From Polyangiales bacterium (GTDB lineage Bacteria > Myxococcota_A > Polyangia > Polyangiales > Polyangiaceae), in contig JBBRLQ010000011.1 in assembly GCA_038231275.1 (NCBI GenBank), positions 166,494 through 230,493 on the forward strand: a stretch of 64,000 nt of DNA, read 5' to 3'. A program made the position numbers and the translations under genes. Below the pieces are notes generated by a model. It was not told the DNA's origin. It did no database searches and saw only the letters and a program-made list of their open reading frames with translations. This document shows positions 1-64,000 of this stretch, in pieces. Numbering within the stretch: position 1 is the stretch's first letter; the number at the start of each line of letters is the position of its first letter.

Positions 1-1
1 A

Positions 2-733
2 GCGGACGCGAAGGCCGTCCTCAAGAGCGCGAGCGTCACGATCGCGGGCGGCGGCACCGACACGACCGATGCTGCTGGCGTCTATGCGCTCGACACGCTT
101 CCCGGCACGTTTGCCGTCACTGCGAAGAAGCCCGGTTACTCGCCGAAGGTCCTCAAGGTGACCGTACCGGTCGGCGGCACCGTGAAGCTCGACGTGCCGA
201 TGGACAAGGATCCCAACGCGGACTTCGATGGCGACGGCGTGCCCGATCTCAAGGACAACTGCCCCGAGATCAAAAACCCCGACCAGTCCGATCGCGATCA
301 CGACGGCCTGGGCGACGCGTGCGACATGGACGACGACGGCGATGGCGTGGCCGACGAGGACGACAACTGTCCGACGGTGCCCAACCCCGATCAGGCCGAC
401 AGCAACAACGACGGCGTCGGCGACGCGTGCGAGGGCGCGGACGGCGGCGTGGGATCGGGCGATGGAGGCGGCGGGGTCGGCGGGGTCGGCGGCGGTGGCG
501 CGGGCGGCAACGGCGCCGGACCGGGCGGCGACCCTACGGCGTCCGGCGACGGTGGAAGCTCACCGCACGCAGGCTGCGGCGTCGCATCGCACGCGCCCGG
601 CGAGGCAGGCAGTGGCCTCGCTCTGGGCGTGCTCGCGGCAGCGGCGTTCGCGCGACGGCGTTCGCGCGCGAGCAGGTTGGTTGGGTCGGGAGTGGGTCAG
701 GGGCCGCAGAAGACTTCCGAGACGACGTCGTAG
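2..733 (+). CDS. 5'-truncated exported protein: carboxypeptidase-regulatory-like domain, thrombospondin type-3 Ca-binding repeats, Gly-rich linker, MYXO-CTERM-like tail
   Basis: Frame is open from base 2 ([14 protein letters not shown]...TDAAGVYAL...KPGY). Repeats DxDGDGVxDxxDNCPxxxNPDQxDxDxDGxGDAC. Tail GCGVA...[15 protein letters not shown]. Confidence 0.8.
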
Positions 734-1587
734 CCGCTCGAGAAGTCGGCCTGCAGGCACTTCGACGCCCCGTGGTCGGGGCCGGTGAAGAGCTCCACGC
801 ACGCCGCCTTCTGCGTGTACGCGGCGCACCCGCAGCCGCTCGCCGCCGACTCGCACGCGTTGATGTCGGTCGTCGTCGAGTTGGTGTCCTTCGCGCACGC
901 GTCGCACGCGGCCACGCGGCACTCGGTCGCCGCGAGGAAATCGTGCGCGCAGCTCTCGTTGCACGGCTCGAGGAGCGCGATGCAGCCGGCCGTGTTGGGG
1001 CTGACGAATCCGCCCGTCGCGACGAGCGCGCCGAGCGCGGTGCCGGTCGTCGGGAGGAGGCATTCTTGGCACGCCTTGCCGTCCGCGGTTCCCGTGAACG
1101 CCTTGCACGCGGCGCCGCCGTCGGTCTGTGTGCCGAGGCACACACTCTTGAACGTGCTGCGTTGCGCGGCGGAGCACTTGCCCTGGTGGTACGCGGTCGG
1201 CGCGATCCACTTCGGCGTGAAGGTCACGGTTCCCGGTGGCGAGCAGATCCCGCCGGCGTCGTTCGGCGTGCAGGTCACGCCCGCGTCGGGCACCGCGGTA
1301 CCGATCGCGACGCACGCGGGAAGGGGCCCGCTGTCCTTGCCGCTGCTTCCACTGGTGCCACTGGTGCCACTGGTGCCACTGGTGCCACTGGTGCCACTGG
1401 TGCCACTGGTGCCACTGGTGCCGCTGGTGCCGCTGGTTCCACTGGTTCCACTGGTACCGCGGGTGCCGCTAGTGCCGCTGGTTCCGCTGCTGCCGCCATC
1501 GCTGATCGTGGTGGTGGTCGTCGTCGTGCACGCGAAGACGGAGACGAGAAAGGGCAAGGTCACAAGGGAGGCTTGGATGAGCTTCAT
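697..1587 (-). CDS. Cys-rich lipoprotein with (Gly-Thr-Ser)n linker
   Basis: ATG at 1587; signal peptide with lipobox-like VFAC; about 15 GTS repeats; C-terminal domain with many Cys. Confidence 0.75.
1340..1497. repeat. 9-bp tandem repeat (ccactggtg and variants) encoding the GTS linker on the minus strand
   Basis: Visible directly: near-perfect ccactggtg units, degenerating to ccgctggtg/ccactggtt. Confidence 0.9.
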
Positions 1588-1720
1588 GCTTGACGGGGTA
1601 GCCGGCACGCCCCTCGGGCAAACGTCCCCAGGTTTCCCACAGCCCATCGGCTCGTTTCCGGCGCCCGAACGCCTCGCGCGCTCCCTTCGCGGTGCTCCTC
1701 GTGCTAGCGAATCGAGACCG

Positions 1721-5344
<3,624 letters not shown>

Positions 5345-5359
5345 GCGCGAGCGCGAGCT

Positions 5360-5842
5360 TCAGGGCCGCCACGCGCGGAACGCGAAGTGGCCGAGCGGGT
5401 AGGTCTGGAAGCCGACGCGTGCGAGATCGATCGTGAGCTCGCCGCCGCGCCCGATGGCCAAGGCCCGATCGACGGGCGCGATCGTGTACCACCACGCCGC
5501 CGCACCCTCGACGCGCGCGGTGAAGGGCGTCTCAGCTCCTCGCGCGTCCACGTGGATGGCCGTCAGGGTGAGATCGCGCGCGCCGGGGACTGGGGCGTCG
5601 AGCCTCACGGCCCAGCGCCCACCTTCGCCATCTGCCGCGCACGCGAACCGCCCGTCGTCCGCGTCACCCCGCAGTATGCCGCACGGACCCTCGTTCTCCG
5701 CGGCCGGCGCGGGGAGGCTCGGACCCGAGACGATCTGCTCGTGCACCGCGGCGGTCGCCGGCGTCTCGCGCGCGGTCGCCGCGAAGAGCGGCAAGCTCAA
5801 CGCGAGGGCGACGGCGGCGATGCGGGGGCTCAGGAAGCGCAC
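5360..5842 (-). CDS. Hypothetical exported protein
   Basis: GTG 5842 followed by signal-peptide-like RIAAVALALSLPLFAATA; sigma54 motif immediately upstream. Confidence 0.55.
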   Translation of the reverse strand: MRFLSPRIAAVALALSLPLFAATARETPATAAVHEQIVSGPSLPAPAAENEGPCGILRGDADDGRFACAADGEGGRWAVRLDAPVPGARDLTLTAIHVDARGAETPFTARVEGAAAWWYTIAPVDRALAIGRGGELTIDLARVGFQTYPLGHFAFRAWRP

Positions 5843-5854
5843 AGCAAGACACTT

Positions 5855-5870
5855 TGCAACGGGCGTGCCG
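5855..5870 (-). promoter_or_regulatory. Sigma54 (-24/-12) promoter
   Basis: Minus strand reads CGGCACGCCCGTTGCA: GG-N10-GC, matching YGGCACG-N4-TTGCW. Confidence 0.7.
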
Positions 5871-5957
5871 ACGTGAAATCGCGCAGATCCGGCACGACCG
5901 TTAGCGAAACGTGTGTTGCGCCGGCCACACGTCGTCACACGAAGGGCCGGGCGTGCG

Positions 5958-6860
5958 TCAGGTACCGAGCTTGGCGATCTCCGCCTCCGCGCGCGCGCGA
6001 TCCTCTTCGTGCTTCACGAGGACGCCGAGCGTCTGCCGCGCGAGCTCCGGATCGAGCGCGCTCGCGCCGAGCGCCACGAGCGCGCGCGCCCAGTCGATCG
6101 TCTCTGCGATCGATGGCGCCTTTCGGAGACCGAGCCCACGCAGGCTCGTCGCGAACCGCGCCAGCTCCGCGGCGAGCGTCTTCGACAGCCCAGGGACGCG
6201 CAGCTCGAGGATGGCGAGCTCACGCGACGGGGGAGGGTAGTCGAGGAACAAGTGCAGACATCTTCGCCTCAGCGCGTCGGTCATGTCGCGCGTGGCGTTG
6301 GTCGTGAGGAGCACGAGCGCCGGGCTCTTCGCGCGGATCGTCCCGAGCTCGGGGATCGTGACCTGACGTTCGGCGAGGATCTCGAGGAGGAACGCCTCGA
6401 ACTCGGGATCGGCGCGATCGACCTCGTCGATGAGCAGCACGACCGGAACGTCGCTCGTCAGCGCCTGCAGGAGCGGGCGGGGCACGAGGAAGCGCTCGTT
6501 GAAGAAGGCGTCGCTCACCCCGGCGATGCGCTCCGCCGCCTCGATGAGCGAGCCCGCGCCGGTCACTTGGGTCGCCACCGCGTCACGGAGCAGCTGCGTG
6601 TAGAGCATCTGCTTGGCGTAGTCCCACTCGTACAGGGCCCTACCCTCGTCGAGCCCCTCGTAGCACTGCAGACGGATGAGCGGCCGACCGAGCGATTCGG
6701 CGAGGGCGCGGGCGAGATCGGTCTTGCCGACGCCGGGCGGCCCCTCGACGAGGAGCGGACGCTCGAGCGTCAGCCCCAGCCAGGCGACGAGAACCGTTTT
6801 CGGGTCGGCGAGGTAGGTCGCCGAGAGGGCCTTCTCGAGAGCCGCGACGGTCGGGACCAC
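5958..6860 (-). CDS. MoxR-family AAA+ ATPase (CoxD-like)
   Basis: Walker A GPPGVGKT, LQCYEGLD..ALYEWDY, Walker B LLIDE, ALRRRC. Confidence 0.9.
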   Translation of the reverse strand: MVPTVAALEKALSATYLADPKTVLVAWLGLTLERPLLVEGPPGVGKTDLARALAESLGRPLIRLQCYEGLDEGRALYEWDYAKQMLYTQLLRDAVATQVTGAGSLIEAAERIAGVSDAFFNERFLVPRPLLQALTSDVPVVLLIDEVDRADPEFEAFLLEILAERQVTIPELGTIRAKSPALVLLTTNATRDMTDALRRRCLHLFLDYPPPSRELAILELRVPGLSKTLAAELARFATSLRGLGLRKAPSIAETIDWARALVALGASALDPELARQTLGVLVKHEEDRARAEAEIAKLGT

Positions 6861-6919
6861 GACCCCGACTTTCGCACATCTTTCGCGGTATTGCTCGCTG
6901 GTTGTGTATCCTTCCCGGG

Positions 6920-8182
6920 ATGAGTGATCGGGATGACCTGCTGCGCGTCGACGCGACGGGCACCGTTCATCCGGTAGGACGCGTAGCGAGCCAGTTCCTG
7001 CGCGCGAGGGCCGGCGAGTGGCGTGTCCTTCGGGCGCCGAACGACGTCGTCCTCATGCGCCCGAGCGCGATGGACGGCTCGGTGCTCAAGCTCGCCGGCG
7101 AGATGCGCACCCCCGGCGCGCTGTGTGACATCGTGGCGCTCGCCTCGCAGTCCGGTTGGCGCGGCGAGCTCACGGTCCTCTGCGACCAAGGGCAGCGCTC
7201 GTTCTATTTCGACGCCGGCAACGTCGTCGGCGCCTCCACCACCGTCCCCGACGAGCGAATCGGCGAGACCCTCTACCGCTTCGGCGTCATTACGCGCGAG
7301 CAGCTCGAGGCCATCGTGCGCAGCGCCGAGTCCACCGGCAAGCGCGTCGGCGAGGCCGCCATCGAGCTCGAGTTCGTCACCGCCGAAGAACTCTACCCGA
7401 TGATGGCGCGCCAAGTGGAAGAGGTCTTCTACGCCGCCATCCACGTCACCGAGGGCAGCTTCTATTTCTACGATCGCTTCGACGAGAAGGTCCTCATCCG
7501 GCGCCACAGCCTGAACGCGGGCGCGCTCCTCCTCGAGGCGGCGCGGCGCATGGACGAGATGAAATATTTCCGGGAGAAGATCCCGAACGACACGTTCATC
7601 CCGGTACCGACCGCGTCAGGCAAGAAGCCCCCGGACGAGCTCGCCGAGGTCCTCGCGCAGTGCGACGGCAAGCGCAACATCGCCGACATCGGGCGCCGCA
7701 TCGGACAGCTCGAGTTCGAGATCACGCGGTCGCTTTTCCAGCTGAGCAACGCCGGCTTGGTGATGATGACGGCTGCCCGTCCCCAGGGGCCCGAGGCCAT
7801 CGTCGAGGTCTTCAACCCTGCGCTCGCGGCCATCCACACGGCCTGCGACGAAGAGGGGAAGGGGGCCGACCTGCGCGAGGGCCTTTCGCGGTTCGCGACC
7901 GGCGGAGGGGTGTACGATCCGCTCTTCATGATGGCGGGGCCGCTCGACGATGGGACGTTCAAGCCGGAGCGCGTCGCCAAGAACCTGGCGGCGCTCGCGG
8001 GCGACGATCCGGACGCGTGGCTCGTGCAGCTCATGCAAGAGTACGTCGGCTTCGCGACGTTCCAGGCCGAGTCGCTCGTGCCGCGCGAGGTGCTGTCGCA
8101 GCTGTCCGCGAAGGTGTCGGAGCTGCTGAAGCCGCTCCGTCAGCTCGAAACGGTGCAACCGGGATCGAGGAGGGGGGAATGA
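6920..8182 (+). CDS. DUF4388 (PatA-N-like) domain protein
   Basis: LAGE...LCDIVAL...WRGELTV...SFYFDAGNVVGA...RIGETL...EGSFYF...LLLEAARRMDE pattern. Confidence 0.75.
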   Translation: MSDRDDLLRVDATGTVHPVGRVASQFLRARAGEWRVLRAPNDVVLMRPSAMDGSVLKLAGEMRTPGALCDIVALASQSGWRGELTVLCDQGQRSFYFDAGNVVGASTTVPDERIGETLYRFGVITREQLEAIVRSAESTGKRVGEAAIELEFVTAEELYPMMARQVEEVFYAAIHVTEGSFYFYDRFDEKVLIRRHSLNAGALLLEAARRMDEMKYFREKIPNDTFIPVPTASGKKPPDELAEVLAQCDGKRNIADIGRRIGQLEFEITRSLFQLSNAGLVMMTAARPQGPEAIVEVFNPALAAIHTACDEEGKGADLREGLSRFATGGGVYDPLFMMAGPLDDGTFKPERVAKNLAALAGDDPDAWLVQLMQEYVGFATFQAESLVPREVLSQLSAKVSELLKPLRQLETVQPGSRRGE

Positions 8183-8847
8183 TGACGAGTGAAAACCCGA
8201 GGCCGAAGTCGACGCCACCAGACGAAAAGGTCGGCGGCGCGGCGAGCGGCAAACGTCTGCGCCGCGACGAGATCGTCGTCGAGGCGACCCGGCTGTTCGC
8301 GGAGCGCGGCTACGAGGGGGCCAGCATGGCCGATTTGGCGGAGCGCGTCGGACTCCGGAAGGCCTCCTTGTTTCATCACTTCGCGAGCAAGGACGTGCTG
8401 TACGCCGCCGTCTTGGAGCGGCTCATCATCCCAGTGAGCGGCGCCATCCAGAGCGCGATGCTGACCGAGGGCTCCCTCGAGCATCGCCTCGACGCGCTCA
8501 GCGACGCGATCACGCAGGTCCTCCACGGCCAGCCATTCGCGGCACGCCTCCTCGTGCGCGAGGCGATGGACTGGGGGCCGGTCATGCGCGACCACCTGGC
8601 GAGCTCGCTCCAGGCCGTCCTTCATGCGGCGGCGCAGTTCGCGAAGGTGGGTCAAGAGGCGGGCGTCTTCGTCGAAGGCGACACAGGCCAGCTCATCATG
8701 ACGATCGTGGGCGTCCACTTCATGCCCTTCGCGATCCCCCAGGTGACCGAGGGCTTTCTCCAGATGAGCCCGTACGACGCGCCGTTCCTCGAAGCCCGCA
8801 AGATCGCCGTCCGCGCGCACATCCGCGGCATCGCCCTGAAGAAATAG
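8179..8847 (+). CDS. TetR/AcrR family regulator
   Basis: HTH EIVVEATRLFAERGYEGASMADLAERVGLRKASLFHHFASK; ATGA overlap with upstream stop; strong SD gaggagg. Confidence 0.9.
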   Translation: MMTSENPRPKSTPPDEKVGGAASGKRLRRDEIVVEATRLFAERGYEGASMADLAERVGLRKASLFHHFASKDVLYAAVLERLIIPVSGAIQSAMLTEGSLEHRLDALSDAITQVLHGQPFAARLLVREAMDWGPVMRDHLASSLQAVLHAAAQFAKVGQEAGVFVEGDTGQLIMTIVGVHFMPFAIPQVTEGFLQMSPYDAPFLEARKIAVRAHIRGIALKK

Positions 8848-8875
8848 TCGAGCGGAAGTCGTAAGGACGGTTGCT

Positions 8876-9637
8876 CTAGGTCGCCCCGTGGCGTCCGGCG
8901 CCCTTCGCGAAGCGCGTCGCGCCGGAGCTCGCTTCGCCGCTGGCGAGCGGCTCGAGGCCGTGACGTAGCTCGTTCGAGAGGGCCTGCGCGACGGGGAGCT
9001 CGTGCTGCTCGTACGCGCTCATGCGATCGGAGCGGAGGCAGGTCTGCGGGAGTGCGGCGAGCTCGCCGGCGAGCGCCTCGGCGGCGGCGCGCGCGCAGCC
9101 CTTGGGGACGACGCGGTTGACGAGGCCCATCGCCAGCGCCTCGTCGGCGCGAACGCCGCGGCCGGTGAGGATGAGATCCATCGCGCGCGAGAGGCCGATC
9201 AGGCGAGGGAGGCGCACGGTGCCGCCGTCGATGAGCGGCACCCCCCAGCGGCGGCAAAAAACGCCGAGCACTGCGTCTTCCTCGGCGACGCGCAGGTCGC
9301 AGAAGAGCGCGAGCTCGAGGCCGCCGGCGACCGCGTACCCGCTGATCGCCGCGACGACGGGCTTTCCGAGGACCATCCGCGTCGGGCCCATCGGTCCGTC
9401 TCCGTCGGGCGCGACGCGGTTGCCTCGGCCGGCCGCGATCCCTTTCAGGTCCGCGCCCGCACAGAAGGTGCCGCCTTCGCCCCAGAGGACCGCGACGTGC
9501 GCGCGGTCGTCGGCGTCGAACGCGCGAAACGCGTCGGCGAGGGCCTGCGCGGTTGGGCCGTCGACGGCGTTCTTCACCTCCGGACGGGACAGGACGATGG
9601 TGCGGACGGGCCCCTCGTTTTCGACGCGGACGCTCAT
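8876..9637 (-). CDS. Enoyl-CoA hydratase/crotonase family protein
   Basis: FCAGADLK, KPVVAAISGYAVAGGLELAL.CDLR, GGTVRLPRLIG. Confidence 0.92.
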   Translation of the reverse strand: MSVRVENEGPVRTIVLSRPEVKNAVDGPTAQALADAFRAFDADDRAHVAVLWGEGGTFCAGADLKGIAAGRGNRVAPDGDGPMGPTRMVLGKPVVAAISGYAVAGGLELALFCDLRVAEEDAVLGVFCRRWGVPLIDGGTVRLPRLIGLSRAMDLILTGRGVRADEALAMGLVNRVVPKGCARAAAEALAGELAALPQTCLRSDRMSAYEQHELPVAQALSNELRHGLEPLASGEASSGATRFAKGAGRHGAT

Positions 9638-9685
9638 CGCGCACGAGGGTACGGCGAGCGTGCGCAGTTTGGTAGGCTCTCCGCG

Positions 9686-10477
9686 ATGGGCTTCGCCGAA
9701 GACGCCGAGCGCGCGAGCGCGTACCTCGTCGATCGCGTGCGCGCTGCGGCCGGAGCGCGATGGGCACAAGGTCAGCACGCGCCGTCCCTCGCCGTGGTCG
9801 GCGCCGGGCCATCGCTGGAGACGCTCGCGCGTGTGAGGCTCTGGCGCGTGCCCTTGCACGTCGCGCTCGGCGTCGTCGCGTGGAGCCACGGCGAGCGCGA
9901 CGTGGAGCTCTTGTCCACCGTCCCGGCGCCGCGCCACGTCCTCGCGCTACAGGCGCGCGGGCGACGGTGCGTCTCGCTTCTCCCTGACGATGCCGTGCCG
10001 AGCGGGCAAACCGGGCTCGACTTCGCGCTCCACGATCTCTGCCACCTGGAGAAATTCGTGGAGCCGGCTCACCACGCCGAGCAGATCGGATTCTTCCGGC
10101 GCGTCGACGCGGCGATCGACACCGCGGGTTGGCGCGCGTTCGACAGGCGCTTCGACGTCGCATGGACGCAGGACGTCGAGCACGTCGTCGCCGACATGAA
10201 CGGGTCGGCGATCTTCCTCTTCGCCGCGCTCAAGATGAAGTTGAAGATGGCGGTCCGGCGCGAGCTCGCGCGCGCGGAAGGCCGACCCGCTCCCACCGGC
10301 GGTCCATTGAGCACGGGAGAAGCATCGGCGTTCGACCGCGCGCAAGAAGAGCTGCTCGCTCTCCTCGGCCTCGACGGAGACGCCGCGGGCGCGGCGCGCG
10401 CGGTCTCGACGAAAAGGGACGCGCCGGACGCGGCGACGCGCCTGCAAGGGTATTTCGCGTCTATGCTGACCGGATGA
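9686..10477 (+). CDS. Hypothetical protein with HDxxH motif
   Basis: Typical GC3-rich codon usage; DFALHDLCHLEKF; divergent from the crotonase gene; ATGA-coupled to the next gene. Confidence 0.6.
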   Translation: MGFAEDAERASAYLVDRVRAAAGARWAQGQHAPSLAVVGAGPSLETLARVRLWRVPLHVALGVVAWSHGERDVELLSTVPAPRHVLALQARGRRCVSLLPDDAVPSGQTGLDFALHDLCHLEKFVEPAHHAEQIGFFRRVDAAIDTAGWRAFDRRFDVAWTQDVEHVVADMNGSAIFLFAALKMKLKMAVRRELARAEGRPAPTGGPLSTGEASAFDRAQEELLALLGLDGDAAGAARAVSTKRDAPDAATRLQGYFASMLTG

Positions 10478-10887
10478 CGCGCGCGATCCTCTCCGCAGTG
10501 GTGCTCTCCGCCGGCATGCTCTGGGCGCCGCTCGCCGTTGCCGATGTCGCGCCGGCAAAGCCGCCGGACGACTGCTCCGTCGAGAAGCTTTGCAAGGCGG
10601 ATGGCCAGACGTGCCCGGCGCTCGGCGGCATCGTCGACGAGAGCTGCGCGGCCGGCATGACGCAGCGCGGGATGGTCCAGAAGTGCATCCAGGGGGCGAG
10701 CGTCGGCAAAGCCATCTATTGCCCGGGCACGGCCGCGAGCGCGAGCGCGAGCAAGAAGAGCTGCGGAAAATCGGAGATCGCCCCGACGACGCCCTTCGAA
10801 GGGGCGAGCGCGCTTGGCCTCGTCGCTACAGCGCTCGCTGTCGCCGGGCTTCGTAGAGCGCGATCGCGGCGCTCACCGACGCGTTGA
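10474..10887 (+). CDS. Small exported Cys-rich protein with MYXO-CTERM-like tail
   Basis: Signal peptide ending AVA-D; 6-Cys domain; SC...ALGLVATALAVAGLRRARSRR tail. Confidence 0.65.
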   Translation: MTRAILSAVVLSAGMLWAPLAVADVAPAKPPDDCSVEKLCKADGQTCPALGGIVDESCAAGMTQRGMVQKCIQGASVGKAIYCPGTAASASASKKSCGKSEIAPTTPFEGASALGLVATALAVAGLRRARSRRSPTR

Positions 10888-11545
10888 GCGACGACATCGG
10901 TCCGTGCATCGGCAGGCGCGCGAGCGCCCCGCATACCTTCTTCACGCCGCGCCGCAGGCCTTTGCCCTCGGCGCCCACGACGAGCACCACCGGACCTTTG
11001 AGATCCACGCGATCGATCGCGAGCTCCGCTCCCGCGTCGAGCCCCACGACCGTGCAGCCTGCGTCGGCGAGGCGCGTGAGCGCTTCGGCGAGGTTGGTCA
11101 CGCGGCACAGCGTCGCGTGCTCGATGGCCCCCGCCGACGCGCGGAACGTCGCCGGGCTCAGCGGCGCCGAGTGGTGCTCGGGCCACACCACCGCCGTCGC
11201 GCCCATCGCGACCGCCGACCGCACGATCGCCCCGAAATTCTGCGGATCCTCGAGCTCGTCGAGCGCGACGACGAGGCCGTTCTCCATCGCCGCGACGTCT
11301 GCGAGCGCCACGAGCGCGAGCTCCGGCGCGAGCGCGATGGCGCCTTGATGCCGAGCCCCCTTCGCCATGCGATCGAGTTGGCTCCGCGACGCGCGCTCGA
11401 CGGTGGCCCCCTGATCCGTGGCGAAGCGCGCGAGCGCTTCGAGCTGCGGCGCGTCCTTCTGCGCTTCGACGAGCACCTTGCCCAGCGCCGCGCCGTGCGC
11501 GCGAATGGCCTCGCGCACCGGCTGCATTCCGCAGATGAGCCTCAC
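10826..11545 (-). CDS. rlmB: 23S rRNA Gm2251 2'-O-methyltransferase (TrmH/SpoU family)
   Basis: HQGAIA, LDELEDPQNFGAIVRSA, GAEGKGLR, SLNASV. Confidence 0.88.
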   Translation of the reverse strand: MRLICGMQPVREAIRAHGAALGKVLVEAQKDAPQLEALARFATDQGATVERASRSQLDRMAKGARHQGAIALAPELALVALADVAAMENGLVVALDELEDPQNFGAIVRSAVAMGATAVVWPEHHSAPLSPATFRASAGAIEHATLCRVTNLAEALTRLADAGCTVVGLDAGAELAIDRVDLKGPVVLVVGAEGKGLRRGVKKVCGALARLPMHGPMSSLNASVSAAIALYEARRQRAL

Positions 11546-12264
11546 GGCGCGCGCCGGCTCTGCGCGAGACGCGCTTCCGCTTCGATCGCGCGCGCCGCGG
11601 CGAGCGGATCGGCGGCATCACGGATCGGACGCCCGACGACGAGCCAGTCCGCGCCGTCCTCGATCGCGCGCGCCGCGGTCGCGACGCGCTTCTGATCGTC
11701 CTTGCCCGCCGCGTCCGACGCGCGCACGCCGGGCGTGATGAGTGTCGCCTCCGGCCCCAGCGCGGCACGCATTGCCCGGGCCTCGTGCGGCGAGCAGACG
11801 AACGCGCGCACTCCTTCGCCCCACGCCACCTTGGCGAGTCGTGCGGCGTGCGTCGCCACGTCTCCATCAACACCCATCTTGCCGAGGTCCGCCGCGTCGA
11901 GTGAGGTCAGCACGGTCACCGCGACGACCTCGAGCCCCGTCGCCGACGCGCGCGCGCGCTCCACGGCCCGCCGCAGCATCGTTGGACCACCCTGCGCATG
12001 CACGGTCGCGTATCGAACGCCGAGATCGGCTGCGCGCCCGATGGCCCGTTCGACGGTCTCCGGAATGTCGTGGAGCTTCAGATCGAGGAAGACCGGACGC
12101 CCGACCTCTTCGCCGAGCCGCGCGGCCGCAGGGCCTGCGTGGACGAAGAGCTCGAGCCCGACTTTGACCATACCAATCGCATCGCGCACCGCGAGCGCCG
12201 CGCGCCGTGCAGCATCGAGCTCCGGAAAATCCAGCGCAAAAACAATCGGCGACCCGGCGCTCAT
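11542..12264 (-). CDS. pyrF: Orotidine-5'-phosphate decarboxylase
   Basis: ALD, KVGLELF, FLDLKLHDIPET, VTVLTS, TPGVR, DDQKR, VVGRPI. Confidence 0.96.
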   Translation of the reverse strand: MSAGSPIVFALDFPELDAARRAALAVRDAIGMVKVGLELFVHAGPAAARLGEEVGRPVFLDLKLHDIPETVERAIGRAADLGVRYATVHAQGGPTMLRRAVERARASATGLEVVAVTVLTSLDAADLGKMGVDGDVATHAARLAKVAWGEGVRAFVCSPHEARAMRAALGPEATLITPGVRASDAAGKDDQKRVATAARAIEDGADWLVVGRPIRDAADPLAAARAIEAEARLAQSRRAP

Positions 12265-12557
12265 CGGGGGCACTAAAGCACAAAGTGGTCTGGGACGCGC
12301 GAGGCTTGGTTTGGTCGGTCACGCCCGGACACTCACGAGCCGCGCCGCCGCCCGGGGAGGTGCGAGGGGAGCCTCCGCCGCCGCCCGCTTCTCTCATCTG
12401 CTCCCGCTCCGGTCGTGCGTCCGCACGACTTCGCGAAGCGATTGCGCCCGGGGGGAGGCTCGCTCGCCACGCGAGCGAGGGGGGACCTCCTGGTCCCCCA
12501 CCAGGGTTGGCCGCCAGTCTTGCCCGACCGCCCCCTACCGCCCGCGCCGCCCGCCCG

Positions 12558-13325
12558 TCACTGAATGCAAGAGCACAGCGGATCGCCCGGCTGGCAGTTG
12601 CACGCAGGCTTGTTGATCGGCTTGTTGACCGGCGCCGCCGCGCCCGTGTTCACGCGTCCGAGTGCTTGCCGTGCGGCCTGCTGCCTCTGCTGCGCGGCGA
12701 GGAGCGCCTTTTGCGCGTCCTGCTTGGCAGCCTCGTCCTTCGCGTTCTTCACCGCGTCCTCGAGCTGCGAGACGGCCTGGTTCTGCTCGTTGACCTCGCG
12801 CTGGAGCTTCTCGACCTGGGCCTTTTGCTCGGCGAGTTCCTTCTCGTGCTTCACGCGCTCGGCGTCCGCCGATTGACTCTTTTGGTAGAAGGCGTAGCCG
12901 CCGCCGACGCCGCCGATGACGAGGAACGCCGCCGCCGCGACCGCGATGATCACGGCCTGCTTCTTCCCCTTGCTCTCCTTGATAGCGGTCATCTGCCGCT
13001 CGTGCTCTTGATGCCGGCGCATCGCCTCCATGCGGGCGGCGTTCTCGGCGTCGATGCGCGCGCGCTCGACCTCGCCGTGGCGGATGGCCTCGAGCCGCGC
13101 GGTCTCCTCGCGCTGGCGCTGCTCCTCTCCGCGACGTCGATCGTCCTCCTGACGGATGCGGGCCTCTTCGGCCTCGCGCGCGCGACGCTCGAGATCGCTC
13201 CGTGCGCTCTGCTCCGCCTGAGCGACGCGCTGCCGCTCGGCTTCCTCTTGTCGGATCCGATCCTCCTCGAGGTTCATGAGCTCTTTGAGGGAGAAAAGGA
13301 CTGAGCTTTCTTTCTGTTCCGCCAT
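12558..13325 (-). CDS. Bitopic coiled-coil membrane protein (TolA-like composition) with C-terminal Cys motif
   Basis: MAEQKESSVLFSLKEL; E/R-rich heptads; one TM (VIIAVAAAAFLVIGGVGGG); second coiled coil; ends CNCQPGDPLCSCIQ. Confidence 0.75.
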   Translation of the reverse strand: MAEQKESSVLFSLKELMNLEEDRIRQEEAERQRVAQAEQSARSDLERRAREAEEARIRQEDDRRRGEEQRQREETARLEAIRHGEVERARIDAENAARMEAMRRHQEHERQMTAIKESKGKKQAVIIAVAAAAFLVIGGVGGGYAFYQKSQSADAERVKHEKELAEQKAQVEKLQREVNEQNQAVSQLEDAVKNAKDEAAKQDAQKALLAAQQRQQAARQALGRVNTGAAAPVNKPINKPACNCQPGDPLCSCIQ

Positions 13326-13510
13326 GATGGTGTGTTTCTCTTCGGTACTATCCAAAAAGCTACAAGCAAGCGCGAGGGTTCGCAAACCCTCCTGTGCCTT
13401 CTAGCCGGCTTTGTAACGGGTCTGTGGGGAAAAAAGGTCCGAAAAAAGCGCGCAGGCTCCCGCCCACGAGCTGTGACAAGTGAGCGAAACCTTTGTACGG
13501 TGCTCGAGAA

Positions 13511-13726
13511 ATGGCCAGCACCGTCAACGCGCACATCACGGGCACCGTCTGGAAGATCGAGGTCAAGGAGGGCGACAACGTCCTCGAAGGGCAGACCTGC
13601 GTGATCCTCGAGTCGATGAAGATGGAGATGCCGGTCGAGGCCTCCACCAACGGCAAGGTGGAGAAGATCCACTGCGCCGAGGGGCAAGCGGTCAACGAGG
13701 GCGACGTCCTCATCACGCTCGCCTGA
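13511..13726 (+). CDS. Stand-alone biotin/lipoyl carrier protein (71 aa)
   Basis: GTVWKIEVKEGD...LESMKMEMPV...GQAVNEGD; MKM biotinylation motif. Confidence 0.9.
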   Translation: MASTVNAHITGTVWKIEVKEGDNVLEGQTCVILESMKMEMPVEASTNGKVEKIHCAEGQAVNEGDVLITLA

Positions 13727-13763
13727 AACCGCCGCTCGCGCGCTGCGTGGTACGCTTCTCCCC

Positions 13764-14108
13764 GTGAGGCCGCTCGTGAAGCCGCTCGTCTTCGCCGCGG
13801 TCGGTGTCACCGTGGCCGTGCTCGCGGCCTGCTCGACGAAGGCGAAGCTCATCGCGCAAGGGGGGGAGTGCCTCCAGGCGACGGACTGCGCGGACGGCCT
13901 CGTGTGCGTCCCGCAGAAGGACGGCCGGCGCCTCTGCGACAACGATCTCTCGCTCGTTCAATCCACGGAGGACGCCGCGGCGCCAGCACCCACCGACGCC
14001 GGTCGTCGCGACGGCTCCGCAGACGCCGCCTCCGACGCGCCGACGCCGCCCCCCGACTCCGGGACCGACGCCGACGATGGCGCGGTCGCCGACTCCGCTA
14101 CCGAGTAA
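13764..14108 (+). CDS. Small Cys-rich lipoprotein with acidic Asp/Ala tail
   Basis: Lipobox LAAC; C-x5-C-x4-C-x9-C module (GECLQATDCADGLVC...LC); DA-rich tail. Confidence 0.65.
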   Translation: MRPLVKPLVFAAVGVTVAVLAACSTKAKLIAQGGECLQATDCADGLVCVPQKDGRRLCDNDLSLVQSTEDAAAPAPTDAGRRDGSADAASDAPTPPPDSGTDADDGAVADSATE

Positions 14109-14111
14109 CCG

Positions 14112-15134
14112 TCACTCGCGCCAGAAGAACTTCCAAGGGTTGTGCTTCAGGTCGCGGACCATCTCCTGGAGATCGTCGTAGACCTGCTCGTCCATCAGGA
14201 GCGAGCCGACCGTCCCGTCCCCCTTCTTGATGTGCGCGACGATCGCCTGCGCGTCCGCCGCCGTCGCGTTGGCCCGCGCCGCGAGCTGCGCCACGTCCTC
14301 GAGCGCCTTCTTCAGCTTGGCTTGCTCGTCCGCGCCGCCGACGGTCGCCGAGACGCGGTTCAAGTTCGCCAGCGCCTCGCGCGCGTCCTTGAGCATCGGC
14401 CCGCTGTCCTTCTGAAGGTCAGTGGAGATGCGATCGATGTTGTCGATGGTATGGGCGATCTTGGGGTTGTCGACGTACTTCATCCGCGCGTCGTGCGTGA
14501 GCGTGTTCGCTTCCGCCGACAGCGCTTCGAGGTTCGCCATCGTGCGGTTGATGCGCTCGCGGTTGTCGGTGATGACGCCGTTCAGCCCCTTCAAGAGCCC
14601 CGCGGTGTTGACGGCGATGTCGCTGATCAGCTCGCGGTTGTTCTTGATGCCGGTGACCGTCGTGTCGAGCAGCTCGAACGCCTTCGCGAGGAACAGGTCG
14701 AGGCGCGGCGGATCGATCCCCTTCACGATCGCGCCGTCCTTCAGCACCGGCTTCTGGATGCTCCCCGGTTCGATCGCGAGGAACTGCTCGCCGAGCACGC
14801 CTTGCGTCGTCACGTAGAAATCCGCATCCTCGTGGACCGCCTCGCGCACGCGCTCTTCGACGGACAGCTTCGCGCGCACGAGGGTGCGCCGGTTGGTCTT
14901 CGGATCGACCGCGCCGTTCATGAAGCGCAGCTCCGACACCTTGCCGACCTTCACGCCGGCGATGCGCACCGGCGCGCCGGACTGGAGGCCGCCCGGGTTG
15001 TCGAAGTCGACGTAGACGGTGTACGTCTTCTCGAAATTCATGCCGCCCATGATGAGGATGAAGGCGGCCAGGATCCCGAGCGACACCAGGATCAAGACGC
15101 CGACCTTGACCTCGATCGATTTCTCTTGGGCCAT
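14112..15134 (-). CDS. mlaD: MCE/MlaD family protein with long helical extension
   Basis: EVKVGVLIL TM; FDNPGGL..GAPVRIAGVKVGKV; GVLGEQFLAIEPG; about 190 aa helical region ending DLKHNPWKFF. Confidence 0.9.
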   Translation of the reverse strand: MAQEKSIEVKVGVLILVSLGILAAFILIMGGMNFEKTYTVYVDFDNPGGLQSGAPVRIAGVKVGKVSELRFMNGAVDPKTNRRTLVRAKLSVEERVREAVHEDADFYVTTQGVLGEQFLAIEPGSIQKPVLKDGAIVKGIDPPRLDLFLAKAFELLDTTVTGIKNNRELISDIAVNTAGLLKGLNGVITDNRERINRTMANLEALSAEANTLTHDARMKYVDNPKIAHTIDNIDRISTDLQKDSGPMLKDAREALANLNRVSATVGGADEQAKLKKALEDVAQLAARANATAADAQAIVAHIKKGDGTVGSLLMDEQVYDDLQEMVRDLKHNPWKFFWRE

Positions 15135-15160
15135 GTCCGGCTAGCTTACGGCAAGAGGCG

Positions 15161-15907
15161 TCACGCCTCCATCGGTCCCTGCGCGCGGCCGTGGATGAAT
15201 TGCTGGACGACCCCGTCGTCGGTCGCCTTGAATTCGGCGGGCGTGCCGATCATCTTCACGAGGCCCTGGTAGAGCATGACGATCCGATCGGCGATCGTGA
15301 AGATGCTGACCAGATCGTGGCTCACGACGATGGACGTCACCCCCAGCTTGGTCGACAGCTCCCGAATGAGCTTGTCGACGCGGCGCGCGCTCACCGGATC
15401 GAGCGAGGTGGTGGGCTCGTCGAAGAGGACGTATTTCGGGTCGAGCGTGAGGGCGCGCGCGATGGCGACGCGCTTGCGCATGCCGTCGCCGAGCGCCGGC
15501 GGGTAGTGGTCGCCGAACTCCTGCATGTGCACGATCGCTAGCCGGCGTCGCGCCTCGGCGAGCGCGTCCTTCTGGCTGAGGCCCTTGTGCTTGCGGAGAG
15601 GCAGCGCCACGTTCTCGGCGCAGGTCATCGAGTCGAAGAGCGTCGAGTGCTGGAACACCATCGCGCATTTCTTTCGGATGGGATCCATCTGCTTCTCGCT
15701 GAACTGGCTGATCTCCTCGCCGTCGAGCCAAATTTGACCGTCATCCGGGTAGAGGAGGCCGACGAGGTGCTTGATGAGCACGCTCTTGCCGACGCCCGAC
15801 GCGCCGATGATGAAGAACACCTCGCCCGGCTTCACGTCGAAGCTCACGTCGGTCAGGACCGGCTTGGGGCCGAAGGACTTCTTGATGTTGCGAAACTGGA
15901 TCATCAA
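15161..15907 (-). CDS. mlaF: MlaF/Mkl-type ABC ATPase 1 (degenerate signature motif)
   Basis: Walker A GASGVGKS, MVFQ, Walker B VLFDEP, H-loop VSHD; signature position reads LGDGM. Confidence 0.9.
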   Translation of the reverse strand: MMIQFRNIKKSFGPKPVLTDVSFDVKPGEVFFIIGASGVGKSVLIKHLVGLLYPDDGQIWLDGEEISQFSEKQMDPIRKKCAMVFQHSTLFDSMTCAENVALPLRKHKGLSQKDALAEARRRLAIVHMQEFGDHYPPALGDGMRKRVAIARALTLDPKYVLFDEPTTSLDPVSARRVDKLIRELSTKLGVTSIVVSHDLVSIFTIADRIVMLYQGLVKMIGTPAEFKATDDGVVQQFIHGRAQGPMEA

Positions 15908-15919
15908 AGTTGGGCGCCG

Positions 15920-16753
15920 TCAGTTCGGGAAGATCAGGAACGCGGCGCCCGAGATGAAGAAGTTCAAGATGATGATGGCGAGGGACGAGTTGACGACGGC
16001 GCGCGTCGTGGCCCAGCCGACGCCCTCCGAGCCGCCGAAAGTGGAGAGGCCGCAGTAGCCGCTCACGATCGGGATCGCGGCGCCGTACGCGATGCACTTC
16101 GTGAGGCCCGTCGTCAGATCGCCCGCGTCGACGAGGCGCGCGTTGAAGAACGTCTCGGGTGACACGCCGAACGCCACGTACGCGGTGCCGGCGCCCGCGC
16201 AGAACGCCACCGTGCCGGCGAGGACGATGAGCATCGTCGTCATCACGAGGCTGGCGAGGAAACGGGGGACGATCAAAAAATCGATGGGATCGGCCGCGCA
16301 CATGCGGAGCGCGTCGACCTGCTCGGTGACGACCATCGAGCCAATTTCGGCGGCGATCCCGGCGCCCACGCGCGTGGCGAGCATGAGCGCGCCGATCGAC
16401 GCGGCGAAATCGCGGACGAGGAGCTCGAGGTACGTCGCGCCGAGCAGCGTGAAGTCGGGGACGATGCGCTTGGACTGCAGGCCCGCCTGGTACACCAGGA
16501 TCATCCCGATGAAGCCCATCGTGATGCAGAGGAAGAAGAGCGATTTGTTGCCGATCTCGTACATCTGCTGGACGAGCGCGCCCTTCTCGCGCTTGCCGCG
16601 GAAGACGTAATAGAGCGTCCGCACGAAGACCGAGTACATCTCGCGACCGCCGAGGATGAGATCGATCGCGGCGGCGCCGAGGGTGGCGACGAAGCCCGGT
16701 TCGGGCGGCTCCTCCTTCAGGTCGAGGGAGGACGGGGGCGCGGCGTCGGTCAT
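15920..16753 (-). CDS. mlaE: MlaE-type ABC permease 1
   Basis: RVGAGIAAEIGSMVVTEQVDALR...PRF; GVGWATTRAVV. Confidence 0.92.
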   Translation of the reverse strand: MTDAAPPSSLDLKEEPPEPGFVATLGAAAIDLILGGREMYSVFVRTLYYVFRGKREKGALVQQMYEIGNKSLFFLCITMGFIGMILVYQAGLQSKRIVPDFTLLGATYLELLVRDFAASIGALMLATRVGAGIAAEIGSMVVTEQVDALRMCAADPIDFLIVPRFLASLVMTTMLIVLAGTVAFCAGAGTAYVAFGVSPETFFNARLVDAGDLTTGLTKCIAYGAAIPIVSGYCGLSTFGGSEGVGWATTRAVVNSSLAIIILNFFISGAAFLIFPN

Positions 16754-16757
16754 CGCG

Positions 16758-17588
16758 TCATCCGAGTAGGAAGCTCACGAGGTAGTCGATCACGAAGACG
16801 CCCGCGGCGCTGGCGACGACCTGCGCGTTGACGGCGCGGCCGACGCCGGGGGCGCCGCCCTTGGTGGCGAGGCCGAAGTAACAGCTCGCGAGCGCGATGA
16901 GCAGGCCGAAGAGGAAGCTCTTGAAGAGGCCGTTCGCGACGTCGCCGAAGCCGAGGTTGAAGATGCCGGTGGTGAGGCCGTTGTAGAAGGTCTGCGGGTC
17001 GACCCTGAGGAGGCCCTGCGCGGTGTACGCGGCGCCGATGAGCGCGATGGCGTCGGCGAAGAGCGTCATCATGAAGAGCGTCATCGTGATCGCGATGAAG
17101 CGCGGGAGGATGAGGAACGAGATGGAGTCGATCGCGAGGACGCGCAGCGCGTCGAGCTGCTCGGTCACCACCATCGTACCGAGCTCGGCCGTGTTGTTTG
17201 CGCCGACGCGGCCGCTGATCATGAGCGCCGTGAGGAGAGGGGCGATCTCGCGGAGCGTCCCGAAGCCGGCGCCGCCGCCGATCATCGACTCGGCGTTGTA
17301 GCGCTTCACGATGACCGCGGCTTGGATGACCATGATCGCGCCGGTGAAGACGGCGGTGACCGCGACGATCGGCAGGGATTTTACCCCCATCTTGTAGAGG
17401 TTCTTCCAGAGCTCCTGACCGTCGAACCGGCCGCGCACGAGGCGCGAGAGGCAGCGGCCGAAGAGGATGCCCATGCCGCCCGTCGTCGTCGCGATGCCGA
17501 GGAACGCGGCGCCGACCCGCGCGGCCGTGACCTGGCCGAAGGGGACCTTCCGCTCTTTCGGCTCTTGGGGCGTGCTCGCGGCGGTCAC
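16758..17588 (-). CDS. mlaE: MlaE-type ABC permease 2
   Basis: REIAPLLTALMISGRVGA..TAELGTMVVTEQLDALR; GVGRAVNAQVV. Confidence 0.92.
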   Translation of the reverse strand: MTAASTPQEPKERKVPFGQVTAARVGAAFLGIATTTGGMGILFGRCLSRLVRGRFDGQELWKNLYKMGVKSLPIVAVTAVFTGAIMVIQAAVIVKRYNAESMIGGGAGFGTLREIAPLLTALMISGRVGANNTAELGTMVVTEQLDALRVLAIDSISFLILPRFIAITMTLFMMTLFADAIALIGAAYTAQGLLRVDPQTFYNGLTTGIFNLGFGDVANGLFKSFLFGLLIALASCYFGLATKGGAPGVGRAVNAQVVASAAGVFVIDYLVSFLLG

Positions 17589-17601
17589 GGAGGCGGCGAT
17601 C

Positions 17602-17916
17602 CTACTCGTCCCGCAGAAGCGCGTCGATCGCCACGAGGGGAGCGCTCGTCGCGACCACGAACGCGACGCTCCACAGGAGGCCGAGGCCCACGCCCGCGAA
17701 GCTGCGCCGCGTGCGCCAGAAGTGCAGCACGATGCCGATCTCCGGGAAGAGGACCATCGCCGAGAGCTTCGTCGACGACGGCCACGCGCGATCGAGCTGC
17801 TCGGGGGCGCGCGCGAAAAGGCGCCGTTCGTCCCACGAGAGAAGCATCAGAGCCGCGGGGATCTTGATCGCCATCGCGAGCACGAGCTCCAGCGCGTCGA
17901 GCGTCCCGTTCTCCAC
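17602..17916 (-). CDS. Small membrane protein (about 3 TM)
   Basis: Fills the gap between ATPase 2 and permease 2 with 4- and 13-bp spacing; hydrophobic segments; WDERRL....LDRAWP motif. Confidence 0.6.
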   Translation of the reverse strand: MENGTLDALELVLAMAIKIPAALMLLSWDERRLFARAPEQLDRAWPSSTKLSAMVLFPEIGIVLHFWRTRRSFAGVGLGLLWSVAFVVATSAPLVAIDALLRDE

Positions 17917-17920
17917 CGAC

Positions 17921-18676
17921 TCAGAGCGGCCCCTCCGTGAGGCCGTGCACGAACTGCTTCACGCGAGGCTCGATGCTCTCGACCGCCTCCTTCGTGGTCC
18001 CGTCGAAGATCAGCTCGCCGCGGTACATCATGCCGACGCGATCGGTGACGGTGACGAGGCGGTCGAGGTCGGACGACACCATGATGACGGTGGCGTTCGC
18101 GGCGCGCTGCTCGGCGCGGAGGAGCTCGAAGATCTTTTGCGACGTCACCGGATCGAGGCCGGCCGCGGGCTCGTCGTAGAGCACGATGGGCGCGTTCGTG
18201 ATGGTGGCGCGCGCGACGCCGACGCGCTTCTTCTGTCCGCCGGAGAGGCCGGCAGGCATGCGCGACTCGAAGCCGGACAAGGCGACGCACGCGAGGCGCT
18301 CGGCGACGCGCGCCTGCACCTCGGTCTCGGGCGGCGCGTAGAGGCGACGGAGCGGGAACGCGATGTTGTCGCCGACGGTGAGGTGATCGAAGAGCGCGTT
18401 GTTCTGGAAGAGCATGCCGAGGCGCTTACGGAGCTCTTGGAGCTTGAGATCGGTCAGCGTCGTCACCTCCTCGCCGGCCACGACGACCGAGCCGGCGTCG
18501 GGCCGCATCAGGCCCGTCACCATCTTGAGGAGGACGCTCTTGCCGGAGGCGCCGGGGCCGATCAGGCCGTAGAGGCAGCCTTCGGGGACGTGCAGGTTCA
18601 CGTCGCGGAGGACGTGCGCGACGCGCTGCGGGCCGCTCACTGGAAACGACTTGGAGACGCCGCGCAGCGTGATCAC
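17921..18676 (-). CDS. mlaF: MlaF/Mkl-type ABC ATPase 2 (H-loop His missing)
   Basis: GTG 18676 VITLRGVSKSF; Walker A GPGASGKS; GMLFQNNALFD; LSGGQKKR; VLYDEP; H-loop position reads VSSD. Confidence 0.9.
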   Translation of the reverse strand: MITLRGVSKSFPVSGPQRVAHVLRDVNLHVPEGCLYGLIGPGASGKSVLLKMVTGLMRPDAGSVVVAGEEVTTLTDLKLQELRKRLGMLFQNNALFDHLTVGDNIAFPLRRLYAPPETEVQARVAERLACVALSGFESRMPAGLSGGQKKRVGVARATITNAPIVLYDEPAAGLDPVTSQKIFELLRAEQRAANATVIMVSSDLDRLVTVTDRVGMMYRGELIFDGTTKEAVESIEPRVKQFVHGLTEGPL

Positions 18677-18683
18677 GTGACGA

Positions 18684-19433
18684 TCACCGCGCCGGTTCGG
18701 CGCTCCTGGCACGGAGGAGACGCGTGTAGACTGCAAGTAGCGCCCCGGCCAGGACCGCGATGAGGACGACCATCCCCACGAGGGAGAGCTGGAGCGATCG
18801 CAACGAGCCGCGCGCCACCGTGATGGGGCCGACGTGGGCGAGATCCGCTTCGCCAACGCGCGCGGGGGCGGCGCGCGGCACCGTCACCACCGCCACGTCG
18901 ACCGGCGAGAGGCCTCCCACGCCCCCCGCGACGAGACGCTGGATCGCGTCGCTCGTGAGCGGCGGCGTCGAGCCTCGATGCTCGACGAGGACGCTCGCCG
19001 ACGATTTCCCGACCGGCGCGTCGCGGAGCGGATCGCGCGTCGGCAGGTTGAGGTGCACGCGCGCCGCCAGCACCCCGTCGACCCCCTCGAGCGTGCGCTC
19101 CAGATCTCCGGCCAGTCCCGCGACCAGCTGCGCGTGCTCTTGCGCCTGGCTGGGCACGAGCGCGCCCTTGTCCATCGTGTCGAGCACGCCGCGCGGCCTC
19201 GGGCGGGGGAGGCCTTCGCCCTGCATCGCGACGAGCGCGCGCGGGACGTCGTCGCGCGCCACGGTCACGCGGATCTGTCCCTCACCGCCCGGATCGATCT
19301 CCTTGGTGGCGTCGATCTTCGCGTGGTCGAGCGCCACGACGATCCTGTTTGCGTCGGTCTCGTCGAGCCCCGCGCCGACCGGCACGCCGCAGCCGGCGAG
19401 GAGGACGGCCAAGAGGAGAGCGCGCGCGCGCAC
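18684..19433 (-). CDS. sctJ: SctJ/EscJ/YscJ-family ring-building lipoprotein (orphan)
   Basis: Lipobox LAGC; GLDETDANRIVVAL; GLPR; LVPS..QEHA......L..DLERTL..VDGVLAARVHL; SASVLV; IQRLVAGGV.GL....VAVV; C-terminal TM plus basic tail. Confidence 0.85.
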   Translation of the reverse strand: MRARALLLAVLLAGCGVPVGAGLDETDANRIVVALDHAKIDATKEIDPGGEGQIRVTVARDDVPRALVAMQGEGLPRPRPRGVLDTMDKGALVPSQAQEHAQLVAGLAGDLERTLEGVDGVLAARVHLNLPTRDPLRDAPVGKSSASVLVEHRGSTPPLTSDAIQRLVAGGVGGLSPVDVAVVTVPRAAPARVGEADLAHVGPITVARGSLRSLQLSLVGMVVLIAVLAGALLAVYTRLLRARSAEPAR

Positions 19434-19434
19434 G

Positions 19435-21318
19435 TCAGTTCCGCCCGTCCAGCACCGCCGGCGCCGGCTTCGGCGTGGGGGGCTTCGTGGCCGGGGGCTT
19501 CGGCGTCGTGGTCGGGGGCTTCGGCGTCGTGGTCGGGGGCTTCGGTGTCGCGGTGCCCTTCGGTCCGGGCGGCGCGGGCGTCGGCGGAGGCGTCGGTCCG
19601 GCGGCGGCCTTCTGGCGCTTCACGACGACGCGCTTCATCTCCTTCATCCAGCGCTCCATGTCGCTGCCCGGCGCGTGGTCCTTGCGGATCGCGGCCTCCA
19701 TCGGCCACCACGCGACGGGGCGATCGTTGATCGCGAAGACGATGTCGTACTGACCTTCTTTGTTCGCGAGCGGCGGCGGCGCCATGCCGTTGGACCCCAG
19801 GCACGACCACGTGTGCTCGGGGCGGAGCTCCGGCTTGAAGCAGCCGTCGCTGCGGCCGACGATGTTGCCGGCGTCATCGAGGACGAAAGCGCTGATGCTC
19901 ACGTTGGTGCCCGACCACCCGCGGGTGCCGCGCGCGAACCAGGTGTAACCGACGCGGCGCGGGTAGCTCCGCTCGGCCCACGCCGCGCGGATGCCCATGA
20001 GCGTGAGCGGATCGTCGTTGCCCATCATCGCCACAACGATGTCGACGTCGGGATCGCCGTCGTCGACCACGTCGGCGGAGTGCTCGTCGGCGAGCTCGTC
20101 GTCGTCGTCCTCGAGCTGCAGCGAGACCTGCGACTGGCCGATCTCTTTCCCGCCGCTTTTCAAAGTCACGAGGTACTTTCCGTGCGTCTTGGCAGTGAAG
20201 CGGAGGTTGCCGCTCACGAACGCGACGCGCTGGTGCTCGCCCACGCGAACGGTGGACGGCCACGACGCGACTACGTTTCCGTTCGGATCCTTCGCCTCGA
20301 ACTCGACGTCGGTCGGGCCCTTCGGAAGCCCGAAGACCATCGCCACCGCGGGGATGCGCGTGCCGTCCTGCTTGGCCTCGATGAGGTGGGCGTTGCCCAT
20401 GATGTGGGCGACCTGCTGATCGTTCGGATCGCGCGAGACGCTCAGGCGGTCGGTGATGAAGAGATCCGCGTACACCTTGCCGCGGTGCTTCTGCGCGTAA
20501 TCGGCGAGCACCTTCTGGACGGCCGGCGGGTGGCCGGCCTGCACTTCGCGCACCTCCGACGCGGCGACCGCGCTCGAGATGGGGGCGATGCCGCCGCTGC
20601 CGGTGAAGAGGATGGCGTGGTTGACGCCGACGACGTGCGGCTTGCCGGAGGCGTCCATGGTCACGACCGGCCCGCCCGAGAAGCCCGGGTACACGGCGCC
20701 GTCGAACAGCACGAGGCGCGCGCCGAACATGTCGACCTGTCCCGACGCGATGCCCTCGCTCATGCCCCACGACAGCGCCCAGTAGCCGTGCCCGGTGTGG
20801 CCGAGCGCCCAAACCGGCTCGCCGACGCGGATCTCTTTGGCGTCGATCGGCAATGGAGGCACGCCCGTGAGCGGCTGCTTCGGCCTGAGGATGGCGACGT
20901 CACGCACTTCGTCGATGCGCACGACCTCGGCGTCGACGGTCTGGCCGGTGCGCGTGGTGACCTTCAGCCGATCGGGACGGAAGACGACGTGCGCGGCGGT
21001 GACGATCTGTCCGCCCTCGACCATGAAGCCGGTGCCGTGCGGCGTCGGATCTTTGCGGAGCGAGACGTCGATGACGCGCTTGGGCGCCTTGGCCTCGTCG
21101 CCCAGCGTCCGTTCGATCTCCTTGATCTCCTCCTCCCGATCGGCGCGATCGTCGTTCAGGATCGCGACGACCGACGGCGCGGTGGCCTCGAAGACGGCGA
21201 GAGCGGTCGGCTTGGGAGGCGAAGCAGGCACGCTCGGCGCTCCTCCGCATGAAATGCCGACGAGTCCAGTCAGCACGAACGAAAGCAGCTTGGCGGTACT
21301 AAGATGCGGGGATTTCAT
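19435..21318 (-). CDS. Trypsin-like (S1) serine protease lipoprotein with unknown C-terminal domains and Pro/Thr/Lys tail
   Basis: Lipobox-like GISC; GTGF; TAAHVV; RDVAIL; YPGFSGGP; no recognisable PDZ; TPKPPTT repeats at the end. Confidence 0.8.
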   Translation of the reverse strand: MKSPHLSTAKLLSFVLTGLVGISCGGAPSVPASPPKPTALAVFEATAPSVVAILNDDRADREEEIKEIERTLGDEAKAPKRVIDVSLRKDPTPHGTGFMVEGGQIVTAAHVVFRPDRLKVTTRTGQTVDAEVVRIDEVRDVAILRPKQPLTGVPPLPIDAKEIRVGEPVWALGHTGHGYWALSWGMSEGIASGQVDMFGARLVLFDGAVYPGFSGGPVVTMDASGKPHVVGVNHAILFTGSGGIAPISSAVAASEVREVQAGHPPAVQKVLADYAQKHRGKVYADLFITDRLSVSRDPNDQQVAHIMGNAHLIEAKQDGTRIPAVAMVFGLPKGPTDVEFEAKDPNGNVVASWPSTVRVGEHQRVAFVSGNLRFTAKTHGKYLVTLKSGGKEIGQSQVSLQLEDDDDELADEHSADVVDDGDPDVDIVVAMMGNDDPLTLMGIRAAWAERSYPRRVGYTWFARGTRGWSGTNVSISAFVLDDAGNIVGRSDGCFKPELRPEHTWSCLGSNGMAPPPLANKEGQYDIVFAINDRPVAWWPMEAAIRKDHAPGSDMERWMKEMKRVVVKRQKAAAGPTPPPTPAPPGPKGTATPKPPTTTPKPPTTTPKPPATKPPTPKPAPAVLDGRN

Positions 21319-21513
21319 GGCGCGCCCACTTGGGTAGCCGAGATCGCGGCCTTTTCGCAACGCGCCTTTGTCGGGAAGACCAGGGTGGCATAGACTTCAT
21401 GCGGAGGGGGGCGACGACCGGACCAGGCCCCCCGACGACGAGCCGCCGCCCCCCCGGGCGCGCCGAAGTTGGGGCCTCCCGGGGCCGCCGATCGCGGAGA
21501 AAGCCGCCCGGTG

Positions 21514-21542
21514 TTGCGGCCGGCCCCGACGGGTGTTATCAG
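21514..21542 (+). promoter_or_regulatory. Putative sigma70-type promoter for the SNF2 gene leader
   Basis: TTGCGG-N17-TATCAG with extended TG at 21534-35. Confidence 0.45.
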
Positions 21543-21730
21543 GCTTAATAGGGCTGGCGCTCAACTGAGCCCGTCCGCGCGCCCTGTCGGGTGCGCTCGG
21601 CGGCCCCACCGCCCCAGCCGACTGCTCTTTTGCCAGCCCTGGGCCAGCCTTTGGCCCCCCTCGTACTTCCCATTGCGCGTTTTTCTGGCGCAAGGAAAGG
21701 CGCGCGGACTCCGCGTAGCACCCCCACCTC

Positions 21731-24700
21731 TTGGCGACACCCTTTCAGGACGCGCTCTCGACGCTGAACGACCGCTCCCTGCGGCGCTTGCTGGGCGCGC
21801 GCGCGTTTTTGCGCGGCTACGACTACGTCCGAAGGCACGCGGTGGACGGGGTGTCCCTCGAGGAGACCAGCGCCAAGGCGCTCGTGCGGGGCAGCGAACC
21901 GGAGCCGTATCAGGTCGGGCTTCAGCTGACCCCCAGCGGGTTCTCGTCGACCTGCACGTGCCCGGCGTTCTCGAAGATCAACGGGCACTGCAAGCACGTC
22001 GCGGCGCTGCTCATCGCGCTGCGCGACCAGTCGCGTGGTCCTTCGCCACGCCCACAAACGCCACAGCACCCCGCGCCATTGCCGCCGGGCTTTTCGGGTT
22101 TTTCGGACGGCGCGCGCGCGCGCTCGCACGTGCAAGGGGAAGGATCGGGCTCACCGATGCAGAACGGGTACTCCGCGGGAGGGGACATGGACGGCGCAGG
22201 CGGCAGCAGCCGGCGCAAGCGTCGCGCGCAGCGGGCGATGAAGATGCTCCAGCAGCGCGGCGGATCGCAGGGCGGCCACGGCGGGGGCCAAGGAGGCCAA
22301 GGAGGGCACGGAGGCCAGCAAGGCGGTCACGGGCCGCGCCCCTACGTGCCTGGCACCGTGCCCACGGGCGTCGATGCGTGGCTCCCCGAGCCGCTCCCGA
22401 AGGTCCCCAAGCAGATCGAATACCGCCTCCAAGCCAAGTCCGGCGCGCTCACGATCACGCTGCTCGATCCCGACAACCGCACGCCGCTGCTCCCGAGCGC
22501 GCTGCTCGCGTCGCAAGGCGAGAAGCCCAGCGCCGATCGCGAGGCCATCCGCCTCCTCGCGCGTTTGGAGAACGAGGGCCCGCGCCGCGTCGGCATCGAG
22601 GTACGCGGAGAGGACGCCGCGGATCTGCTCCCGCACCTGAAGGGTCGCCGTGTCATCGTCGAGCCCCAGATGATGGAGCTCCGCTTCGGCGACGAGCCGC
22701 TTCGTCCGCGCTTCGATCTCGAGCTCTCGCCCGACGGCCAGCACGTGATGGTCAAGTCGAGCTTCCAGCGCGCCGGCGATCCGCGAAAATTCACGATGGC
22801 GCACGGCGCGTGGTTCGAGGGAAGCCCCGGCTGGTACGTCGATCCGCAAGAGGGCGTCGCGCGTCCGATCGATCGCCGCGTCTCTCCCGCCGCCGTTCGG
22901 CGCTTGTCGCGCGCGCCGTTCATCCACGAGCCGATCGACAACCTCCCCGCGCTCATCGCGTCGGGTCTCCCGAAGGTGGCCCTCGAGGTCGGCGCCGAGC
23001 TGCCCGAGCTCTCGCAGGTCGCGGACGTCGTCGATCTCGTGCCGACCTTCCGCATGCGCGCCGGCGGCACGCTCACCGAAGCCCGCGTCGCCCTCCGCGC
23101 CGCGTACGAGGACATCGAGCTCGACGTCCGCGCCGATGGCATGACGCCCCCGGTCATCGTGAAGCCCCCCGAGGAGGGCTCGACGAAGCGCGCACGATGC
23201 ATCCGTTGCGACATCGCCGCCCAACAAGAAGCGGCCGGCAAGCTCCGCGACCTGGGGCTCGTCCCCGACGAGGACGGCAACAACTTCCTGGCGCGCGGCG
23301 ACGACGCGATCCAGTTCTGGACGGAGGGCATCGGCGAGCTGCCGGAGGACTGGGATCTCTTCGTCCCCGACGATCTCGTCGACGTGCAGGTCCGCGGCGA
23401 GGCGCTGAACGCCAACGCGCGCGTATCGAGCGGCATGGACTGGCTGAGCCTCCGCCTCTCGTTCGAGAGCGAGGGCATCGCCGTCACGCAAGAGGAGCTC
23501 GGCAAATGCCTCGCCGAGGGGCGCCGCTACGTGCGCCTCGCCGACGGGAGCTTCGCGCGACTCGACGCCGCGAAGGTCCGCGAGGTGCTCAATCGCCAGG
23601 CGGAGATCCTGGCGACCGGCGGAGGGCTGGGGAGCAAGCTGCCGCTCTCGCAGGCGGGGCGCCTCCAGGAATTGCTCGAGGCGGTCGGCCGCGCCACCGT
23701 CTCCGACAGCGCCAAGGAGCTCTTCACGAAGCTCCGCGACATCGACGAGATCAAGGGCATCAAAAAGCCGCGGAACCTGAAGGCCACCCTACGCCCCTAT
23801 CAGGAGCAGGGCTTCCAATGGCTCTGGTTTTTGAACGAAATCGGCTCCGGCGGAATCCTCGCCGACGACATGGGTCTCGGAAAGACCGTGCAGACCCTCG
23901 CGCTCCTCCTCGCGATCAAGAACGCGGAGAAGGACGGCGCGCCGAAGGACAAGAACGGTCTACCCCGCAAATTCCAGGCGCTCATCGTCGCGCCCACGTC
24001 GGTCGTCACCAACTGGCTGCGCGAGATGGATAAGTTCGCGCCGTCGCTCAAGCACGCGCTCTGGCACGGCGCGGAGCGCAAAGAGCGGCAGGACGAGCTC
24101 GAGGACGCGGACGTCATCGTCACGAGCTACGCGCTCCTCCGCCGCGACGAGGAGCTGCTCGCCAAACTGGACTTGCGGTACGCGATCCTCGACGAGGCGC
24201 AGAACATCAAGAACCCGCTCTCGGCCACCGCGCGCGCCGCCAAGCGTCTCAAGGCGGACCGAAGGCTCGCCCTCTCGGGCACTCCTATCGAAAATCGCCT
24301 GAGCGAGATCTGGTCGATCTTCGACTTCGTGAGCCCCGGCCTCCTCGGCCCGCTCGACAAGTTCGAGGAGCGCTACGCGCGTCCCATCGACAACGGCGAT
24401 CAGAAGGCCGCCACGCGCCTCCGCGCGACGATCCATCCGTTCATCTTGCGCCGCACGAAGAGCGAGGTCGCCAAGGATCTCCCGGAGAAGATCGAGACCG
24501 ATCAGTTCTGCGAGCTCGCGGGCGAGCAAGGCGCGCTCTACGCCGCCGTCCTCAAGGAGGTCCGCGCGCAGGTCCTGGGCGAGGTCGAGCGGCAGGGCAT
24601 CGGTAAGAGCCACATCCAGATTCTGGCCGGCCTCACGCGCCTTCGTCAGGCGGCGTGCGATCCGCGCCTCCTCGGCCTGCCGCGCCAGTTCGGCGACGAC

Positions 24701-25219
24701 GACAGCGGGAAGCTACAAGCGTTTCGCGAGCTCATCGCCACCAGCGTCGCCGGTGGCCACAAGGTCCTCGTCTTCAGCCAGTTCGTCTCGATGCTGACGA
24801 TCATCCGGCGCGCGATGGAAGAGGACAAGGTCGCCTACGAGTACTTGGACGGCTCCACCAAGGATCGCCAGGAGCGCGTCGAGAATTTCCAGAGCGACGA
24901 CGGGCCTCCCGTCTTCCTCATTTCGCTCAAAGCGGGAGGCAGCGGACTCAACCTGACCGCCGCCGACACGGTCATCCACTTCGACCCGTGGTGGAACCCG
25001 GCGGTCGAGGACCAGGCGACCGATCGCGCGCACCGCATCGGCCAGACCAAGGTCGTCACCACCTACCGCCTCATCGCCAAGGGCACGATCGAGGAGAAGA
25101 TCATCGAGCTCGGCGGCAAGAAGCGGGAGCTCGTGGGGGCGGTTCTCAGCGAGGATCTCGGCGGCGCCAAGAAGCTCACGCGCCAGGATCTCGACGATCT
25201 TTTCAAGTTCGACGATTGA
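21731..25219 (+). CDS. SWIM zinc finger + SNF2-family helicase
   Basis: CTCP...CKHVAA SWIM; LRPYQ; GILADDMGLGKT; ILDEAQNIKN; LSGTPIEN; LRRTK; VFSQF; GLNLTAAD; QATDRAHRIGQ. The TTG start is less certain. Confidence 0.93.
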   Translation: MATPFQDALSTLNDRSLRRLLGARAFLRGYDYVRRHAVDGVSLEETSAKALVRGSEPEPYQVGLQLTPSGFSSTCTCPAFSKINGHCKHVAALLIALRDQSRGPSPRPQTPQHPAPLPPGFSGFSDGARARSHVQGEGSGSPMQNGYSAGGDMDGAGGSSRRKRRAQRAMKMLQQRGGSQGGHGGGQGGQGGHGGQQGGHGPRPYVPGTVPTGVDAWLPEPLPKVPKQIEYRLQAKSGALTITLLDPDNRTPLLPSALLASQGEKPSADREAIRLLARLENEGPRRVGIEVRGEDAADLLPHLKGRRVIVEPQMMELRFGDEPLRPRFDLELSPDGQHVMVKSSFQRAGDPRKFTMAHGAWFEGSPGWYVDPQEGVARPIDRRVSPAAVRRLSRAPFIHEPIDNLPALIASGLPKVALEVGAELPELSQVADVVDLVPTFRMRAGGTLTEARVALRAAYEDIELDVRADGMTPPVIVKPPEEGSTKRARCIRCDIAAQQEAAGKLRDLGLVPDEDGNNFLARGDDAIQFWTEGIGELPEDWDLFVPDDLVDVQVRGEALNANARVSSGMDWLSLRLSFESEGIAVTQEELGKCLAEGRRYVRLADGSFARLDAAKVREVLNRQAEILATGGGLGSKLPLSQAGRLQELLEAVGRATVSDSAKELFTKLRDIDEIKGIKKPRNLKATLRPYQEQGFQWLWFLNEIGSGGILADDMGLGKTVQTLALLLAIKNAEKDGAPKDKNGLPRKFQALIVAPTSVVTNWLREMDKFAPSLKHALWHGAERKERQDELEDADVIVTSYALLRRDEELLAKLDLRYAILDEAQNIKNPLSATARAAKRLKADRRLALSGTPIENRLSEIWSIFDFVSPGLLGPLDKFEERYARPIDNGDQKAATRLRATIHPFILRRTKSEVAKDLPEKIETDQFCELAGEQGALYAAVLKEVRAQVLGEVERQGIGKSHIQILAGLTRLRQAACDPRLLGLPRQFGDDDSGKLQAFRELIATSVAGGHKVLVFSQFVSMLTIIRRAMEEDKVAYEYLDGSTKDRQERVENFQSDDGPPVFLISLKAGGSGLNLTAADTVIHFDPWWNPAVEDQATDRAHRIGQTKVVTTYRLIAKGTIEEKIIELGGKKRELVGAVLSEDLGGAKKLTRQDLDDLFKFDD

Positions 25220-25251
25220 GTGGAGCGCGGGCAAGCGTGTAGTCTGCCGGG

Positions 25252-25803
25252 ATGATTTGGCTGTCCAACTCCACGCTCGCGCGCCTCCGTGATCAGCTCC
25301 GCACGAAGGGGCAGCGCCCAAGCGTCGTCGCGCCCTCGCCCGCGATGTCGCCCGACGCGGTCGAGATGATGCAGATCCTCGCCGAGTACGGGCCGCTGTG
25401 CGAGGCGATGTACCTGATGATGAGCGCCGACGGGAAGGTCACCAACGACGAGCGCGAGGTCCTGAAGGGCGCGCTTCGCAACTTGTCGGCGGACGGCCTT
25501 CGCTCCGCGCACATCGAGGCGATGCTCGACGCGGCGGCGAGGAACGTGGCCGACCAGGGGCGCGACAAGCGCATGCAGGACGTGATCAACACGCTCCACG
25601 AGGACAAGGTCCGCGCCGAGGTGGCCTTCGTGCTGGCGGCGGCCATCGCGTTCGCCGACAACGCCATCGCCGACGAAGAGAACGACACGCTGAACGCGAT
25701 GGCCGAGGGCCTCGGCATCGACGAGGCGCGCGCGAACGAGCTGCTCGACAGCGTCGAATCGGACATGTCCAGCGGGTCCAGCGGCGGTCCGACCGCCGGG
25801 TGA
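25252..25803 (+). CDS. TerB-like domain protein
   Basis: EAMYLMMSADGKVTNDEREVL ... AAAIAFADNAIADEENDTL..MAEGLGI. Confidence 0.8.
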   Translation: MIWLSNSTLARLRDQLRTKGQRPSVVAPSPAMSPDAVEMMQILAEYGPLCEAMYLMMSADGKVTNDEREVLKGALRNLSADGLRSAHIEAMLDAAARNVADQGRDKRMQDVINTLHEDKVRAEVAFVLAAAIAFADNAIADEENDTLNAMAEGLGIDEARANELLDSVESDMSSGSSGGPTAG

Positions 25804-25842
25804 CGTCGTCGACACCTTCGACGTCGCGGACCTAGGAACACA

Positions 25843-25886
25843 GGCGCCGACGTTGGCGGGTGACGGCGCCAACGTTGGCGCCGTCA
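25843..25886. promoter_or_regulatory. Tandem palindromic operator-like site, including a perfect 26-bp palindrome
   Basis: tgacggcgccaacgttggcgccgtca at 25861-25886; a 15/16 copy of its core ggcgccRacgttggcg at 25843, 22 bp upstream. Confidence 0.55.
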
Positions 25887-26059
25887 ATGCGAGTCCGGCG
25901 AGCCCCATCGCGCTCATGACCACGAGCCCAGGTGACCGCCGTCCGGGACCTCGACGCCGAGCGTAGCCACGCGGGAGGAGGACGGGGTGCCCGAGCATCC
26001 GGGCACGGAAGCTTTGGCGGTCCGTGCTCGGCGGGTCCGTTAGAATCCAGTCGTCGACG

Positions 26060-27613
26060 ATGAAGACTTCGCACGTGATCGCCGCCATGCTCTGCCTCGC
26101 CGCCATCGCCGGGGGCGTCTTTGCATATCGCACGATGCGCACGCCGCCCGTGCTCGAACCGAGTGCCATTCTTGCGGTCGGCACCGACGACGTCCTCGTC
26201 TCACATCGGTCGGAGCTGGGCGACGTCACCGAGCTCGAGCTTCTCCACGCGAGAGATGGCGCCTCGGTGTGGCGCGCTCCGATGCCGCCGATACAGCCGG
26301 AAGCGTCGGCGCTCGCCGTCAGCGGCGGCCTCGCGGTGATGGCGAGCCAAGCGGACCGCGGGGGCAGTGGCGCGATGCTCATCGCCATCTCCGTTGCGGA
26401 CGGGCACACGAAGTGGACCGCCAAGGTCGAGCAAGGGCTGCGTGCGATTTGGGCTGAAAAGGGCGCCGTCGTCGTCTCCACACACGAGTCCAGCCTGCGC
26501 GCGTTCGATCTCGAGACCGGCGTCGCGCGCTGGGAAGCCAAAGGGGTCGCCGAACAGCACGCGCCGATCTTCGTGGGCGGTTCGCTCATTTTTCCAACCG
26601 CGCACGCCCTTCAGCCGGCGCTCCGTGTCGTCGATCTCCGGAGCGGCGCCGCGCGCGACGTGCCCCGCGGGCTTCGCTGGCCCGGCGCGGTGGTCGACGA
26701 CCGTTACTACGCGATCCATGGCGCCGGCGGCGGTGACGAGCTCGCCGGCGCAGCCGCGTTGGCGACCGGGCGCGACCCCGTCCTTCCCGATGCGGAGGCG
26801 AGGCTCGACGTTGCCGCGAAGGGGACCGTCCTCGCCGAGCTGATGCTCGCGACCGGAAGCGTGGAGCCCGTGCGGATCGGCGACGCGCCCGTCACGCTCC
26901 CTGACCATTGCGTGCGAGGCACCTTCTTCACGCTGTGGAAGGACAGAGTCGTCTGCGATCTCTACAGTCCGAACCGGGGCGACGACGAGAAGCCTCTCGT
27001 CTCGCGCTCGTGGAAGCAGGTCGCTGGGCCGCGCGAGCTTCAGCCCGCGCCCGGGTTTCGTTTCTGGGGCGGCGGCTCCTCGGAGCACGAGTGGCTCCAC
27101 CGCGACGACTGGCCGTTCCTCGCCGCGCGGACCCGCTTCGTGCCGATGGTGCAGAACGAGCTGCGCACCGACAACGCGCGACTCTGCGTGCTCGACCTCG
27201 AGGAGCTGCGCTTGACGTGGTGCAGCGAGCGCACGATCACGCAGGACAAGGTCGAGATCTACGGCTGGCTTCACATCGAGACCCGCGGCGACGTTCACCT
27301 CATTCACTTGCCGCTCCGAAAGACAGCGCGCGCGAGCGTTGGGCCGCTCCTCGTCCTCGACGGAAATACCGGCAAATTCCGCGGTGCGGTCGATCTGCGC
27401 GCGCCGCCACCGCATGACATCGGCGGCTTTCCGTCGCTCCTTTCGCATCCCGCCCCGCGCTCTGGCCCGATCCTCGTCGTCGCCCGCGACGGCTTTCTCT
27501 TCGGCCTCGACCTCGCGACGCTGACGCTCACGTTCCAGCGAGGGCCGGTGCGCCTCACCGTGATGTCGGCGATCTCCGAAGCCGAGTCGCTGCTCGGCCA
27601 ACTGCCACGCTGA
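26060..27613 (+). CDS. Membrane-anchored/exported PQQ-like beta-propeller repeat protein
   Basis: N-terminal hydrophobic segment; repeats ARDGASVW, VADGHTKW, AFDLETGVARW, VVDLRSG, LDGNTG. Confidence 0.65.
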   Translation: MKTSHVIAAMLCLAAIAGGVFAYRTMRTPPVLEPSAILAVGTDDVLVSHRSELGDVTELELLHARDGASVWRAPMPPIQPEASALAVSGGLAVMASQADRGGSGAMLIAISVADGHTKWTAKVEQGLRAIWAEKGAVVVSTHESSLRAFDLETGVARWEAKGVAEQHAPIFVGGSLIFPTAHALQPALRVVDLRSGAARDVPRGLRWPGAVVDDRYYAIHGAGGGDELAGAAALATGRDPVLPDAEARLDVAAKGTVLAELMLATGSVEPVRIGDAPVTLPDHCVRGTFFTLWKDRVVCDLYSPNRGDDEKPLVSRSWKQVAGPRELQPAPGFRFWGGGSSEHEWLHRDDWPFLAARTRFVPMVQNELRTDNARLCVLDLEELRLTWCSERTITQDKVEIYGWLHIETRGDVHLIHLPLRKTARASVGPLLVLDGNTGKFRGAVDLRAPPPHDIGGFPSLLSHPAPRSGPILVVARDGFLFGLDLATLTLTFQRGPVRLTVMSAISEAESLLGQLPR

Positions 27614-27736
27614 GTCACGCACAATGCTGACAGCGAGCCGACGACGAAGGCGGTCGCGACCGCGAGACGGGACGCAGCGCGATGGGTGTTCATCCACGAA
27701 ATCCTGCAGGTCGCGCCCGCGCCGACACGTCGTCGC

Positions 27737-28060
27737 CTACGTCAGGCGCGGCACCAACGCCGGCGCGAAGGTGCCCGACGCGATCGCCGTGGCGCAACTC
27801 CGCACCTCTTCTCGAAACGCGTCGAGACCGGCCCCCGCGAGCTTCGAGGCGCCGCGCTCGAGGAGACGGACCGCCGACTCGGGACCGTTCATGACGACGA
27901 GCTTGTGGAAGCCTGCGGCGATCTGGATGAGACCCTGAAGCTGGAGGCGACGCGACGGATCGGTCTCCACCTTCCACAGCTCCTCCCACGCCTCGTGCGC
28001 AGCGAAGAACTCGCCGCGGTCGAAGAGGGTCGCGCCAGGGAGAAGGACGGGATCGATCAA
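27737..28060 (-). CDS. DUF309 domain protein
   Basis: LFDRGEFFAAHEAWEELW...LQGLIQIAAGFHK; start uncertain (TTG 28060). Confidence 0.8.
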   Translation of the reverse strand: MIDPVLLPGATLFDRGEFFAAHEAWEELWKVETDPSRRLQLQGLIQIAAGFHKLVVMNGPESAVRLLERGASKLAGAGLDAFREEVRSCATAIASGTFAPALVPRLT

Positions 28061-28160
28061 GGGTTCACGTCGAGCATACCGTCCGGCGGTCAGTCGGTCG
28101 TGGCCGCGTCCGTGCCCCCGTCCACCACGGCGGAGCGGCGCCCCGACTGCGAGCCAGGCG

Positions 28161-28919
28161 CTACGGCGACGCGACGAACGCGCGGATGGCGTCGGCGAGC
28201 GCCACGTGTGCGGCTTCGTCGCCCGCATGGAACGCGGTCGTGAGCGGCTCGCGTGCGCCGTCCTTGCGGACGATCGTGACGCGGTGCCGATCGGGGGCGG
28301 CCTCTGGGATCCCCTCGACGACGACGTCGGCGATCTCGGCGCGCGCGGTGCTCTTCGCGCGTGAGCGCAGCGGCCAGAGCGTACGTACGACACGCACTGC
28401 GTCCATGTCGGCGTCGAGCTCGACGCGCACGCGCGGTGCCGATCGGTACGCGAGGGCGCCGAGGATTGCGAGGGCGGCGGCGAGGACCGCGTAGAAGATC
28501 CCGAGGCCGGCGCCTCGCTCCGCGCGCGCGTCGACCTGGCGCGCGGCGGGATCGACGAGGAACGCGCTGATCTCGCGGACGATGCGCGCGGCCACGTCCG
28601 GCGGGAGGTCTTCGTCCACCGCGATCGGTCCGTCCGGCGTGATCAACGCGATGCCGGTCGCGCCCGACTGCCCACCCTCGAGCCGCGCACCAAGGACCGA
28701 CGCGAGCGGCACCTCCCGACGCGCCACCGTCAGCACGCGCGCGTGCTCGATCGTGCAGGCTCCATCGCGCGCCGACGGACCCGTCCGAACGCACGAGATC
28801 CGTACCTCCCGCTCGCCCAGAACCGCGGGCGCCGCAGCAAGCGGACCCACCGCGAGCGCGAGCGCGAGGAGGCGCGTTGCCCCCCCGAACGGGTACTCAT
28901 GGACGGTGGTGTCGGGCAT
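28161..28919 (-). CDS. Hypothetical membrane protein (2 TM)
   Basis: ATG 28919; two hydrophobic segments flanking a C..C periplasmic domain. Confidence 0.55.
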   Translation of the reverse strand: MPDTTVHEYPFGGATRLLALALAVGPLAAAPAVLGEREVRISCVRTGPSARDGACTIEHARVLTVARREVPLASVLGARLEGGQSGATGIALITPDGPIAVDEDLPPDVAARIVREISAFLVDPAARQVDARAERGAGLGIFYAVLAAALAILGALAYRSAPRVRVELDADMDAVRVVRTLWPLRSRAKSTARAEIADVVVEGIPEAAPDRHRVTIVRKDGAREPLTTAFHAGDEAAHVALADAIRAFVASP

Positions 28920-28991
28920 ATTTTGCTCGGCGCGCGAGAATATCGTCCGCCGACTGGCGCTGGTACGGGCATTTTGCGTACCTTTTTGTAC

Positions 28992-31208
28992 GTGACCGAC
29001 AAACCTGGCTTTCCCGGCGCGGGCGCCCCGCTCGAACGCGTGGGTGGCTACCGCGTCGTTCGGCGCATCGCGACGGGGGGGACGAGCGACGTCCTCCTCG
29101 CGCGCGCCGAGGGGCCGCACGGGTTTGGGCGCACGGTCGTCCTGAAGCGCCTGCTCAGCGAGTACCAGCGCGATCCGACGTTCGAGCGCATGTTCGCCCG
29201 CGAGGCGAGCGCCTACGCGCGCCTGTCGCACCCGGCGATCGTGAAGCTCTACGACTTCTTCTCGATCGATGGCCGTCTCGTGATGGTCCTCGAGTACATC
29301 GACGGGCTGCCGCTCAATCGCCTGCGGGCGTCGCTGCGAGGGATCGGGCACGCGCTCGACGATCGCGCGTCGATCTACGTCTGCGCGCGCATCTTCGCGG
29401 CGCTCGCGGCGGCGCACAACGCGCGGGACGTCGACAGCGGAGAGTACTCGCCCGTCATCCACCGCGACGTGAACCCCTCGAACGTCCTCGTGCCTTGGGA
29501 CGGCCACGTGAAGCTCGCCGATTTCGGCATCGCCAAGCTCGCGGGCGTCCCGAGCGACACGCAGGTCGGGCTCATCAAGGGCACCTACGGGTACATGGCC
29601 CCCGAGCAGGTGAAGGGGGAGGCGATCACCGTGCGCGCCGACGTGTACGCAGGCGCGATCGTCCTATGGGAGCTCTTGGCGCGGCGAAAGGCGATCCAGC
29701 GCGGCGCGCTGCCGGAGATGGAGGTCCTGCGCGCGATGGCGGAGCCGAGCCTCGTGTCGCTCGACGTCCTTCGGCCGGACGTGGACAAGTCGGTGCGCGA
29801 CGCCGTGCGGCGAGGCCTCGAGGCGCAGCAGGATCGCCGCGCCATCACCGCCGACGAGATGCTCGCAATCCTGAAGAATGCGGTGCCGAGCGAGCTCGGT
29901 CGGCTCGCGCTCGTCGACGCGATGGCGCTGGTCCGGCCCATCCCCGCCAGCGACATCATGGCGCCGACCGAGTCGAAGCCGAGCATCGTGGACACGACGC
30001 CCGACGCCCACGGCCCGGTCTTGCCGCTCCAGGAGTCGGAGGTCGAGGCGCTCGCCAAGGCGTTCGTGCAGCTCGCGCCGGCGACGAAGCCTCCTCCGCC
30101 TCGTCCGCGAACGCTCCAGTCCGCGCAGAGCACGGCGACGCCGGCTCCGCCGTCGGCCGCGCCGGACCGCCCGACGTTCCCGCCGCCGACGCTCGCGTCC
30201 TCCGAGCCCAAGCCATCGACGACGACCCGCTTCGCGCCGCCGTCGCCCGCCGCCGAGCCGCCAAAACCGTCGACACTTCGTTTTGGCTCGGCCTCGGCGG
30301 CGGGCCCTCGAGCGCAGATCGTCGTCGCGGTGGCACCGGCCGGCGCCCAGGTGCAGCCCCCTTCCCAGCCGACGCAAACGAAGGGGTTTCCCGCGAGCCT
30401 CGGCGGAGCGAGCCCCCGAAGCGCCCCCAATGGCCCGCAGACGACGCAGCCGATGCGCACGGTCGAGGGGGCTCAGTCGCCGACGGGCACGCTCATCGTG
30501 AATCCGCCCCCGCTGCCAGCCCGCCGCGACTCGCCGGCATCGCAGCCGCGGACGGGCTCGCCGAACGAGTCGCCGCAACAACAGCAGCAGCAGGCGCAAC
30601 AGCAGCAGCAGCAACAGCAGCCGCAAGCGCAACAGCAGCAACAGGTAGGCGCGGGATCGGCGCAGTCCCCTCTCCAGGCGTACTACGCTCCGCCGCCGCA
30701 GCGGCCCGCGCAGCCGTCGTTCCCGAACAGCGGCGCGCCGCTGCCGATCTTGCCGGACATTCGTCCCGAGCGTCGAACGGGAGGAATGCTGCTCGCCGCG
30801 GTGGGGCTTCTGACGTTGTCTCTCGGGATCGCGGGGCTTCTCCTTTGGGCTCGTCAACGCCGCGCGACCGCCGCCCTCCCTGTCTCGACGATGACCGCCC
30901 CGCCAAATTCCTCGGCCCCGACCTCGACCCCGACCCCGACCCCGACCCCGACTCCGACTCCGACTCCGACTCCGACTCCGACTCCGACTCCGACTCCGAC
31001 TCCGACCCCGACCCCGACCTCCGATCAAGGGGATCTCAAAACTGCGGATGCCCCCTCCGGGCGGCGGGTCTTCGTCGATGGGAAGGTCGTCGCGCAGACG
31101 CCGGAGACGGTCCACCTCACGTGTGGCCCGCACGTCGTGAAGGTCGGGAGCGCCGGCAAGGAGCAGAACGTTGACGTTCCGTGCGGCGGCGAAGTCTCGG
31201 TGAAGTAG
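28992..31208 (+). CDS. Membrane Ser/Thr protein kinase with Pro-rich/poly-Q linker, TM, PT repeats and PEGA-like domain
   Basis: VLKRL, HPAIV, HRDVNPSN, DFGIAK, GTYGYMAPE; TM LLAAVGLLTLSLGIAGLLLW; VFVDGKVVAQTP. Confidence 0.92.
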   Translation: MTDKPGFPGAGAPLERVGGYRVVRRIATGGTSDVLLARAEGPHGFGRTVVLKRLLSEYQRDPTFERMFAREASAYARLSHPAIVKLYDFFSIDGRLVMVLEYIDGLPLNRLRASLRGIGHALDDRASIYVCARIFAALAAAHNARDVDSGEYSPVIHRDVNPSNVLVPWDGHVKLADFGIAKLAGVPSDTQVGLIKGTYGYMAPEQVKGEAITVRADVYAGAIVLWELLARRKAIQRGALPEMEVLRAMAEPSLVSLDVLRPDVDKSVRDAVRRGLEAQQDRRAITADEMLAILKNAVPSELGRLALVDAMALVRPIPASDIMAPTESKPSIVDTTPDAHGPVLPLQESEVEALAKAFVQLAPATKPPPPRPRTLQSAQSTATPAPPSAAPDRPTFPPPTLASSEPKPSTTTRFAPPSPAAEPPKPSTLRFGSASAAGPRAQIVVAVAPAGAQVQPPSQPTQTKGFPASLGGASPRSAPNGPQTTQPMRTVEGAQSPTGTLIVNPPPLPARRDSPASQPRTGSPNESPQQQQQQAQQQQQQQQPQAQQQQQVGAGSAQSPLQAYYAPPPQRPAQPSFPNSGAPLPILPDIRPERRTGGMLLAAVGLLTLSLGIAGLLLWARQRRATAALPVSTMTAPPNSSAPTSTPTPTPTPTPTPTPTPTPTPTPTPTPTPTPTSDQGDLKTADAPSGRRVFVDGKVVAQTPETVHLTCGPHVVKVGSAGKEQNVDVPCGGEVSVK
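30576..30644 (+). repeat. CAG/CAA poly-Gln tract in the kinase linker
   Basis: QQQQQQAQQQQQQQQPQAQQQQQ. Confidence 0.85.
30918..31019 (+). repeat. Hexamer repeat (ccgacY)x17 encoding a Pro-Thr linker
   Basis: Visible directly; one unit is tcgacc. Confidence 0.9.
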
Positions 31209-31212
31209 CTTC

Positions 31213-31893
31213 TCAGCCCGACTCGGGCCGATAGAACGACCAAAACCGCGCGCCCCACTCTTCACCGCCCTTGTCGGTCGGGTGGATGCCGTCGCTGATG
31301 CGCTCGAGGTCCAGGTTGCTCGAGTCGAAGAAGCGGCAGGGGGCGACGTTGTCGCGAAGGACCTCGACGATTCCCTTGTCGCCGTTCCAGGTCGGCGGGC
31401 CGATCCAGATGCAGTCGCGGGGACCGACGCTCTTCACGACGGCGCGGATGCGGCCGAGGAGGGCCTGCGGCGCGGGGACGAAGACCTCGTTGGTGCCCAA
31501 GTTGATGAGGACCAGATCGGGCTGGTGCTTCGCGACGGACTCTTTGAGGTGGGTTGCTGCCTCGGTGTTCAGGAGCGACGCGGCGTTGACCGTGTCGCTG
31601 ACGTAGACGGCGCCGTCGGCCTCGAAGCGGGCCTTGAGCGCGCGGGCGAGGCCGTGGCCGCCGCCGACCGTGGAATCGCCGGTGTGCAGCACCGTCCGGT
31701 ACGCTTTGCGCGCCGCGGCCGCGTCCTTCATCTCGTCGAGGACGATCGGTGCCGCAGGAGGGCCCGCATCGACGACCGCGGCGGCCAGCGTCGCGCCGCG
31801 CGAAGGATCGTCCCGATGCGTCCGTGAGCAGGCCGCCGAGCCGAGCGCGACGACGACGACCGCGAGCGCTACTGCCCGACGTCCGCGCAGCAA
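31213..31893 (-). CDS. SGNH/GDSL hydrolase lipoprotein
   Basis: Lipobox SAAC; GDST; NLGTN; DGIHP. Confidence 0.82.
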   Translation of the reverse strand: MLRGRRAVALAVVVVALGSAACSRTHRDDPSRGATLAAAVVDAGPPAAPIVLDEMKDAAAARKAYRTVLHTGDSTVGGGHGLARALKARFEADGAVYVSDTVNAASLLNTEAATHLKESVAKHQPDLVLINLGTNEVFVPAPQALLGRIRAVVKSVGPRDCIWIGPPTWNGDKGIVEVLRDNVAPCRFFDSSNLDLERISDGIHPTDKGGEEWGARFWSFYRPESG

Positions 31894-32879
31894 CGGAAGC
31901 CCGTCGAATAGTCGTGGTACCAGGCGGCGTGCGCCATCGTGCGGTACTGGCAGCCGTCACCGTTCAGGTGCGTGTCCTGGTAGTAGCCGCCGAGGAACGT
32001 CCCCTCCGGATCGTCGACCCACTCGTGCACGTTGCCGACCATGTCGTGGACGCCGTAGCCGTTGGCGCAGTCCTCGAACTCGCCCGTCTTCGCGAGCGTG
32101 CCCTGGAGCTGGTTCAAGAGCTCGTTGTTCATCTTGTTCCAGGTGAAGACCTCGTCGCCCATGCCCTGGCCGCCGAAGACCATGCTGAGCGGGCTCTTCC
32201 CCTGGGTGTTGCAGCGCTTGGGCTCTTCGTTCTGCCCGTAGCCGTAGGTGGACTTGTCGGGGCCCATACAGGCCTTCCGCCACTCGGGGGCCTTGCAGAG
32301 GCGCTTGCCGGAGCGCGCGCACGCGTCCTTCGCCTGCATCTCGCTGATGTACGCCTGCGGGTGGATGCCCGGCTCGCTGATGGCGCGGACGGCGACGTTC
32401 GAGTGGGCCCCGTTCCCCTCTTTGCCGTCGTCGACGGGGAGGAAGGCCGACCACGGGCGCTCGTCGCCGTTCGGGAGGATCTGGAGGAGCGACGCCTCGT
32501 AGCGGTCGACGCAGTAGAGATCATCCACCGAGGCCATATCGGGCGGGCAGAGTCCGTTCGTCGGAAGCGGGCGATCGCCGGGGCCGAGGAGCTGGTCCAT
32601 CGGGGTGTCCGGGCCGGTCGTGCGGCCGAGGTCGAGGAGGTTCAGCGTGCGCGCGCCGTCTTTGCCGGTGCCGCGGGTCATCTTCGTGGCGCCGCGCGCG
32701 TAGACGGGCGCGCCGGCAACGTGGGGGGCCGCCGTCTCGTTCACCGCCGCCGGCTCCAGAAGGGACGCGCGCTTGGCGCAGCCACCGCTCACGAGCGCGA
32801 AGAAGGAAACGCACGCCAACATCGCGGGAGCCGCGAGCCCAGCCACTTCGATCACACGCCTCGGGAGAACAACCAACAT
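31869..32879 (-). CDS. FGE-sulfatase (SUMF1-like) domain lipoprotein
   Basis: CPPDM...YCVDRYE; ACARSGKRLC...EWRKAC; GVHDMVGNVHEW; TGFRCC. Start may be a later ATG (32822). Confidence 0.85.
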   Translation of the reverse strand: MLVVLPRRVIEVAGLAAPAMLACVSFFALVSGGCAKRASLLEPAAVNETAAPHVAGAPVYARGATKMTRGTGKDGARTLNLLDLGRTTGPDTPMDQLLGPGDRPLPTNGLCPPDMASVDDLYCVDRYEASLLQILPNGDERPWSAFLPVDDGKEGNGAHSNVAVRAISEPGIHPQAYISEMQAKDACARSGKRLCKAPEWRKACMGPDKSTYGYGQNEEPKRCNTQGKSPLSMVFGGQGMGDEVFTWNKMNNELLNQLQGTLAKTGEFEDCANGYGVHDMVGNVHEWVDDPEGTFLGGYYQDTHLNGDGCQYRTMAHAAWYHDYSTGFRCCADVGQ

Positions 32880-33108
32880 CCACCTCCAGAGAGTCGCCGG
32901 GGAGCCAACCCCCGAAACAGTCGACCGCGTAACCTTCTACGCGACCGCCCCCTTGGATAACCGCCTCAGGCGTTCAGCGGAACCCCAAATCGACATCCGT
33001 TGGGGTACCGAATGTTCAGCGGAAATGTGAGATATTGGGTTAGCAGTCTCGGAATCCTCTTTATTCTGAGTAGTTGTCTACGCACCTCGAGAGACTGGAT
33101 CAGGCGAG

Positions 33109-33125
33109 GAAATGTCCCACATTTC
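33109..33125. promoter_or_regulatory. Inverted repeat GAAATGT-ccc-ACATTTC in an AT-rich intergenic region
   Basis: Perfect 7-bp arms; a second GGAAATGT half-site at 33021. Confidence 0.45.
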
Positions 33126-33157
33126 TTTCGGATCGACCTCGAACCATGACGCCAAGA

Positions 33158-33898
33158 TCACCCCTTTTGGCCGTTTTGGACCGAGAGCGCGCGCGCGGTC
33201 GAGAGCACGGCGTCGAACATCCGTGGCGTTAGGCGACCCGTCTGCGTGTTCTGTTGGCTCACGTGGTAGCTGCCAAGAACAGTGATGCGTCCGAGATCCA
33301 CGCGCGCGGCGTGGGCAAACGCGGGACGCGGTCTCACGCCGATCCGGTGTGGTGCGCGGGCGCAGTGATCGAGGAAGGCGCCCCATGCGATGGCGCCCAG
33401 CGCGAGGACGACGCGGACGCGCGGAAGGAGGGCGAGCTCGGCGTCGAAGTGTTCCGCGCACTGAGAGAGCTCGGCAGGGAGCGGGCGGTTGTCGGGCGGA
33501 GCGCAGCGCACCGGGAGGGAGACGAACGCGTCGTGAAGGACGAGGCCGTCGCCGCGTGAGCTGCTCGTCGGCTGGCTGGCGTAGCCCGCGCGATGGAGAG
33601 CGGCGTACAGGAAGTCGCCCGATCGGTCGCCGGTGAAAGCGCGACCGGTGCGGTTCGCGCCGTGCGCCCCGGGCGCGAGGCCCACGATGAGGAGTCGCGC
33701 CGCGGGATCGCCGAAGCCCGGGACAGGACGCGCCCAGTAGTCCTCATCGCGGTACATGCGGCGCTTGGTACGGCCGACCTCTTCCCGCCAGGCGACCAAA
33801 CGCGGACACGCCGCGCACGCCTCGATCCGCGCATGGACGGCCGCAAGCGGGGCAAGAGGAACGCGAGAAACGAGAGGAGAGGCGTGTCGGCCTGCCAT
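33158..33898 (-). CDS. udgB: Uracil-DNA glycosylase family 5
   Basis: CxxCPRL Fe-S motif; GLAPGAHGANRTGRAFTGD; RCAPPDNRP; YHVSQQNT. Confidence 0.9.
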   Translation of the reverse strand: MAGRHASPLVSRVPLAPLAAVHARIEACAACPRLVAWREEVGRTKRRMYRDEDYWARPVPGFGDPAARLLIVGLAPGAHGANRTGRAFTGDRSGDFLYAALHRAGYASQPTSSSRGDGLVLHDAFVSLPVRCAPPDNRPLPAELSQCAEHFDAELALLPRVRVVLALGAIAWGAFLDHCARAPHRIGVRPRPAFAHAARVDLGRITVLGSYHVSQQNTQTGRLTPRMFDAVLSTARALSVQNGQKG

Positions 33899-33953
33899 GC
33901 CTCGACGTTTACACGCAGTCCGGGCGCGCCGGCAGGGTAGCCTTGTCGCGCCC

Positions 33954-35156
33954 ATGGCCGTTCACCGCGTCTACTTTTCTCCGGGGATGTTCGGCTTCGG
34001 GAGCCTCGCGTCGTTCGAGTACTTCGCCCACCTCCGAAAGGCTCTCGAACGCGAGCTCGGTCGCGACGGCGACACGGTCGAGACGTACGTGGTCGACGTG
34101 CCGCCGACCGCGTCCATCCGGCGGCGCGCGGGCCGGCTCGCCGAGCTGGTGGCGCAGACCTGCGATGCCGACGATCCCGCGGGCGGACCGATCCACCTGG
34201 TCGGCCACTCCACGGGAGGACTGGACGCGCGTCTGGTCGCGTCGCCGAGCGTCCTCTTGCCCGTCCCGCCCGGGACCACGCGCTGGCTGCCGCGTTTGGC
34301 GTCGGTGTCGACCCTGAGCACGCCGCACTACGGGACCCCTCTCGCCGGATTCTTCGCCACCGTGAGCGGCCAGCGGATGCTCTACGCGCTGTCGGCGCTC
34401 ACCTTCATCGGCCTTTCGCTCGGGTCGCCGCCGCTGGCCGCCGCGAGCGCGCTCGTCGTCGCCTTCGGACGCCTCGATCGCATGCTTGGCATCGAGCTCC
34501 GCATCCTCGACCGGACGACCGAGTCCCTCCTCCGCGTCCTCGACGACGCCCGGAGCGCCGAGGTGCGATCGTACCTCTCGGCGATCAAGGAGGATCAGGC
34601 GGCCCTCATCCAACTGACGCCCGAGGCGATGGACCTCTTCCAAGCAGGGATCGAGGATCGGCCGGGCGTCCTCTACCAGTCGACGGCGACGATGGCGCCT
34701 CCTCCGACGACCATCGGCCTCGCCAAGACGATCCTCCGCCCGTGGGTGACCGTCTCGCACGCGATTTTCACGGCGCTCTACGCCGTGACGGCGCGCCTCG
34801 ACGAGCGGTACCCCTGCGCGGCCCACCACGCCGGCGACGAAAACGAGGCGATGCTCGACCGCGTCTTCGGCCGTTCGCCCGGCGCGCGCTCGAACGACGG
34901 CGTCGTCCCGCTCCGCTCGCAGATCTGGGGGAAGCTCGCGTGGGCGGGATACGCCGACCACCTCGACGTCCTCGGCCATTTTCGCGGCGGTCCGGCCGCG
35001 CCGATGCACAACGACTGGCTCTCGTCGGGATCGAGCTTCGACGTGTCGGCGTTCGAGGCGCTCACCCGCGCGCTGGGGGCGGGGATGCGGGCGGGGGCGC
35101 AGGCGGTGGCGTCGTCGGCATCGTCGCCGGTTCGGGCGTCTCGACCCGCGCCTTGA
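33954..35156 (+). CDS. Triacylglycerol lipase-like alpha/beta hydrolase
   Basis: PGMFGF oxyanion region; GHSTGG; TPHYGT; NDGVVP; DHLDV. Confidence 0.88.
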   Translation: MAVHRVYFSPGMFGFGSLASFEYFAHLRKALERELGRDGDTVETYVVDVPPTASIRRRAGRLAELVAQTCDADDPAGGPIHLVGHSTGGLDARLVASPSVLLPVPPGTTRWLPRLASVSTLSTPHYGTPLAGFFATVSGQRMLYALSALTFIGLSLGSPPLAAASALVVAFGRLDRMLGIELRILDRTTESLLRVLDDARSAEVRSYLSAIKEDQAALIQLTPEAMDLFQAGIEDRPGVLYQSTATMAPPPTTIGLAKTILRPWVTVSHAIFTALYAVTARLDERYPCAAHHAGDENEAMLDRVFGRSPGARSNDGVVPLRSQIWGKLAWAGYADHLDVLGHFRGGPAAPMHNDWLSSGSSFDVSAFEALTRALGAGMRAGAQAVASSASSPVRASRPAP

Positions 35157-35808
35157 TCCCGTCGAGCGCGTCGCCCGCCGCGTCGCGCAGCTCCTCGTCG
35201 ATCGCCGACTGAGGCGCCGGCACCTTTGGCAAGATGAGGAGATCGCAGCGCAGGATCGTCGAGCCCGGCCCGACCTCGCGCATCGTCATGATGAGGTTGG
35301 CGTCGCGAACGTTCCCCTTCACGAACGTCCCCTCGAGTCGCTCCCCCTGCGCGGTCGGCACGATCGGCGCAAAGCGGAGGACGTCCCAGAGCGTCAACAT
35401 GCCGTGCATGATGGGCACCTGCATGTAGAGATCGGTCTGCCCGTGCTCCTTAGCGATGACGCGCGCGTTCTTGAATTTCCGCGGGACGATGTCCTTGTAG
35501 TGGTTGAAATCGAGGATCACTTTGCGCACGGCGTCGGCGGGGCCGTGGATGAGGATGTCGGCGTGTCCGTAGCGCTCGCGCTTGCCGTCGGGGACGAGGT
35601 TCGACCGGAGCGCGACGGGCGACGCGTCGAGGCGCGCGACCTCGGCGGCGTCGAGGGGGGCGAGGGTCGGAGTCGGCGTCGGAGTCGGCGTCGGAGTCGG
35701 AGTCGGCGTCGGAGTCGGAGTCGGCGTCGGAGTCGGAGTCGGAGTCGCGGCTCCGCACGCAGCGAGGAACATGGACAAGAGGAGGAAGGGCGCGCGGGTG
35801 AGCGTCAC
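35062..35808 (-). CDS. Lipoprotein with PT linker and SRPBCC/START-like domain
   Basis: Lipobox LAAC; (PT)13; IHGPADAVRKVILDFNHYKDIVP. Confidence 0.7.
   Translation of the reverse strand: MTLTRAPFLLLSMFLAACGAATPTPTPTPTPTPTPTPTPTPTPTPTPTLAPLDAAEVARLDASPVALRSNLVPDGKRERYGHADILIHGPADAVRKVILDFNHYKDIVPRKFKNARVIAKEHGQTDLYMQVPIMHGMLTLWDVLRFAPIVPTAQGERLEGTFVKGNVRDANLIMTMREVGPGSTILRCDLLILPKVPAPQSAIDEELRDAAGDALDGIKARVETPEPATMPTTPPPAPPPASPPPARG
35665..35745 (-). repeat. Hexamer repeat (ccgacN) encoding a Pro-Thr linker
   Basis: gtcgga/gtcggc units on the plus strand. Confidence 0.9.
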
Positions 35809-35819
35809 GGGGGCGGAGT

Positions 35820-37490
35820 CTACTCCTTGGTCGCGCCCGGCGGTGGAAGGGCAGGGCCCACGTGCTCGACGATGCGGAACGTCGCGTCAGGGAGGATCAC
35901 GATCATGTGGATTCCGAGCAAATCGGGGGCGATCGTCTCCTCGTGCGATCGGCTCGGGGGTCTCGCGGTGCGAACGTGGAGGACGAGCAACGAGAACGCG
36001 GGCCGGGTGAAGAGCTCCAGCCGCTCGACGAGGCGCCGGTCCGTTCCAGGCTCGATGTCGTCGTACACGACGGCATCCGGACCCTCGGCGAAGCGCTCGG
36101 CTTCCGCGAGGCGAAACCGAATGCCGCCACGGCTCGATTGCCAAACCGCGAGGAGCTTGTCGGCCATCGCCCCAACGAGCACTGTCGGTCGCTCCGCCTT
36201 TAGGGGCAGCGCCTCGGAGTCGCGCGTCGCGCCGGCCACGCTGACGCGGAACGTGCGGCAGCTCGCCGTCGTGCAGCGCGCGTGCTCGATCTCGCCCGCG
36301 GGGGTGGTCGTCGTAAGTGTTGCGAGCTGCCCGTCGCATCCGAGCGCGGCGCCTGCGGCGAGGGTCGCCGTCACGCCGGACGGAGGCAGACCACCCTCGG
36401 GACCACGGAGGAGCAGCGAATAGACGCCCCCGCGCGCCGACGCGAACCAAACGCCCGAGGTCGAACGGCACGCGCGGACGTAGCGTGACTCGTCAACCGG
36501 AAACGAGAGCGACCCGCGCAGAGCGGCACCGGTCGACGCGACGACGCGCGAACCCGTCGTGCTCGTGCCGACAGGCCATGTGAAGCTGTCCGCAACCACG
36601 CGCGCGCCGGCGGGCTTTGGCGCGTCGGGCCAGAGAGGGCGATCGACGGTCTTGCCGTCCTTGAGCCGTTCGAGGCCGCGCGCGCCGAGAACCACGAGAG
36701 TCCCGTTTGCCGCGGCGAACGCGCGCAGCGGCCGGCCGTCGTCGCTCAACGTAACGCCGGAGCCGGTGTCGAAATACGTCGTCGCCTCTGCTTTGTCGCG
36801 CAAGAGCGCGGGGGCGGAGTCCTCGGCGTCGGCCACCTCGCGGCCGTTCGTCCCATGGGAAGCGCACGCGGGCTGGAGCAGGCTGCCCTCGGAGAAGACG
36901 CAGAGCACCGGCGGAACGGGGGCACCGTCGAAGTGCCGCAAGCCGTCGGCGAAAAGGATTCGCATGGCACGCTGCGGTGCCTCGTCGCTCGTCACGAGGC
37001 TGTATTCGTGGTCGAGGAACATCGGAAGGAACAGGAACGGCATCTCGAGGAGCTGCGGTACGGGATGCGCGCGGACTGCCGGCCTCCATCCCTTGGCGGG
37101 CGCGTCGCTTCTGAGCCAGTACCCCGATTCGGGGGTGAGGCGCGGCGGCCACTTGCGGAGGCGTTCGAGGACGGCCTTGGCCTGCAGCCGGTGGTAGTCG
37201 CTCGGCGCCTCGTCGACGAGCGCGCTCGCGAGCTTGATGCAACGCCCCGGCCAGTCCTCACGGTCGGCGACGGCGAGGGACATCTCCGCGAGCTCGATGT
37301 CTCGGATGCACGGCGGCGCGTCTCCTGCGCACGACCCCGCCAAGCACACGTAGGTCTCGCTGCGCTGCTCGGCGTAGTGGCGCTCGCGCGCCTGAACCAT
37401 CAGCTGCCACGCGAGGTACGCGATGAAGAGGACGGCGGGCACCCCGAGCAATGTCCCCACCGCGACACGGAACGCACGGCTCCCGACCAC
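35820..37490 (-). CDS. Hypothetical membrane-anchored, Cys-containing protein
   Basis: 556-aa ORF with N-terminal TM; fills the gap with no competing recognisable gene. Confidence 0.55.
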   Translation of the reverse strand: MVGSRAFRVAVGTLLGVPAVLFIAYLAWQLMVQARERHYAEQRSETYVCLAGSCAGDAPPCIRDIELAEMSLAVADREDWPGRCIKLASALVDEAPSDYHRLQAKAVLERLRKWPPRLTPESGYWLRSDAPAKGWRPAVRAHPVPQLLEMPFLFLPMFLDHEYSLVTSDEAPQRAMRILFADGLRHFDGAPVPPVLCVFSEGSLLQPACASHGTNGREVADAEDSAPALLRDKAEATTYFDTGSGVTLSDDGRPLRAFAAANGTLVVLGARGLERLKDGKTVDRPLWPDAPKPAGARVVADSFTWPVGTSTTGSRVVASTGAALRGSLSFPVDESRYVRACRSTSGVWFASARGGVYSLLLRGPEGGLPPSGVTATLAAGAALGCDGQLATLTTTTPAGEIEHARCTTASCRTFRVSVAGATRDSEALPLKAERPTVLVGAMADKLLAVWQSSRGGIRFRLAEAERFAEGPDAVVYDDIEPGTDRRLVERLELFTRPAFSLLVLHVRTARPPSRSHEETIAPDLLGIHMIVILPDATFRIVEHVGPALPPPGATKE

Positions 37491-37621
37491 GTCTTGACGT
37501 TATCGCGCCACCTCACGCCCGACAACGCTCGCGTTCCCGGAGGCGTCGGCGTCGGCCGCGCCGAGATGCTCGCTCGCGTCGGTCGCGCGAAACCGACGAC
37601 GGATCGGTGCGTAGGGGCCCC

Positions 37622-38605
37622 ATGGCCCTCACCTCGCGCCCCCCGCCGTCGGAAGAAATGCACCGCTACCGGCGCATCGCCGAGGTCTGGAACTGGCTCC
37701 CCGCCTTTCGCGTCGTCGCCGAGTACGAGAGCATCCATAAGGCCGCCGCGGTCCTCTGCGTGAGCGCCTCGGCTTTGTCGCGGACCGTAAAGCTGCTCGA
37801 GGCCTCACTCGGCGTGCCGCTCTTCGTGCGGACGAACGGAGGGCTCGAGCTGACCGCGGTCGGCCTTCAAATCCTCGACGGCACGCGCGACGCCATGCGG
37901 ACGGTCGACGACGCATGGGTCCTGGCGACTCCCTCGTCCGCGAGGCAGATCGTGGGCGTCGGCACGATCGGCGCGTCGGTCACGCCGCTCGTGGCGCGCG
38001 CCGTCGGCCGGATCGCGCGGCGGCCGAGCTCGTCGCGATTTCGGATGATCGAGCTTGACGCGGCGAGCGCCGAGGTCGAGCTCCTGCGCGGGAACGTGGA
38101 CATCGTCTTGATGGAAGATGCGCGCCTCACGGCCACGCTCGTGCATCACGCCCTCGGCGCGCTGCCGTTCGCGCTCTTCGGCTCGTCCGGCTCCGTCGAG
38201 AACGAAAAGAAGGTGCAGCTTGAAGGATGGGCGTTCGAGGGGCCCGCCGAGGTGACCGCCGACTCGGTCGACGCCGTCGCCCACCTCGCGTACGAGAGCG
38301 GCTTTCTGGCGCTTCTCCCCGTCGGCCTCGCACCGCCACACTTCGAGCTGCTCCGCTGGACGGACGAGACGGTCGCGGTGCATGCGTTGACCCGCGCGAC
38401 GCTCGGCTCCGCCGCCGACGAAGGTGCGCGCGCCGTGCTCGACGCCGTGCGCGCGTTCCTTCGTGACGTGGAAGCTCAGCGGGCCGACGTGGCGAGGCCG
38501 ACCGCGTGCGCCGGTAGGCCACCGACGCTGCCCGCCGCGGTGAGCGAACCGTCCGTCGCGGCGCGGAACGCCGCGAGCGTCGCGGTGCCGCCCTCGAGGA
38601 CGTAG
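37622..38605 (+). CDS. LysR family regulator (degenerate substrate-binding domain)
   Basis: WLPAFRVVAEYESIHKAAAVLCVSASALSRTVKLLEASLGVPLFVR...LTAVG. Confidence 0.85.
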   Translation: MALTSRPPPSEEMHRYRRIAEVWNWLPAFRVVAEYESIHKAAAVLCVSASALSRTVKLLEASLGVPLFVRTNGGLELTAVGLQILDGTRDAMRTVDDAWVLATPSSARQIVGVGTIGASVTPLVARAVGRIARRPSSSRFRMIELDAASAEVELLRGNVDIVLMEDARLTATLVHHALGALPFALFGSSGSVENEKKVQLEGWAFEGPAEVTADSVDAVAHLAYESGFLALLPVGLAPPHFELLRWTDETVAVHALTRATLGSAADEGARAVLDAVRAFLRDVEAQRADVARPTACAGRPPTLPAAVSEPSVAARNAASVAVPPSRT

Positions 38606-39639
38606 AGGCGACCGTCGTCGTCGAGCGCCATGTCGGCTGGCTTCGTCCCGTCACCGGTCTTCGTCGTGGCGCCCGCCGGCAGCAGCGCGATCGCCCCGCT
38701 CGGCGCGATCGCATAGCCGGTCAAGGAGCCGCTCGCGGTGTTCGAGGTGTAGGCCGTGTGTCCGTCGTTCGAGACGACGACCCAGCACGGCGCGGCCTCT
38801 CCGTCCTTGACGGGGCCCGTCACCAGCGACGGCGCGGCGCCGAGATCGAGCGTGTACGACGAGAGCGCGCCGGCGCCCGCCGCGCCGCCGAACGCGTCGG
38901 ACACGATGAGCGTGCCGCGCGCGTCGAACGCGAAGCCGAACGGAGTGTCGCCGACCGACGGCACGGTGCGCGCGCCCGTGAGCGACCCGTCCCGACGGAC
39001 GACGAAGGTGTCGAGGCTGTTCGTCCCTTTCTCCGTCACGACCACCGCGTCGCCGTCGGGGCTGAACGCGACCTCTGCCGGCCCTACGCTCGTTGCCGCG
39101 CTGAGGCCTCGCGCGGAGTGGGCGATCGGGCGAAGCATGCCGGCGTCGGCGTCGATCCAGAAGCCGCTGACGTTCTGCTCCGCGCCGGCGTTGAGGACGT
39201 ACACGAGCCCGTGCGATTCGGCGACACTGATGGGCCGATTTCCGCCGGATTTTGCGACGTCCACGAGGTGCAGCCCGCCGTGCGTCGTCCGGAAGAGCGA
39301 GACCTCGTCGCTGCCCGCGTTGACGGCGAGGAGCCATCGCCCGTCGACGCTACGTGCGAGCGCGCCTTGCGAGCCGAGCCCGTCGTCGCTGCCGCGGCCT
39401 CCGGTCGAAACGCGCCGGGAGAGCGCGAGCGCGCCGTGCTCCTGCGCCTCGAAGACGAGCACCGCGTTGTCTGCTTCGTTTCCGAGCACGAAGACGCGGT
39501 CGGCGTCGCGCGTGCGGTGCGCAGCCGTGTCGAGCGCGGACGCGGTCTCGGCAGACGTCGTCTCGGGGGCGCTCGGCGCAGAGCTCGAGCACGCGGCGAC
39601 GAGGAGAAGGGACGAGGACAGAAGAATGGAGCGATTCAT
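38476..39639 (-). CDS. Lactonase-family beta-propeller lipoprotein
   Basis: SD aggagg; lipobox VAAC; STGGRG....LGSQG; NAGSDEVSLF; SGGNRPISV; repeated blades; APCW. Confidence 0.85.
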   Translation of the reverse strand: MNRSILLSSSLLLVAACSSSAPSAPETTSAETASALDTAAHRTRDADRVFVLGNEADNAVLVFEAQEHGALALSRRVSTGGRGSDDGLGSQGALARSVDGRWLLAVNAGSDEVSLFRTTHGGLHLVDVAKSGGNRPISVAESHGLVYVLNAGAEQNVSGFWIDADAGMLRPIAHSARGLSAATSVGPAEVAFSPDGDAVVVTEKGTNSLDTFVVRRDGSLTGARTVPSVGDTPFGFAFDARGTLIVSDAFGGAAGAGALSSYTLDLGAAPSLVTGPVKDGEAAPCWVVVSNDGHTAYTSNTASGSLTGYAIAPSGAIALLPAGATTKTGDGTKPADMALDDDGRLYVLEGGTATLAAFRAATDGSLTAAGSVGGLPAHAVGLATSAR

Positions 39640-39669
39640 GTGGACCTCCTTGGCAGTCATTGCGGCGAC

Positions 39670-39695
39670 TACGAAGCGAGCGGTCCGCACGTTTC
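39670..39695 (-). promoter_or_regulatory. ECF-sigma-like promoter upstream of the lactonase gene
   Basis: Minus strand reads GAAAC-N16-TCGTA. Confidence 0.4.
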
Positions 39696-39800
39696 GTTCG
39701 TAGCGGTACAGAGAACGCGAGGGGGGATGCGAAAAACTCGAACGGCGCAAAACGGCACACGGCCGCCTGGCCGTGGCCGACGGAGCAGGCCGCGCGGGCG

Positions 39801-40925
39801 TCAGCCGCGGCGGTCCGCGTCGTTCGCGACCACGCGCGCGTAGATCTCGCCATATGCGCGGCACATCGCGTCGATCGAAAAGGAGCCTTCGACGCGCGCG
39901 CGGGCGGCCGCGCCCATCGACGGAAGGTCGTCGCGCTGGGCCTGTGCGTCGCGCATCACGGCCGCGAGACCTCCCGGCGTGGCGGACGATGCGAGCCATC
40001 CCGTCACTCCGTGCTCGACGATCTCGGGGACGCCGCCGACGGGGAACGCGACGACGGGCTTCCCCATCGCCATGCCCTCGAGCACCGCGATGCCCAGGCC
40101 CTCTTGCCGCGAGCTGCAGAGGACGACGTCACACGCGGCATGGATCGGGCGCACGTCGGCGAGCTGCCCGTGGAACGTCACGCGTGACCATAGCCCGCGC
40201 GCGCGCGTCGTCTCTTCGAGTGCGGACCGCTCTTCGCCGTCACCCACGACGTCGAGCGTGGCGTCCGGAACGTGCGCGAGCGCCTCGAGCGCCAGATCGA
40301 CGCCTTTCCGAGGCTCGAGCCGCGCCACGAGGGAAAAACGAAGGGGGCCGTCGGCGCGCGCGCGCAGGTCGGGCGCGAAGCGGATCGTGTCCACGCCGTT
40401 GTGGATCACGGAAACGTTCGCGAGCCACGGCGCTCGCGCCACTGCGACGTCGCGCACGTGCCGGCTGATCGCGACGGTGCACCGCGTGCGTTTCAGCGAC
40501 CACGACGAGAAAGGCCAGCAGCTCGGATCGGTGTACACGCGCGTCGAGTGCTCGGTCCTTACCACCGGCACGCCGGCGCTGCGTGCCGCGCGCGTCCCCA
40601 CGACGTGCGACGCGAACGTGTGGAGGTGCGCGACGTCCGCACGCTCGCTGCGGAGCACGCGCTCGAGCCACGCCGCGTCGAGCGGGCCGAGCGATCGCCA
40701 CAAATACGCCGCAGGATTCTCGCGGACGCGCCCGCGATCGTGGACCGTGAGACCGGCATCTCGAAAGAGGCGCGCCAGCGCGTCGCTCGGCGTCATCAGC
40801 GCGATCGCGTGCGACGCGCGCGACAGCTCCGGTCGCGACGCCAGGTCGACGAGCATTCGCTCCGCGCCGCCGAGCTCTCCCGCGACGACGACGTGAACGA
40901 CACGGGCCACGGGCCGCGCCGTCAC
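39801..40925 (-). CDS. GT4 glycosyltransferase
   Basis: GGAER; HNGVD; RLEPRKG; EGLGIAVLEGM (E-x7-E); GTGA overlap with the flippase stop. Confidence 0.92.
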   Translation of the reverse strand: MTARPVARVVHVVVAGELGGAERMLVDLASRPELSRASHAIALMTPSDALARLFRDAGLTVHDRGRVRENPAAYLWRSLGPLDAAWLERVLRSERADVAHLHTFASHVVGTRAARSAGVPVVRTEHSTRVYTDPSCWPFSSWSLKRTRCTVAISRHVRDVAVARAPWLANVSVIHNGVDTIRFAPDLRARADGPLRFSLVARLEPRKGVDLALEALAHVPDATLDVVGDGEERSALEETTRARGLWSRVTFHGQLADVRPIHAACDVVLCSSRQEGLGIAVLEGMAMGKPVVAFPVGGVPEIVEHGVTGWLASSATPGGLAAVMRDAQAQRDDLPSMGAAARARVEGSFSIDAMCRAYGEIYARVVANDADRRG

Positions 40926-42262
40926 GTCGGCCTCGCCGTGCGCGGCAAGAGCCTCGCCTCGAGTCGGAACCAGAACACAATCGCGATCGCGAGCTGCACG
41001 CACGACGTCGATAGCGCAATCCCCTCGAGGCCGATCGCCTTCATGAGCACGACGTTGAAGACCGCGTTGAGCGACGCGTTCAAGATGCCCATCGAAAGCA
41101 TGATTGGGCTATTTTTGATGGCGACGTGCGCGCGCGCGAGCACCAGCAGCGCGCCGAACGGGGCGAGGCCCACGAGGTGGTACGGCAGGATCGCGATCAT
41201 TCGCTCGACGCCGGCGACGTCCATCTCGCCGCGGAGGAAGACGAAGCGCAGGATCGGCCCGCGCAGCACGAAGAGGATCGCGGCCATCGCCGCCAGGATG
41301 GTGCAGACGCTGACGAGCGAGCGGTTCACCGTCGTGCGGATCTTGTCGAGTTTCCCCTCCGCGAAGTCTTCGGCGAGGTGCGACAGGAGCACGGGGAGCA
41401 GCGTCGCCTGGAGCAGTGACGTCGGGAGCGACGCGACGTCGCCGGTGTAGCGCAGCATCGTGCCGCCGCCGACGACCCCCGCGAGGCCCGCCATGAGCTG
41501 GTCGACAACGGGGTTCACGCGCGTCACCGCGCCGCCGCCGACCTCCGACGCGATCAGGCGCGTGAAACGGCGCACCGGCTCGGGGCGTTCGAGCGTCAGC
41601 GTGAAGCGCATCTTGACGAGGCCGATCGCCGCGTAGCCGAGCACACCGATCGCGAGCGCCTCGCCGAGCAGCGCGCCACTCGGGATGGCGAGGACGCCGC
41701 GATCCGCGCGCAGAAGCGCGATGAAGCCGATGTTCGCGACGATGCCGACCGAGCTCGCGATCGGCTGCGCGAAGTAGCGGTGCTCGGCGTTGAGGAGCGC
41801 GCCGAAGAACGTCTTCACGCTGAGCGCGACGAGAAATAGGCTGAACGGCAAGACCATGCGCGCCGCGAGCGCGAAGTCCGCGCCGTGGTAGCGAAGCCGG
41901 AAGTAGCCGAGCGCGACGACGCCGATCGCCGTCGCGAGCGCGCCGCCGAGGAGGAGCGTGTACGCGAAGAGCGAGCCGATGACGCGCGGCAGCTCGGCGC
42001 GGTCCTTCATCTTCACCTCCGCCAAGATCGGCACGAGGGCCGAGTCCTGGTACGCGGAGAAGACCAGCGAGCCGGCGAACGTGAAGACGGCCCACGAGAA
42101 GTAATAGACGTCGGTGGCGTCGGTCCGCCCGAACCACGCCGCGAGGAGCAGTGGCAGCACGGCCTCGCCCGCGCGGAAGACCACCTGGACCGGCAGGAGC
42201 AGCAGCGTCGTCCTGAGAATGCCGCGTTTCTTCGACCCGCCCGCGCCGTCGCCCTCGCTCAC
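40922..42262 (-). CDS. MurJ/MviN-like MOP-superfamily flippase
   Basis: About 12 TM; AAWFG....TDVY; ALVP; VDQLMA; FLRGEM; GIALSTS. Confidence 0.8.
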   Translation of the reverse strand: MSEGDGAGGSKKRGILRTTLLLLPVQVVFRAGEAVLPLLLAAWFGRTDATDVYYFSWAVFTFAGSLVFSAYQDSALVPILAEVKMKDRAELPRVIGSLFAYTLLLGGALATAIGVVALGYFRLRYHGADFALAARMVLPFSLFLVALSVKTFFGALLNAEHRYFAQPIASSVGIVANIGFIALLRADRGVLAIPSGALLGEALAIGVLGYAAIGLVKMRFTLTLERPEPVRRFTRLIASEVGGGAVTRVNPVVDQLMAGLAGVVGGGTMLRYTGDVASLPTSLLQATLLPVLLSHLAEDFAEGKLDKIRTTVNRSLVSVCTILAAMAAILFVLRGPILRFVFLRGEMDVAGVERMIAILPYHLVGLAPFGALLVLARAHVAIKNSPIMLSMGILNASLNAVFNVVLMKAIGLEGIALSTSCVQLAIAIVFWFRLEARLLPRTARPT

Positions 42263-43185
42263 GCGAAGAGCTCCGGGACGTCGGAGAGGCCGATGACGCG
42301 GATGTTCTCCTTCCGCGCGAACGAGAGGAGCGCGGCGAGGCGATCCATGATGCCCTCGGCCGCCGCCTCGGTGTTCGCGTAGGGGCTCGCGCCGGCGATG
42401 ATCTCGACGTTGTGGAACATCGCGTTCAAGACCACCGGCCGCTCCGGATGCGCGGCGCGCGCCGCCTTGATCTCGTCCTTCGCGACCTCGACGAGCTGTG
42501 TCTCGCTCCCGCGCGTTGGCCTGAGCCAGCGCGGCTCCAGGTATTTTCCGAGGATCGGCGCGTGCGAGAGGAGGTGCGGGCGGATCGTCACCGGCACCTC
42601 GAGGAGCTTCGCGTCGCCAACCTTGGCGGGCGCGCGCGGATCGGGTCGGTACGGCTGCGTCGGCGCGCCGAGGAACGATAGGCCCTTCGCGCCGGAGCTG
42701 GTCCAGTCCATGAACGGCGTCACGCTCGACTCCACTTCGTAGCCGAGGTCGCTCAAGATCGGGATCGAGTTGGGGCCGATGCCGAAGCGACCCGCGCGGA
42801 ACGAGCGGGGGCGCGCGCCGAACGTCGTCGCGAAGAGGTCGGTCAGGTAGGTGAGCTTCTGGCGCTCGACCTCTTCGGTGTAGTCGCGCTGGAAGTCCTT
42901 GGTGACCTCAGGCTCGAACGCGCCGGGCTCCGCGTACTCGCCATGGAGGTGCGCGCCGAGCTCGGACGCTCCCTTCAGGTTGCGCAGCGCCTCCGCGCTC
43001 TCCGCGTCGCGAATCACCTCGGGGGAGAGCAGGTACGTGGGCTTCGCGCCGTGGACGTTGAAGAGCGGTTGCAAGCGCGCGACGATCCCCTCGAAGATCC
43101 CGTCGAAGGCGAGCGGGCGCTTCGACTTCCAGCCGAGCCCCTTGTCGCATTCGGTGTCGATCGACACGCAGAGGTACGCCCGCAT
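42259..43185 (-). CDS. Polysaccharide deacetylase-like (WalW/NodB fold) protein
   Basis: SIDTE; ELGAHLH; SFRAGRFG; ESSV.P; LLEVP; MFH. Confidence 0.8.
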   Translation of the reverse strand: MRAYLCVSIDTECDKGLGWKSKRPLAFDGIFEGIVARLQPLFNVHGAKPTYLLSPEVIRDAESAEALRNLKGASELGAHLHGEYAEPGAFEPEVTKDFQRDYTEEVERQKLTYLTDLFATTFGARPRSFRAGRFGIGPNSIPILSDLGYEVESSVTPFMDWTSSGAKGLSFLGAPTQPYRPDPRAPAKVGDAKLLEVPVTIRPHLLSHAPILGKYLEPRWLRPTRGSETQLVEVAKDEIKAARAAHPERPVVLNAMFHNVEIIAGASPYANTEAAAEGIMDRLAALLSFARKENIRVIGLSDVPELFA

Positions 43186-43312
43186 TTCTTCGCTTGCGTA
43201 GCACGGGCGCGCGCGCCGCGCACAGCACCGAGAGCCACCCCCAGGCCACCCTCCGCGCCTCGTCTAAGCCCTCGCAATCTGGCGCCTCCTTGCTATAGCT
43301 CGGGGGCACGAA

Positions 43313-44620
43313 ATGGCCCTCGATCCTTTGCGCGCCGACGACGCTTCGCGCTCTTCTGCCACCTCTGCCGCCACTGGGTTTCGCCGCGGCCGAAAGGCGC
43401 GCGTCCTCTTCGTGAACGACACCGCGCGCAACGGCGGGCCGGGCCGGAGCCTCTTCTACATCCTCAAATTCCTCGACCCCGAGGTCATCCATCGCGCTGT
43501 CGTGCTCCCGCGGGAAGGCGTGATCAGCGAGCTCTACGCGTCGAGCGGCGTCACCGAGGAGCTCTTCTTCGAGCCGAACCTCGTCGAGAACCCCGTCGAG
43601 CCATGGACCCGCGCGATCGAGCGCGAGGACTTCGACGCGCCGCTGCCGATCCGTGCGGCGCGCCTCGTCGGCAACGTCGGCCGCGGCGCGTTCGGCATCG
43701 CGCGCCTCACGCGCATGCTGCGGGCAGGCGAGTACGACCTCGTCTATTGCAACGGCACCAACGCGTGCTTCGCGGGCGGCGCGCTCGCGCGAACGAGCGG
43801 TGTGCCCGCCCTGTGGCACGTCCGCTACACGTCGGTGCCGCCTGCCCTCGAGCGCGTCCACGCGGGCCTCGCGGCGAGCCGCGGCGTGCGTTCGATCGTC
43901 TGCGTGTCGAAGGCGTCGGCCGCCCTCTTCCCGCACTGCCCCGAGAAGGTGAAGGTCATCCACAACGCCCTCGACGTCGAGGAGTTCGCGCCGCGCGCCG
44001 CCGTCCCGCGCCTTCGCCAAGAGCTCGGGCTCGCGCCGGGCACCGTCGTCTTCGGAAGCCAAGGCCGCATCCTCCCGCGCAAGGGCTACCCCGAGATGGT
44101 GCGCGCCGCGAAGCTCATGCTCGACGAGCTCGACGAGGACGATCGCGCGCGCGTCCACTTCGCGGTCCTCGGCGACACGCCCGCCGACATGCGTCCCGAT
44201 CACCTCGAGGAGTGCCGTGCGCTCGTGAGGGAGCTCGGGATCGAGGAACGCTTCACGTTCATGGGATTCCAGATCGACGTGAAGCCCTACGTCGCCGACT
44301 TCGACGTCGCCGTCGTCCCCAGCGTCTACGCCGATCCGCTGCCGCGCGCCGTCATCGAATCAATGGCGATGGGGAAGCCCGTGGTGGCGTTCGACGTAGG
44401 AGGAGTCGCCGAGATGCTGCGCCACGGTGAAGACGGTGCGCTCGTGCGTGGCTCGCCGCCCGACGTCCCCGGCCTGGCGCGCGAGATGCTCCGCTACGCC
44501 CGCGATCCTGGGCTCCGCGCGCGCCACGGCGAAGCGGCACGGCAGCGCATCTTGCGAGACTTCGACTCGCGCGCCCAGGCGCGGCGCATCCAGGACGAGA
44601 TCCTGAAGGTGGCCCGATGA
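43313..44620 (+). CDS. GT4 glycosyltransferase
   Basis: GGPGRSL; HNALD; GRILPRKG; DPLPRAVIESM (D-x7-E variant). Confidence 0.9.
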   Translation: MALDPLRADDASRSSATSAATGFRRGRKARVLFVNDTARNGGPGRSLFYILKFLDPEVIHRAVVLPREGVISELYASSGVTEELFFEPNLVENPVEPWTRAIEREDFDAPLPIRAARLVGNVGRGAFGIARLTRMLRAGEYDLVYCNGTNACFAGGALARTSGVPALWHVRYTSVPPALERVHAGLAASRGVRSIVCVSKASAALFPHCPEKVKVIHNALDVEEFAPRAAVPRLRQELGLAPGTVVFGSQGRILPRKGYPEMVRAAKLMLDELDEDDRARVHFAVLGDTPADMRPDHLEECRALVRELGIEERFTFMGFQIDVKPYVADFDVAVVPSVYADPLPRAVIESMAMGKPVVAFDVGGVAEMLRHGEDGALVRGSPPDVPGLAREMLRYARDPGLRARHGEAARQRILRDFDSRAQARRIQDEILKVAR

Positions 44621-47304
44621 TCAAGCGACTGGTCGCCCGCATCGTCGACGCCTCGGGGCGGATGCCGTTCGTGGTCCTCTTCTGCGTGCTCGGCGTGGCC
44701 GGCTTTGCGTGGTCGTGGGCCGCCTACAAATGGGAGCTCCGCAGCGAGCTGCTCGAGCTCCTCCCGCGCGAGAGCCCGGGATTCAAGGCGTTCGAGCACC
44801 AGCTCGGGCGCACCGGCGGCGGCGCGCCGCTCATCATCGTGAACGAGTCGCCCGACCGCAAGGCGAACGAGAAGTTCATCGACGATTTGACCGCGCGGCT
44901 CAACAAAGTCGTCAGCGATCGCAAGGCCTGCGTGGCGGCCAAGCGCGCGGACTGCGGGCTCGACCTCATCGCGTACCTCGAGACCGGCACCAACGACGTC
45001 CACAAATTCTTCGAAGACACGAAGTGGCTCTACGCCGACATCAAGGACCTCGAGAACGCCGACGACACGCTCGATCACCAGATCGCGATCAAGAGCGGCC
45101 TCGTCACGAACCTCGACGACGACGACGACGATCCCAAGACGCCCCCGAAGCAAGCGCCCGCGCCCGCGCCGAACGCATCGGGGACGCCTGCTCCTCCGCC
45201 CGCGCCTGGTCCCGGCGGCGCCGCCACCGCGCCCGCGCCTCCCGAAAAGAAGAGCGCGCTCGGCATGGACGAGTTCCGCGACCGGTGGAAGGCCAAGGCC
45301 CAGAAGAACGACGACTTCCCCACGGGCTACTTCGCGACGCCCGACGGCAAGATGATGGCGCTCCGCGTCGTCTCGACGTCGAGCGGCCTCGGCGGGAGCT
45401 CGGAGGACTCGCTCCTCAAACAGATCAGCGATCTCGTCGCGGACATGAAGCCGACCTCGTACCACCCTGAGATGAAGGTGGGCTACGCGGGGCACATCGC
45501 CAACGTGGTCGCCGAGAAGGACTCCCTATTGAGCGAGGGGGCGTGGGCCGGCGGCATCGGCTTCGTGCTCATCGTCATCGGGATCGCCTTCTTTTTCCGC
45601 TCGCCGTGGTCGCTCCCGGTCGTCGCTCTCCCGGCGATCGTCGGCGTCGGCTGCTCCTACGCGTTCGCGATGACCGCGTACGGGCACGTCAACACCGCGG
45701 GCCTCTTCCTCGGCGTCATCATCCTCGGCAACGGGATCAACTACCCGATCGTCCTCCTGTCGCGGTACCGCGAGTTCCGCGCGCGTGGCATGGCCCCCGA
45801 CGTGGCGCGGCGCGACGCGGTATGGAACGCGTTCCGCGCGGAGCTCGTCGGTGCGACCGTCGGATCGATCGCCTACGGGTCCCTCGTCATCACGCGCTTC
45901 CGCGGCTTCAACCAGTTCGGCACCATCGGCTTCGTGGGGATGCTCGCGGTGTGGCTGTCGATGATCCCGACGGTCCCCGCGATGATCGTCCTCATCGAGC
46001 GCCTGCAGAAGCACTTGCCGGACTACCTCCGCGACCCCCCGCCGCCGATCGCGCAGGACGGAACGAGCGGCCCGATCATGCGCGTCATCGCGCGCGTGAG
46101 CAAAGGCTCGCCCCGGCTGATCCTCGCGATCGCCGCGCTCGTCACGCTCGCGGCGATTTATCAGCTGCCGTCGTTCCTGCGCGACCCGTGGGAATACAAC
46201 TTCGCGAAGCTCGGCTCGCGCAGCTCCAAGACGAGCGGCGCGGGCGACTGGTCCAACAAGGCCGACGTCGTCTTCGGCGGCAAGATGAACGTCGCCGGCG
46301 CACTGATGCTCGCCGACACGCCCGAGCAAGTCCCGCTCGTGAAGAAGAAGATCCTCGAGAACGACGCGAACGACCCGCAGGGCCAGCTCCTCGCCGACGT
46401 CGCGACGATCTACGATCTGATGCCAGGCACGCTGGAGGAGCAGAAGAAAAAGCTCGAGATCTTGGACAGCATCCGCGATCGCCTCACGCCCGCGGTCCTG
46501 AACGACATGGACCCCCAGGAGCGCAAGCGCGTCGAAGAGATTCGCCCGCCTGACGATCTGAAACCCATCGAGCCCAAGGATCTCCCTCCGCTCCTGCGGC
46601 GGCGCTTCGAGGAGAACAACGGCGTCGTCGGCACCGTCTTCTACGTGAAGACGCGCAACGACGTATCGCTGTCCGACGGGCACAACCTCCTCCGCATCGC
46701 GGCGTCGACCGACAACGTGCATCTCCCCGGCGGCGTGGTCGTCCAGACGGCAAGTCGCTCGACGATCTTCTCGGAGATGATCCGCTCGATGGAGCGGGAT
46801 GGGCCGCTCGCGACGGGCGCGTCGTTCCTCGGGGTCCTCGTCGTCGTCGTGCTCGCGACGTCGAGCCTGCGCGGCGCGTTCGCGGTCCTGTCGGTGCTCG
46901 TGATGGGCGTCATCTGGACGGCGGGCGGCGCCGCGTTCGCCGACCTGAGGCTGAACTACATCAACTTCATCGCGTTCCCGATCACGTTCGGCATCGGTTG
47001 CGAATACCCGTTCAACATTTTCGACCGCTCGCGTCTCCTCGGGGGAGACGTCGACCTAGCGCTGCGTCGCACGGGCGGCGCCGTTGCGCTGTGCAGCTAC
47101 ACGACGATCGTGGGCTACGGTGCGCTCTTGTTCGCGGACTTCCAGTCCCTGCAGTCGTTCGGCCAGCTCGCGATGAGCGGGGAGATCGCGTGCCTCATCG
47201 GCGCGATGCTCGTCCTGCCCGCGATCTTGCACCTCATGCCGACGTGGCAGGCGAAGATGAAGGCCGAGCACGCCGAGGCGCACGAAGCGTCGCTCGATCT
47301 CTGA
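44617..47304 (+). CDS. MMPL/RND-family lipid transporter
   Basis: Two 1+5 TM repeats; ILGNGINYPIVLLSRYRE; FRGFNQFG; ITFGIGCEY; LVLPA; ATGA-coupled to the GT4. Confidence 0.88.
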   Translation: MIKRLVARIVDASGRMPFVVLFCVLGVAGFAWSWAAYKWELRSELLELLPRESPGFKAFEHQLGRTGGGAPLIIVNESPDRKANEKFIDDLTARLNKVVSDRKACVAAKRADCGLDLIAYLETGTNDVHKFFEDTKWLYADIKDLENADDTLDHQIAIKSGLVTNLDDDDDDPKTPPKQAPAPAPNASGTPAPPPAPGPGGAATAPAPPEKKSALGMDEFRDRWKAKAQKNDDFPTGYFATPDGKMMALRVVSTSSGLGGSSEDSLLKQISDLVADMKPTSYHPEMKVGYAGHIANVVAEKDSLLSEGAWAGGIGFVLIVIGIAFFFRSPWSLPVVALPAIVGVGCSYAFAMTAYGHVNTAGLFLGVIILGNGINYPIVLLSRYREFRARGMAPDVARRDAVWNAFRAELVGATVGSIAYGSLVITRFRGFNQFGTIGFVGMLAVWLSMIPTVPAMIVLIERLQKHLPDYLRDPPPPIAQDGTSGPIMRVIARVSKGSPRLILAIAALVTLAAIYQLPSFLRDPWEYNFAKLGSRSSKTSGAGDWSNKADVVFGGKMNVAGALMLADTPEQVPLVKKKILENDANDPQGQLLADVATIYDLMPGTLEEQKKKLEILDSIRDRLTPAVLNDMDPQERKRVEEIRPPDDLKPIEPKDLPPLLRRRFEENNGVVGTVFYVKTRNDVSLSDGHNLLRIAASTDNVHLPGGVVVQTASRSTIFSEMIRSMERDGPLATGASFLGVLVVVVLATSSLRGAFAVLSVLVMGVIWTAGGAAFADLRLNYINFIAFPITFGIGCEYPFNIFDRSRLLGGDVDLALRRTGGAVALCSYTTIVGYGALLFADFQSLQSFGQLAMSGEIACLIGAMLVLPAILHLMPTWQAKMKAEHAEAHEASLDL

Positions 47305-47345
47305 GCGGAGCGAAGCCCCCGACGGAAGTCCTGCGGCGCGCGGCG

Positions 47346-48293
47346 TCAGCGGAAGAGGAGCGAGCCGAACCTGCGCGTGTCGCACCACGGCAAGTCGGCG
47401 CTGCCGCCGCAGCAACAGGTCGGCTCATTGCACGTGCAGGGCGTAGAGGTCGAGAGCTGCCAGACGAGGTAGTAGTTCTGGCGAACGCCGTCGGAGTCGT
47501 TCAGCTCCAGATCGACCGACATGACGTCGCCGGCGACGAAGCTCGCGCGGGCGAAGGCGGTCGGGAGGATGCTCGCCTCCACGGTGTAGCCGTTCGCCGT
47601 GATGACGACCTTCGACGTCACGCCGGTGGGCGGGGTCACCGGCGACGTCTTCGCCCAGTCTTGGACCAGCCCCTTGTAGTCCCAGACGTAGTGGTGATCG
47701 TTCGCGCCGTAGGTCCCTTTGAGAGGACCGGCGTCGGACGAGCCGTACATCTCGATCGAGTCGTTGAGCGTCGAGTCTCCGGCGTCGGCCTCGAGGAGCA
47801 GATCGGTCACTTCGGCGGCGAAGAAGAGGTGGCCGGCCTCGTACTCCCACCGCACCTTCGCCGAGACCGCGACCGCGCCGCCGTCCGGCTTCAGCACGAA
47901 CGCGGCGGTGTCCTTGTCGAGGACAAGTGGCGCTTGGCAGCCCCAGTCGCCTAGGTCGCCGTCGATCACTTTGCCGCCGGGAGAAGGAAACGCGTTCGCC
48001 TGGCCCGCAGGTCCTTGTGTGGCGCCACAGTCCTTGCCTGCGTCTTTGCCGGAGTCGGGAGGAGGCGGCGTGCCGGTGTCGTCGGTCGGCTCGTCGGTCG
48101 CGTCTACAACGGCCCCATCGCCGCCGCCCGCGTCGCGAGCATCTGGCGCGACGGTGGCGTCGGACGGACCGGCGTCGTCGGCGGAGGCCTGGCCGGTCAG
48201 GTCGAGCCCGCAGGCGGCGAGGGCGAGCGGCGCGAGCGAGAGGGCCGCGAGCGCAGGACATGCGAGCAATCGGAGGATGAGGCGGCGCGGCAT
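47346..48293 (-). CDS. Lipoprotein with CBM9/DOMON-like sugar-binding domain
   Basis: Lipobox LAAC; DA-rich linker; IDGDLGDW; DSIEMY; GYTVEASI; LNDSD; Cys-rich end. Confidence 0.72.
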   Translation of the reverse strand: MPRRLILRLLACPALAALSLAPLALAACGLDLTGQASADDAGPSDATVAPDARDAGGGDGAVVDATDEPTDDTGTPPPPDSGKDAGKDCGATQGPAGQANAFPSPGGKVIDGDLGDWGCQAPLVLDKDTAAFVLKPDGGAVAVSAKVRWEYEAGHLFFAAEVTDLLLEADAGDSTLNDSIEMYGSSDAGPLKGTYGANDHHYVWDYKGLVQDWAKTSPVTPPTGVTSKVVITANGYTVEASILPTAFARASFVAGDVMSVDLELNDSDGVRQNYYLVWQLSTSTPCTCNEPTCCCGGSADLPWCDTRRFGSLLFR

Positions 48294-48303
48294 CGGATCC
48301 GTT

Positions 48304-49020
48304 TCAGTTGAAGAGCGCGCGGCCGGTCTCGACGGTGTCGCCGGCGGCCCAGTCGAGGAGACGGCGGGTCTCGTAGCGGAGGAGCGTGAAGCGCATGTCC
48401 GCGGGGTGGATGGCGATGCGCGCGGGCATCGCGGCGCGCGCGTACTTGGCGATGCGGCACCACGCGACGCTCGATAGGAGGCGCCCCGGCGTCCGGCTCG
48501 CGTAGTTGAGGACGACGCTCGCGCGCTTGCGGTTCGACGCCGGATCGTAGACGTGCAGGTGGTCTTCGGTGAACGCGTACCCGCGCTTGCCCAGGACCGG
48601 GAGGAGCCAGTCGTGCATCGCCCACGCCGGCGCGATGAAGCCGTCGATGCGGAGGCCCGCGCGCTCCAGGACCTCTTCACCTTCGTCGAGGCGCGCTTCG
48701 GCCTCGGGCTGCGAGAGGTCGCGGAACTCCGCCTCGCCGCCGCTCACGATCTTCTGCGCGTACAGCCACGCCAGATCCCGCCGCTCGGTGTGGCGGCTCT
48801 TGTGAAAGAAGCCGTGGAGGTAGATCTCGTGGCCGTCCTTCTGGAGGTCGCGGAGGCGGGCGCAGAACTTCGGGTGGGCGTCGAGCGGCCACTCGCCGTG
48901 GAAATTCGGGACCACGAGGAGCGCGGGCCGGACGCCGATCGTCTTCGTGTATTCGAGCGCGAGCGTGAGCTCCTGATCCCATGCGGGGGAGACGTCGTGG
49001 ATGGAGACGTGGACGGCCAC
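48304..49020 (-). CDS. DUF2334 polysaccharide-deacetylase-like protein
   Basis: VSIHDVSP; LLVVP; LHGFFH; EAEF; GFIAPAW; RIAIHPAD. Confidence 0.85.
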   Translation of the reverse strand: MAVHVSIHDVSPAWDQELTLALEYTKTIGVRPALLVVPNFHGEWPLDAHPKFCARLRDLQKDGHEIYLHGFFHKSRHTERRDLAWLYAQKIVSGGEAEFRDLSQPEAEARLDEGEEVLERAGLRIDGFIAPAWAMHDWLLPVLGKRGYAFTEDHLHVYDPASNRKRASVVLNYASRTPGRLLSSVAWCRIAKYARAAMPARIAIHPADMRFTLLRYETRRLLDWAAGDTVETGRALFN

Positions 49021-49057
49021 GCGGGGGCCATAGCACAGAAAAATCGCGCGCCTGCCG

Positions 49058-49082
49058 GGAACCTTTCGCGCCCTCGCGCGTG
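49058..49082 (+). promoter_or_regulatory. Putative autoregulatory ECF promoter
   Basis: GGAAC-N16-CGTG just upstream of the ECF sigma gene; a second GGAACC at 49082. Confidence 0.4.
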
Positions 49083-49092
49083 GAACCTTGCG

Positions 49093-49728
49093 ATGATCGC
49101 CGTCGCCATGGGTAGACCCGACGCGGCCAGCGGGCGTGCGGCCGCGGGGGCGACGACGCGGTCGGCCGAGGTCGACGCGGCGACGCTCGAGCGGTGCAAG
49201 GCCCAGGATTCCATGGCGTTCCGCGCGTTCGTGGTGCGGTACGAGCGGGCGGTCTTCGCGCTTTTGTCGCGCCTGCTCGGCCGCGGTCCGCACGTCGAGG
49301 ATCTCGCGCAGGAGGCGTTCTTGCGCGCGTTTCGAGCGTTTCCGCGCTTCGACGTCGCGCGCGAGGCACGTCCGTCCACGTGGCTCCTCACGATCGCGAC
49401 GCGCCTCGCGATCGACGCGAAGCGGAGCCGTACCATCACGCCCCAGCCGCTCGAGGCGGCGGAGCGCGTCGCCGGCACGAGCACACCGGAGACCGAGCGC
49501 GCGCGGCGAGAGTTGGGCCTCGCGATCGAGCGCGCGGCGGGCGAGCTCTCCGACGATCAGCGCGCGGTCTTCGTCTTGGCGGAGTTCCACGATCTGTCGC
49601 ACGCGGAGATCGCGCGCGCGGTCGGCGTCGCCGAGGCGACCGTGAAGACCCGCCTGTTCCGCGCGCGCGAGCACATGCGCGCGAGCTTGCGTGAACGCGA
49701 AGGAGAGGAGGACCGCGATGGCCGATGA
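49093..49728 (+). CDS. ECF RNA polymerase sigma factor
   Basis: VEDLAQEAFLRAF; STWLLTIA; LSHAEIA..VGVAEATVKTRLFRAR. Start is 49093 or 49108. Confidence 0.92.
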   Translation: MIAVAMGRPDAASGRAAAGATTRSAEVDAATLERCKAQDSMAFRAFVVRYERAVFALLSRLLGRGPHVEDLAQEAFLRAFRAFPRFDVAREARPSTWLLTIATRLAIDAKRSRTITPQPLEAAERVAGTSTPETERARRELGLAIERAAGELSDDQRAVFVLAEFHDLSHAEIARAVGVAEATVKTRLFRAREHMRASLREREGEEDRDGR

Positions 49729-51112
49729 CTTTGGCGCGTGGGAGCCGGACGAGCCGCCGCGCGGCTTCGCGGAGCGCGTGGCGTCGCGCGCGCGCGAGGA
49801 GGCCTCGCGAAATGGCAACGAGGGGCGCGGAGGTCCGGGGAGGCGAAGCGGCCCTTGGCGCATCGCGGCCGTAGCAGCCGTGGCGATCGCGGCGGCGGCA
49901 GGAGCCGTGCTGGTCGTGAAGTCCGCGCCGCCCAGGGGCGACGCCGAGACGGAGATCCGAAAGGAGATCGTCCTGGGTCCACGCGCGGTGGCGGTGCTCG
50001 AGCCGGGCGCGCGGATCGCATGGCAGGGGGATCGCGTCACCCAGTCGCGCGGCAACGTCTTCTACCGCGTGGAGCCAGGCGCGCCGTTCCACGTCGAGAC
50101 GGCGGCTGGCGAGGTGACGGTCAAAGGGACGTGCTTCCGCGTGAAGGTAAGAGAGGAAACGACGATGAACGCTCGTGAGATGAAGGTCGGAATCGCCGGC
50201 GCCGCGCTCGGTGCCGCGGCGCTCGTGGGGGTGTACGAAGGCAAGGTCGCCCTGTCGCACCCGAAGGGCGGCACCGTCGACGTGACCGCAGGCCAGTCTG
50301 CAGTCTCGGACTCACGCGGCGTGCGCGGCAGCGGATCGCTCGACGACGGCGATCGCGCGTTCGGCGACGGCGCGTCCAAGGACGAGCCGCTCCTCGCCGC
50401 CAACGCGTCGCTCGCCGACACGGTGAAGGTCTACAAGACGCGCCTCGAGGTGATCGAGGACGAGAAGAAGAAGCTCGAGAAGGATCTCGCGGCGGCGCAG
50501 GTGAAGCTCGCGTCGGCCGAGGGCGGCACGCTCGCGGCGGGGCCGAAGAAGAGCGAGTTCGATCTCAGCGAGGACGAGTGGAAACAGCTCGCGAAGGACG
50601 GACGCGTGAAGGCGCGCTACCCATGCGCCCTTCAACCGGGCGACTACGGACCCAAAGCGCTCGATAAGCTCGGCCTCCGGCCCGACGACGGCAAGACGAT
50701 CAGCGCGGCATTCGGGGCGTCGCAGAAGCGTCGCTGGGCGGTCATCCGTCCGCTCTGCTCGCAGGCGCTCGGCGGCTCGGCCGACGTCCCCGACAAGGTC
50801 GGCGAGGGGGCGTGCATCGCGATCATCCAGACGATGGCGTCGCAGAAGGATCGCGGCGCCGCGGAGGAGGCCGTTCGCCTCGCCGCTGAAGCGCGCGCAG
50901 GCCTAGTACCGATGCCGGCGCCCGACGCGCCGATCAACCCTGTCGAGCGCCTCATGTTGACGCTCTCCGGTGAGTCGAAGGCGGTCGAGGCCGATCTCGC
51001 GAAGTCGCTCGGCCCGGACGACGCCAATCGGATCATTTTCGGCAGCGGCAGCGACGAAGGGTGCTGGAGCAACAACTCGTGGAGCGTCGGTCCGCGCCCG
51101 CCCGCGCCGTGA
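49718..51112 (+). CDS. FecR-domain anti-sigma factor-like protein
   Basis: Overlaps the sigma stop; TM; FHVETAAGEVTVKGTCF...VYEGKV; coiled coil and Cys-containing C-terminal domain. Confidence 0.82.
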   Translation: MADDFGAWEPDEPPRGFAERVASRAREEASRNGNEGRGGPGRRSGPWRIAAVAAVAIAAAAGAVLVVKSAPPRGDAETEIRKEIVLGPRAVAVLEPGARIAWQGDRVTQSRGNVFYRVEPGAPFHVETAAGEVTVKGTCFRVKVREETTMNAREMKVGIAGAALGAAALVGVYEGKVALSHPKGGTVDVTAGQSAVSDSRGVRGSGSLDDGDRAFGDGASKDEPLLAANASLADTVKVYKTRLEVIEDEKKKLEKDLAAAQVKLASAEGGTLAAGPKKSEFDLSEDEWKQLAKDGRVKARYPCALQPGDYGPKALDKLGLRPDDGKTISAAFGASQKRRWAVIRPLCSQALGGSADVPDKVGEGACIAIIQTMASQKDRGAAEEAVRLAAEARAGLVPMPAPDAPINPVERLMLTLSGESKAVEADLAKSLGPDDANRIIFGSGSDEGCWSNNSWSVGPRPPAP

Positions 51113-51210
51113 TCCACGCGTAGGCCCAGCGCGCACACGGTCGCGAGGGGTGCCACCGACTTGCGCGGCGAGGCTTCCCCTTCGTGCTCCGGGCGCTATC
51201 GTGAGAGCCG

Positions 51211-51933
51211 ATGGGAGCGGCGCAAAAACCGGCGGCGCGCGCGAGCCACGCGCGGGAGGAGTCCCCGCCGTCGACGCTCTCATCCACGCCGCCGCCGATC
51301 AGCGTGACGCGCCAGCGGCGGGCCATCGAGCCGTGGAAAGTGCTCGAGCTCAAGAAGGACGAGCCGCCGGCGCGGCCGATCGTCCGCACCCACGAGAAGG
51401 TCGTCCCGCGAACGAGCTACGCGGGGGCGCTCCTCAGCGTGTTCTTCGGCGCCCTGGGGATCGCCGTCACCGTCGCCGTCATCCTCCGCTTCACCCATCG
51501 GCCGTTGGGGTGGGCGCTCGCCCCGCGCATCCACGCGCTGCTCGAGGGTCGCGCGCTCCTCGTCGCGAGCGCCGCTTCCCTCGGCGCGCTGTCCCTCGCG
51601 CTCACGTTCGGCATCGTCGCGGCCTATGGGCGACCGCGCTCGTTCGGATACCTCGTCTCGGCGGTGGGCATGCTCCTCGTGAGCGTCGCCTTCGCGTTCG
51701 TCGCCTTCACCAGCGGCGTGCACGACTCCGTCGGCATGACGAGAGACGCGGTCCTCCTGGTCGTCCGCGCGCTGCCGCTCGTTCCGCTCGGCGTCGCGCT
51801 TCGTGTCCTGCGACGCGGCTGGTCGGCGTCCGCCGATCGCGAAGGCCTCGCGCGCGAGAGCATCCTCTTTTCCGCCGCGCTCGCCACGTCGCTGGTCTTC
51901 GTCGGCCTCGAGCTCGCCCTCGGCGCGCGCTGA
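51211..51933 (+). CDS. Hypothetical membrane protein (about 5 TM)
   Basis: Multiple hydrophobic helices; GC3-rich frame. Confidence 0.6.
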   Translation: MGAAQKPAARASHAREESPPSTLSSTPPPISVTRQRRAIEPWKVLELKKDEPPARPIVRTHEKVVPRTSYAGALLSVFFGALGIAVTVAVILRFTHRPLGWALAPRIHALLEGRALLVASAASLGALSLALTFGIVAAYGRPRSFGYLVSAVGMLLVSVAFAFVAFTSGVHDSVGMTRDAVLLVVRALPLVPLGVALRVLRRGWSASADREGLARESILFSAALATSLVFVGLELALGAR

Positions 51934-51951
51934 CGACGGGACCGAGCTCCC

Positions 51952-52464
51952 TCAGTGCCCGAAGGCGTGGATGACGCCGATGTGGATGTGCGTCGCGCTG
52001 TTGTCGTCGAAGTACATCTTGGTCTGGATGGAGTGCCGGTACGTTTTGTACGCGCCGCCGAGGCCAATCTCGACGACGTACGGGTTCTGATCGATCAGCT
52101 GGATGAGCCGCTTCGCCTCGTCGCCGTTCTCGGCGTACATGTCGAGCGCGTGCCCGCCGGCGTGCGCCTTCACGCCGTCGTTGTGGTGATCGGTGCGGAT
52201 GGCGCTGATGTAAAAGGCGGGCGCGTGCTGATCCATGAGCCACCCGACGGCGTCGACGAGCTTCGCGTCAGTGATGCTGGGGCTCAGCAAGTCGCGCGGC
52301 GCATGCGCGCGGCTCCGGACCTCGTCGTAGACCGTTTGCCGATCGAAGACGCCGAGCGCCAAGGGGGAGCTCTCGTCGGCGGTGGCGCTGTCGGACGAGG
52401 CGCCGCACGCGGCAGTTGCAGAGGCGAGGCCGAGCGCGAAGAAGGCGATGGATCGGGTGTACAT
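51952..52464 (-). CDS. Lipoprotein with M15/LAS-type Zn-peptidase motifs
   Basis: Lipobox TAAC; H-x6-D (HAGGHALD) and HxH (THIHIG). Confidence 0.7.
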   Translation of the reverse strand: MYTRSIAFFALGLASATAACGASSDSATADESSPLALGVFDRQTVYDEVRSRAHAPRDLLSPSITDAKLVDAVGWLMDQHAPAFYISAIRTDHHNDGVKAHAGGHALDMYAENGDEAKRLIQLIDQNPYVVEIGLGGAYKTYRHSIQTKMYFDDNSATHIHIGVIHAFGH

Positions 52465-52514
52465 GTCGATTCCTATTGGAAGGAGGGAGTGGTTCAGCGA
52501 CTCGCGCGCCTCTG

Positions 52515-52530
52515 AGCAGGCCTCGTGCCA
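52515..52530 (-). promoter_or_regulatory. Sigma54 (-24/-12) promoter
   Basis: Minus strand reads TGGCACGAGGCCTGCT (GG-N10-GC); inverted repeat ggcgg-caattt-ccgcc about 100 bp upstream at 52631-52646. Confidence 0.72.
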
Positions 52531-52651
52531 CTCGAGTGCGCGGGAAAATGCGTGCATGTTCCACGGGCGTCGCGCACGCGTGGATGCGGCGCGATCCGGC
52601 GGCGACTCGGCGCAGAGACACCAGGAATCGGGCGGCAATTTCCGCCACAGC

Positions 52652-52702
52652 CGGAGTCGGAGTTGGGGTGGGAGTCGGCGTCGGCGTCGGCGTCGGCGTC
52701 GG
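52652..52702. repeat. Intergenic GGNGTN hexamer repeat (8.5 units)
   Basis: cggagtcggagttggggtgggagtcggcgtcggcgtcggcgtcggcgtcgg, directly after the SDR stop codon. Confidence 0.85.
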
Positions 52703-53461
52703 CTACCGCGCGATACGCGGCGCGAGCTTCGCGCTCAGCCATGTCGCGAGTCGCGGGAAGAGCTGCGCCAGGGCGTAGTACCGCGGATAGAAAAACCTCG
52801 CGCGTCGCTTCGCCACCGCGCGAACGAGGCGACGCGCCATTTCCGGCGCGTTCCCCAATGGGATGAGGCGCACGAGGCCCTTCCGCCCGTACACGTCGAG
52901 CCCCGATTGCGTCATCGGCGTGTCCGTCATGCCGGGGTACACGGTCATCACGTGCACGCCGGTCCCCGCGAGTTCGTGACGCAGGCCCTCCGAGAACGTC
53001 GCGCTGCCCGCCTTGCTCGCGGCCTGGTAGACCCATCCGGGGAGCGACACGATCGCCGCCATCGACGTCACGTTCACGATCACGCCGCTCTTCCGCGCGA
53101 GCATCCCCGGCAACACGGCGCGGACGAGCCGGGCAGGGGAGCGCAGGTTGATCGCGATCATTCGCTCGCCCTCCTCGGCGTCGAACGTCGCCACGTCGCC
53201 GAGCGTCAGGAGACCGGCGTTGCTCACGAGCACGTCGATCGGTCCGAGCGCCGTCTCCGCCGCGGGGATCCAGTCGGCGGCGTGCGCCGGATCGGTCAGA
53301 TCCTGCGTGGCGACGAACGACTCACCCGGCAGCTCGCCGGCGATCCTCTCGAGCACTTCTCGCCGGCGCGCAACCAGCGTGACCTTCGCCCCCGCGCGCG
53401 CGAACTCGCGCGCCACCGCCTCGCCGATCCCCGAGCTCGCTCCGGTCACTGCGACGTGCAT
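52703..53461 (-). CDS. Short-chain dehydrogenase/reductase
   Basis: TGASSGIG; SNAG; YQAASK (one-residue-longer YxxxK variant); YPG.TDT. Confidence 0.88.
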   Translation of the reverse strand: MHVAVTGASSGIGEAVAREFARAGAKVTLVARRREVLERIAGELPGESFVATQDLTDPAHAADWIPAAETALGPIDVLVSNAGLLTLGDVATFDAEEGERMIAINLRSPARLVRAVLPGMLARKSGVIVNVTSMAAIVSLPGWVYQAASKAGSATFSEGLRHELAGTGVHVMTVYPGMTDTPMTQSGLDVYGRKGLVRLIPLGNAPEMARRLVRAVAKRRARFFYPRYYALAQLFPRLATWLSAKLAPRIAR

Positions 53462-53469
53462 CTTCCTCG

Positions 53470-54324
53470 TCAGCTCCTGGCGCGCGCGCGCGCATCGACG
53501 CGGACGCCCGCGCGCTGCGCCGCCCACCGGGACACTGCCAGCGCGGCCCCCGGCGCGAGGCGCTTCAGCCACCAGCCTACCTTCTCCATTCCCAGGACGA
53601 CCAGCGGACGATCGTGGAGGACGCCGTCCACGAGCTGCTCGGCGACGTGCTCGCTCGTCATCCCGTACCAGGAGGGCGGCGCGTCGAGGAACGCCTTGAA
53701 TCCGGGGTTGTCGTAGCGCGTCGCCTCGTGGAGCTTCGTGCGCACGTACCCCGGGCACACCGCAGTGACGCCGACGCCGGTGCCGGCAAGGTCGAGGCGC
53801 AGCGCCTCCGCGAAGCCGACCATCGCAAACTTGGTGGTGCTGTAGGCGACCATTCCCGGAGCGCCGACGAGCCCGGCGAGCGACGCGACGACGACGACGT
53901 GCCCGCTCCCGCGCGCGATCATCGCGGGGAGGAGCGCCCGCGTGAGGCGGAGCGGGCCCCACATGTTCACGCCGCTCATCCACTCCCAGTCCTCGTCGCG
54001 GGTCTTCGCGAACGGCGCCACGACGGCGACGCCCGCGTTGTTCACGAGCAGGTCGACCGGGCCGCGATCGTTGACCGCGCGCGCCGCGAGATCGTCCACC
54101 TGCTCCGCGCTCGCGATGTCGACGACGTAGTGGGTCGCGTCCCCGCCGCCTGCACGGATCACGGCGGCGACGCGCGCGACGGCGACGTGATCGATGTCCA
54201 CGAGCGTCAGGCGGGCCCCACGCTTCGCGAGCGCGTGCGCCGTCGCCTCCCCGATGCCGGACGCGGCGCCCGTGACGAGCGCGTGCTTCCCGCTCAAATC
54301 CGTCAGTGCGCGCGGAGTAGCCAT
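53470..54324 (-). CDS. Short-chain dehydrogenase/reductase
   Basis: TGAASGIG; NNAG; YSTTK; CPGYVRT. Confidence 0.92.
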   Translation of the reverse strand: MATPRALTDLSGKHALVTGAASGIGEATAHALAKRGARLTLVDIDHVAVARVAAVIRAGGGDATHYVVDIASAEQVDDLAARAVNDRGPVDLLVNNAGVAVVAPFAKTRDEDWEWMSGVNMWGPLRLTRALLPAMIARGSGHVVVVASLAGLVGAPGMVAYSTTKFAMVGFAEALRLDLAGTGVGVTAVCPGYVRTKLHEATRYDNPGFKAFLDAPPSWYGMTSEHVAEQLVDGVLHDRPLVVLGMEKVGWWLKRLAPGAALAVSRWAAQRAGVRVDARARARS

Positions 54325-55037
54325 TGCCTCAAAAACCATAGGGGGGAGACGCCCGCGACCGGGATCGGGGGCAGGTTGGCCGCGAGGTTCACGCGATGAA
54401 GCCGCGCCGCGCGGACGGCGCCGAAGCCGAGATCCGAGAGGGGATCGCGCTCCGAGCCGTTCACCGTCACGTCGAGATCGACGCGCTGCACGCGGATGGC
54501 CTCTTCGCGCGGCGTGAACGCGATCACCTTGGGCACCGCGAGCCCCATCGACGCGCGCACGTTTCGGTGGGGTCTGGCGAGCATCGGCGGCGGGTCTTTG
54601 ACGTCCTCGCGGAGCGTGCCCTTCATCCTCACCAGCTCGGTCCCGCGCCGCCGCGCGATCCCCTCGATCTTGTCGCCGTCGATGCGAAAGTCGATCTCGC
54701 CCATCTTCTTCGGATACCCGAGGAGCTCTCGTCCCATGATGAGCGCGACGTCGTCGTCGACGAGCATCCACGGCGAGAAGATGGCAGGACGGCCGAAGTG
54801 CTCGACGTGAAGGAAGATGCCGGCCTCGTGGTACACCGAGCCGAAGGTGTTGTGCGGGAACCAGCCCGTGAAGACCGTCGCCGTCGCCGGTCGCGCGAGC
54901 CGTAGCGGGTAGGGGACCCACGCCTTGGCGCGCGCCGGGTCGACGTCCATCTCCGCGATCAGGTAGTGCGCGTCGCGGTAGAGCCAGTCGCCGGGGGCGA
55001 TCATGGAGAGGAGGCGTGACCAGTACGAGCGAGGCAT
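54303..55037 (-). CDS. Acetoacetate decarboxylase-like (ADC) family protein
   Basis: WVPYPL; YHEAG; GRELLGYPKK with Schiff-base-type Lys. Confidence 0.85.
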   Translation of the reverse strand: MPRSYWSRLLSMIAPGDWLYRDAHYLIAEMDVDPARAKAWVPYPLRLARPATATVFTGWFPHNTFGSVYHEAGIFLHVEHFGRPAIFSPWMLVDDDVALIMGRELLGYPKKMGEIDFRIDGDKIEGIARRRGTELVRMKGTLREDVKDPPPMLARPHRNVRASMGLAVPKVIAFTPREEAIRVQRVDLDVTVNGSERDPLSDLGFGAVRAARLHRVNLAANLPPIPVAGVSPLWFLRQWLLRAH

Positions 55038-55043
55038 CGAAGA

Positions 55044-55127
55044 GGTGTATACACCGTGTATTCATTCGTGCAACGTGTCGCTGTGTTTTAGTTGAAATCA
55101 ACACGAAATATGCAATACACGATGTAC
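55044..55127. promoter_or_regulatory. Two TetR-type operators (ATACA-N3-TGTA) in the divergent promoter
   Basis: ATACAccgTGTAT at 55049-61 and ATACAcgaTGTAC at 55115-27; palindromes ggtgtatacacc (55044-55) and gttgaaatcaac (55091-102). Confidence 0.65.
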
Positions 55128-55130
55128 CGG

Positions 55131-55718
55131 ATGACACGCGCAGGTCTCCAGCTCGATCCTTCGGCCCTCGTCGCGCAAGGGGCGATCGTCGGCGCGGCGG
55201 TCGGCGTGTTCGTACGCCTCGGCTTCACGGCGACGCGGGTGGAGGATCTCCTGCTCGCCACTGGCATCGCGCGGCGCACCTTCTACAAGTACTTCCGGAG
55301 CAAGGAGGAGGTGCTCGCCGCCGTGTACGAGCTCGCGACCGGGGAGCTGCTGAAGGCGGTGCGCGGCGCGGGCGCACGTGGCGAAGGTCCGCTCGACGCG
55401 ATGCGCGGCGCGCTCGACGTGTACCTCGACTACCACGTCGACAACGCGCCCCTCTTGAAGGTGCTCGTCGAGCAGGCCATTCGCTCCGACTCGCCGCTCT
55501 CGCCTCTGCGGCGGCGCTTTCGCGAGGAGCTCGTCGCCCTCATGTCGGCGGGGGTTCGCGAGGCCACGGGCAAGCAGCACGATCCGATGCTGTACGCCGC
55601 GCTCCTCTCCGCGCTGGAGGGGCTCTCGCTGGATTTGCTCGCGCGCGGCGCCACGGTCGGTGAGGTGAGGCGCGCCAAGCGCGTGATGCACGAGCTCTTG
55701 GCCAAGACCTTGGTCTGA
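55131..55718 (+). CDS. TetR/AcrR family regulator
   Basis: IVGAAVGVFVRLGFTATRVEDLL...GIARRTFYKYFRSKEE. Start is 55122 or 55131. Confidence 0.88.
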   Translation: MTRAGLQLDPSALVAQGAIVGAAVGVFVRLGFTATRVEDLLLATGIARRTFYKYFRSKEEVLAAVYELATGELLKAVRGAGARGEGPLDAMRGALDVYLDYHVDNAPLLKVLVEQAIRSDSPLSPLRRRFREELVALMSAGVREATGKQHDPMLYAALLSALEGLSLDLLARGATVGEVRRAKRVMHELLAKTLV

Positions 55719-55783
55719 TCGGGCTGAAACCTTCCGGAAACAACGCGGTGCTATGCGATCCTGAAGATCACCAGGAGGCCACC

Positions 55784-56782
55784 GTGGGATTCTACAAAGC
55801 CGAGTACATTTGGATCGATGGTGCCGAGCCGACCCCCAAGCTCCGCTCGAAGACGAAAATCGTCGAAGACGGGAAGGAGCCGCCGATCTGGGGCTTCGAC
55901 GGATCGAGCACGAACCAGGCCGTCGGCCACGCGTCCGATTGCGTTCTGAAGCCGGTCCGCGTCGTCCCCGATCCTGTGCGCGGCGACGACGACAAGCTCG
56001 TCATGTGCGAGGTGCTCCTCACCGACATGACGCCGCACCCGACGAACACGCGCGCGGCCCTGGTCGCGGTCGCCGAAAAGTACAAGCAGCACGACATCTG
56101 GTTCGGCATCGAGCAGGAGTACACGTTCTTCGACGGCGTGAAGCCGCTCGGCTGGCCTTCCAACGGCTTCCCCGCGCCGCAGTTCGGCTACTACTGCGGC
56201 GTCGGCGCCGACGAGGTCTTCGGGCGCGACATCGTCGAGGATCACATGGACGCGTGTCTCCAGGCGGGCCTCAAGCTCGCCGGAATCAACGCGGAGGTCA
56301 TGCCGGCGCAGTGGGAGTTCCAGATCGGCACCGCCGGTCCCGTCGAGTGCAGCGACCACCTGTGGCTCGCGCGCTGGCTCCTCTATCGCATCGCCGAAGC
56401 TCACGGCGCGTCGGCAACGCTCAATCCCAAACCGGTCAAAGGCGACTGGAACGGCGCTGGCGCGCACACGAACTTCTCCACCAAGCAGATGCGCGAGTCG
56501 TACGAGCCGTGCGTCGCGGCCGCGAAGGCGCTCGGCGAGCAGCACGCGCTCCACATCGCCAACTACGGCTACGGCATCGAGGAGCGCCTCACCGGCAAGC
56601 ACGAGACCTGCTCCTTCAAGGAGTTCAAGTACGGCGTCTCCGATCGCGGCGCGTCGGTGCGCATCCCCTGGCAGGTCGCACAGGACAAGAAGGGCTACAT
56701 CGAAGACCGCCGCCCGTGCGCGAACATCGACCCGTACACTGTGACGCGCCTCATCACGAACACGGTCTGCTCGAAGCTCTGA
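55784..56782 (+). CDS. glnII: Glutamine synthetase type II
   Basis: SD aggagg + GTG; AEYIWIDG; LRSKT; WGFDGSSTNQA; GIEQEY; YYCGVG; GINAEVMPAQWEFQ; DWNGAGAHTNFST; RLTGKHET; EDRRP; 332 aa. Confidence 0.93.
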   Translation: MGFYKAEYIWIDGAEPTPKLRSKTKIVEDGKEPPIWGFDGSSTNQAVGHASDCVLKPVRVVPDPVRGDDDKLVMCEVLLTDMTPHPTNTRAALVAVAEKYKQHDIWFGIEQEYTFFDGVKPLGWPSNGFPAPQFGYYCGVGADEVFGRDIVEDHMDACLQAGLKLAGINAEVMPAQWEFQIGTAGPVECSDHLWLARWLLYRIAEAHGASATLNPKPVKGDWNGAGAHTNFSTKQMRESYEPCVAAAKALGEQHALHIANYGYGIEERLTGKHETCSFKEFKYGVSDRGASVRIPWQVAQDKKGYIEDRRPCANIDPYTVTRLITNTVCSKL

Positions 56783-57980
56783 GCAGGCTCTCGTAGAGCG
56801 CGATCGTCTGCCGGAACTGTTCCTCGACGCTCGCGATGCACCCGACGGCGGCGCGTGCGGCGTCGCGGACCGTCACGGGGTCACGCTCAAGGAGCATGAT
56901 CGCCGCGGCGGCGCACGCGTCGGGGTCGAGCGCGCGGTATTTCACGGAGCTCGCGCCGAACGCGAGCTCTGCGGCGCCGCCTTCGTCGGGGACCACCACC
57001 GGGCACCCGGCGGCGACGGCTTCTGCGACCCCGAGCCCGAACGTCTCGAACGGGCAGCTGTGGAGGAGGAGGTCCGCGCTGGCGAGCGCGCGTGCGAGGC
57101 GTACGCGATCGGTGATGAAGCCTTCGAAGCGCACATCGCCGCGTGACCCGACGCGTGCCTGCATCGCCGCGCGCTCCGGGCCGTCGCCGAAGCACACGAG
57201 CCGCGCAGGCACGCGCGCGGCGAGGCGCTCGAAGGCGTCGAGCACGACGTCCCATCGCTTCTCCCACGCAAACCGTCCGATCGCGACGACGAGGCGCGTC
57301 CCGTCGGGATTCGGGACATCCGGAAATAGGCCCAAGAGCTCACGTCGCGCCGCTTCGTCGCGCGCGCCGGGCCGGAACACCGCCTTGTCGACGCCGAACG
57401 GAACGTGAACGACGCGGGGCACACCGTGGGCGGTGAGCTTGTCGACCTGCCACCGCGCGCCGCAGATCGTCGCGTCGCAACCCCGTCCGATGCGTCGCAC
57501 CATCGCCCAGAGCGGCTCGAGCATCACGTCCGCCGCGCGCGACGAGGCGCGACGCTCGAGCATCACACGCAGGTACGTATCGATGAAATCGGCGTGCCAC
57601 AGGAACGTCCGCACACCAAAATCCGTCCGAGGGCACGCGAGCGCGCTCGCCGCGGCGACGTACGGAGAGTTGATCTCGAGGACGTCGGGTCGCTCGGCGC
57701 GGACGATCGCCCGAACTTTGTCCACTCGCCAGAGCAAGTGGTACGTCGGATCGTACGGGAGCGCGCGCCCTCCGATTCGGATGACCCGCGCGCTGCCGCC
57801 GTGCTCCGAGCTTGACGATGGCGCCGCATCTACTAGAAGCGCGGTCTCATCCGTAGGCCCTGGAGCGACGACCACGTGGTCGTGACCCCATTGGCACAGA
57901 ATGTGTCCTTTGAGAGTGAGATGGCTTCGAACTCCGCCTCCCCTTTGCGAGTAGAACTCGGTCACGTCGACGACCTTCAT
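56754..57980 (-). CDS. GT4 glycosyltransferase (lipid glycosyltransferase-like subfamily)
   Basis: MKVVDVTEFYSQRGGGVRS; GRFAWEK; GDGPER; ETFGLGVAEA. Confidence 0.9.
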   Translation of the reverse strand: MKVVDVTEFYSQRGGGVRSHLTLKGHILCQWGHDHVVVAPGPTDETALLVDAAPSSSSEHGGSARVIRIGGRALPYDPTYHLLWRVDKVRAIVRAERPDVLEINSPYVAAASALACPRTDFGVRTFLWHADFIDTYLRVMLERRASSRAADVMLEPLWAMVRRIGRGCDATICGARWQVDKLTAHGVPRVVHVPFGVDKAVFRPGARDEAARRELLGLFPDVPNPDGTRLVVAIGRFAWEKRWDVVLDAFERLAARVPARLVCFGDGPERAAMQARVGSRGDVRFEGFITDRVRLARALASADLLLHSCPFETFGLGVAEAVAAGCPVVVPDEGGAAELAFGASSVKYRALDPDACAAAAIMLLERDPVTVRDAARAAVGCIASVEEQFRQTIALYESLLRASSRPCS

Positions 57981-58109
57981 TCCGTCGCTCCGAAGAGCAA
58001 GAATGGGGCTGCGCATGCCCATTCGCATGGAAAGCCCCGCTCCGGATTCGCGGCAAATGCAGCCTTTTCCGGCACCTCAGCCGTAGAAAGCGTACCGCCT
58101 TTCGCGGCG

Positions 58110-59540
58110 CTGGCGGCTCGCCACGGGCGCCCGCTAAGGGTCGCCATCCTTAGTGATTTCACGAGGATCCCGTACGCGAACGGTGCAGCATTTCAGACAC
58201 GGTTCCTGTATCAGGAATTGCGTCGGTGTGGTCACGAAGTCACAGTCATCGGACCGCGCGATCCGGACGCGACTCCGGATGAGCTGGCGCCCGGTACGAT
58301 CGAGCTCCCGAGCGTTCCGCTGAAGACGTACCCCGGCGTCCACATCCCGCTCCCCCTCGCGGCGTGGGTCTACGATCCCTCGCGGTGGAACTTCGACATC
58401 GTCTTCGCGCAGACGACCACGATGCTCATGGAGTTCGGTATCTGGCTGCGCGAGATGAAGGGCATCCCGCTCCTCTGCGTCAACACGACGCACCTCGTCG
58501 CCGCGTACGACGTGCTCCTCCCCGAGAAGCTCTCGAAGAACGAGCTCATCCAAGCCGGCGTCCACATCACGCTGCGCCGCCCGTTCGAGAAGCTCTTCGC
58601 GGGCATCTACAACAAGTCCGATGGGCTGGTCGTCCTGTCCGACGGCCTCCGCAGCTACTGGCGCGAGTGCGGCGTCACCGCGCCCATCCACGTCATCCCG
58701 CGCGCCATCTCGCCGGAGATCTTCGATCGCCCGCTCGGCGCCGATCCCTTCGTGCACCTCCTCGCCGATGCGCGCGCGAACAGCGGTCCGCGCCTCCTCT
58801 GCGCCGGGCGCCACACGCGCGAGAAGAGCCAGGACCGCGTCATCCGCATCTTCGCGCGCCAGATCGCGCCGAAGAACGAGCTCGCGACGCTGACGATGCT
58901 CGGCGACGGGCCGGACATGCCGTACTACAAGCGCGTCGCCAAGGAAGAGGGCGTCGAAGATCGCGTCTTCTTCACCGGCGAGGTGCCGTTCACGCAGATG
59001 CCCGACTGGTACGCGTACGCCGACGCGTTCGTGCACGCGTCGCTCAGCGAGACCTACGGCAACGTCATGGGCGAGGCCCTGTGGTGCGGAACGCCGACGG
59101 TGGCGTTCGCCGACGGGATGGGCGTCTCCTCGCAGATCAAAGACGGCGTCAACGGCGTCCTCCTCGCGCCGGGCAAGGGCACGGCGGGCGAGGCCGAGGC
59201 CGACGCGGCGTTCGGTCGCGCGGTGCTCGAGCTCCTCGCCGATCCGAAGTCGCGCGCGCGCCTCGGCAAGGCGGCGGCGCGCGTCGCCCGTGAGCGCTGC
59301 GCCCCCGCGGCCGTGCAGACGAAGATGGCCGACGCGTTCCAGCACGCGCAGGACCACATGGCCGCGTGCGGCCTGCGCCCCGCCATCGGCCGCCCCAAGG
59401 CGATGCAGTGGTACACGACGTTCCAGCACTTCCGTCCTTGGACGACGGTGATGAGCGGCATCTACCTCTTCGGCCACCTCCGCCCCGCGAAGAAGCAGCC
59501 GAAGAGAGCCCAGATTCATCCGCAGATCGGCGGCAAGTAG
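58110..59540 (+). CDS. GT4 glycosyltransferase (diacylglycerol glycosyltransferase-like); start uncertain
   Basis: LRVAILSDF....ANGA; GRHTREK; GDGP; SETYGNVMGEAL. No ATG/GTG/TTG in frame between 57945 and the domain, so CTG 58110 is used as a placeholder. Confidence 0.85.
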   Translation: MAARHGRPLRVAILSDFTRIPYANGAAFQTRFLYQELRRCGHEVTVIGPRDPDATPDELAPGTIELPSVPLKTYPGVHIPLPLAAWVYDPSRWNFDIVFAQTTTMLMEFGIWLREMKGIPLLCVNTTHLVAAYDVLLPEKLSKNELIQAGVHITLRRPFEKLFAGIYNKSDGLVVLSDGLRSYWRECGVTAPIHVIPRAISPEIFDRPLGADPFVHLLADARANSGPRLLCAGRHTREKSQDRVIRIFARQIAPKNELATLTMLGDGPDMPYYKRVAKEEGVEDRVFFTGEVPFTQMPDWYAYADAFVHASLSETYGNVMGEALWCGTPTVAFADGMGVSSQIKDGVNGVLLAPGKGTAGEAEADAAFGRAVLELLADPKSRARLGKAAARVARERCAPAAVQTKMADAFQHAQDHMAACGLRPAIGRPKAMQWYTTFQHFRPWTTVMSGIYLFGHLRPAKKQPKRAQIHPQIGGK

Positions 59541-59601
59541 CGGCCGACATCGTCCGCCTCAATCGGGGCGAGACGCGTGACGTTTCGCGTATGCTGAAAC
59601 C

Positions 59602-61770
59602 ATGGTCGACTCCGTGGTCCAGCTTCCGCGCGGCGGGATCTACGTGCGCACGAGCGCGGGGCCGGTGCAGTTCGGCATCCCGCCGGAGACGATCAAGGAC
59701 GGCATGGCCCTCGGCCTCGACGTGCCGGTGGCGTACGTCGTCCCTCACGAGCTCTTCGATCGCCGTCGCGGCATCTCCGTCGCCGAGTTCGAGTTCCCTG
59801 CATACTACAACTTCTTCCTCCTGAAGCGCCGCGCGCGCCTGGTCGTCGAGAGCGACGCCGTCGAGCAGCGCATCCGCGGCGTCTTCCAGGAGACGCTGTT
59901 CGGTCCCGTGAAGCCCCCCGACGAGCGCGAGTTCGACGAGGGCTACCCCGACGGCGCGCGCCCCGACTTCCAGCGGGAGAGCGACTACTTTCGCCGCCGC
60001 GCCGACGGGTCGCGCACCGAGGTCGACGATCTCGTCGAGTTCGTCCACTACGACGGCCGCCGGTTCGCGCGCCTGAGCGACGCGGTCACCATCGAGCGTC
60101 GCGACGACGGCTACGTGGTGCGCGACGGCCCCGAGGAGATTGCATGGCCTCCGCTCGCCGTCTCGCTGCGCGGGCGTAACGAGGAGGACGACGGCACCAG
60201 CAAGGTCTTCCGCCCGCCGGCGTTCGGCATCACGGTGCTCGGCGCGAGCCACGGGTTCGATCCGGCCGGCAAGACCACCGGCTTCATGCTGTGGATGGGC
60301 GGCCGCGCGCTCCTGGTCGACCCTCCCATCGACTCGACCGAGTACCTTCGCGCCCGCGGCGTCGCCCCGAAGCAGATCGACGGCGTCATCCTCACCCACT
60401 GCCACGCCGACCACGACGCCGGCACCTTCCAGAAGCTCCTCGAAGAAACCCAGATCGAGCTCTTCACGACGCCGCACATCCTCGGATCGTTCCTCCGCAA
60501 ATACAGCGCGCTTTCGGGCCTCAAGGAGGACCTGCTCCGGCGCACGTTCCATTTCCATCCGGTGCGCATCGGCTCGCCGGTGCACGTGCGCGGCGGCGAG
60601 CTGTGGTTCCGTTACACCCTCCACTCGATCCCGACCGTCCGCTTCGAGGCGTTCTACGGCGGCCAGAGCCTCGCCGTCAGCGCCGACACGCTCTACGATC
60701 CGGAGCGCATCGAGAAGCTGTTCGACGCCGGCACCATCCGCCGCGCGCGCCGTGACGAGCTCCTCCGCTTCGGCGGCCACCACAGCGCGATCCTCCACGA
60801 AGCGGGGATCGCGCCGCTGCACACGCCGACGACCGCGCTCGCAGCGTTGCCGGAGGACGTGAAGAAGCGCCTGTGGCTCGTCCACATCGCGAGCAAGGAC
60901 GTGCCGAAGGACGTCGGGCTGCGTCCCGCGAAGGTCGGCCTCGAGCACACGATCCGCATCGACGTCGCCGAGCCGCGCTTCGCGGAGGCGATGGCGCTCC
61001 TCGACGTGTTCTCGATGGTCGATTTTCTCCGCGATTTGCCGCTCTCTCGCGCGCGCGCGCTCCTCCAGGCCGCGCACCAGATCTCGCTCCCGGCCGGCGA
61101 GAAGGTCGTCGAGGAGGGCACGCGAGGGGACAGCTTTTACGTCATCGTTCGCGGCAACGTGACGGTCATCCGCGACGGCCGCACCGTGAAGGTCTACGGC
61201 GCAGGCGACTATTTCGGCGAGACGGCGCTCATCCTCGATCAGCCGCGCAGCGCCGACGTCGTCGCCAAGACCCCTGTCGATCTCGTCGTCATCGATCGCG
61301 GCGACTTCATGGCGGCCCTCCGCGGCACGAGCACGCTGCGTCGCCTCGAGAACCTCGCGCGCCTCCGCAACGAGGGAGCGTGGGAGCTGATGGAAGTGAA
61401 CACGGTGCTCTCGCGCTTCACGAGCGCGCAGAAGACGCAGCTCCAGAGCTACCTCGTGCCGCACGACGCGCTCGCGAACGAGGTCCTCTGGGCCGACGGA
61501 GAGACGCCGCGGCGCGCGTACCTGGTGGACGACGCGACGATCACGATCGATCTCGCGCTGGGCAGCACCGAGGAGCCCGTGCACCCGTTCGGCGCCGGAT
61601 CCCTCGTCGGCGAATTCGACGCGCTGCGCCTGGGCACTCCTGCGCGGACGGTCGCGCGCGTCGCCGACGCCGGGAAGCTCTTCGCGATCGAAGCGAAGGA
61701 TCTCGTGCATTTCTTCGACGAAAACCCGGGCGTGCTCCTGTCCTTTTTTGGCGCCCGTTTCGTGGAGTGA
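59602..61770 (+). CDS. Metallo-beta-lactamase-fold phosphodiesterase with two cNMP-binding domains
   Basis: GIPPETIKD; EFPAYYNFF; GASHGFD; THCHADHDAG; HSIP; SADT; HEAG..PLHT; EGTRGDSFYVI..G; FGETAL....RSA. Confidence 0.85.
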   Translation: MVDSVVQLPRGGIYVRTSAGPVQFGIPPETIKDGMALGLDVPVAYVVPHELFDRRRGISVAEFEFPAYYNFFLLKRRARLVVESDAVEQRIRGVFQETLFGPVKPPDEREFDEGYPDGARPDFQRESDYFRRRADGSRTEVDDLVEFVHYDGRRFARLSDAVTIERRDDGYVVRDGPEEIAWPPLAVSLRGRNEEDDGTSKVFRPPAFGITVLGASHGFDPAGKTTGFMLWMGGRALLVDPPIDSTEYLRARGVAPKQIDGVILTHCHADHDAGTFQKLLEETQIELFTTPHILGSFLRKYSALSGLKEDLLRRTFHFHPVRIGSPVHVRGGELWFRYTLHSIPTVRFEAFYGGQSLAVSADTLYDPERIEKLFDAGTIRRARRDELLRFGGHHSAILHEAGIAPLHTPTTALAALPEDVKKRLWLVHIASKDVPKDVGLRPAKVGLEHTIRIDVAEPRFAEAMALLDVFSMVDFLRDLPLSRARALLQAAHQISLPAGEKVVEEGTRGDSFYVIVRGNVTVIRDGRTVKVYGAGDYFGETALILDQPRSADVVAKTPVDLVVIDRGDFMAALRGTSTLRRLENLARLRNEGAWELMEVNTVLSRFTSAQKTQLQSYLVPHDALANEVLWADGETPRRAYLVDDATITIDLALGSTEEPVHPFGAGSLVGEFDALRLGTPARTVARVADAGKLFAIEAKDLVHFFDENPGVLLSFFGARFVE

Positions 61771-61789
61771 GCGCGCTCGCCGATCAGGA

Positions 61790-63268
61790 TCAAAAGAGGT
61801 AGAAGCCCGACAGCTGAAGGCGATGGTTGATCGCGTGAGTCCCGTCGACGTAGCGATCGTTGAAGTTCGCGTACTCGAGCCCGAAGCGCATCGCGGTGGT
61901 GGCGTCGGCGAAGAGGTTCACGTCGAACCAGTCGATCGAGTCGCGCGCCTTGGCGGCGGTGCCGTAGTTCTTCGTGTTGGCGGACTGAAGGTGCGAGTAG
62001 TTGGCGCTCAGCCACATCCGCCCGTCGAGGCCCGGTAGGTAGTACTGCACGCCGACGAGCATGCTCGTCCACTGGATGAAGTGCAGGACGCCGTCGGCGT
62101 CGTACACGGCGATCGAAGGATCGACGCCGGGCGTGTACGTCGGCGCGGGATTGACGTTGGTGGGATTGGGCAGCGTCGGATTTGCGACGCCGCCGTTGAG
62201 GCCGGTGTAGAGATCGGCGACGCCGTAGCCGGTCGAGACCTCGCCGTTCAAGGAGAGCGAGTTGCCCATCTTCTCTTTCGAGCCGGGGAGCACCGGGATG
62301 AACGCGTCGACGGCGACGGCGCTGGCCGCGCGATCCTTGCTGTCTTTCGGCGCGGCCGTGAACTCCGGCACGCGAACGCGTCGCACGTCGCCGGTCACGG
62401 CGATCGACAAGGGAGCGATCTGGGTCGAGGTCGAGCCCGCCGTCTGCACGCCGGTCCAGTCGTTGAAGGCGAGTCGGAGCCCTGCTTGCCCTTCCGGGAC
62501 GCCGGCGTCACGCTGCGGCGGGCGCATCGCCGCGATCGCGGCCTCGAACGTGACGTGCTGGGTCTTGATCGTCTTGGACACGCGAACCTGCGCGGTGCGC
62601 GAGTAGATCTGGCCTGGCACGCCTTGGATCTCGACGGTGTTCGGGTGGTACGCCGACTGCCACCCGTAGAGCTGCCAGTACTGACCGATGAGCAGGTCCA
62701 CGATCGGCGTCTCGAGCTTCACGAAGGCGTGGCGCGCGCGGAAGGTGGCGTTCGTGAAGTTCGCGCCCTCGGAGCCGAGGTACGGCTGGCCGGTGCCGAT
62801 GGGCAGCTGCGTGCCGAGAAAATCCATCTCGAGCTGGGCGCTGGCGCGGATGCCGGCGACCTCGGGGGCCTTGCTGCGGAGTCCGATGCGCGAGTTTCGG
62901 ATCGTAAAGGTGACGCGATCGTGATCGCCACCGTAGGTGCCGGGGCGGGCGATTTGGCCGTTGCCGGCGCTCTCGCCGAGGCTCTGCGTGGAGTCGTAGA
63001 TCTGATCGGCCTCGACGAAGCCGTAGAGGGTCGTCGCCCACTTGCCGACGACGAGCGTGTTCGCGTCGGGCGCCTTGGCGCCGCTGGTGTCGCCGATGTC
63101 CTTTACGGCGCTGTCGTATTCGTCGGGGGTGATGACCTGCTTGTCGCGCAGGATCCGCAGCGTCGTGAGCTCGACGGCGGGCTTGGGCTCGTCGGCCAAA
63201 GCGGAGGAGGCGGACGAGACGATGGCGGTGGAGGCGAGGACGAGGAGGGCGATTGCGTGTTGGCGCAT
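61790..63268 (-). CDS. Outer-membrane beta-barrel/porin (DcaP-like)
   Basis: Signal peptide (ALA-D); LYGFVEAD; NSRIG; LEMDF; R.RHAF; GQYW; C-terminal beta-signal ...SGFYLF. Confidence 0.7.
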   Translation of the reverse strand: MRQHAIALLVLASTAIVSSASSALADEPKPAVELTTLRILRDKQVITPDEYDSAVKDIGDTSGAKAPDANTLVVGKWATTLYGFVEADQIYDSTQSLGESAGNGQIARPGTYGGDHDRVTFTIRNSRIGLRSKAPEVAGIRASAQLEMDFLGTQLPIGTGQPYLGSEGANFTNATFRARHAFVKLETPIVDLLIGQYWQLYGWQSAYHPNTVEIQGVPGQIYSRTAQVRVSKTIKTQHVTFEAAIAAMRPPQRDAGVPEGQAGLRLAFNDWTGVQTAGSTSTQIAPLSIAVTGDVRRVRVPEFTAAPKDSKDRAASAVAVDAFIPVLPGSKEKMGNSLSLNGEVSTGYGVADLYTGLNGGVANPTLPNPTNVNPAPTYTPGVDPSIAVYDADGVLHFIQWTSMLVGVQYYLPGLDGRMWLSANYSHLQSANTKNYGTAAKARDSIDWFDVNLFADATTAMRFGLEYANFNDRYVDGTHAINHRLQLSGFYLF

Positions 63269-63418
63269 GGGGCGCACTTTGGGATGCGCGCGTGGTGTCC
63301 ACGTGGCGCGAACGCGTCATTTGTGTGGCGACCGCCGATTCCGGCGTCACGCGTCCGTCACCGAGGTCACCGCGAGCGTGCCGTCAGGACCGTTCCATAC
63401 TCTACGCTTCGCTCCACC

Positions 63419-63871
63419 TCAGCGGCAGATGCCCTTGGTTCCCGTTCCGTCGCAGAGGTTGCTCGGCGCCTGCTCGCAGAGCACCTTCGTGCAATCGGCG
63501 GGGCCGCACTTGGTCTGGTAGTCGCTGACGGCGTGCTGAAAGTCGTTCACCGCTTGGGTGCTGCCGATGCCGACGGTGATCTGGCAGCAGATCCCGTCGG
63601 CGGCGGCGTTGCATTCGTTCGCGCCCTGCGGGTTGCACGCGCGCGCGGCGAGGCCGAACGCATTGACCTGCGCGCGGAGCTGGTCGCACGCAGAGCCGGC
63701 GTCCGCGGCGTCGACGTCGCTCGCGTCGGGGGGAGGGAAGCCGCTGCCGCCCTCGTGCGCGTCTTGGGGCGCGTCGGCGGCGGCGTCGGTGGCCGTCGGC
63801 GATCCTGGACGCGATGCGCCGCACCCCGCCAGCACGGTCATGGCGACCGCAAGCGTGAGCGTCGCTCTCAC
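63419..63871 (-). CDS. Small Cys-rich lipoprotein
   Basis: Lipobox LAGC; DA-rich linker; Cys-rich domain; GTGA overlap with the upstream stop. Confidence 0.65.
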   Translation of the reverse strand: MRATLTLAVAMTVLAGCGASRPGSPTATDAAADAPQDAHEGGSGFPPPDASDVDAADAGSACDQLRAQVNAFGLAARACNPQGANECNAAADGICCQITVGIGSTQAVNDFQHAVSDYQTKCGPADCTKVLCEQAPSNLCDGTGTKGICR

Positions 63872-64000
63872 GGGTTTGCCTTCACCCAGCCGATGACGGA
63901 CGCGAGGCCTTCCTCGAGCGGCACGCGAGGGGACCACCCGAGCTCGTCCCTCGCGCGGCTCACGTCGGCGAAGGTGGCGTCGACGTCGCCGGGAGGGACC
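63868..64000 (-). CDS. NAD-dependent sugar epimerase/dehydratase, C-terminal fragment (window edge)
   Basis: Minus strand reads VPPGDVDATFADVSRARDELGWSPRVPLEEGLASVIGWVKANP*. Confidence 0.8.
   Translation of the reverse strand, partial: VPPGDVDATFADVSRARDELGWSPRVPLEEGLASVIGWVKANP

Follow-up and report, generated by a model that had tools for sequence, protein, structure and literature searches.

A predicted heterodimeric ATPase motor with one degenerate ATP site in an MCE/Mla-type transporter of Myxococcota

In a Polyangiales (Myxococcota) genome we found an MCE/Mla-type ABC transporter operon whose two ATPases, F1 and F2, carry complementary motif defects. The two probably operate as an obligate heterodimer seated on a heterodimer of two different MlaE-family permeases, E_A and E_B, and one of the two ATP sites in this motor would be degenerate. 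We did not find in the literature any description of such a one-degenerate-site ATPase pair in the MCE/Mla transporter family. The degenerate-site design is well known in drug exporters, and the novelty would lie in its occurrence in an MCE/Mla transporter.

How MCE/Mla transporters couple ATP to lipid movement, and in which direction they transport, is still argued. To our knowledge, every system examined to date has a pair of identical ATPase subunits, and its two sites are therefore indistinguishable. If our reading is true, each site and each half of an MCE transporter would become separately mutable, and the degenerate-site principle would be extended from exporters to a lipid-trafficking family. 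Moreover, F1 is widespread, with orthologues in 156 of 401 sampled Myxococcota genomes, including those of the cultured strains Sorangium cellulosum So ce56, Labilithrix luteola and Chondromyces apiculatus.

Gene content of the operon

The window, that is, the whole 64,000-nt stretch of DNA analysed, carries on its minus strand an operon of eight tightly packed genes (gaps of at most 26 nt by gene coordinates), the transporter genes among them. The F1 and F2 genes lie on either side of the two MlaE paralogues, followed by an MCE-domain gene:

18684..19433, minus strand: SctJ/YscJ-family lipoprotein, 249 aa (PF01514, 1e-23)
17921..18676, minus strand: F2, MlaF/MceG-family ATPase, 251 aa (PF00005, 1.5e-30); read from a GTG at 18676 to its stop codon at 17921-17923
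17602..17916, minus strand: small hydrophobic ORF between F2 and E_A, 104 aa, GC3 0.93
16758..17588, minus strand: E_A, MlaE-family permease, 276 aa (PF02405, 1.7e-64)
15920..16753, minus strand: E_B, second MlaE-family permease, 277 aa (PF02405, 4.4e-53)
15161..15907, minus strand: F1, MlaF-family ATPase, 248 aa (PF00005, 1.9e-33); TTG start at 15907, next ATG at 15904
14112..15134, minus strand: MlaD-like MCE protein, 340 aa (PF02470, 7.8e-17)

The F2 start was placed at or near 18676 because orthologue alignments begin at about residue 56-61 of the long 311-aa ORF. The initial annotation had proposed two different MlaE permeases, and this proposal holds: E_A and E_B share ~35% identity, and on the tree they are two ancient lineages, the 43 E_A rows forming one side of a branch with support 99 and the 43 E_B rows one side of a branch with support 100. 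Against TIGR00056, E_A scores 192.9 bits, under the cut-off of 212.2. The MlaD-like protein (61.7 bits to PF02470, cut-off 25.1) has an N-terminal membrane helix, one MCE domain and ~190 residues of predicted helices. Its AlphaFold2 monomer model (mean pLDDT 66.7) places a helix at residues 2-29, a beta domain at 37-138 with pLDDT mostly 80-95, and helices at 145-338 with pLDDT below 55.

The small ORF matched no Pfam family and is kept in close relatives only, with tblastn values of 78%, 68%, 41% and 37% (L031, L061, L055 and L034, respectively). The SctJ/YscJ-family protein, whose gene stops 8 nt before the F2 start, scores 129.7 bits against TIGR02544, under the cut-off of 161.95. It has an N-terminal signal peptide ending in LLAGCG, which looks like a lipobox; its C-terminal part includes a hydrophobic stretch resembling a membrane helix. 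We did not observe other type III secretion genes among the neighbouring genes scanned, and it is uncertain whether this lipoprotein is part of the transporter.

Motif states of the two ATPases

By alignment, both F1 and F2 are of the MlaF/MceG kind, as their alignments to MlaF and MceG extend to the C-terminal QF..G..GP end; the two share ~37% identity. The closest solved relatives of F1 are MlaF 7d06 (4e-49), MceG 8fed and MlaF 6xbd, with the MlaF chains spanning 4e-49 to 2.5e-44. For F2, the best is Mycobacterium smegmatis MceG 8fed (2e-47), and MlaF (7d06, 7ch8 and 6xbd) ranks ninth onward among its solved relatives. Translation of the minus strand gave the following motifs:

15782-15805, minus strand: F1 Walker A, GASGVGKS
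15641-15655, minus strand: F1 Q-loop, FQHST
15479-15493, minus strand: F1 signature, LGDGM, aligned to LSGGM of solved MlaF
15410-15427, minus strand: F1 Walker B, LFDEPT
15314-15325, minus strand: F1 H-loop, VSHD
18536-18559, minus strand: F2 Walker A, GPGASGKS
18395-18409, minus strand: F2 Q-loop, FQNNA
18233-18247, minus strand: F2 signature, LSGGQ, canonical
18164-18181, minus strand: F2 Walker B, LYDEPA
18068-18079, minus strand: F2 H-loop position, VSSD, His to Ser

The positions that the initial annotation had given for LGDGM in F1 and VSSD in F2 are matched exactly, and the other states that it reported, namely the intact Walker A, Walker B (DE) and VSHD of F1 and the LSGGQ kept by F2, are likewise seen in the translation. 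It had also described the F2 Walker A as a variant; we do not retain this point, since GPGASGKS obeys the GxxxxGK[ST] consensus and represents no defect.

In the alignment, LGDGM of F1 stands opposite LSGGM of A. baumannii MlaF (7d06). The MlaFB preprint gives 145-LSGGM-149 as the signature of E. coli MlaF and the terminal Met as usual for the family, whose norm is LSGGM rather than LSGGQ. Therefore, F1 deviates from its family only at the Ser and the first Gly. A paralogue in the same genome, adjoining a single MlaE, has LSGGM, DEP and the His all present. As a control, 49 of the 64 single-domain representatives nearest F1 in a library of 1.84 billion proteins have xSGGx, the Glu and the His.

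Conservation of these states was followed in orthologues. All 62 F1 sequences have the Walker A Lys, the Q-loop Gln, the Walker B Asp-Glu and the H-loop His, and none of the 62 has a canonical signature. Instead, we found LGDGM (25), IGDGL (14), FGDGM (7), LGDGL (4), LSDGM (3), VGPSE (3), VGDGL (2) and one each of IGDGM, IGDGS, IGAGL and VGPGE. Of 80 additional Polyangiales loci, 78 likewise have LGDGM, and the remaining two were missed by the regular expression.

F2 presents the reverse picture. Its signature is LSGG[QM] in 58 of 60 orthologues (LSGGQ 25, LSGGM 33), with LAGGL and MSGGQ once each, and all 60 keep the Lys of Walker A, the Gln of the Q-loop and the Asp of Walker B. At the Walker B Glu and H-loop positions taken together, we counted Glu with Ser in 29, Glu with Thr in one, Asp with His in 28, Asp with Gln in two, and the catalytic pair of Glu with His in none. 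The lesion follows kinship: members of the window's class have Glu with Ser/Thr (30/30), and those of other Myxococcota classes, where F2 mostly keeps the H-loop His and Asp replaces the catalytic Glu, have Asp with His/Gln (30/30). On the F2 tree the Glu/Asp state requires one change and the H-loop state four; related genomes are not independent samples, and the lesions represent a few evolutionary events rather than 60 independent ones. These two alternative lesions indicate that one composite site is crippled in two ways, whereas the other keeps all its motifs.

The initial annotation had allowed that the substitutions might be strain-specific or sequencing errors. Alignment of both ATPases with their orthologues speaks against this: the F1 signature is degenerate in 62/62 and F2 has a catalytic lesion in 60/60, and both changes are conserved down to ~40-55% identity, which excludes chance and sequencing error.

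A probable paired motor and its alternatives

ABC ATPase domains pair head to tail, and because of this geometry the lesions map to a single composite site. Site 1 would be built from the Walker A, Walker B and H-loop of F1 and the signature of F2, all of them consensus, and site 2 from the corresponding motifs of F2 and the signature of F1, with every lesion located there. Since the Lys of Walker A, the Asp of Walker B and the Gln of the Q-loop are all still present in F2, site 2 should still bind ATP-Mg, and its hydrolysis would be poor or nil. Site 1 would be the turnover site and would use roughly one ATP in each cycle, in the manner of TM287/288, TAP1/2, PatAB or CFTR. The whole motor would consist of the F1/F2 heterodimer on the E_A/E_B heterodimer, beneath a ring of the long MlaD-like protein.

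F2 keeps the motif that it would lend to the site of F1 and loses its own catalytic residues, and F1 does the reverse, an arrangement that is sensible only if the two are paired. The initial annotation had reasoned that a heterodimer would have one intact and one defective site, and this reading gains support from the conserved motif states, the second alternative lesion, co-occurrence and synteny. Heterodimer formation, the inactivity of site 2, a lipid substrate and the direction of transport are points that we infer.

The same heterodimer might instead turn over ATP at both sites, the odd residues being tolerated or re-tuned, and we consider this unlikely. In its favor, the replacement residues of the F1 signature are conserved in their turn, with Gly at position 2 in 59/62 and Asp at position 3 in 57/62; this looks like selection for a new role and not simple decay, and the Asp suggests function. 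The nucleotide-binding residues invariant in F2, and the catalytic Glu kept throughout the window's class, point the same way, and slow hydrolysis may persist where Asp has replaced the catalytic Glu or Ser the His. However, no F2 combines the catalytic Glu with the H-loop His, and the two types of lesion fall on the same site. Closure around ATP should, furthermore, be weakened by an acidic side chain at the point of contact between the signature backbone and the gamma-phosphate. In heterodimeric ABC exporters, as described in PMC9541285 and PMC5626490, one site hydrolyses and the other, the altered one, does not.

A bolder extension of the paired motor, which we regard as rather doubtful, takes the Gly-Asp-Gly of F1 as a redesign placing an acidic residue at the clamp on the ATP gamma-phosphate, and not as decay. 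Site 2 would then bind ATP permanently, as a latch or sensor whose closure is never complete. Combined with the asymmetry of E_A and E_B, the result would be a lipid pump that uses one ATP and works one way, a bridge-type MCE machine devoid of MlaB and MlaC. Such a design would be ancient, with more degenerate-signature MlaF relatives and fused tandem forms expected in other lineages.

The distribution of the two genes bears on whether they pair at all. Among 41 related genomes, 24 have both, two have F1 only (G017 and G020, 75% and 85% complete), one has F2 only (G019, 75% complete) and 14 have neither. Across the phylum, F2, E_A, E_B and F1 are contiguous in 32 of the 36 genomes with fetched loci. 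Within the order to which the window belongs, F2 often lies apart from the permease genes (e.g., G005, G007, G008, G011, G034 and G040), and 22 of 80 Polyangiales loci, that of S. cellulosum So ce56 among them, have no F2 closer than 6 kb to F1. The F2 clade holds 44 of 44 rows (support 99) and the F1 clade 45 rows plus three library representatives (support 99); the two are not sister clades in the FastTree phylogeny, where rows were chosen by likeness to F1 and the placement of F2 is unreliable.

The unlinked F2 genes could be taken to mean that F1 homodimers drive E_A/E_B and that F2 homodimers serve another partner, such as an MlaE encoded elsewhere or an SctJ-like system. Of the 25 Polyangiales loci with F2 that we examined, 17 have the SctJ-like gene adjoining it, often where F2 is away from the permeases, and the rest of the genome has three more single MlaE genes and five more MCE-domain matches. 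Nevertheless, we find this very unlikely. An F1 homodimer would have two sites lacking a canonical signature and an F2 homodimer two sites each lacking a catalytic residue, and homodimers fail to explain why F2 conserves its signature alongside its catalytic loss. The genes co-occur in 24 genomes against three, F2 lies directly upstream of E_A in the 32 contiguous loci, and outside the window's order tblastn did not find the SctJ-like gene beside F2.

Comparison with known transporters

The F1/F2 transporter shares an MlaE-family permease, an MCE-domain MlaD and an MlaF-type ATPase with the MlaFEDB complexes of E. coli, A. baumannii and P. aeruginosa (6xbd, 7d06 and 7ch8). MlaFEDB is described as having a homodimeric ATPase with two LSGGM sites and a homodimeric permease, whereas two genes of each kind are present here; for E. 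coli MlaF, the homodimer noted in the initial annotation agrees with the MlaFB preprint. The MlaD-like protein is also long (340 aa), and neither ATPase reaches the MlaF equivalog cut-off of 441 bits (NF008809), F1 scoring 186 bits with this as its best NCBIfam match and F2 163.7 bits.

According to the MlaFB preprint, E. coli MlaFEDB requires the STAS protein MlaB together with a C-terminal 'handshake' of ~25 aa, which binds the neighbouring MlaF-MlaB module. In contrast, our Pfam scans of the operon and neighbouring genes detected no STAS family, and F1 and F2 have no handshake-type tail: their alignments, and both proteins with them, end at residue 258 of 273 (7d06) and 252 of 269 (6xbd), ~15-17 residues short of the solved MlaF C-termini and thus within the reach of that extension. 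F2 is, moreover, evolving faster than F1 as judged from the alignments (mean column identity 45% vs 71%), a difference that also counts in favor of the paired motor. One could accordingly imagine F2 as a regulatory, non-catalytic pseudo-ATPase that binds the complex or F1 conditionally in place of MlaB. This seems to us extremely unlikely, since F2 conserves a full nucleotide-binding domain (Walker A, Q-loop, signature and D-loop), more than a binding partner would need, and the site of F1 would be left incomplete, as F1 itself lacks a canonical signature.

The F1/F2 transporter has further likenesses in the mycobacterial Mce1 and Mce4 systems (YrbEA/YrbEB with MceG and MceA-F; 8fed), which have a heterodimer of two different MlaE-type permeases and long helical extensions on their MCE proteins, resembling those of the MlaD-like protein. 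In Mce1, one protein, MceG, reportedly forms the ATPase as a homodimer, and six different proteins make up a heterohexameric MCE ring, whereas we find two ATPases that complement each other and only one MCE gene. Mce1 is also described as having a small membrane protein regulator, Mce1N, to which the small ORF downstream of F2 is possibly analogous.

The pattern of complementary lesions is the same as in TM287/288, TAP1/2, PatAB and CFTR, where one domain has altered catalytic residues (a Walker B Glu to Asp change or loss of the H-loop His) and the other a non-canonical signature, both belonging to a single composite site. All of these, whether exporter or channel, nonetheless have their transmembrane domains fused to the nucleotide-binding domains and are built on another membrane fold, whereas F1 and F2 are separate ~250-aa ATPases on MlaE-fold permeases of an MCE system. 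The transporter would therefore resemble the type IV exporters in its working, but is not a member of them.

Gene cluster and the motifs of the two ATPases

The two ATPases, F1 and F2, belong to a run of eight successive minus-strand ORFs with intergenic gaps of at most 26 nt. We assigned families by Pfam and NCBIfam and computed codon-position GC for all eight:

19435-21360, minus strand: trypsin-family (HtrA-like) protease (Pfam)
18684-19433, minus strand: SctJ/YscJ-family lipoprotein (Pfam, NCBIfam)
17921-18676, minus strand: ATPase F2 (Pfam, NCBIfam, motifs)
17602-17916, minus strand: hydrophobic ORF of 104 aa (GC3 0.93)
16758-17588, minus strand: MlaE paralogue E_A (Pfam, NCBIfam)
15920-16753, minus strand: MlaE paralogue E_B (Pfam)
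15161-15907, minus strand: ATPase F1 (Pfam, NCBIfam, motifs)
14112-15134, minus strand: MCE-domain protein of 340 aa (Pfam)

Past the MCE gene the strand switches, with a biotin/lipoyl-domain ORF on the plus strand. A scan of 13400-21900 returned one promoter-like and two terminator-like sites, not above shuffled sequence. The window (70% GC) lies on contig C11 of a 9.28 Mb genome in 164 contigs, 94% complete, and the closest named relatives of the F1 protein are from Labilithrix, Sorangium, Polyangium and Chondromyces, which places the organism in the Polyangiales (phylum Myxococcota).

On translation, LGDGM in F1 (15479-15493) and VSSD in F2 (18068-18079) fall exactly where the initial annotation had placed them. 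F1 carries the Walker A motif GASGVGKS, the Q-loop Gln, Walker B DE and the H-loop VSHD, while F2 carries GPGASGKS, the Q-loop Gln, LSGGQ and Walker B DE; its H-loop His is replaced by Ser. The F2 Walker A had been read as a variant; since it matches GxxxxGK[ST], it is no defect. The departure of the F1 signature from the norm stands, but the norm itself had to be revised from LSGGQ to LSGGM, the family standard, and the LGDGM of F1 aligns with the LSGGM of A. baumannii MlaF. F1 therefore deviates in two residues only, the Ser and the first Gly, both of which contact the ATP gamma-phosphate in ABC ATPases.

The solved structures closest to F1 are MlaF 7d06 (4e-49), MceG 8fed and MlaF 6xbd; for F2 the closest is MceG 8fed (2e-47), with the same MlaF chains among those that follow. 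Both alignments extend to the C-terminal QF..G..GP end, and both proteins miss the NCBIfam MlaF equivalog cut-off of 441 bits (F1 186, F2 163.7). Judged by these matches, we assign F1 and F2 to the MlaF/MceG kind. Both end 15-17 residues short of the solved MlaF chains; the missing segment overlaps the E. coli MlaF C-terminal extension of ~25 aa, which makes the MlaF-MlaB 'handshake' according to the MlaFB preprint. Pfam scans of the neighbourhood found no STAS (MlaB-like) gene.

In the AlphaFold2 monomer model, the MCE protein starts with a membrane helix (residues 2-29), followed by a single MCE beta domain (37-138, pLDDT mostly 80-95) and ~190 residues of helices of low confidence; over the whole model, mean pLDDT is 66.7 and pTM 0.44. 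Low confidence is to be expected when a segment that would assemble into a ring is modelled as a monomer. From the family, we infer that the substrate is a lipid.

The 104-aa ORF between F2 and E_A has a strong coding signal, matches no Pfam family and is kept in close relatives only, at 37-78% identity. Its position is reminiscent of that of small membrane proteins which regulate mycobacterial Mce systems, e.g. Mce1N. At the other end of the cluster, the HtrA-like protease (641 aa) stops 1 nt ahead of the SctJ-like gene and has a long C-terminal tail rich in Pro, Thr and Lys; a Pfam scan found no PDZ domain in it. Elsewhere in the window, at 785-5344 on the plus strand, a DNA polymerase III alpha subunit of 1519 aa has its PHP domain starting at residue 319, behind an N-terminal extension of ~300 residues without a Pfam match.

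Conservation of the motif lesions

Among 41 related genomes, 26 have an F1 orthologue (identity ≥56%, E ≤1e-90; ordinary paralogues reach at most 47%) and 25 an F2 orthologue (identity ≥49%). In the regions from these genomes, the Glu and the His are kept in all 21 F1 sequences and a canonical signature in none of them, and all 14 F2 sequences combine LSGGQ with Ser at the H-loop His position. LGDGM was likewise present in 78 of 80 further Polyangiales loci from named genomes, the other two being regular-expression misses; of the 24 F2 genes inside those loci, 23 have Glu and Ser and one was again missed by the expression.

The pooled F1 set (n=62) retains the Walker A Lys, the Q-loop Gln, the Walker B Asp-Glu and the H-loop His in 62/62 and a canonical signature in 0/62. 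Its signatures are LGDGM (25), IGDGL (14), FGDGM (7), LGDGL (4), LSDGM (3), VGPSE (3), VGDGL (2) and four singletons. The replaced residues are themselves conserved (Gly 59/62, Asp 57/62), a hint that they have been selected for a role and have not simply decayed.

After removal of one row that is a different ABC gene (L158b), the F2 pool (n=60) has LSGGQ (25), LSGGM (33), LAGGL (1) and MSGGQ (1), and keeps the Walker A Lys, the Q-loop Gln and the Walker B Asp in 60/60. At the Walker B Glu and H-loop positions, respectively, 29 sequences have Glu and Ser, one Glu and Thr, 28 Asp and His, and two Asp and Gln; Glu with His does not occur. The split follows taxonomy, with Glu plus Ser/Thr in 30/30 from the window's class and Asp plus His/Gln in 30/30 from other classes. 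With the F1 signature lesion in 62/62 and an F2 catalytic lesion in 60/60, the possibility that the substitutions are strain-specific or errors, considered in the initial annotation, is refuted.

These counts are drawn from related genomes, which are non-independent samples. On the F2 tree a single change accounts for the Glu/Asp state and four changes for the H-loop state, so the high counts reflect long retention and not many independent origins. Mean column identity is 45% in F2 against 71% in F1, which makes F2 the faster-evolving of the two.

As a control, we searched a library of 1.84 billion proteins with F1 as query, and 49 of the 64 single-domain representatives nearest F1 have xSGGx, Glu and His. 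A paralogue in the same genome, beside a single MlaE, has LSGGM, DEP and His.

Co-occurrence, synteny and the predicted partnership

In the 41 related genomes, both ATPases were present in 24, F1 only in two, F2 only in one and neither in 14; the three genomes with one alone are just 75-85% complete. Across the phylum, 156 of 401 evenly sampled genomes carry an F1 orthologue (identity ≥52%, E ≤1e-72). An F2 profile matched 392 of the 401 at 1e-60, with scores of true F2 and ordinary MlaF paralogues overlapping at E ~1e-82 to 1e-90. Co-occurrence rests on the 41-genome set and the fetched loci.

We took 40 regions from 36 of the F1-bearing genomes of the phylum. The F2-E_A-E_B-F1 block is contiguous in 32 of the 36, in a sample biased towards linkage: 25 of the regions were picked for an F2-like match within a few kb of F1, and 15 came from families without any such pair seen beforehand. 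The exceptions are a single MlaE call in one genome and a split or partly fetched block in three genomes of one family.

Within the order to which the window belongs, the cluster is frequently disrupted, F2 lying on another contig or many kb off in at least six genomes. In 22 of the 80 Polyangiales loci the order is MlaD(-) F1(+) E_B(-) E_A(-), F2 not lying within 6 kb (L187 from Sorangium cellulosum So ce56, L177, L212 and 19 more). These rearranged loci span Sorangium, Polyangium and Chondromyces; in them an inverted F1 has the MCE gene on one side and E_B on the other.

E_A and E_B, with 43 rows each, fall each on one side of a branch in their tree (support 99 and 100) and by this measure form two ancient permease lineages. 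FastTree did not support F1 and F2 as sister paralogues, in a row set biased towards F1.

Because ABC domains dimerise head to tail, an ATP site joins the Walker motifs and H-loop of one domain to the signature of the other. It follows that a domain keeping its signature and lacking catalytic residues lends that signature to another, intact domain, and that one keeping its catalytic residues and lacking the signature borrows it from a partner. F1 and F2 would be the sole candidate partners for each other, since they co-occur and flank the same two permease genes, themselves two ancient lineages; the faster evolution of F2 is a further ground. In such a pair, the site formed by the F1 catalytic residues and the F2 signature is predicted to be intact throughout. 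The opposite site would be crippled on the F2 side by either of two alternative lesions and, on the F1 side, by a signature that is degenerate throughout. Taken together, the comparative evidence supports the predicted F1/F2 heterodimer with one degenerate ATP site.

Directly upstream of F2 lies an orphan SctJ/YscJ-family ring lipoprotein gene (18684-19433, minus strand); further type III secretion genes are absent from its surroundings. In 17 of the 25 Polyangiales loci that carry F2 the two genes are neighbours, also in loci where F2 lies apart from the permeases. Among the 40 loci from other parts of the phylum, the sole SctJ-like match, ~1.4 kb upstream of F2 in L156, comes from a genome of the window's own order. 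In two loci from other Myxococcota classes (L123:1932-2993 and L139:1575-2753), its position just upstream of F2 is occupied by a TPR-repeat protein with weak likeness to YfiO/BamD-type outer-membrane lipoproteins. We did not count the SctJ-like gene as a transporter component, its adjacency to F2 being confined to the window's order and the TPR protein standing there elsewhere. The window's genome has two FHIPEP (SctV-type) loci, on contigs C15 and C8, whereas its YscJ-family matches number just two, at the C15 locus and at 18684-19433. The SctJ-like protein could be the ring protein that the C8 system lacks, or could function together with the transporter.

Library relatives of F1 and comparison with known systems

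Eleven of the 64 single-domain relatives nearest F1 (library proteins P0012, P0101, P0119, P0034, P0039, P0047, P0076, P0109, P0135, P0141 and P0144) have a non-canonical signature, such as IGDSI, ISEGI, LSAGE, LSIGE or LSYGM, with Glu and His intact. P0012 and P0101 cluster with the F1 clade (FastTree support 99), and P0012, with IGDSI, is the closest F1-like representative from outside the myxobacteria. Lys, Asn, Ile, Tyr and Phe are abundant in P0012, P0101 and P0034. Scanning metagenome contigs with P0012 gave only three close loci, all short and of 24-30% GC, whose F1-like gene has LGESI or VGESI; tblastn found no MlaE or second ATPase near that gene in the three, nor did Pfam in one of them (L243).

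The top four library matches to F1, P0001-P0004, are proteins of ~550 aa with two tandem MlaF-like domains, the first with LSGGM and the second with a degenerate signature (ISSGQ, VSAGE or ISNGE); DEP and His are retained in both. They look like a fused version of the asymmetric pair. Given these fused ATPases and the eleven degenerate relatives, asymmetric MlaF pairs may be still wider spread.

Sequence comparison predicts that the F1/F2 system functions like heterodimeric ABC transporters with one degenerate site, a class that also includes TAP and TM287/288. In PatAB and CFTR one ATP site hydrolyses and the other does not, according to PMC9541285 and PMC5626490, respectively. Its MlaE-family membrane subunits place the F1/F2 system outside the heterodimeric exporter class.

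The full-text literature searched, with subscription journals and supplements outside it, held no description of a two-MlaF or degenerate-site MCE system, and term searches within PMC10665443 and 10.1101/2022.06.08.495402 found none. In the E. coli-type MlaFEDB complex, MlaF and MlaE are homodimeric, whereas here there are two ATPase and two permease genes. Mycobacterial Mce1 has two YrbE permeases, as there are two MlaE here, and reportedly a single ATPase protein, MceG. The F1/F2 system belongs to the MCE/Mla kind of transporter and is unlike every studied example of it.
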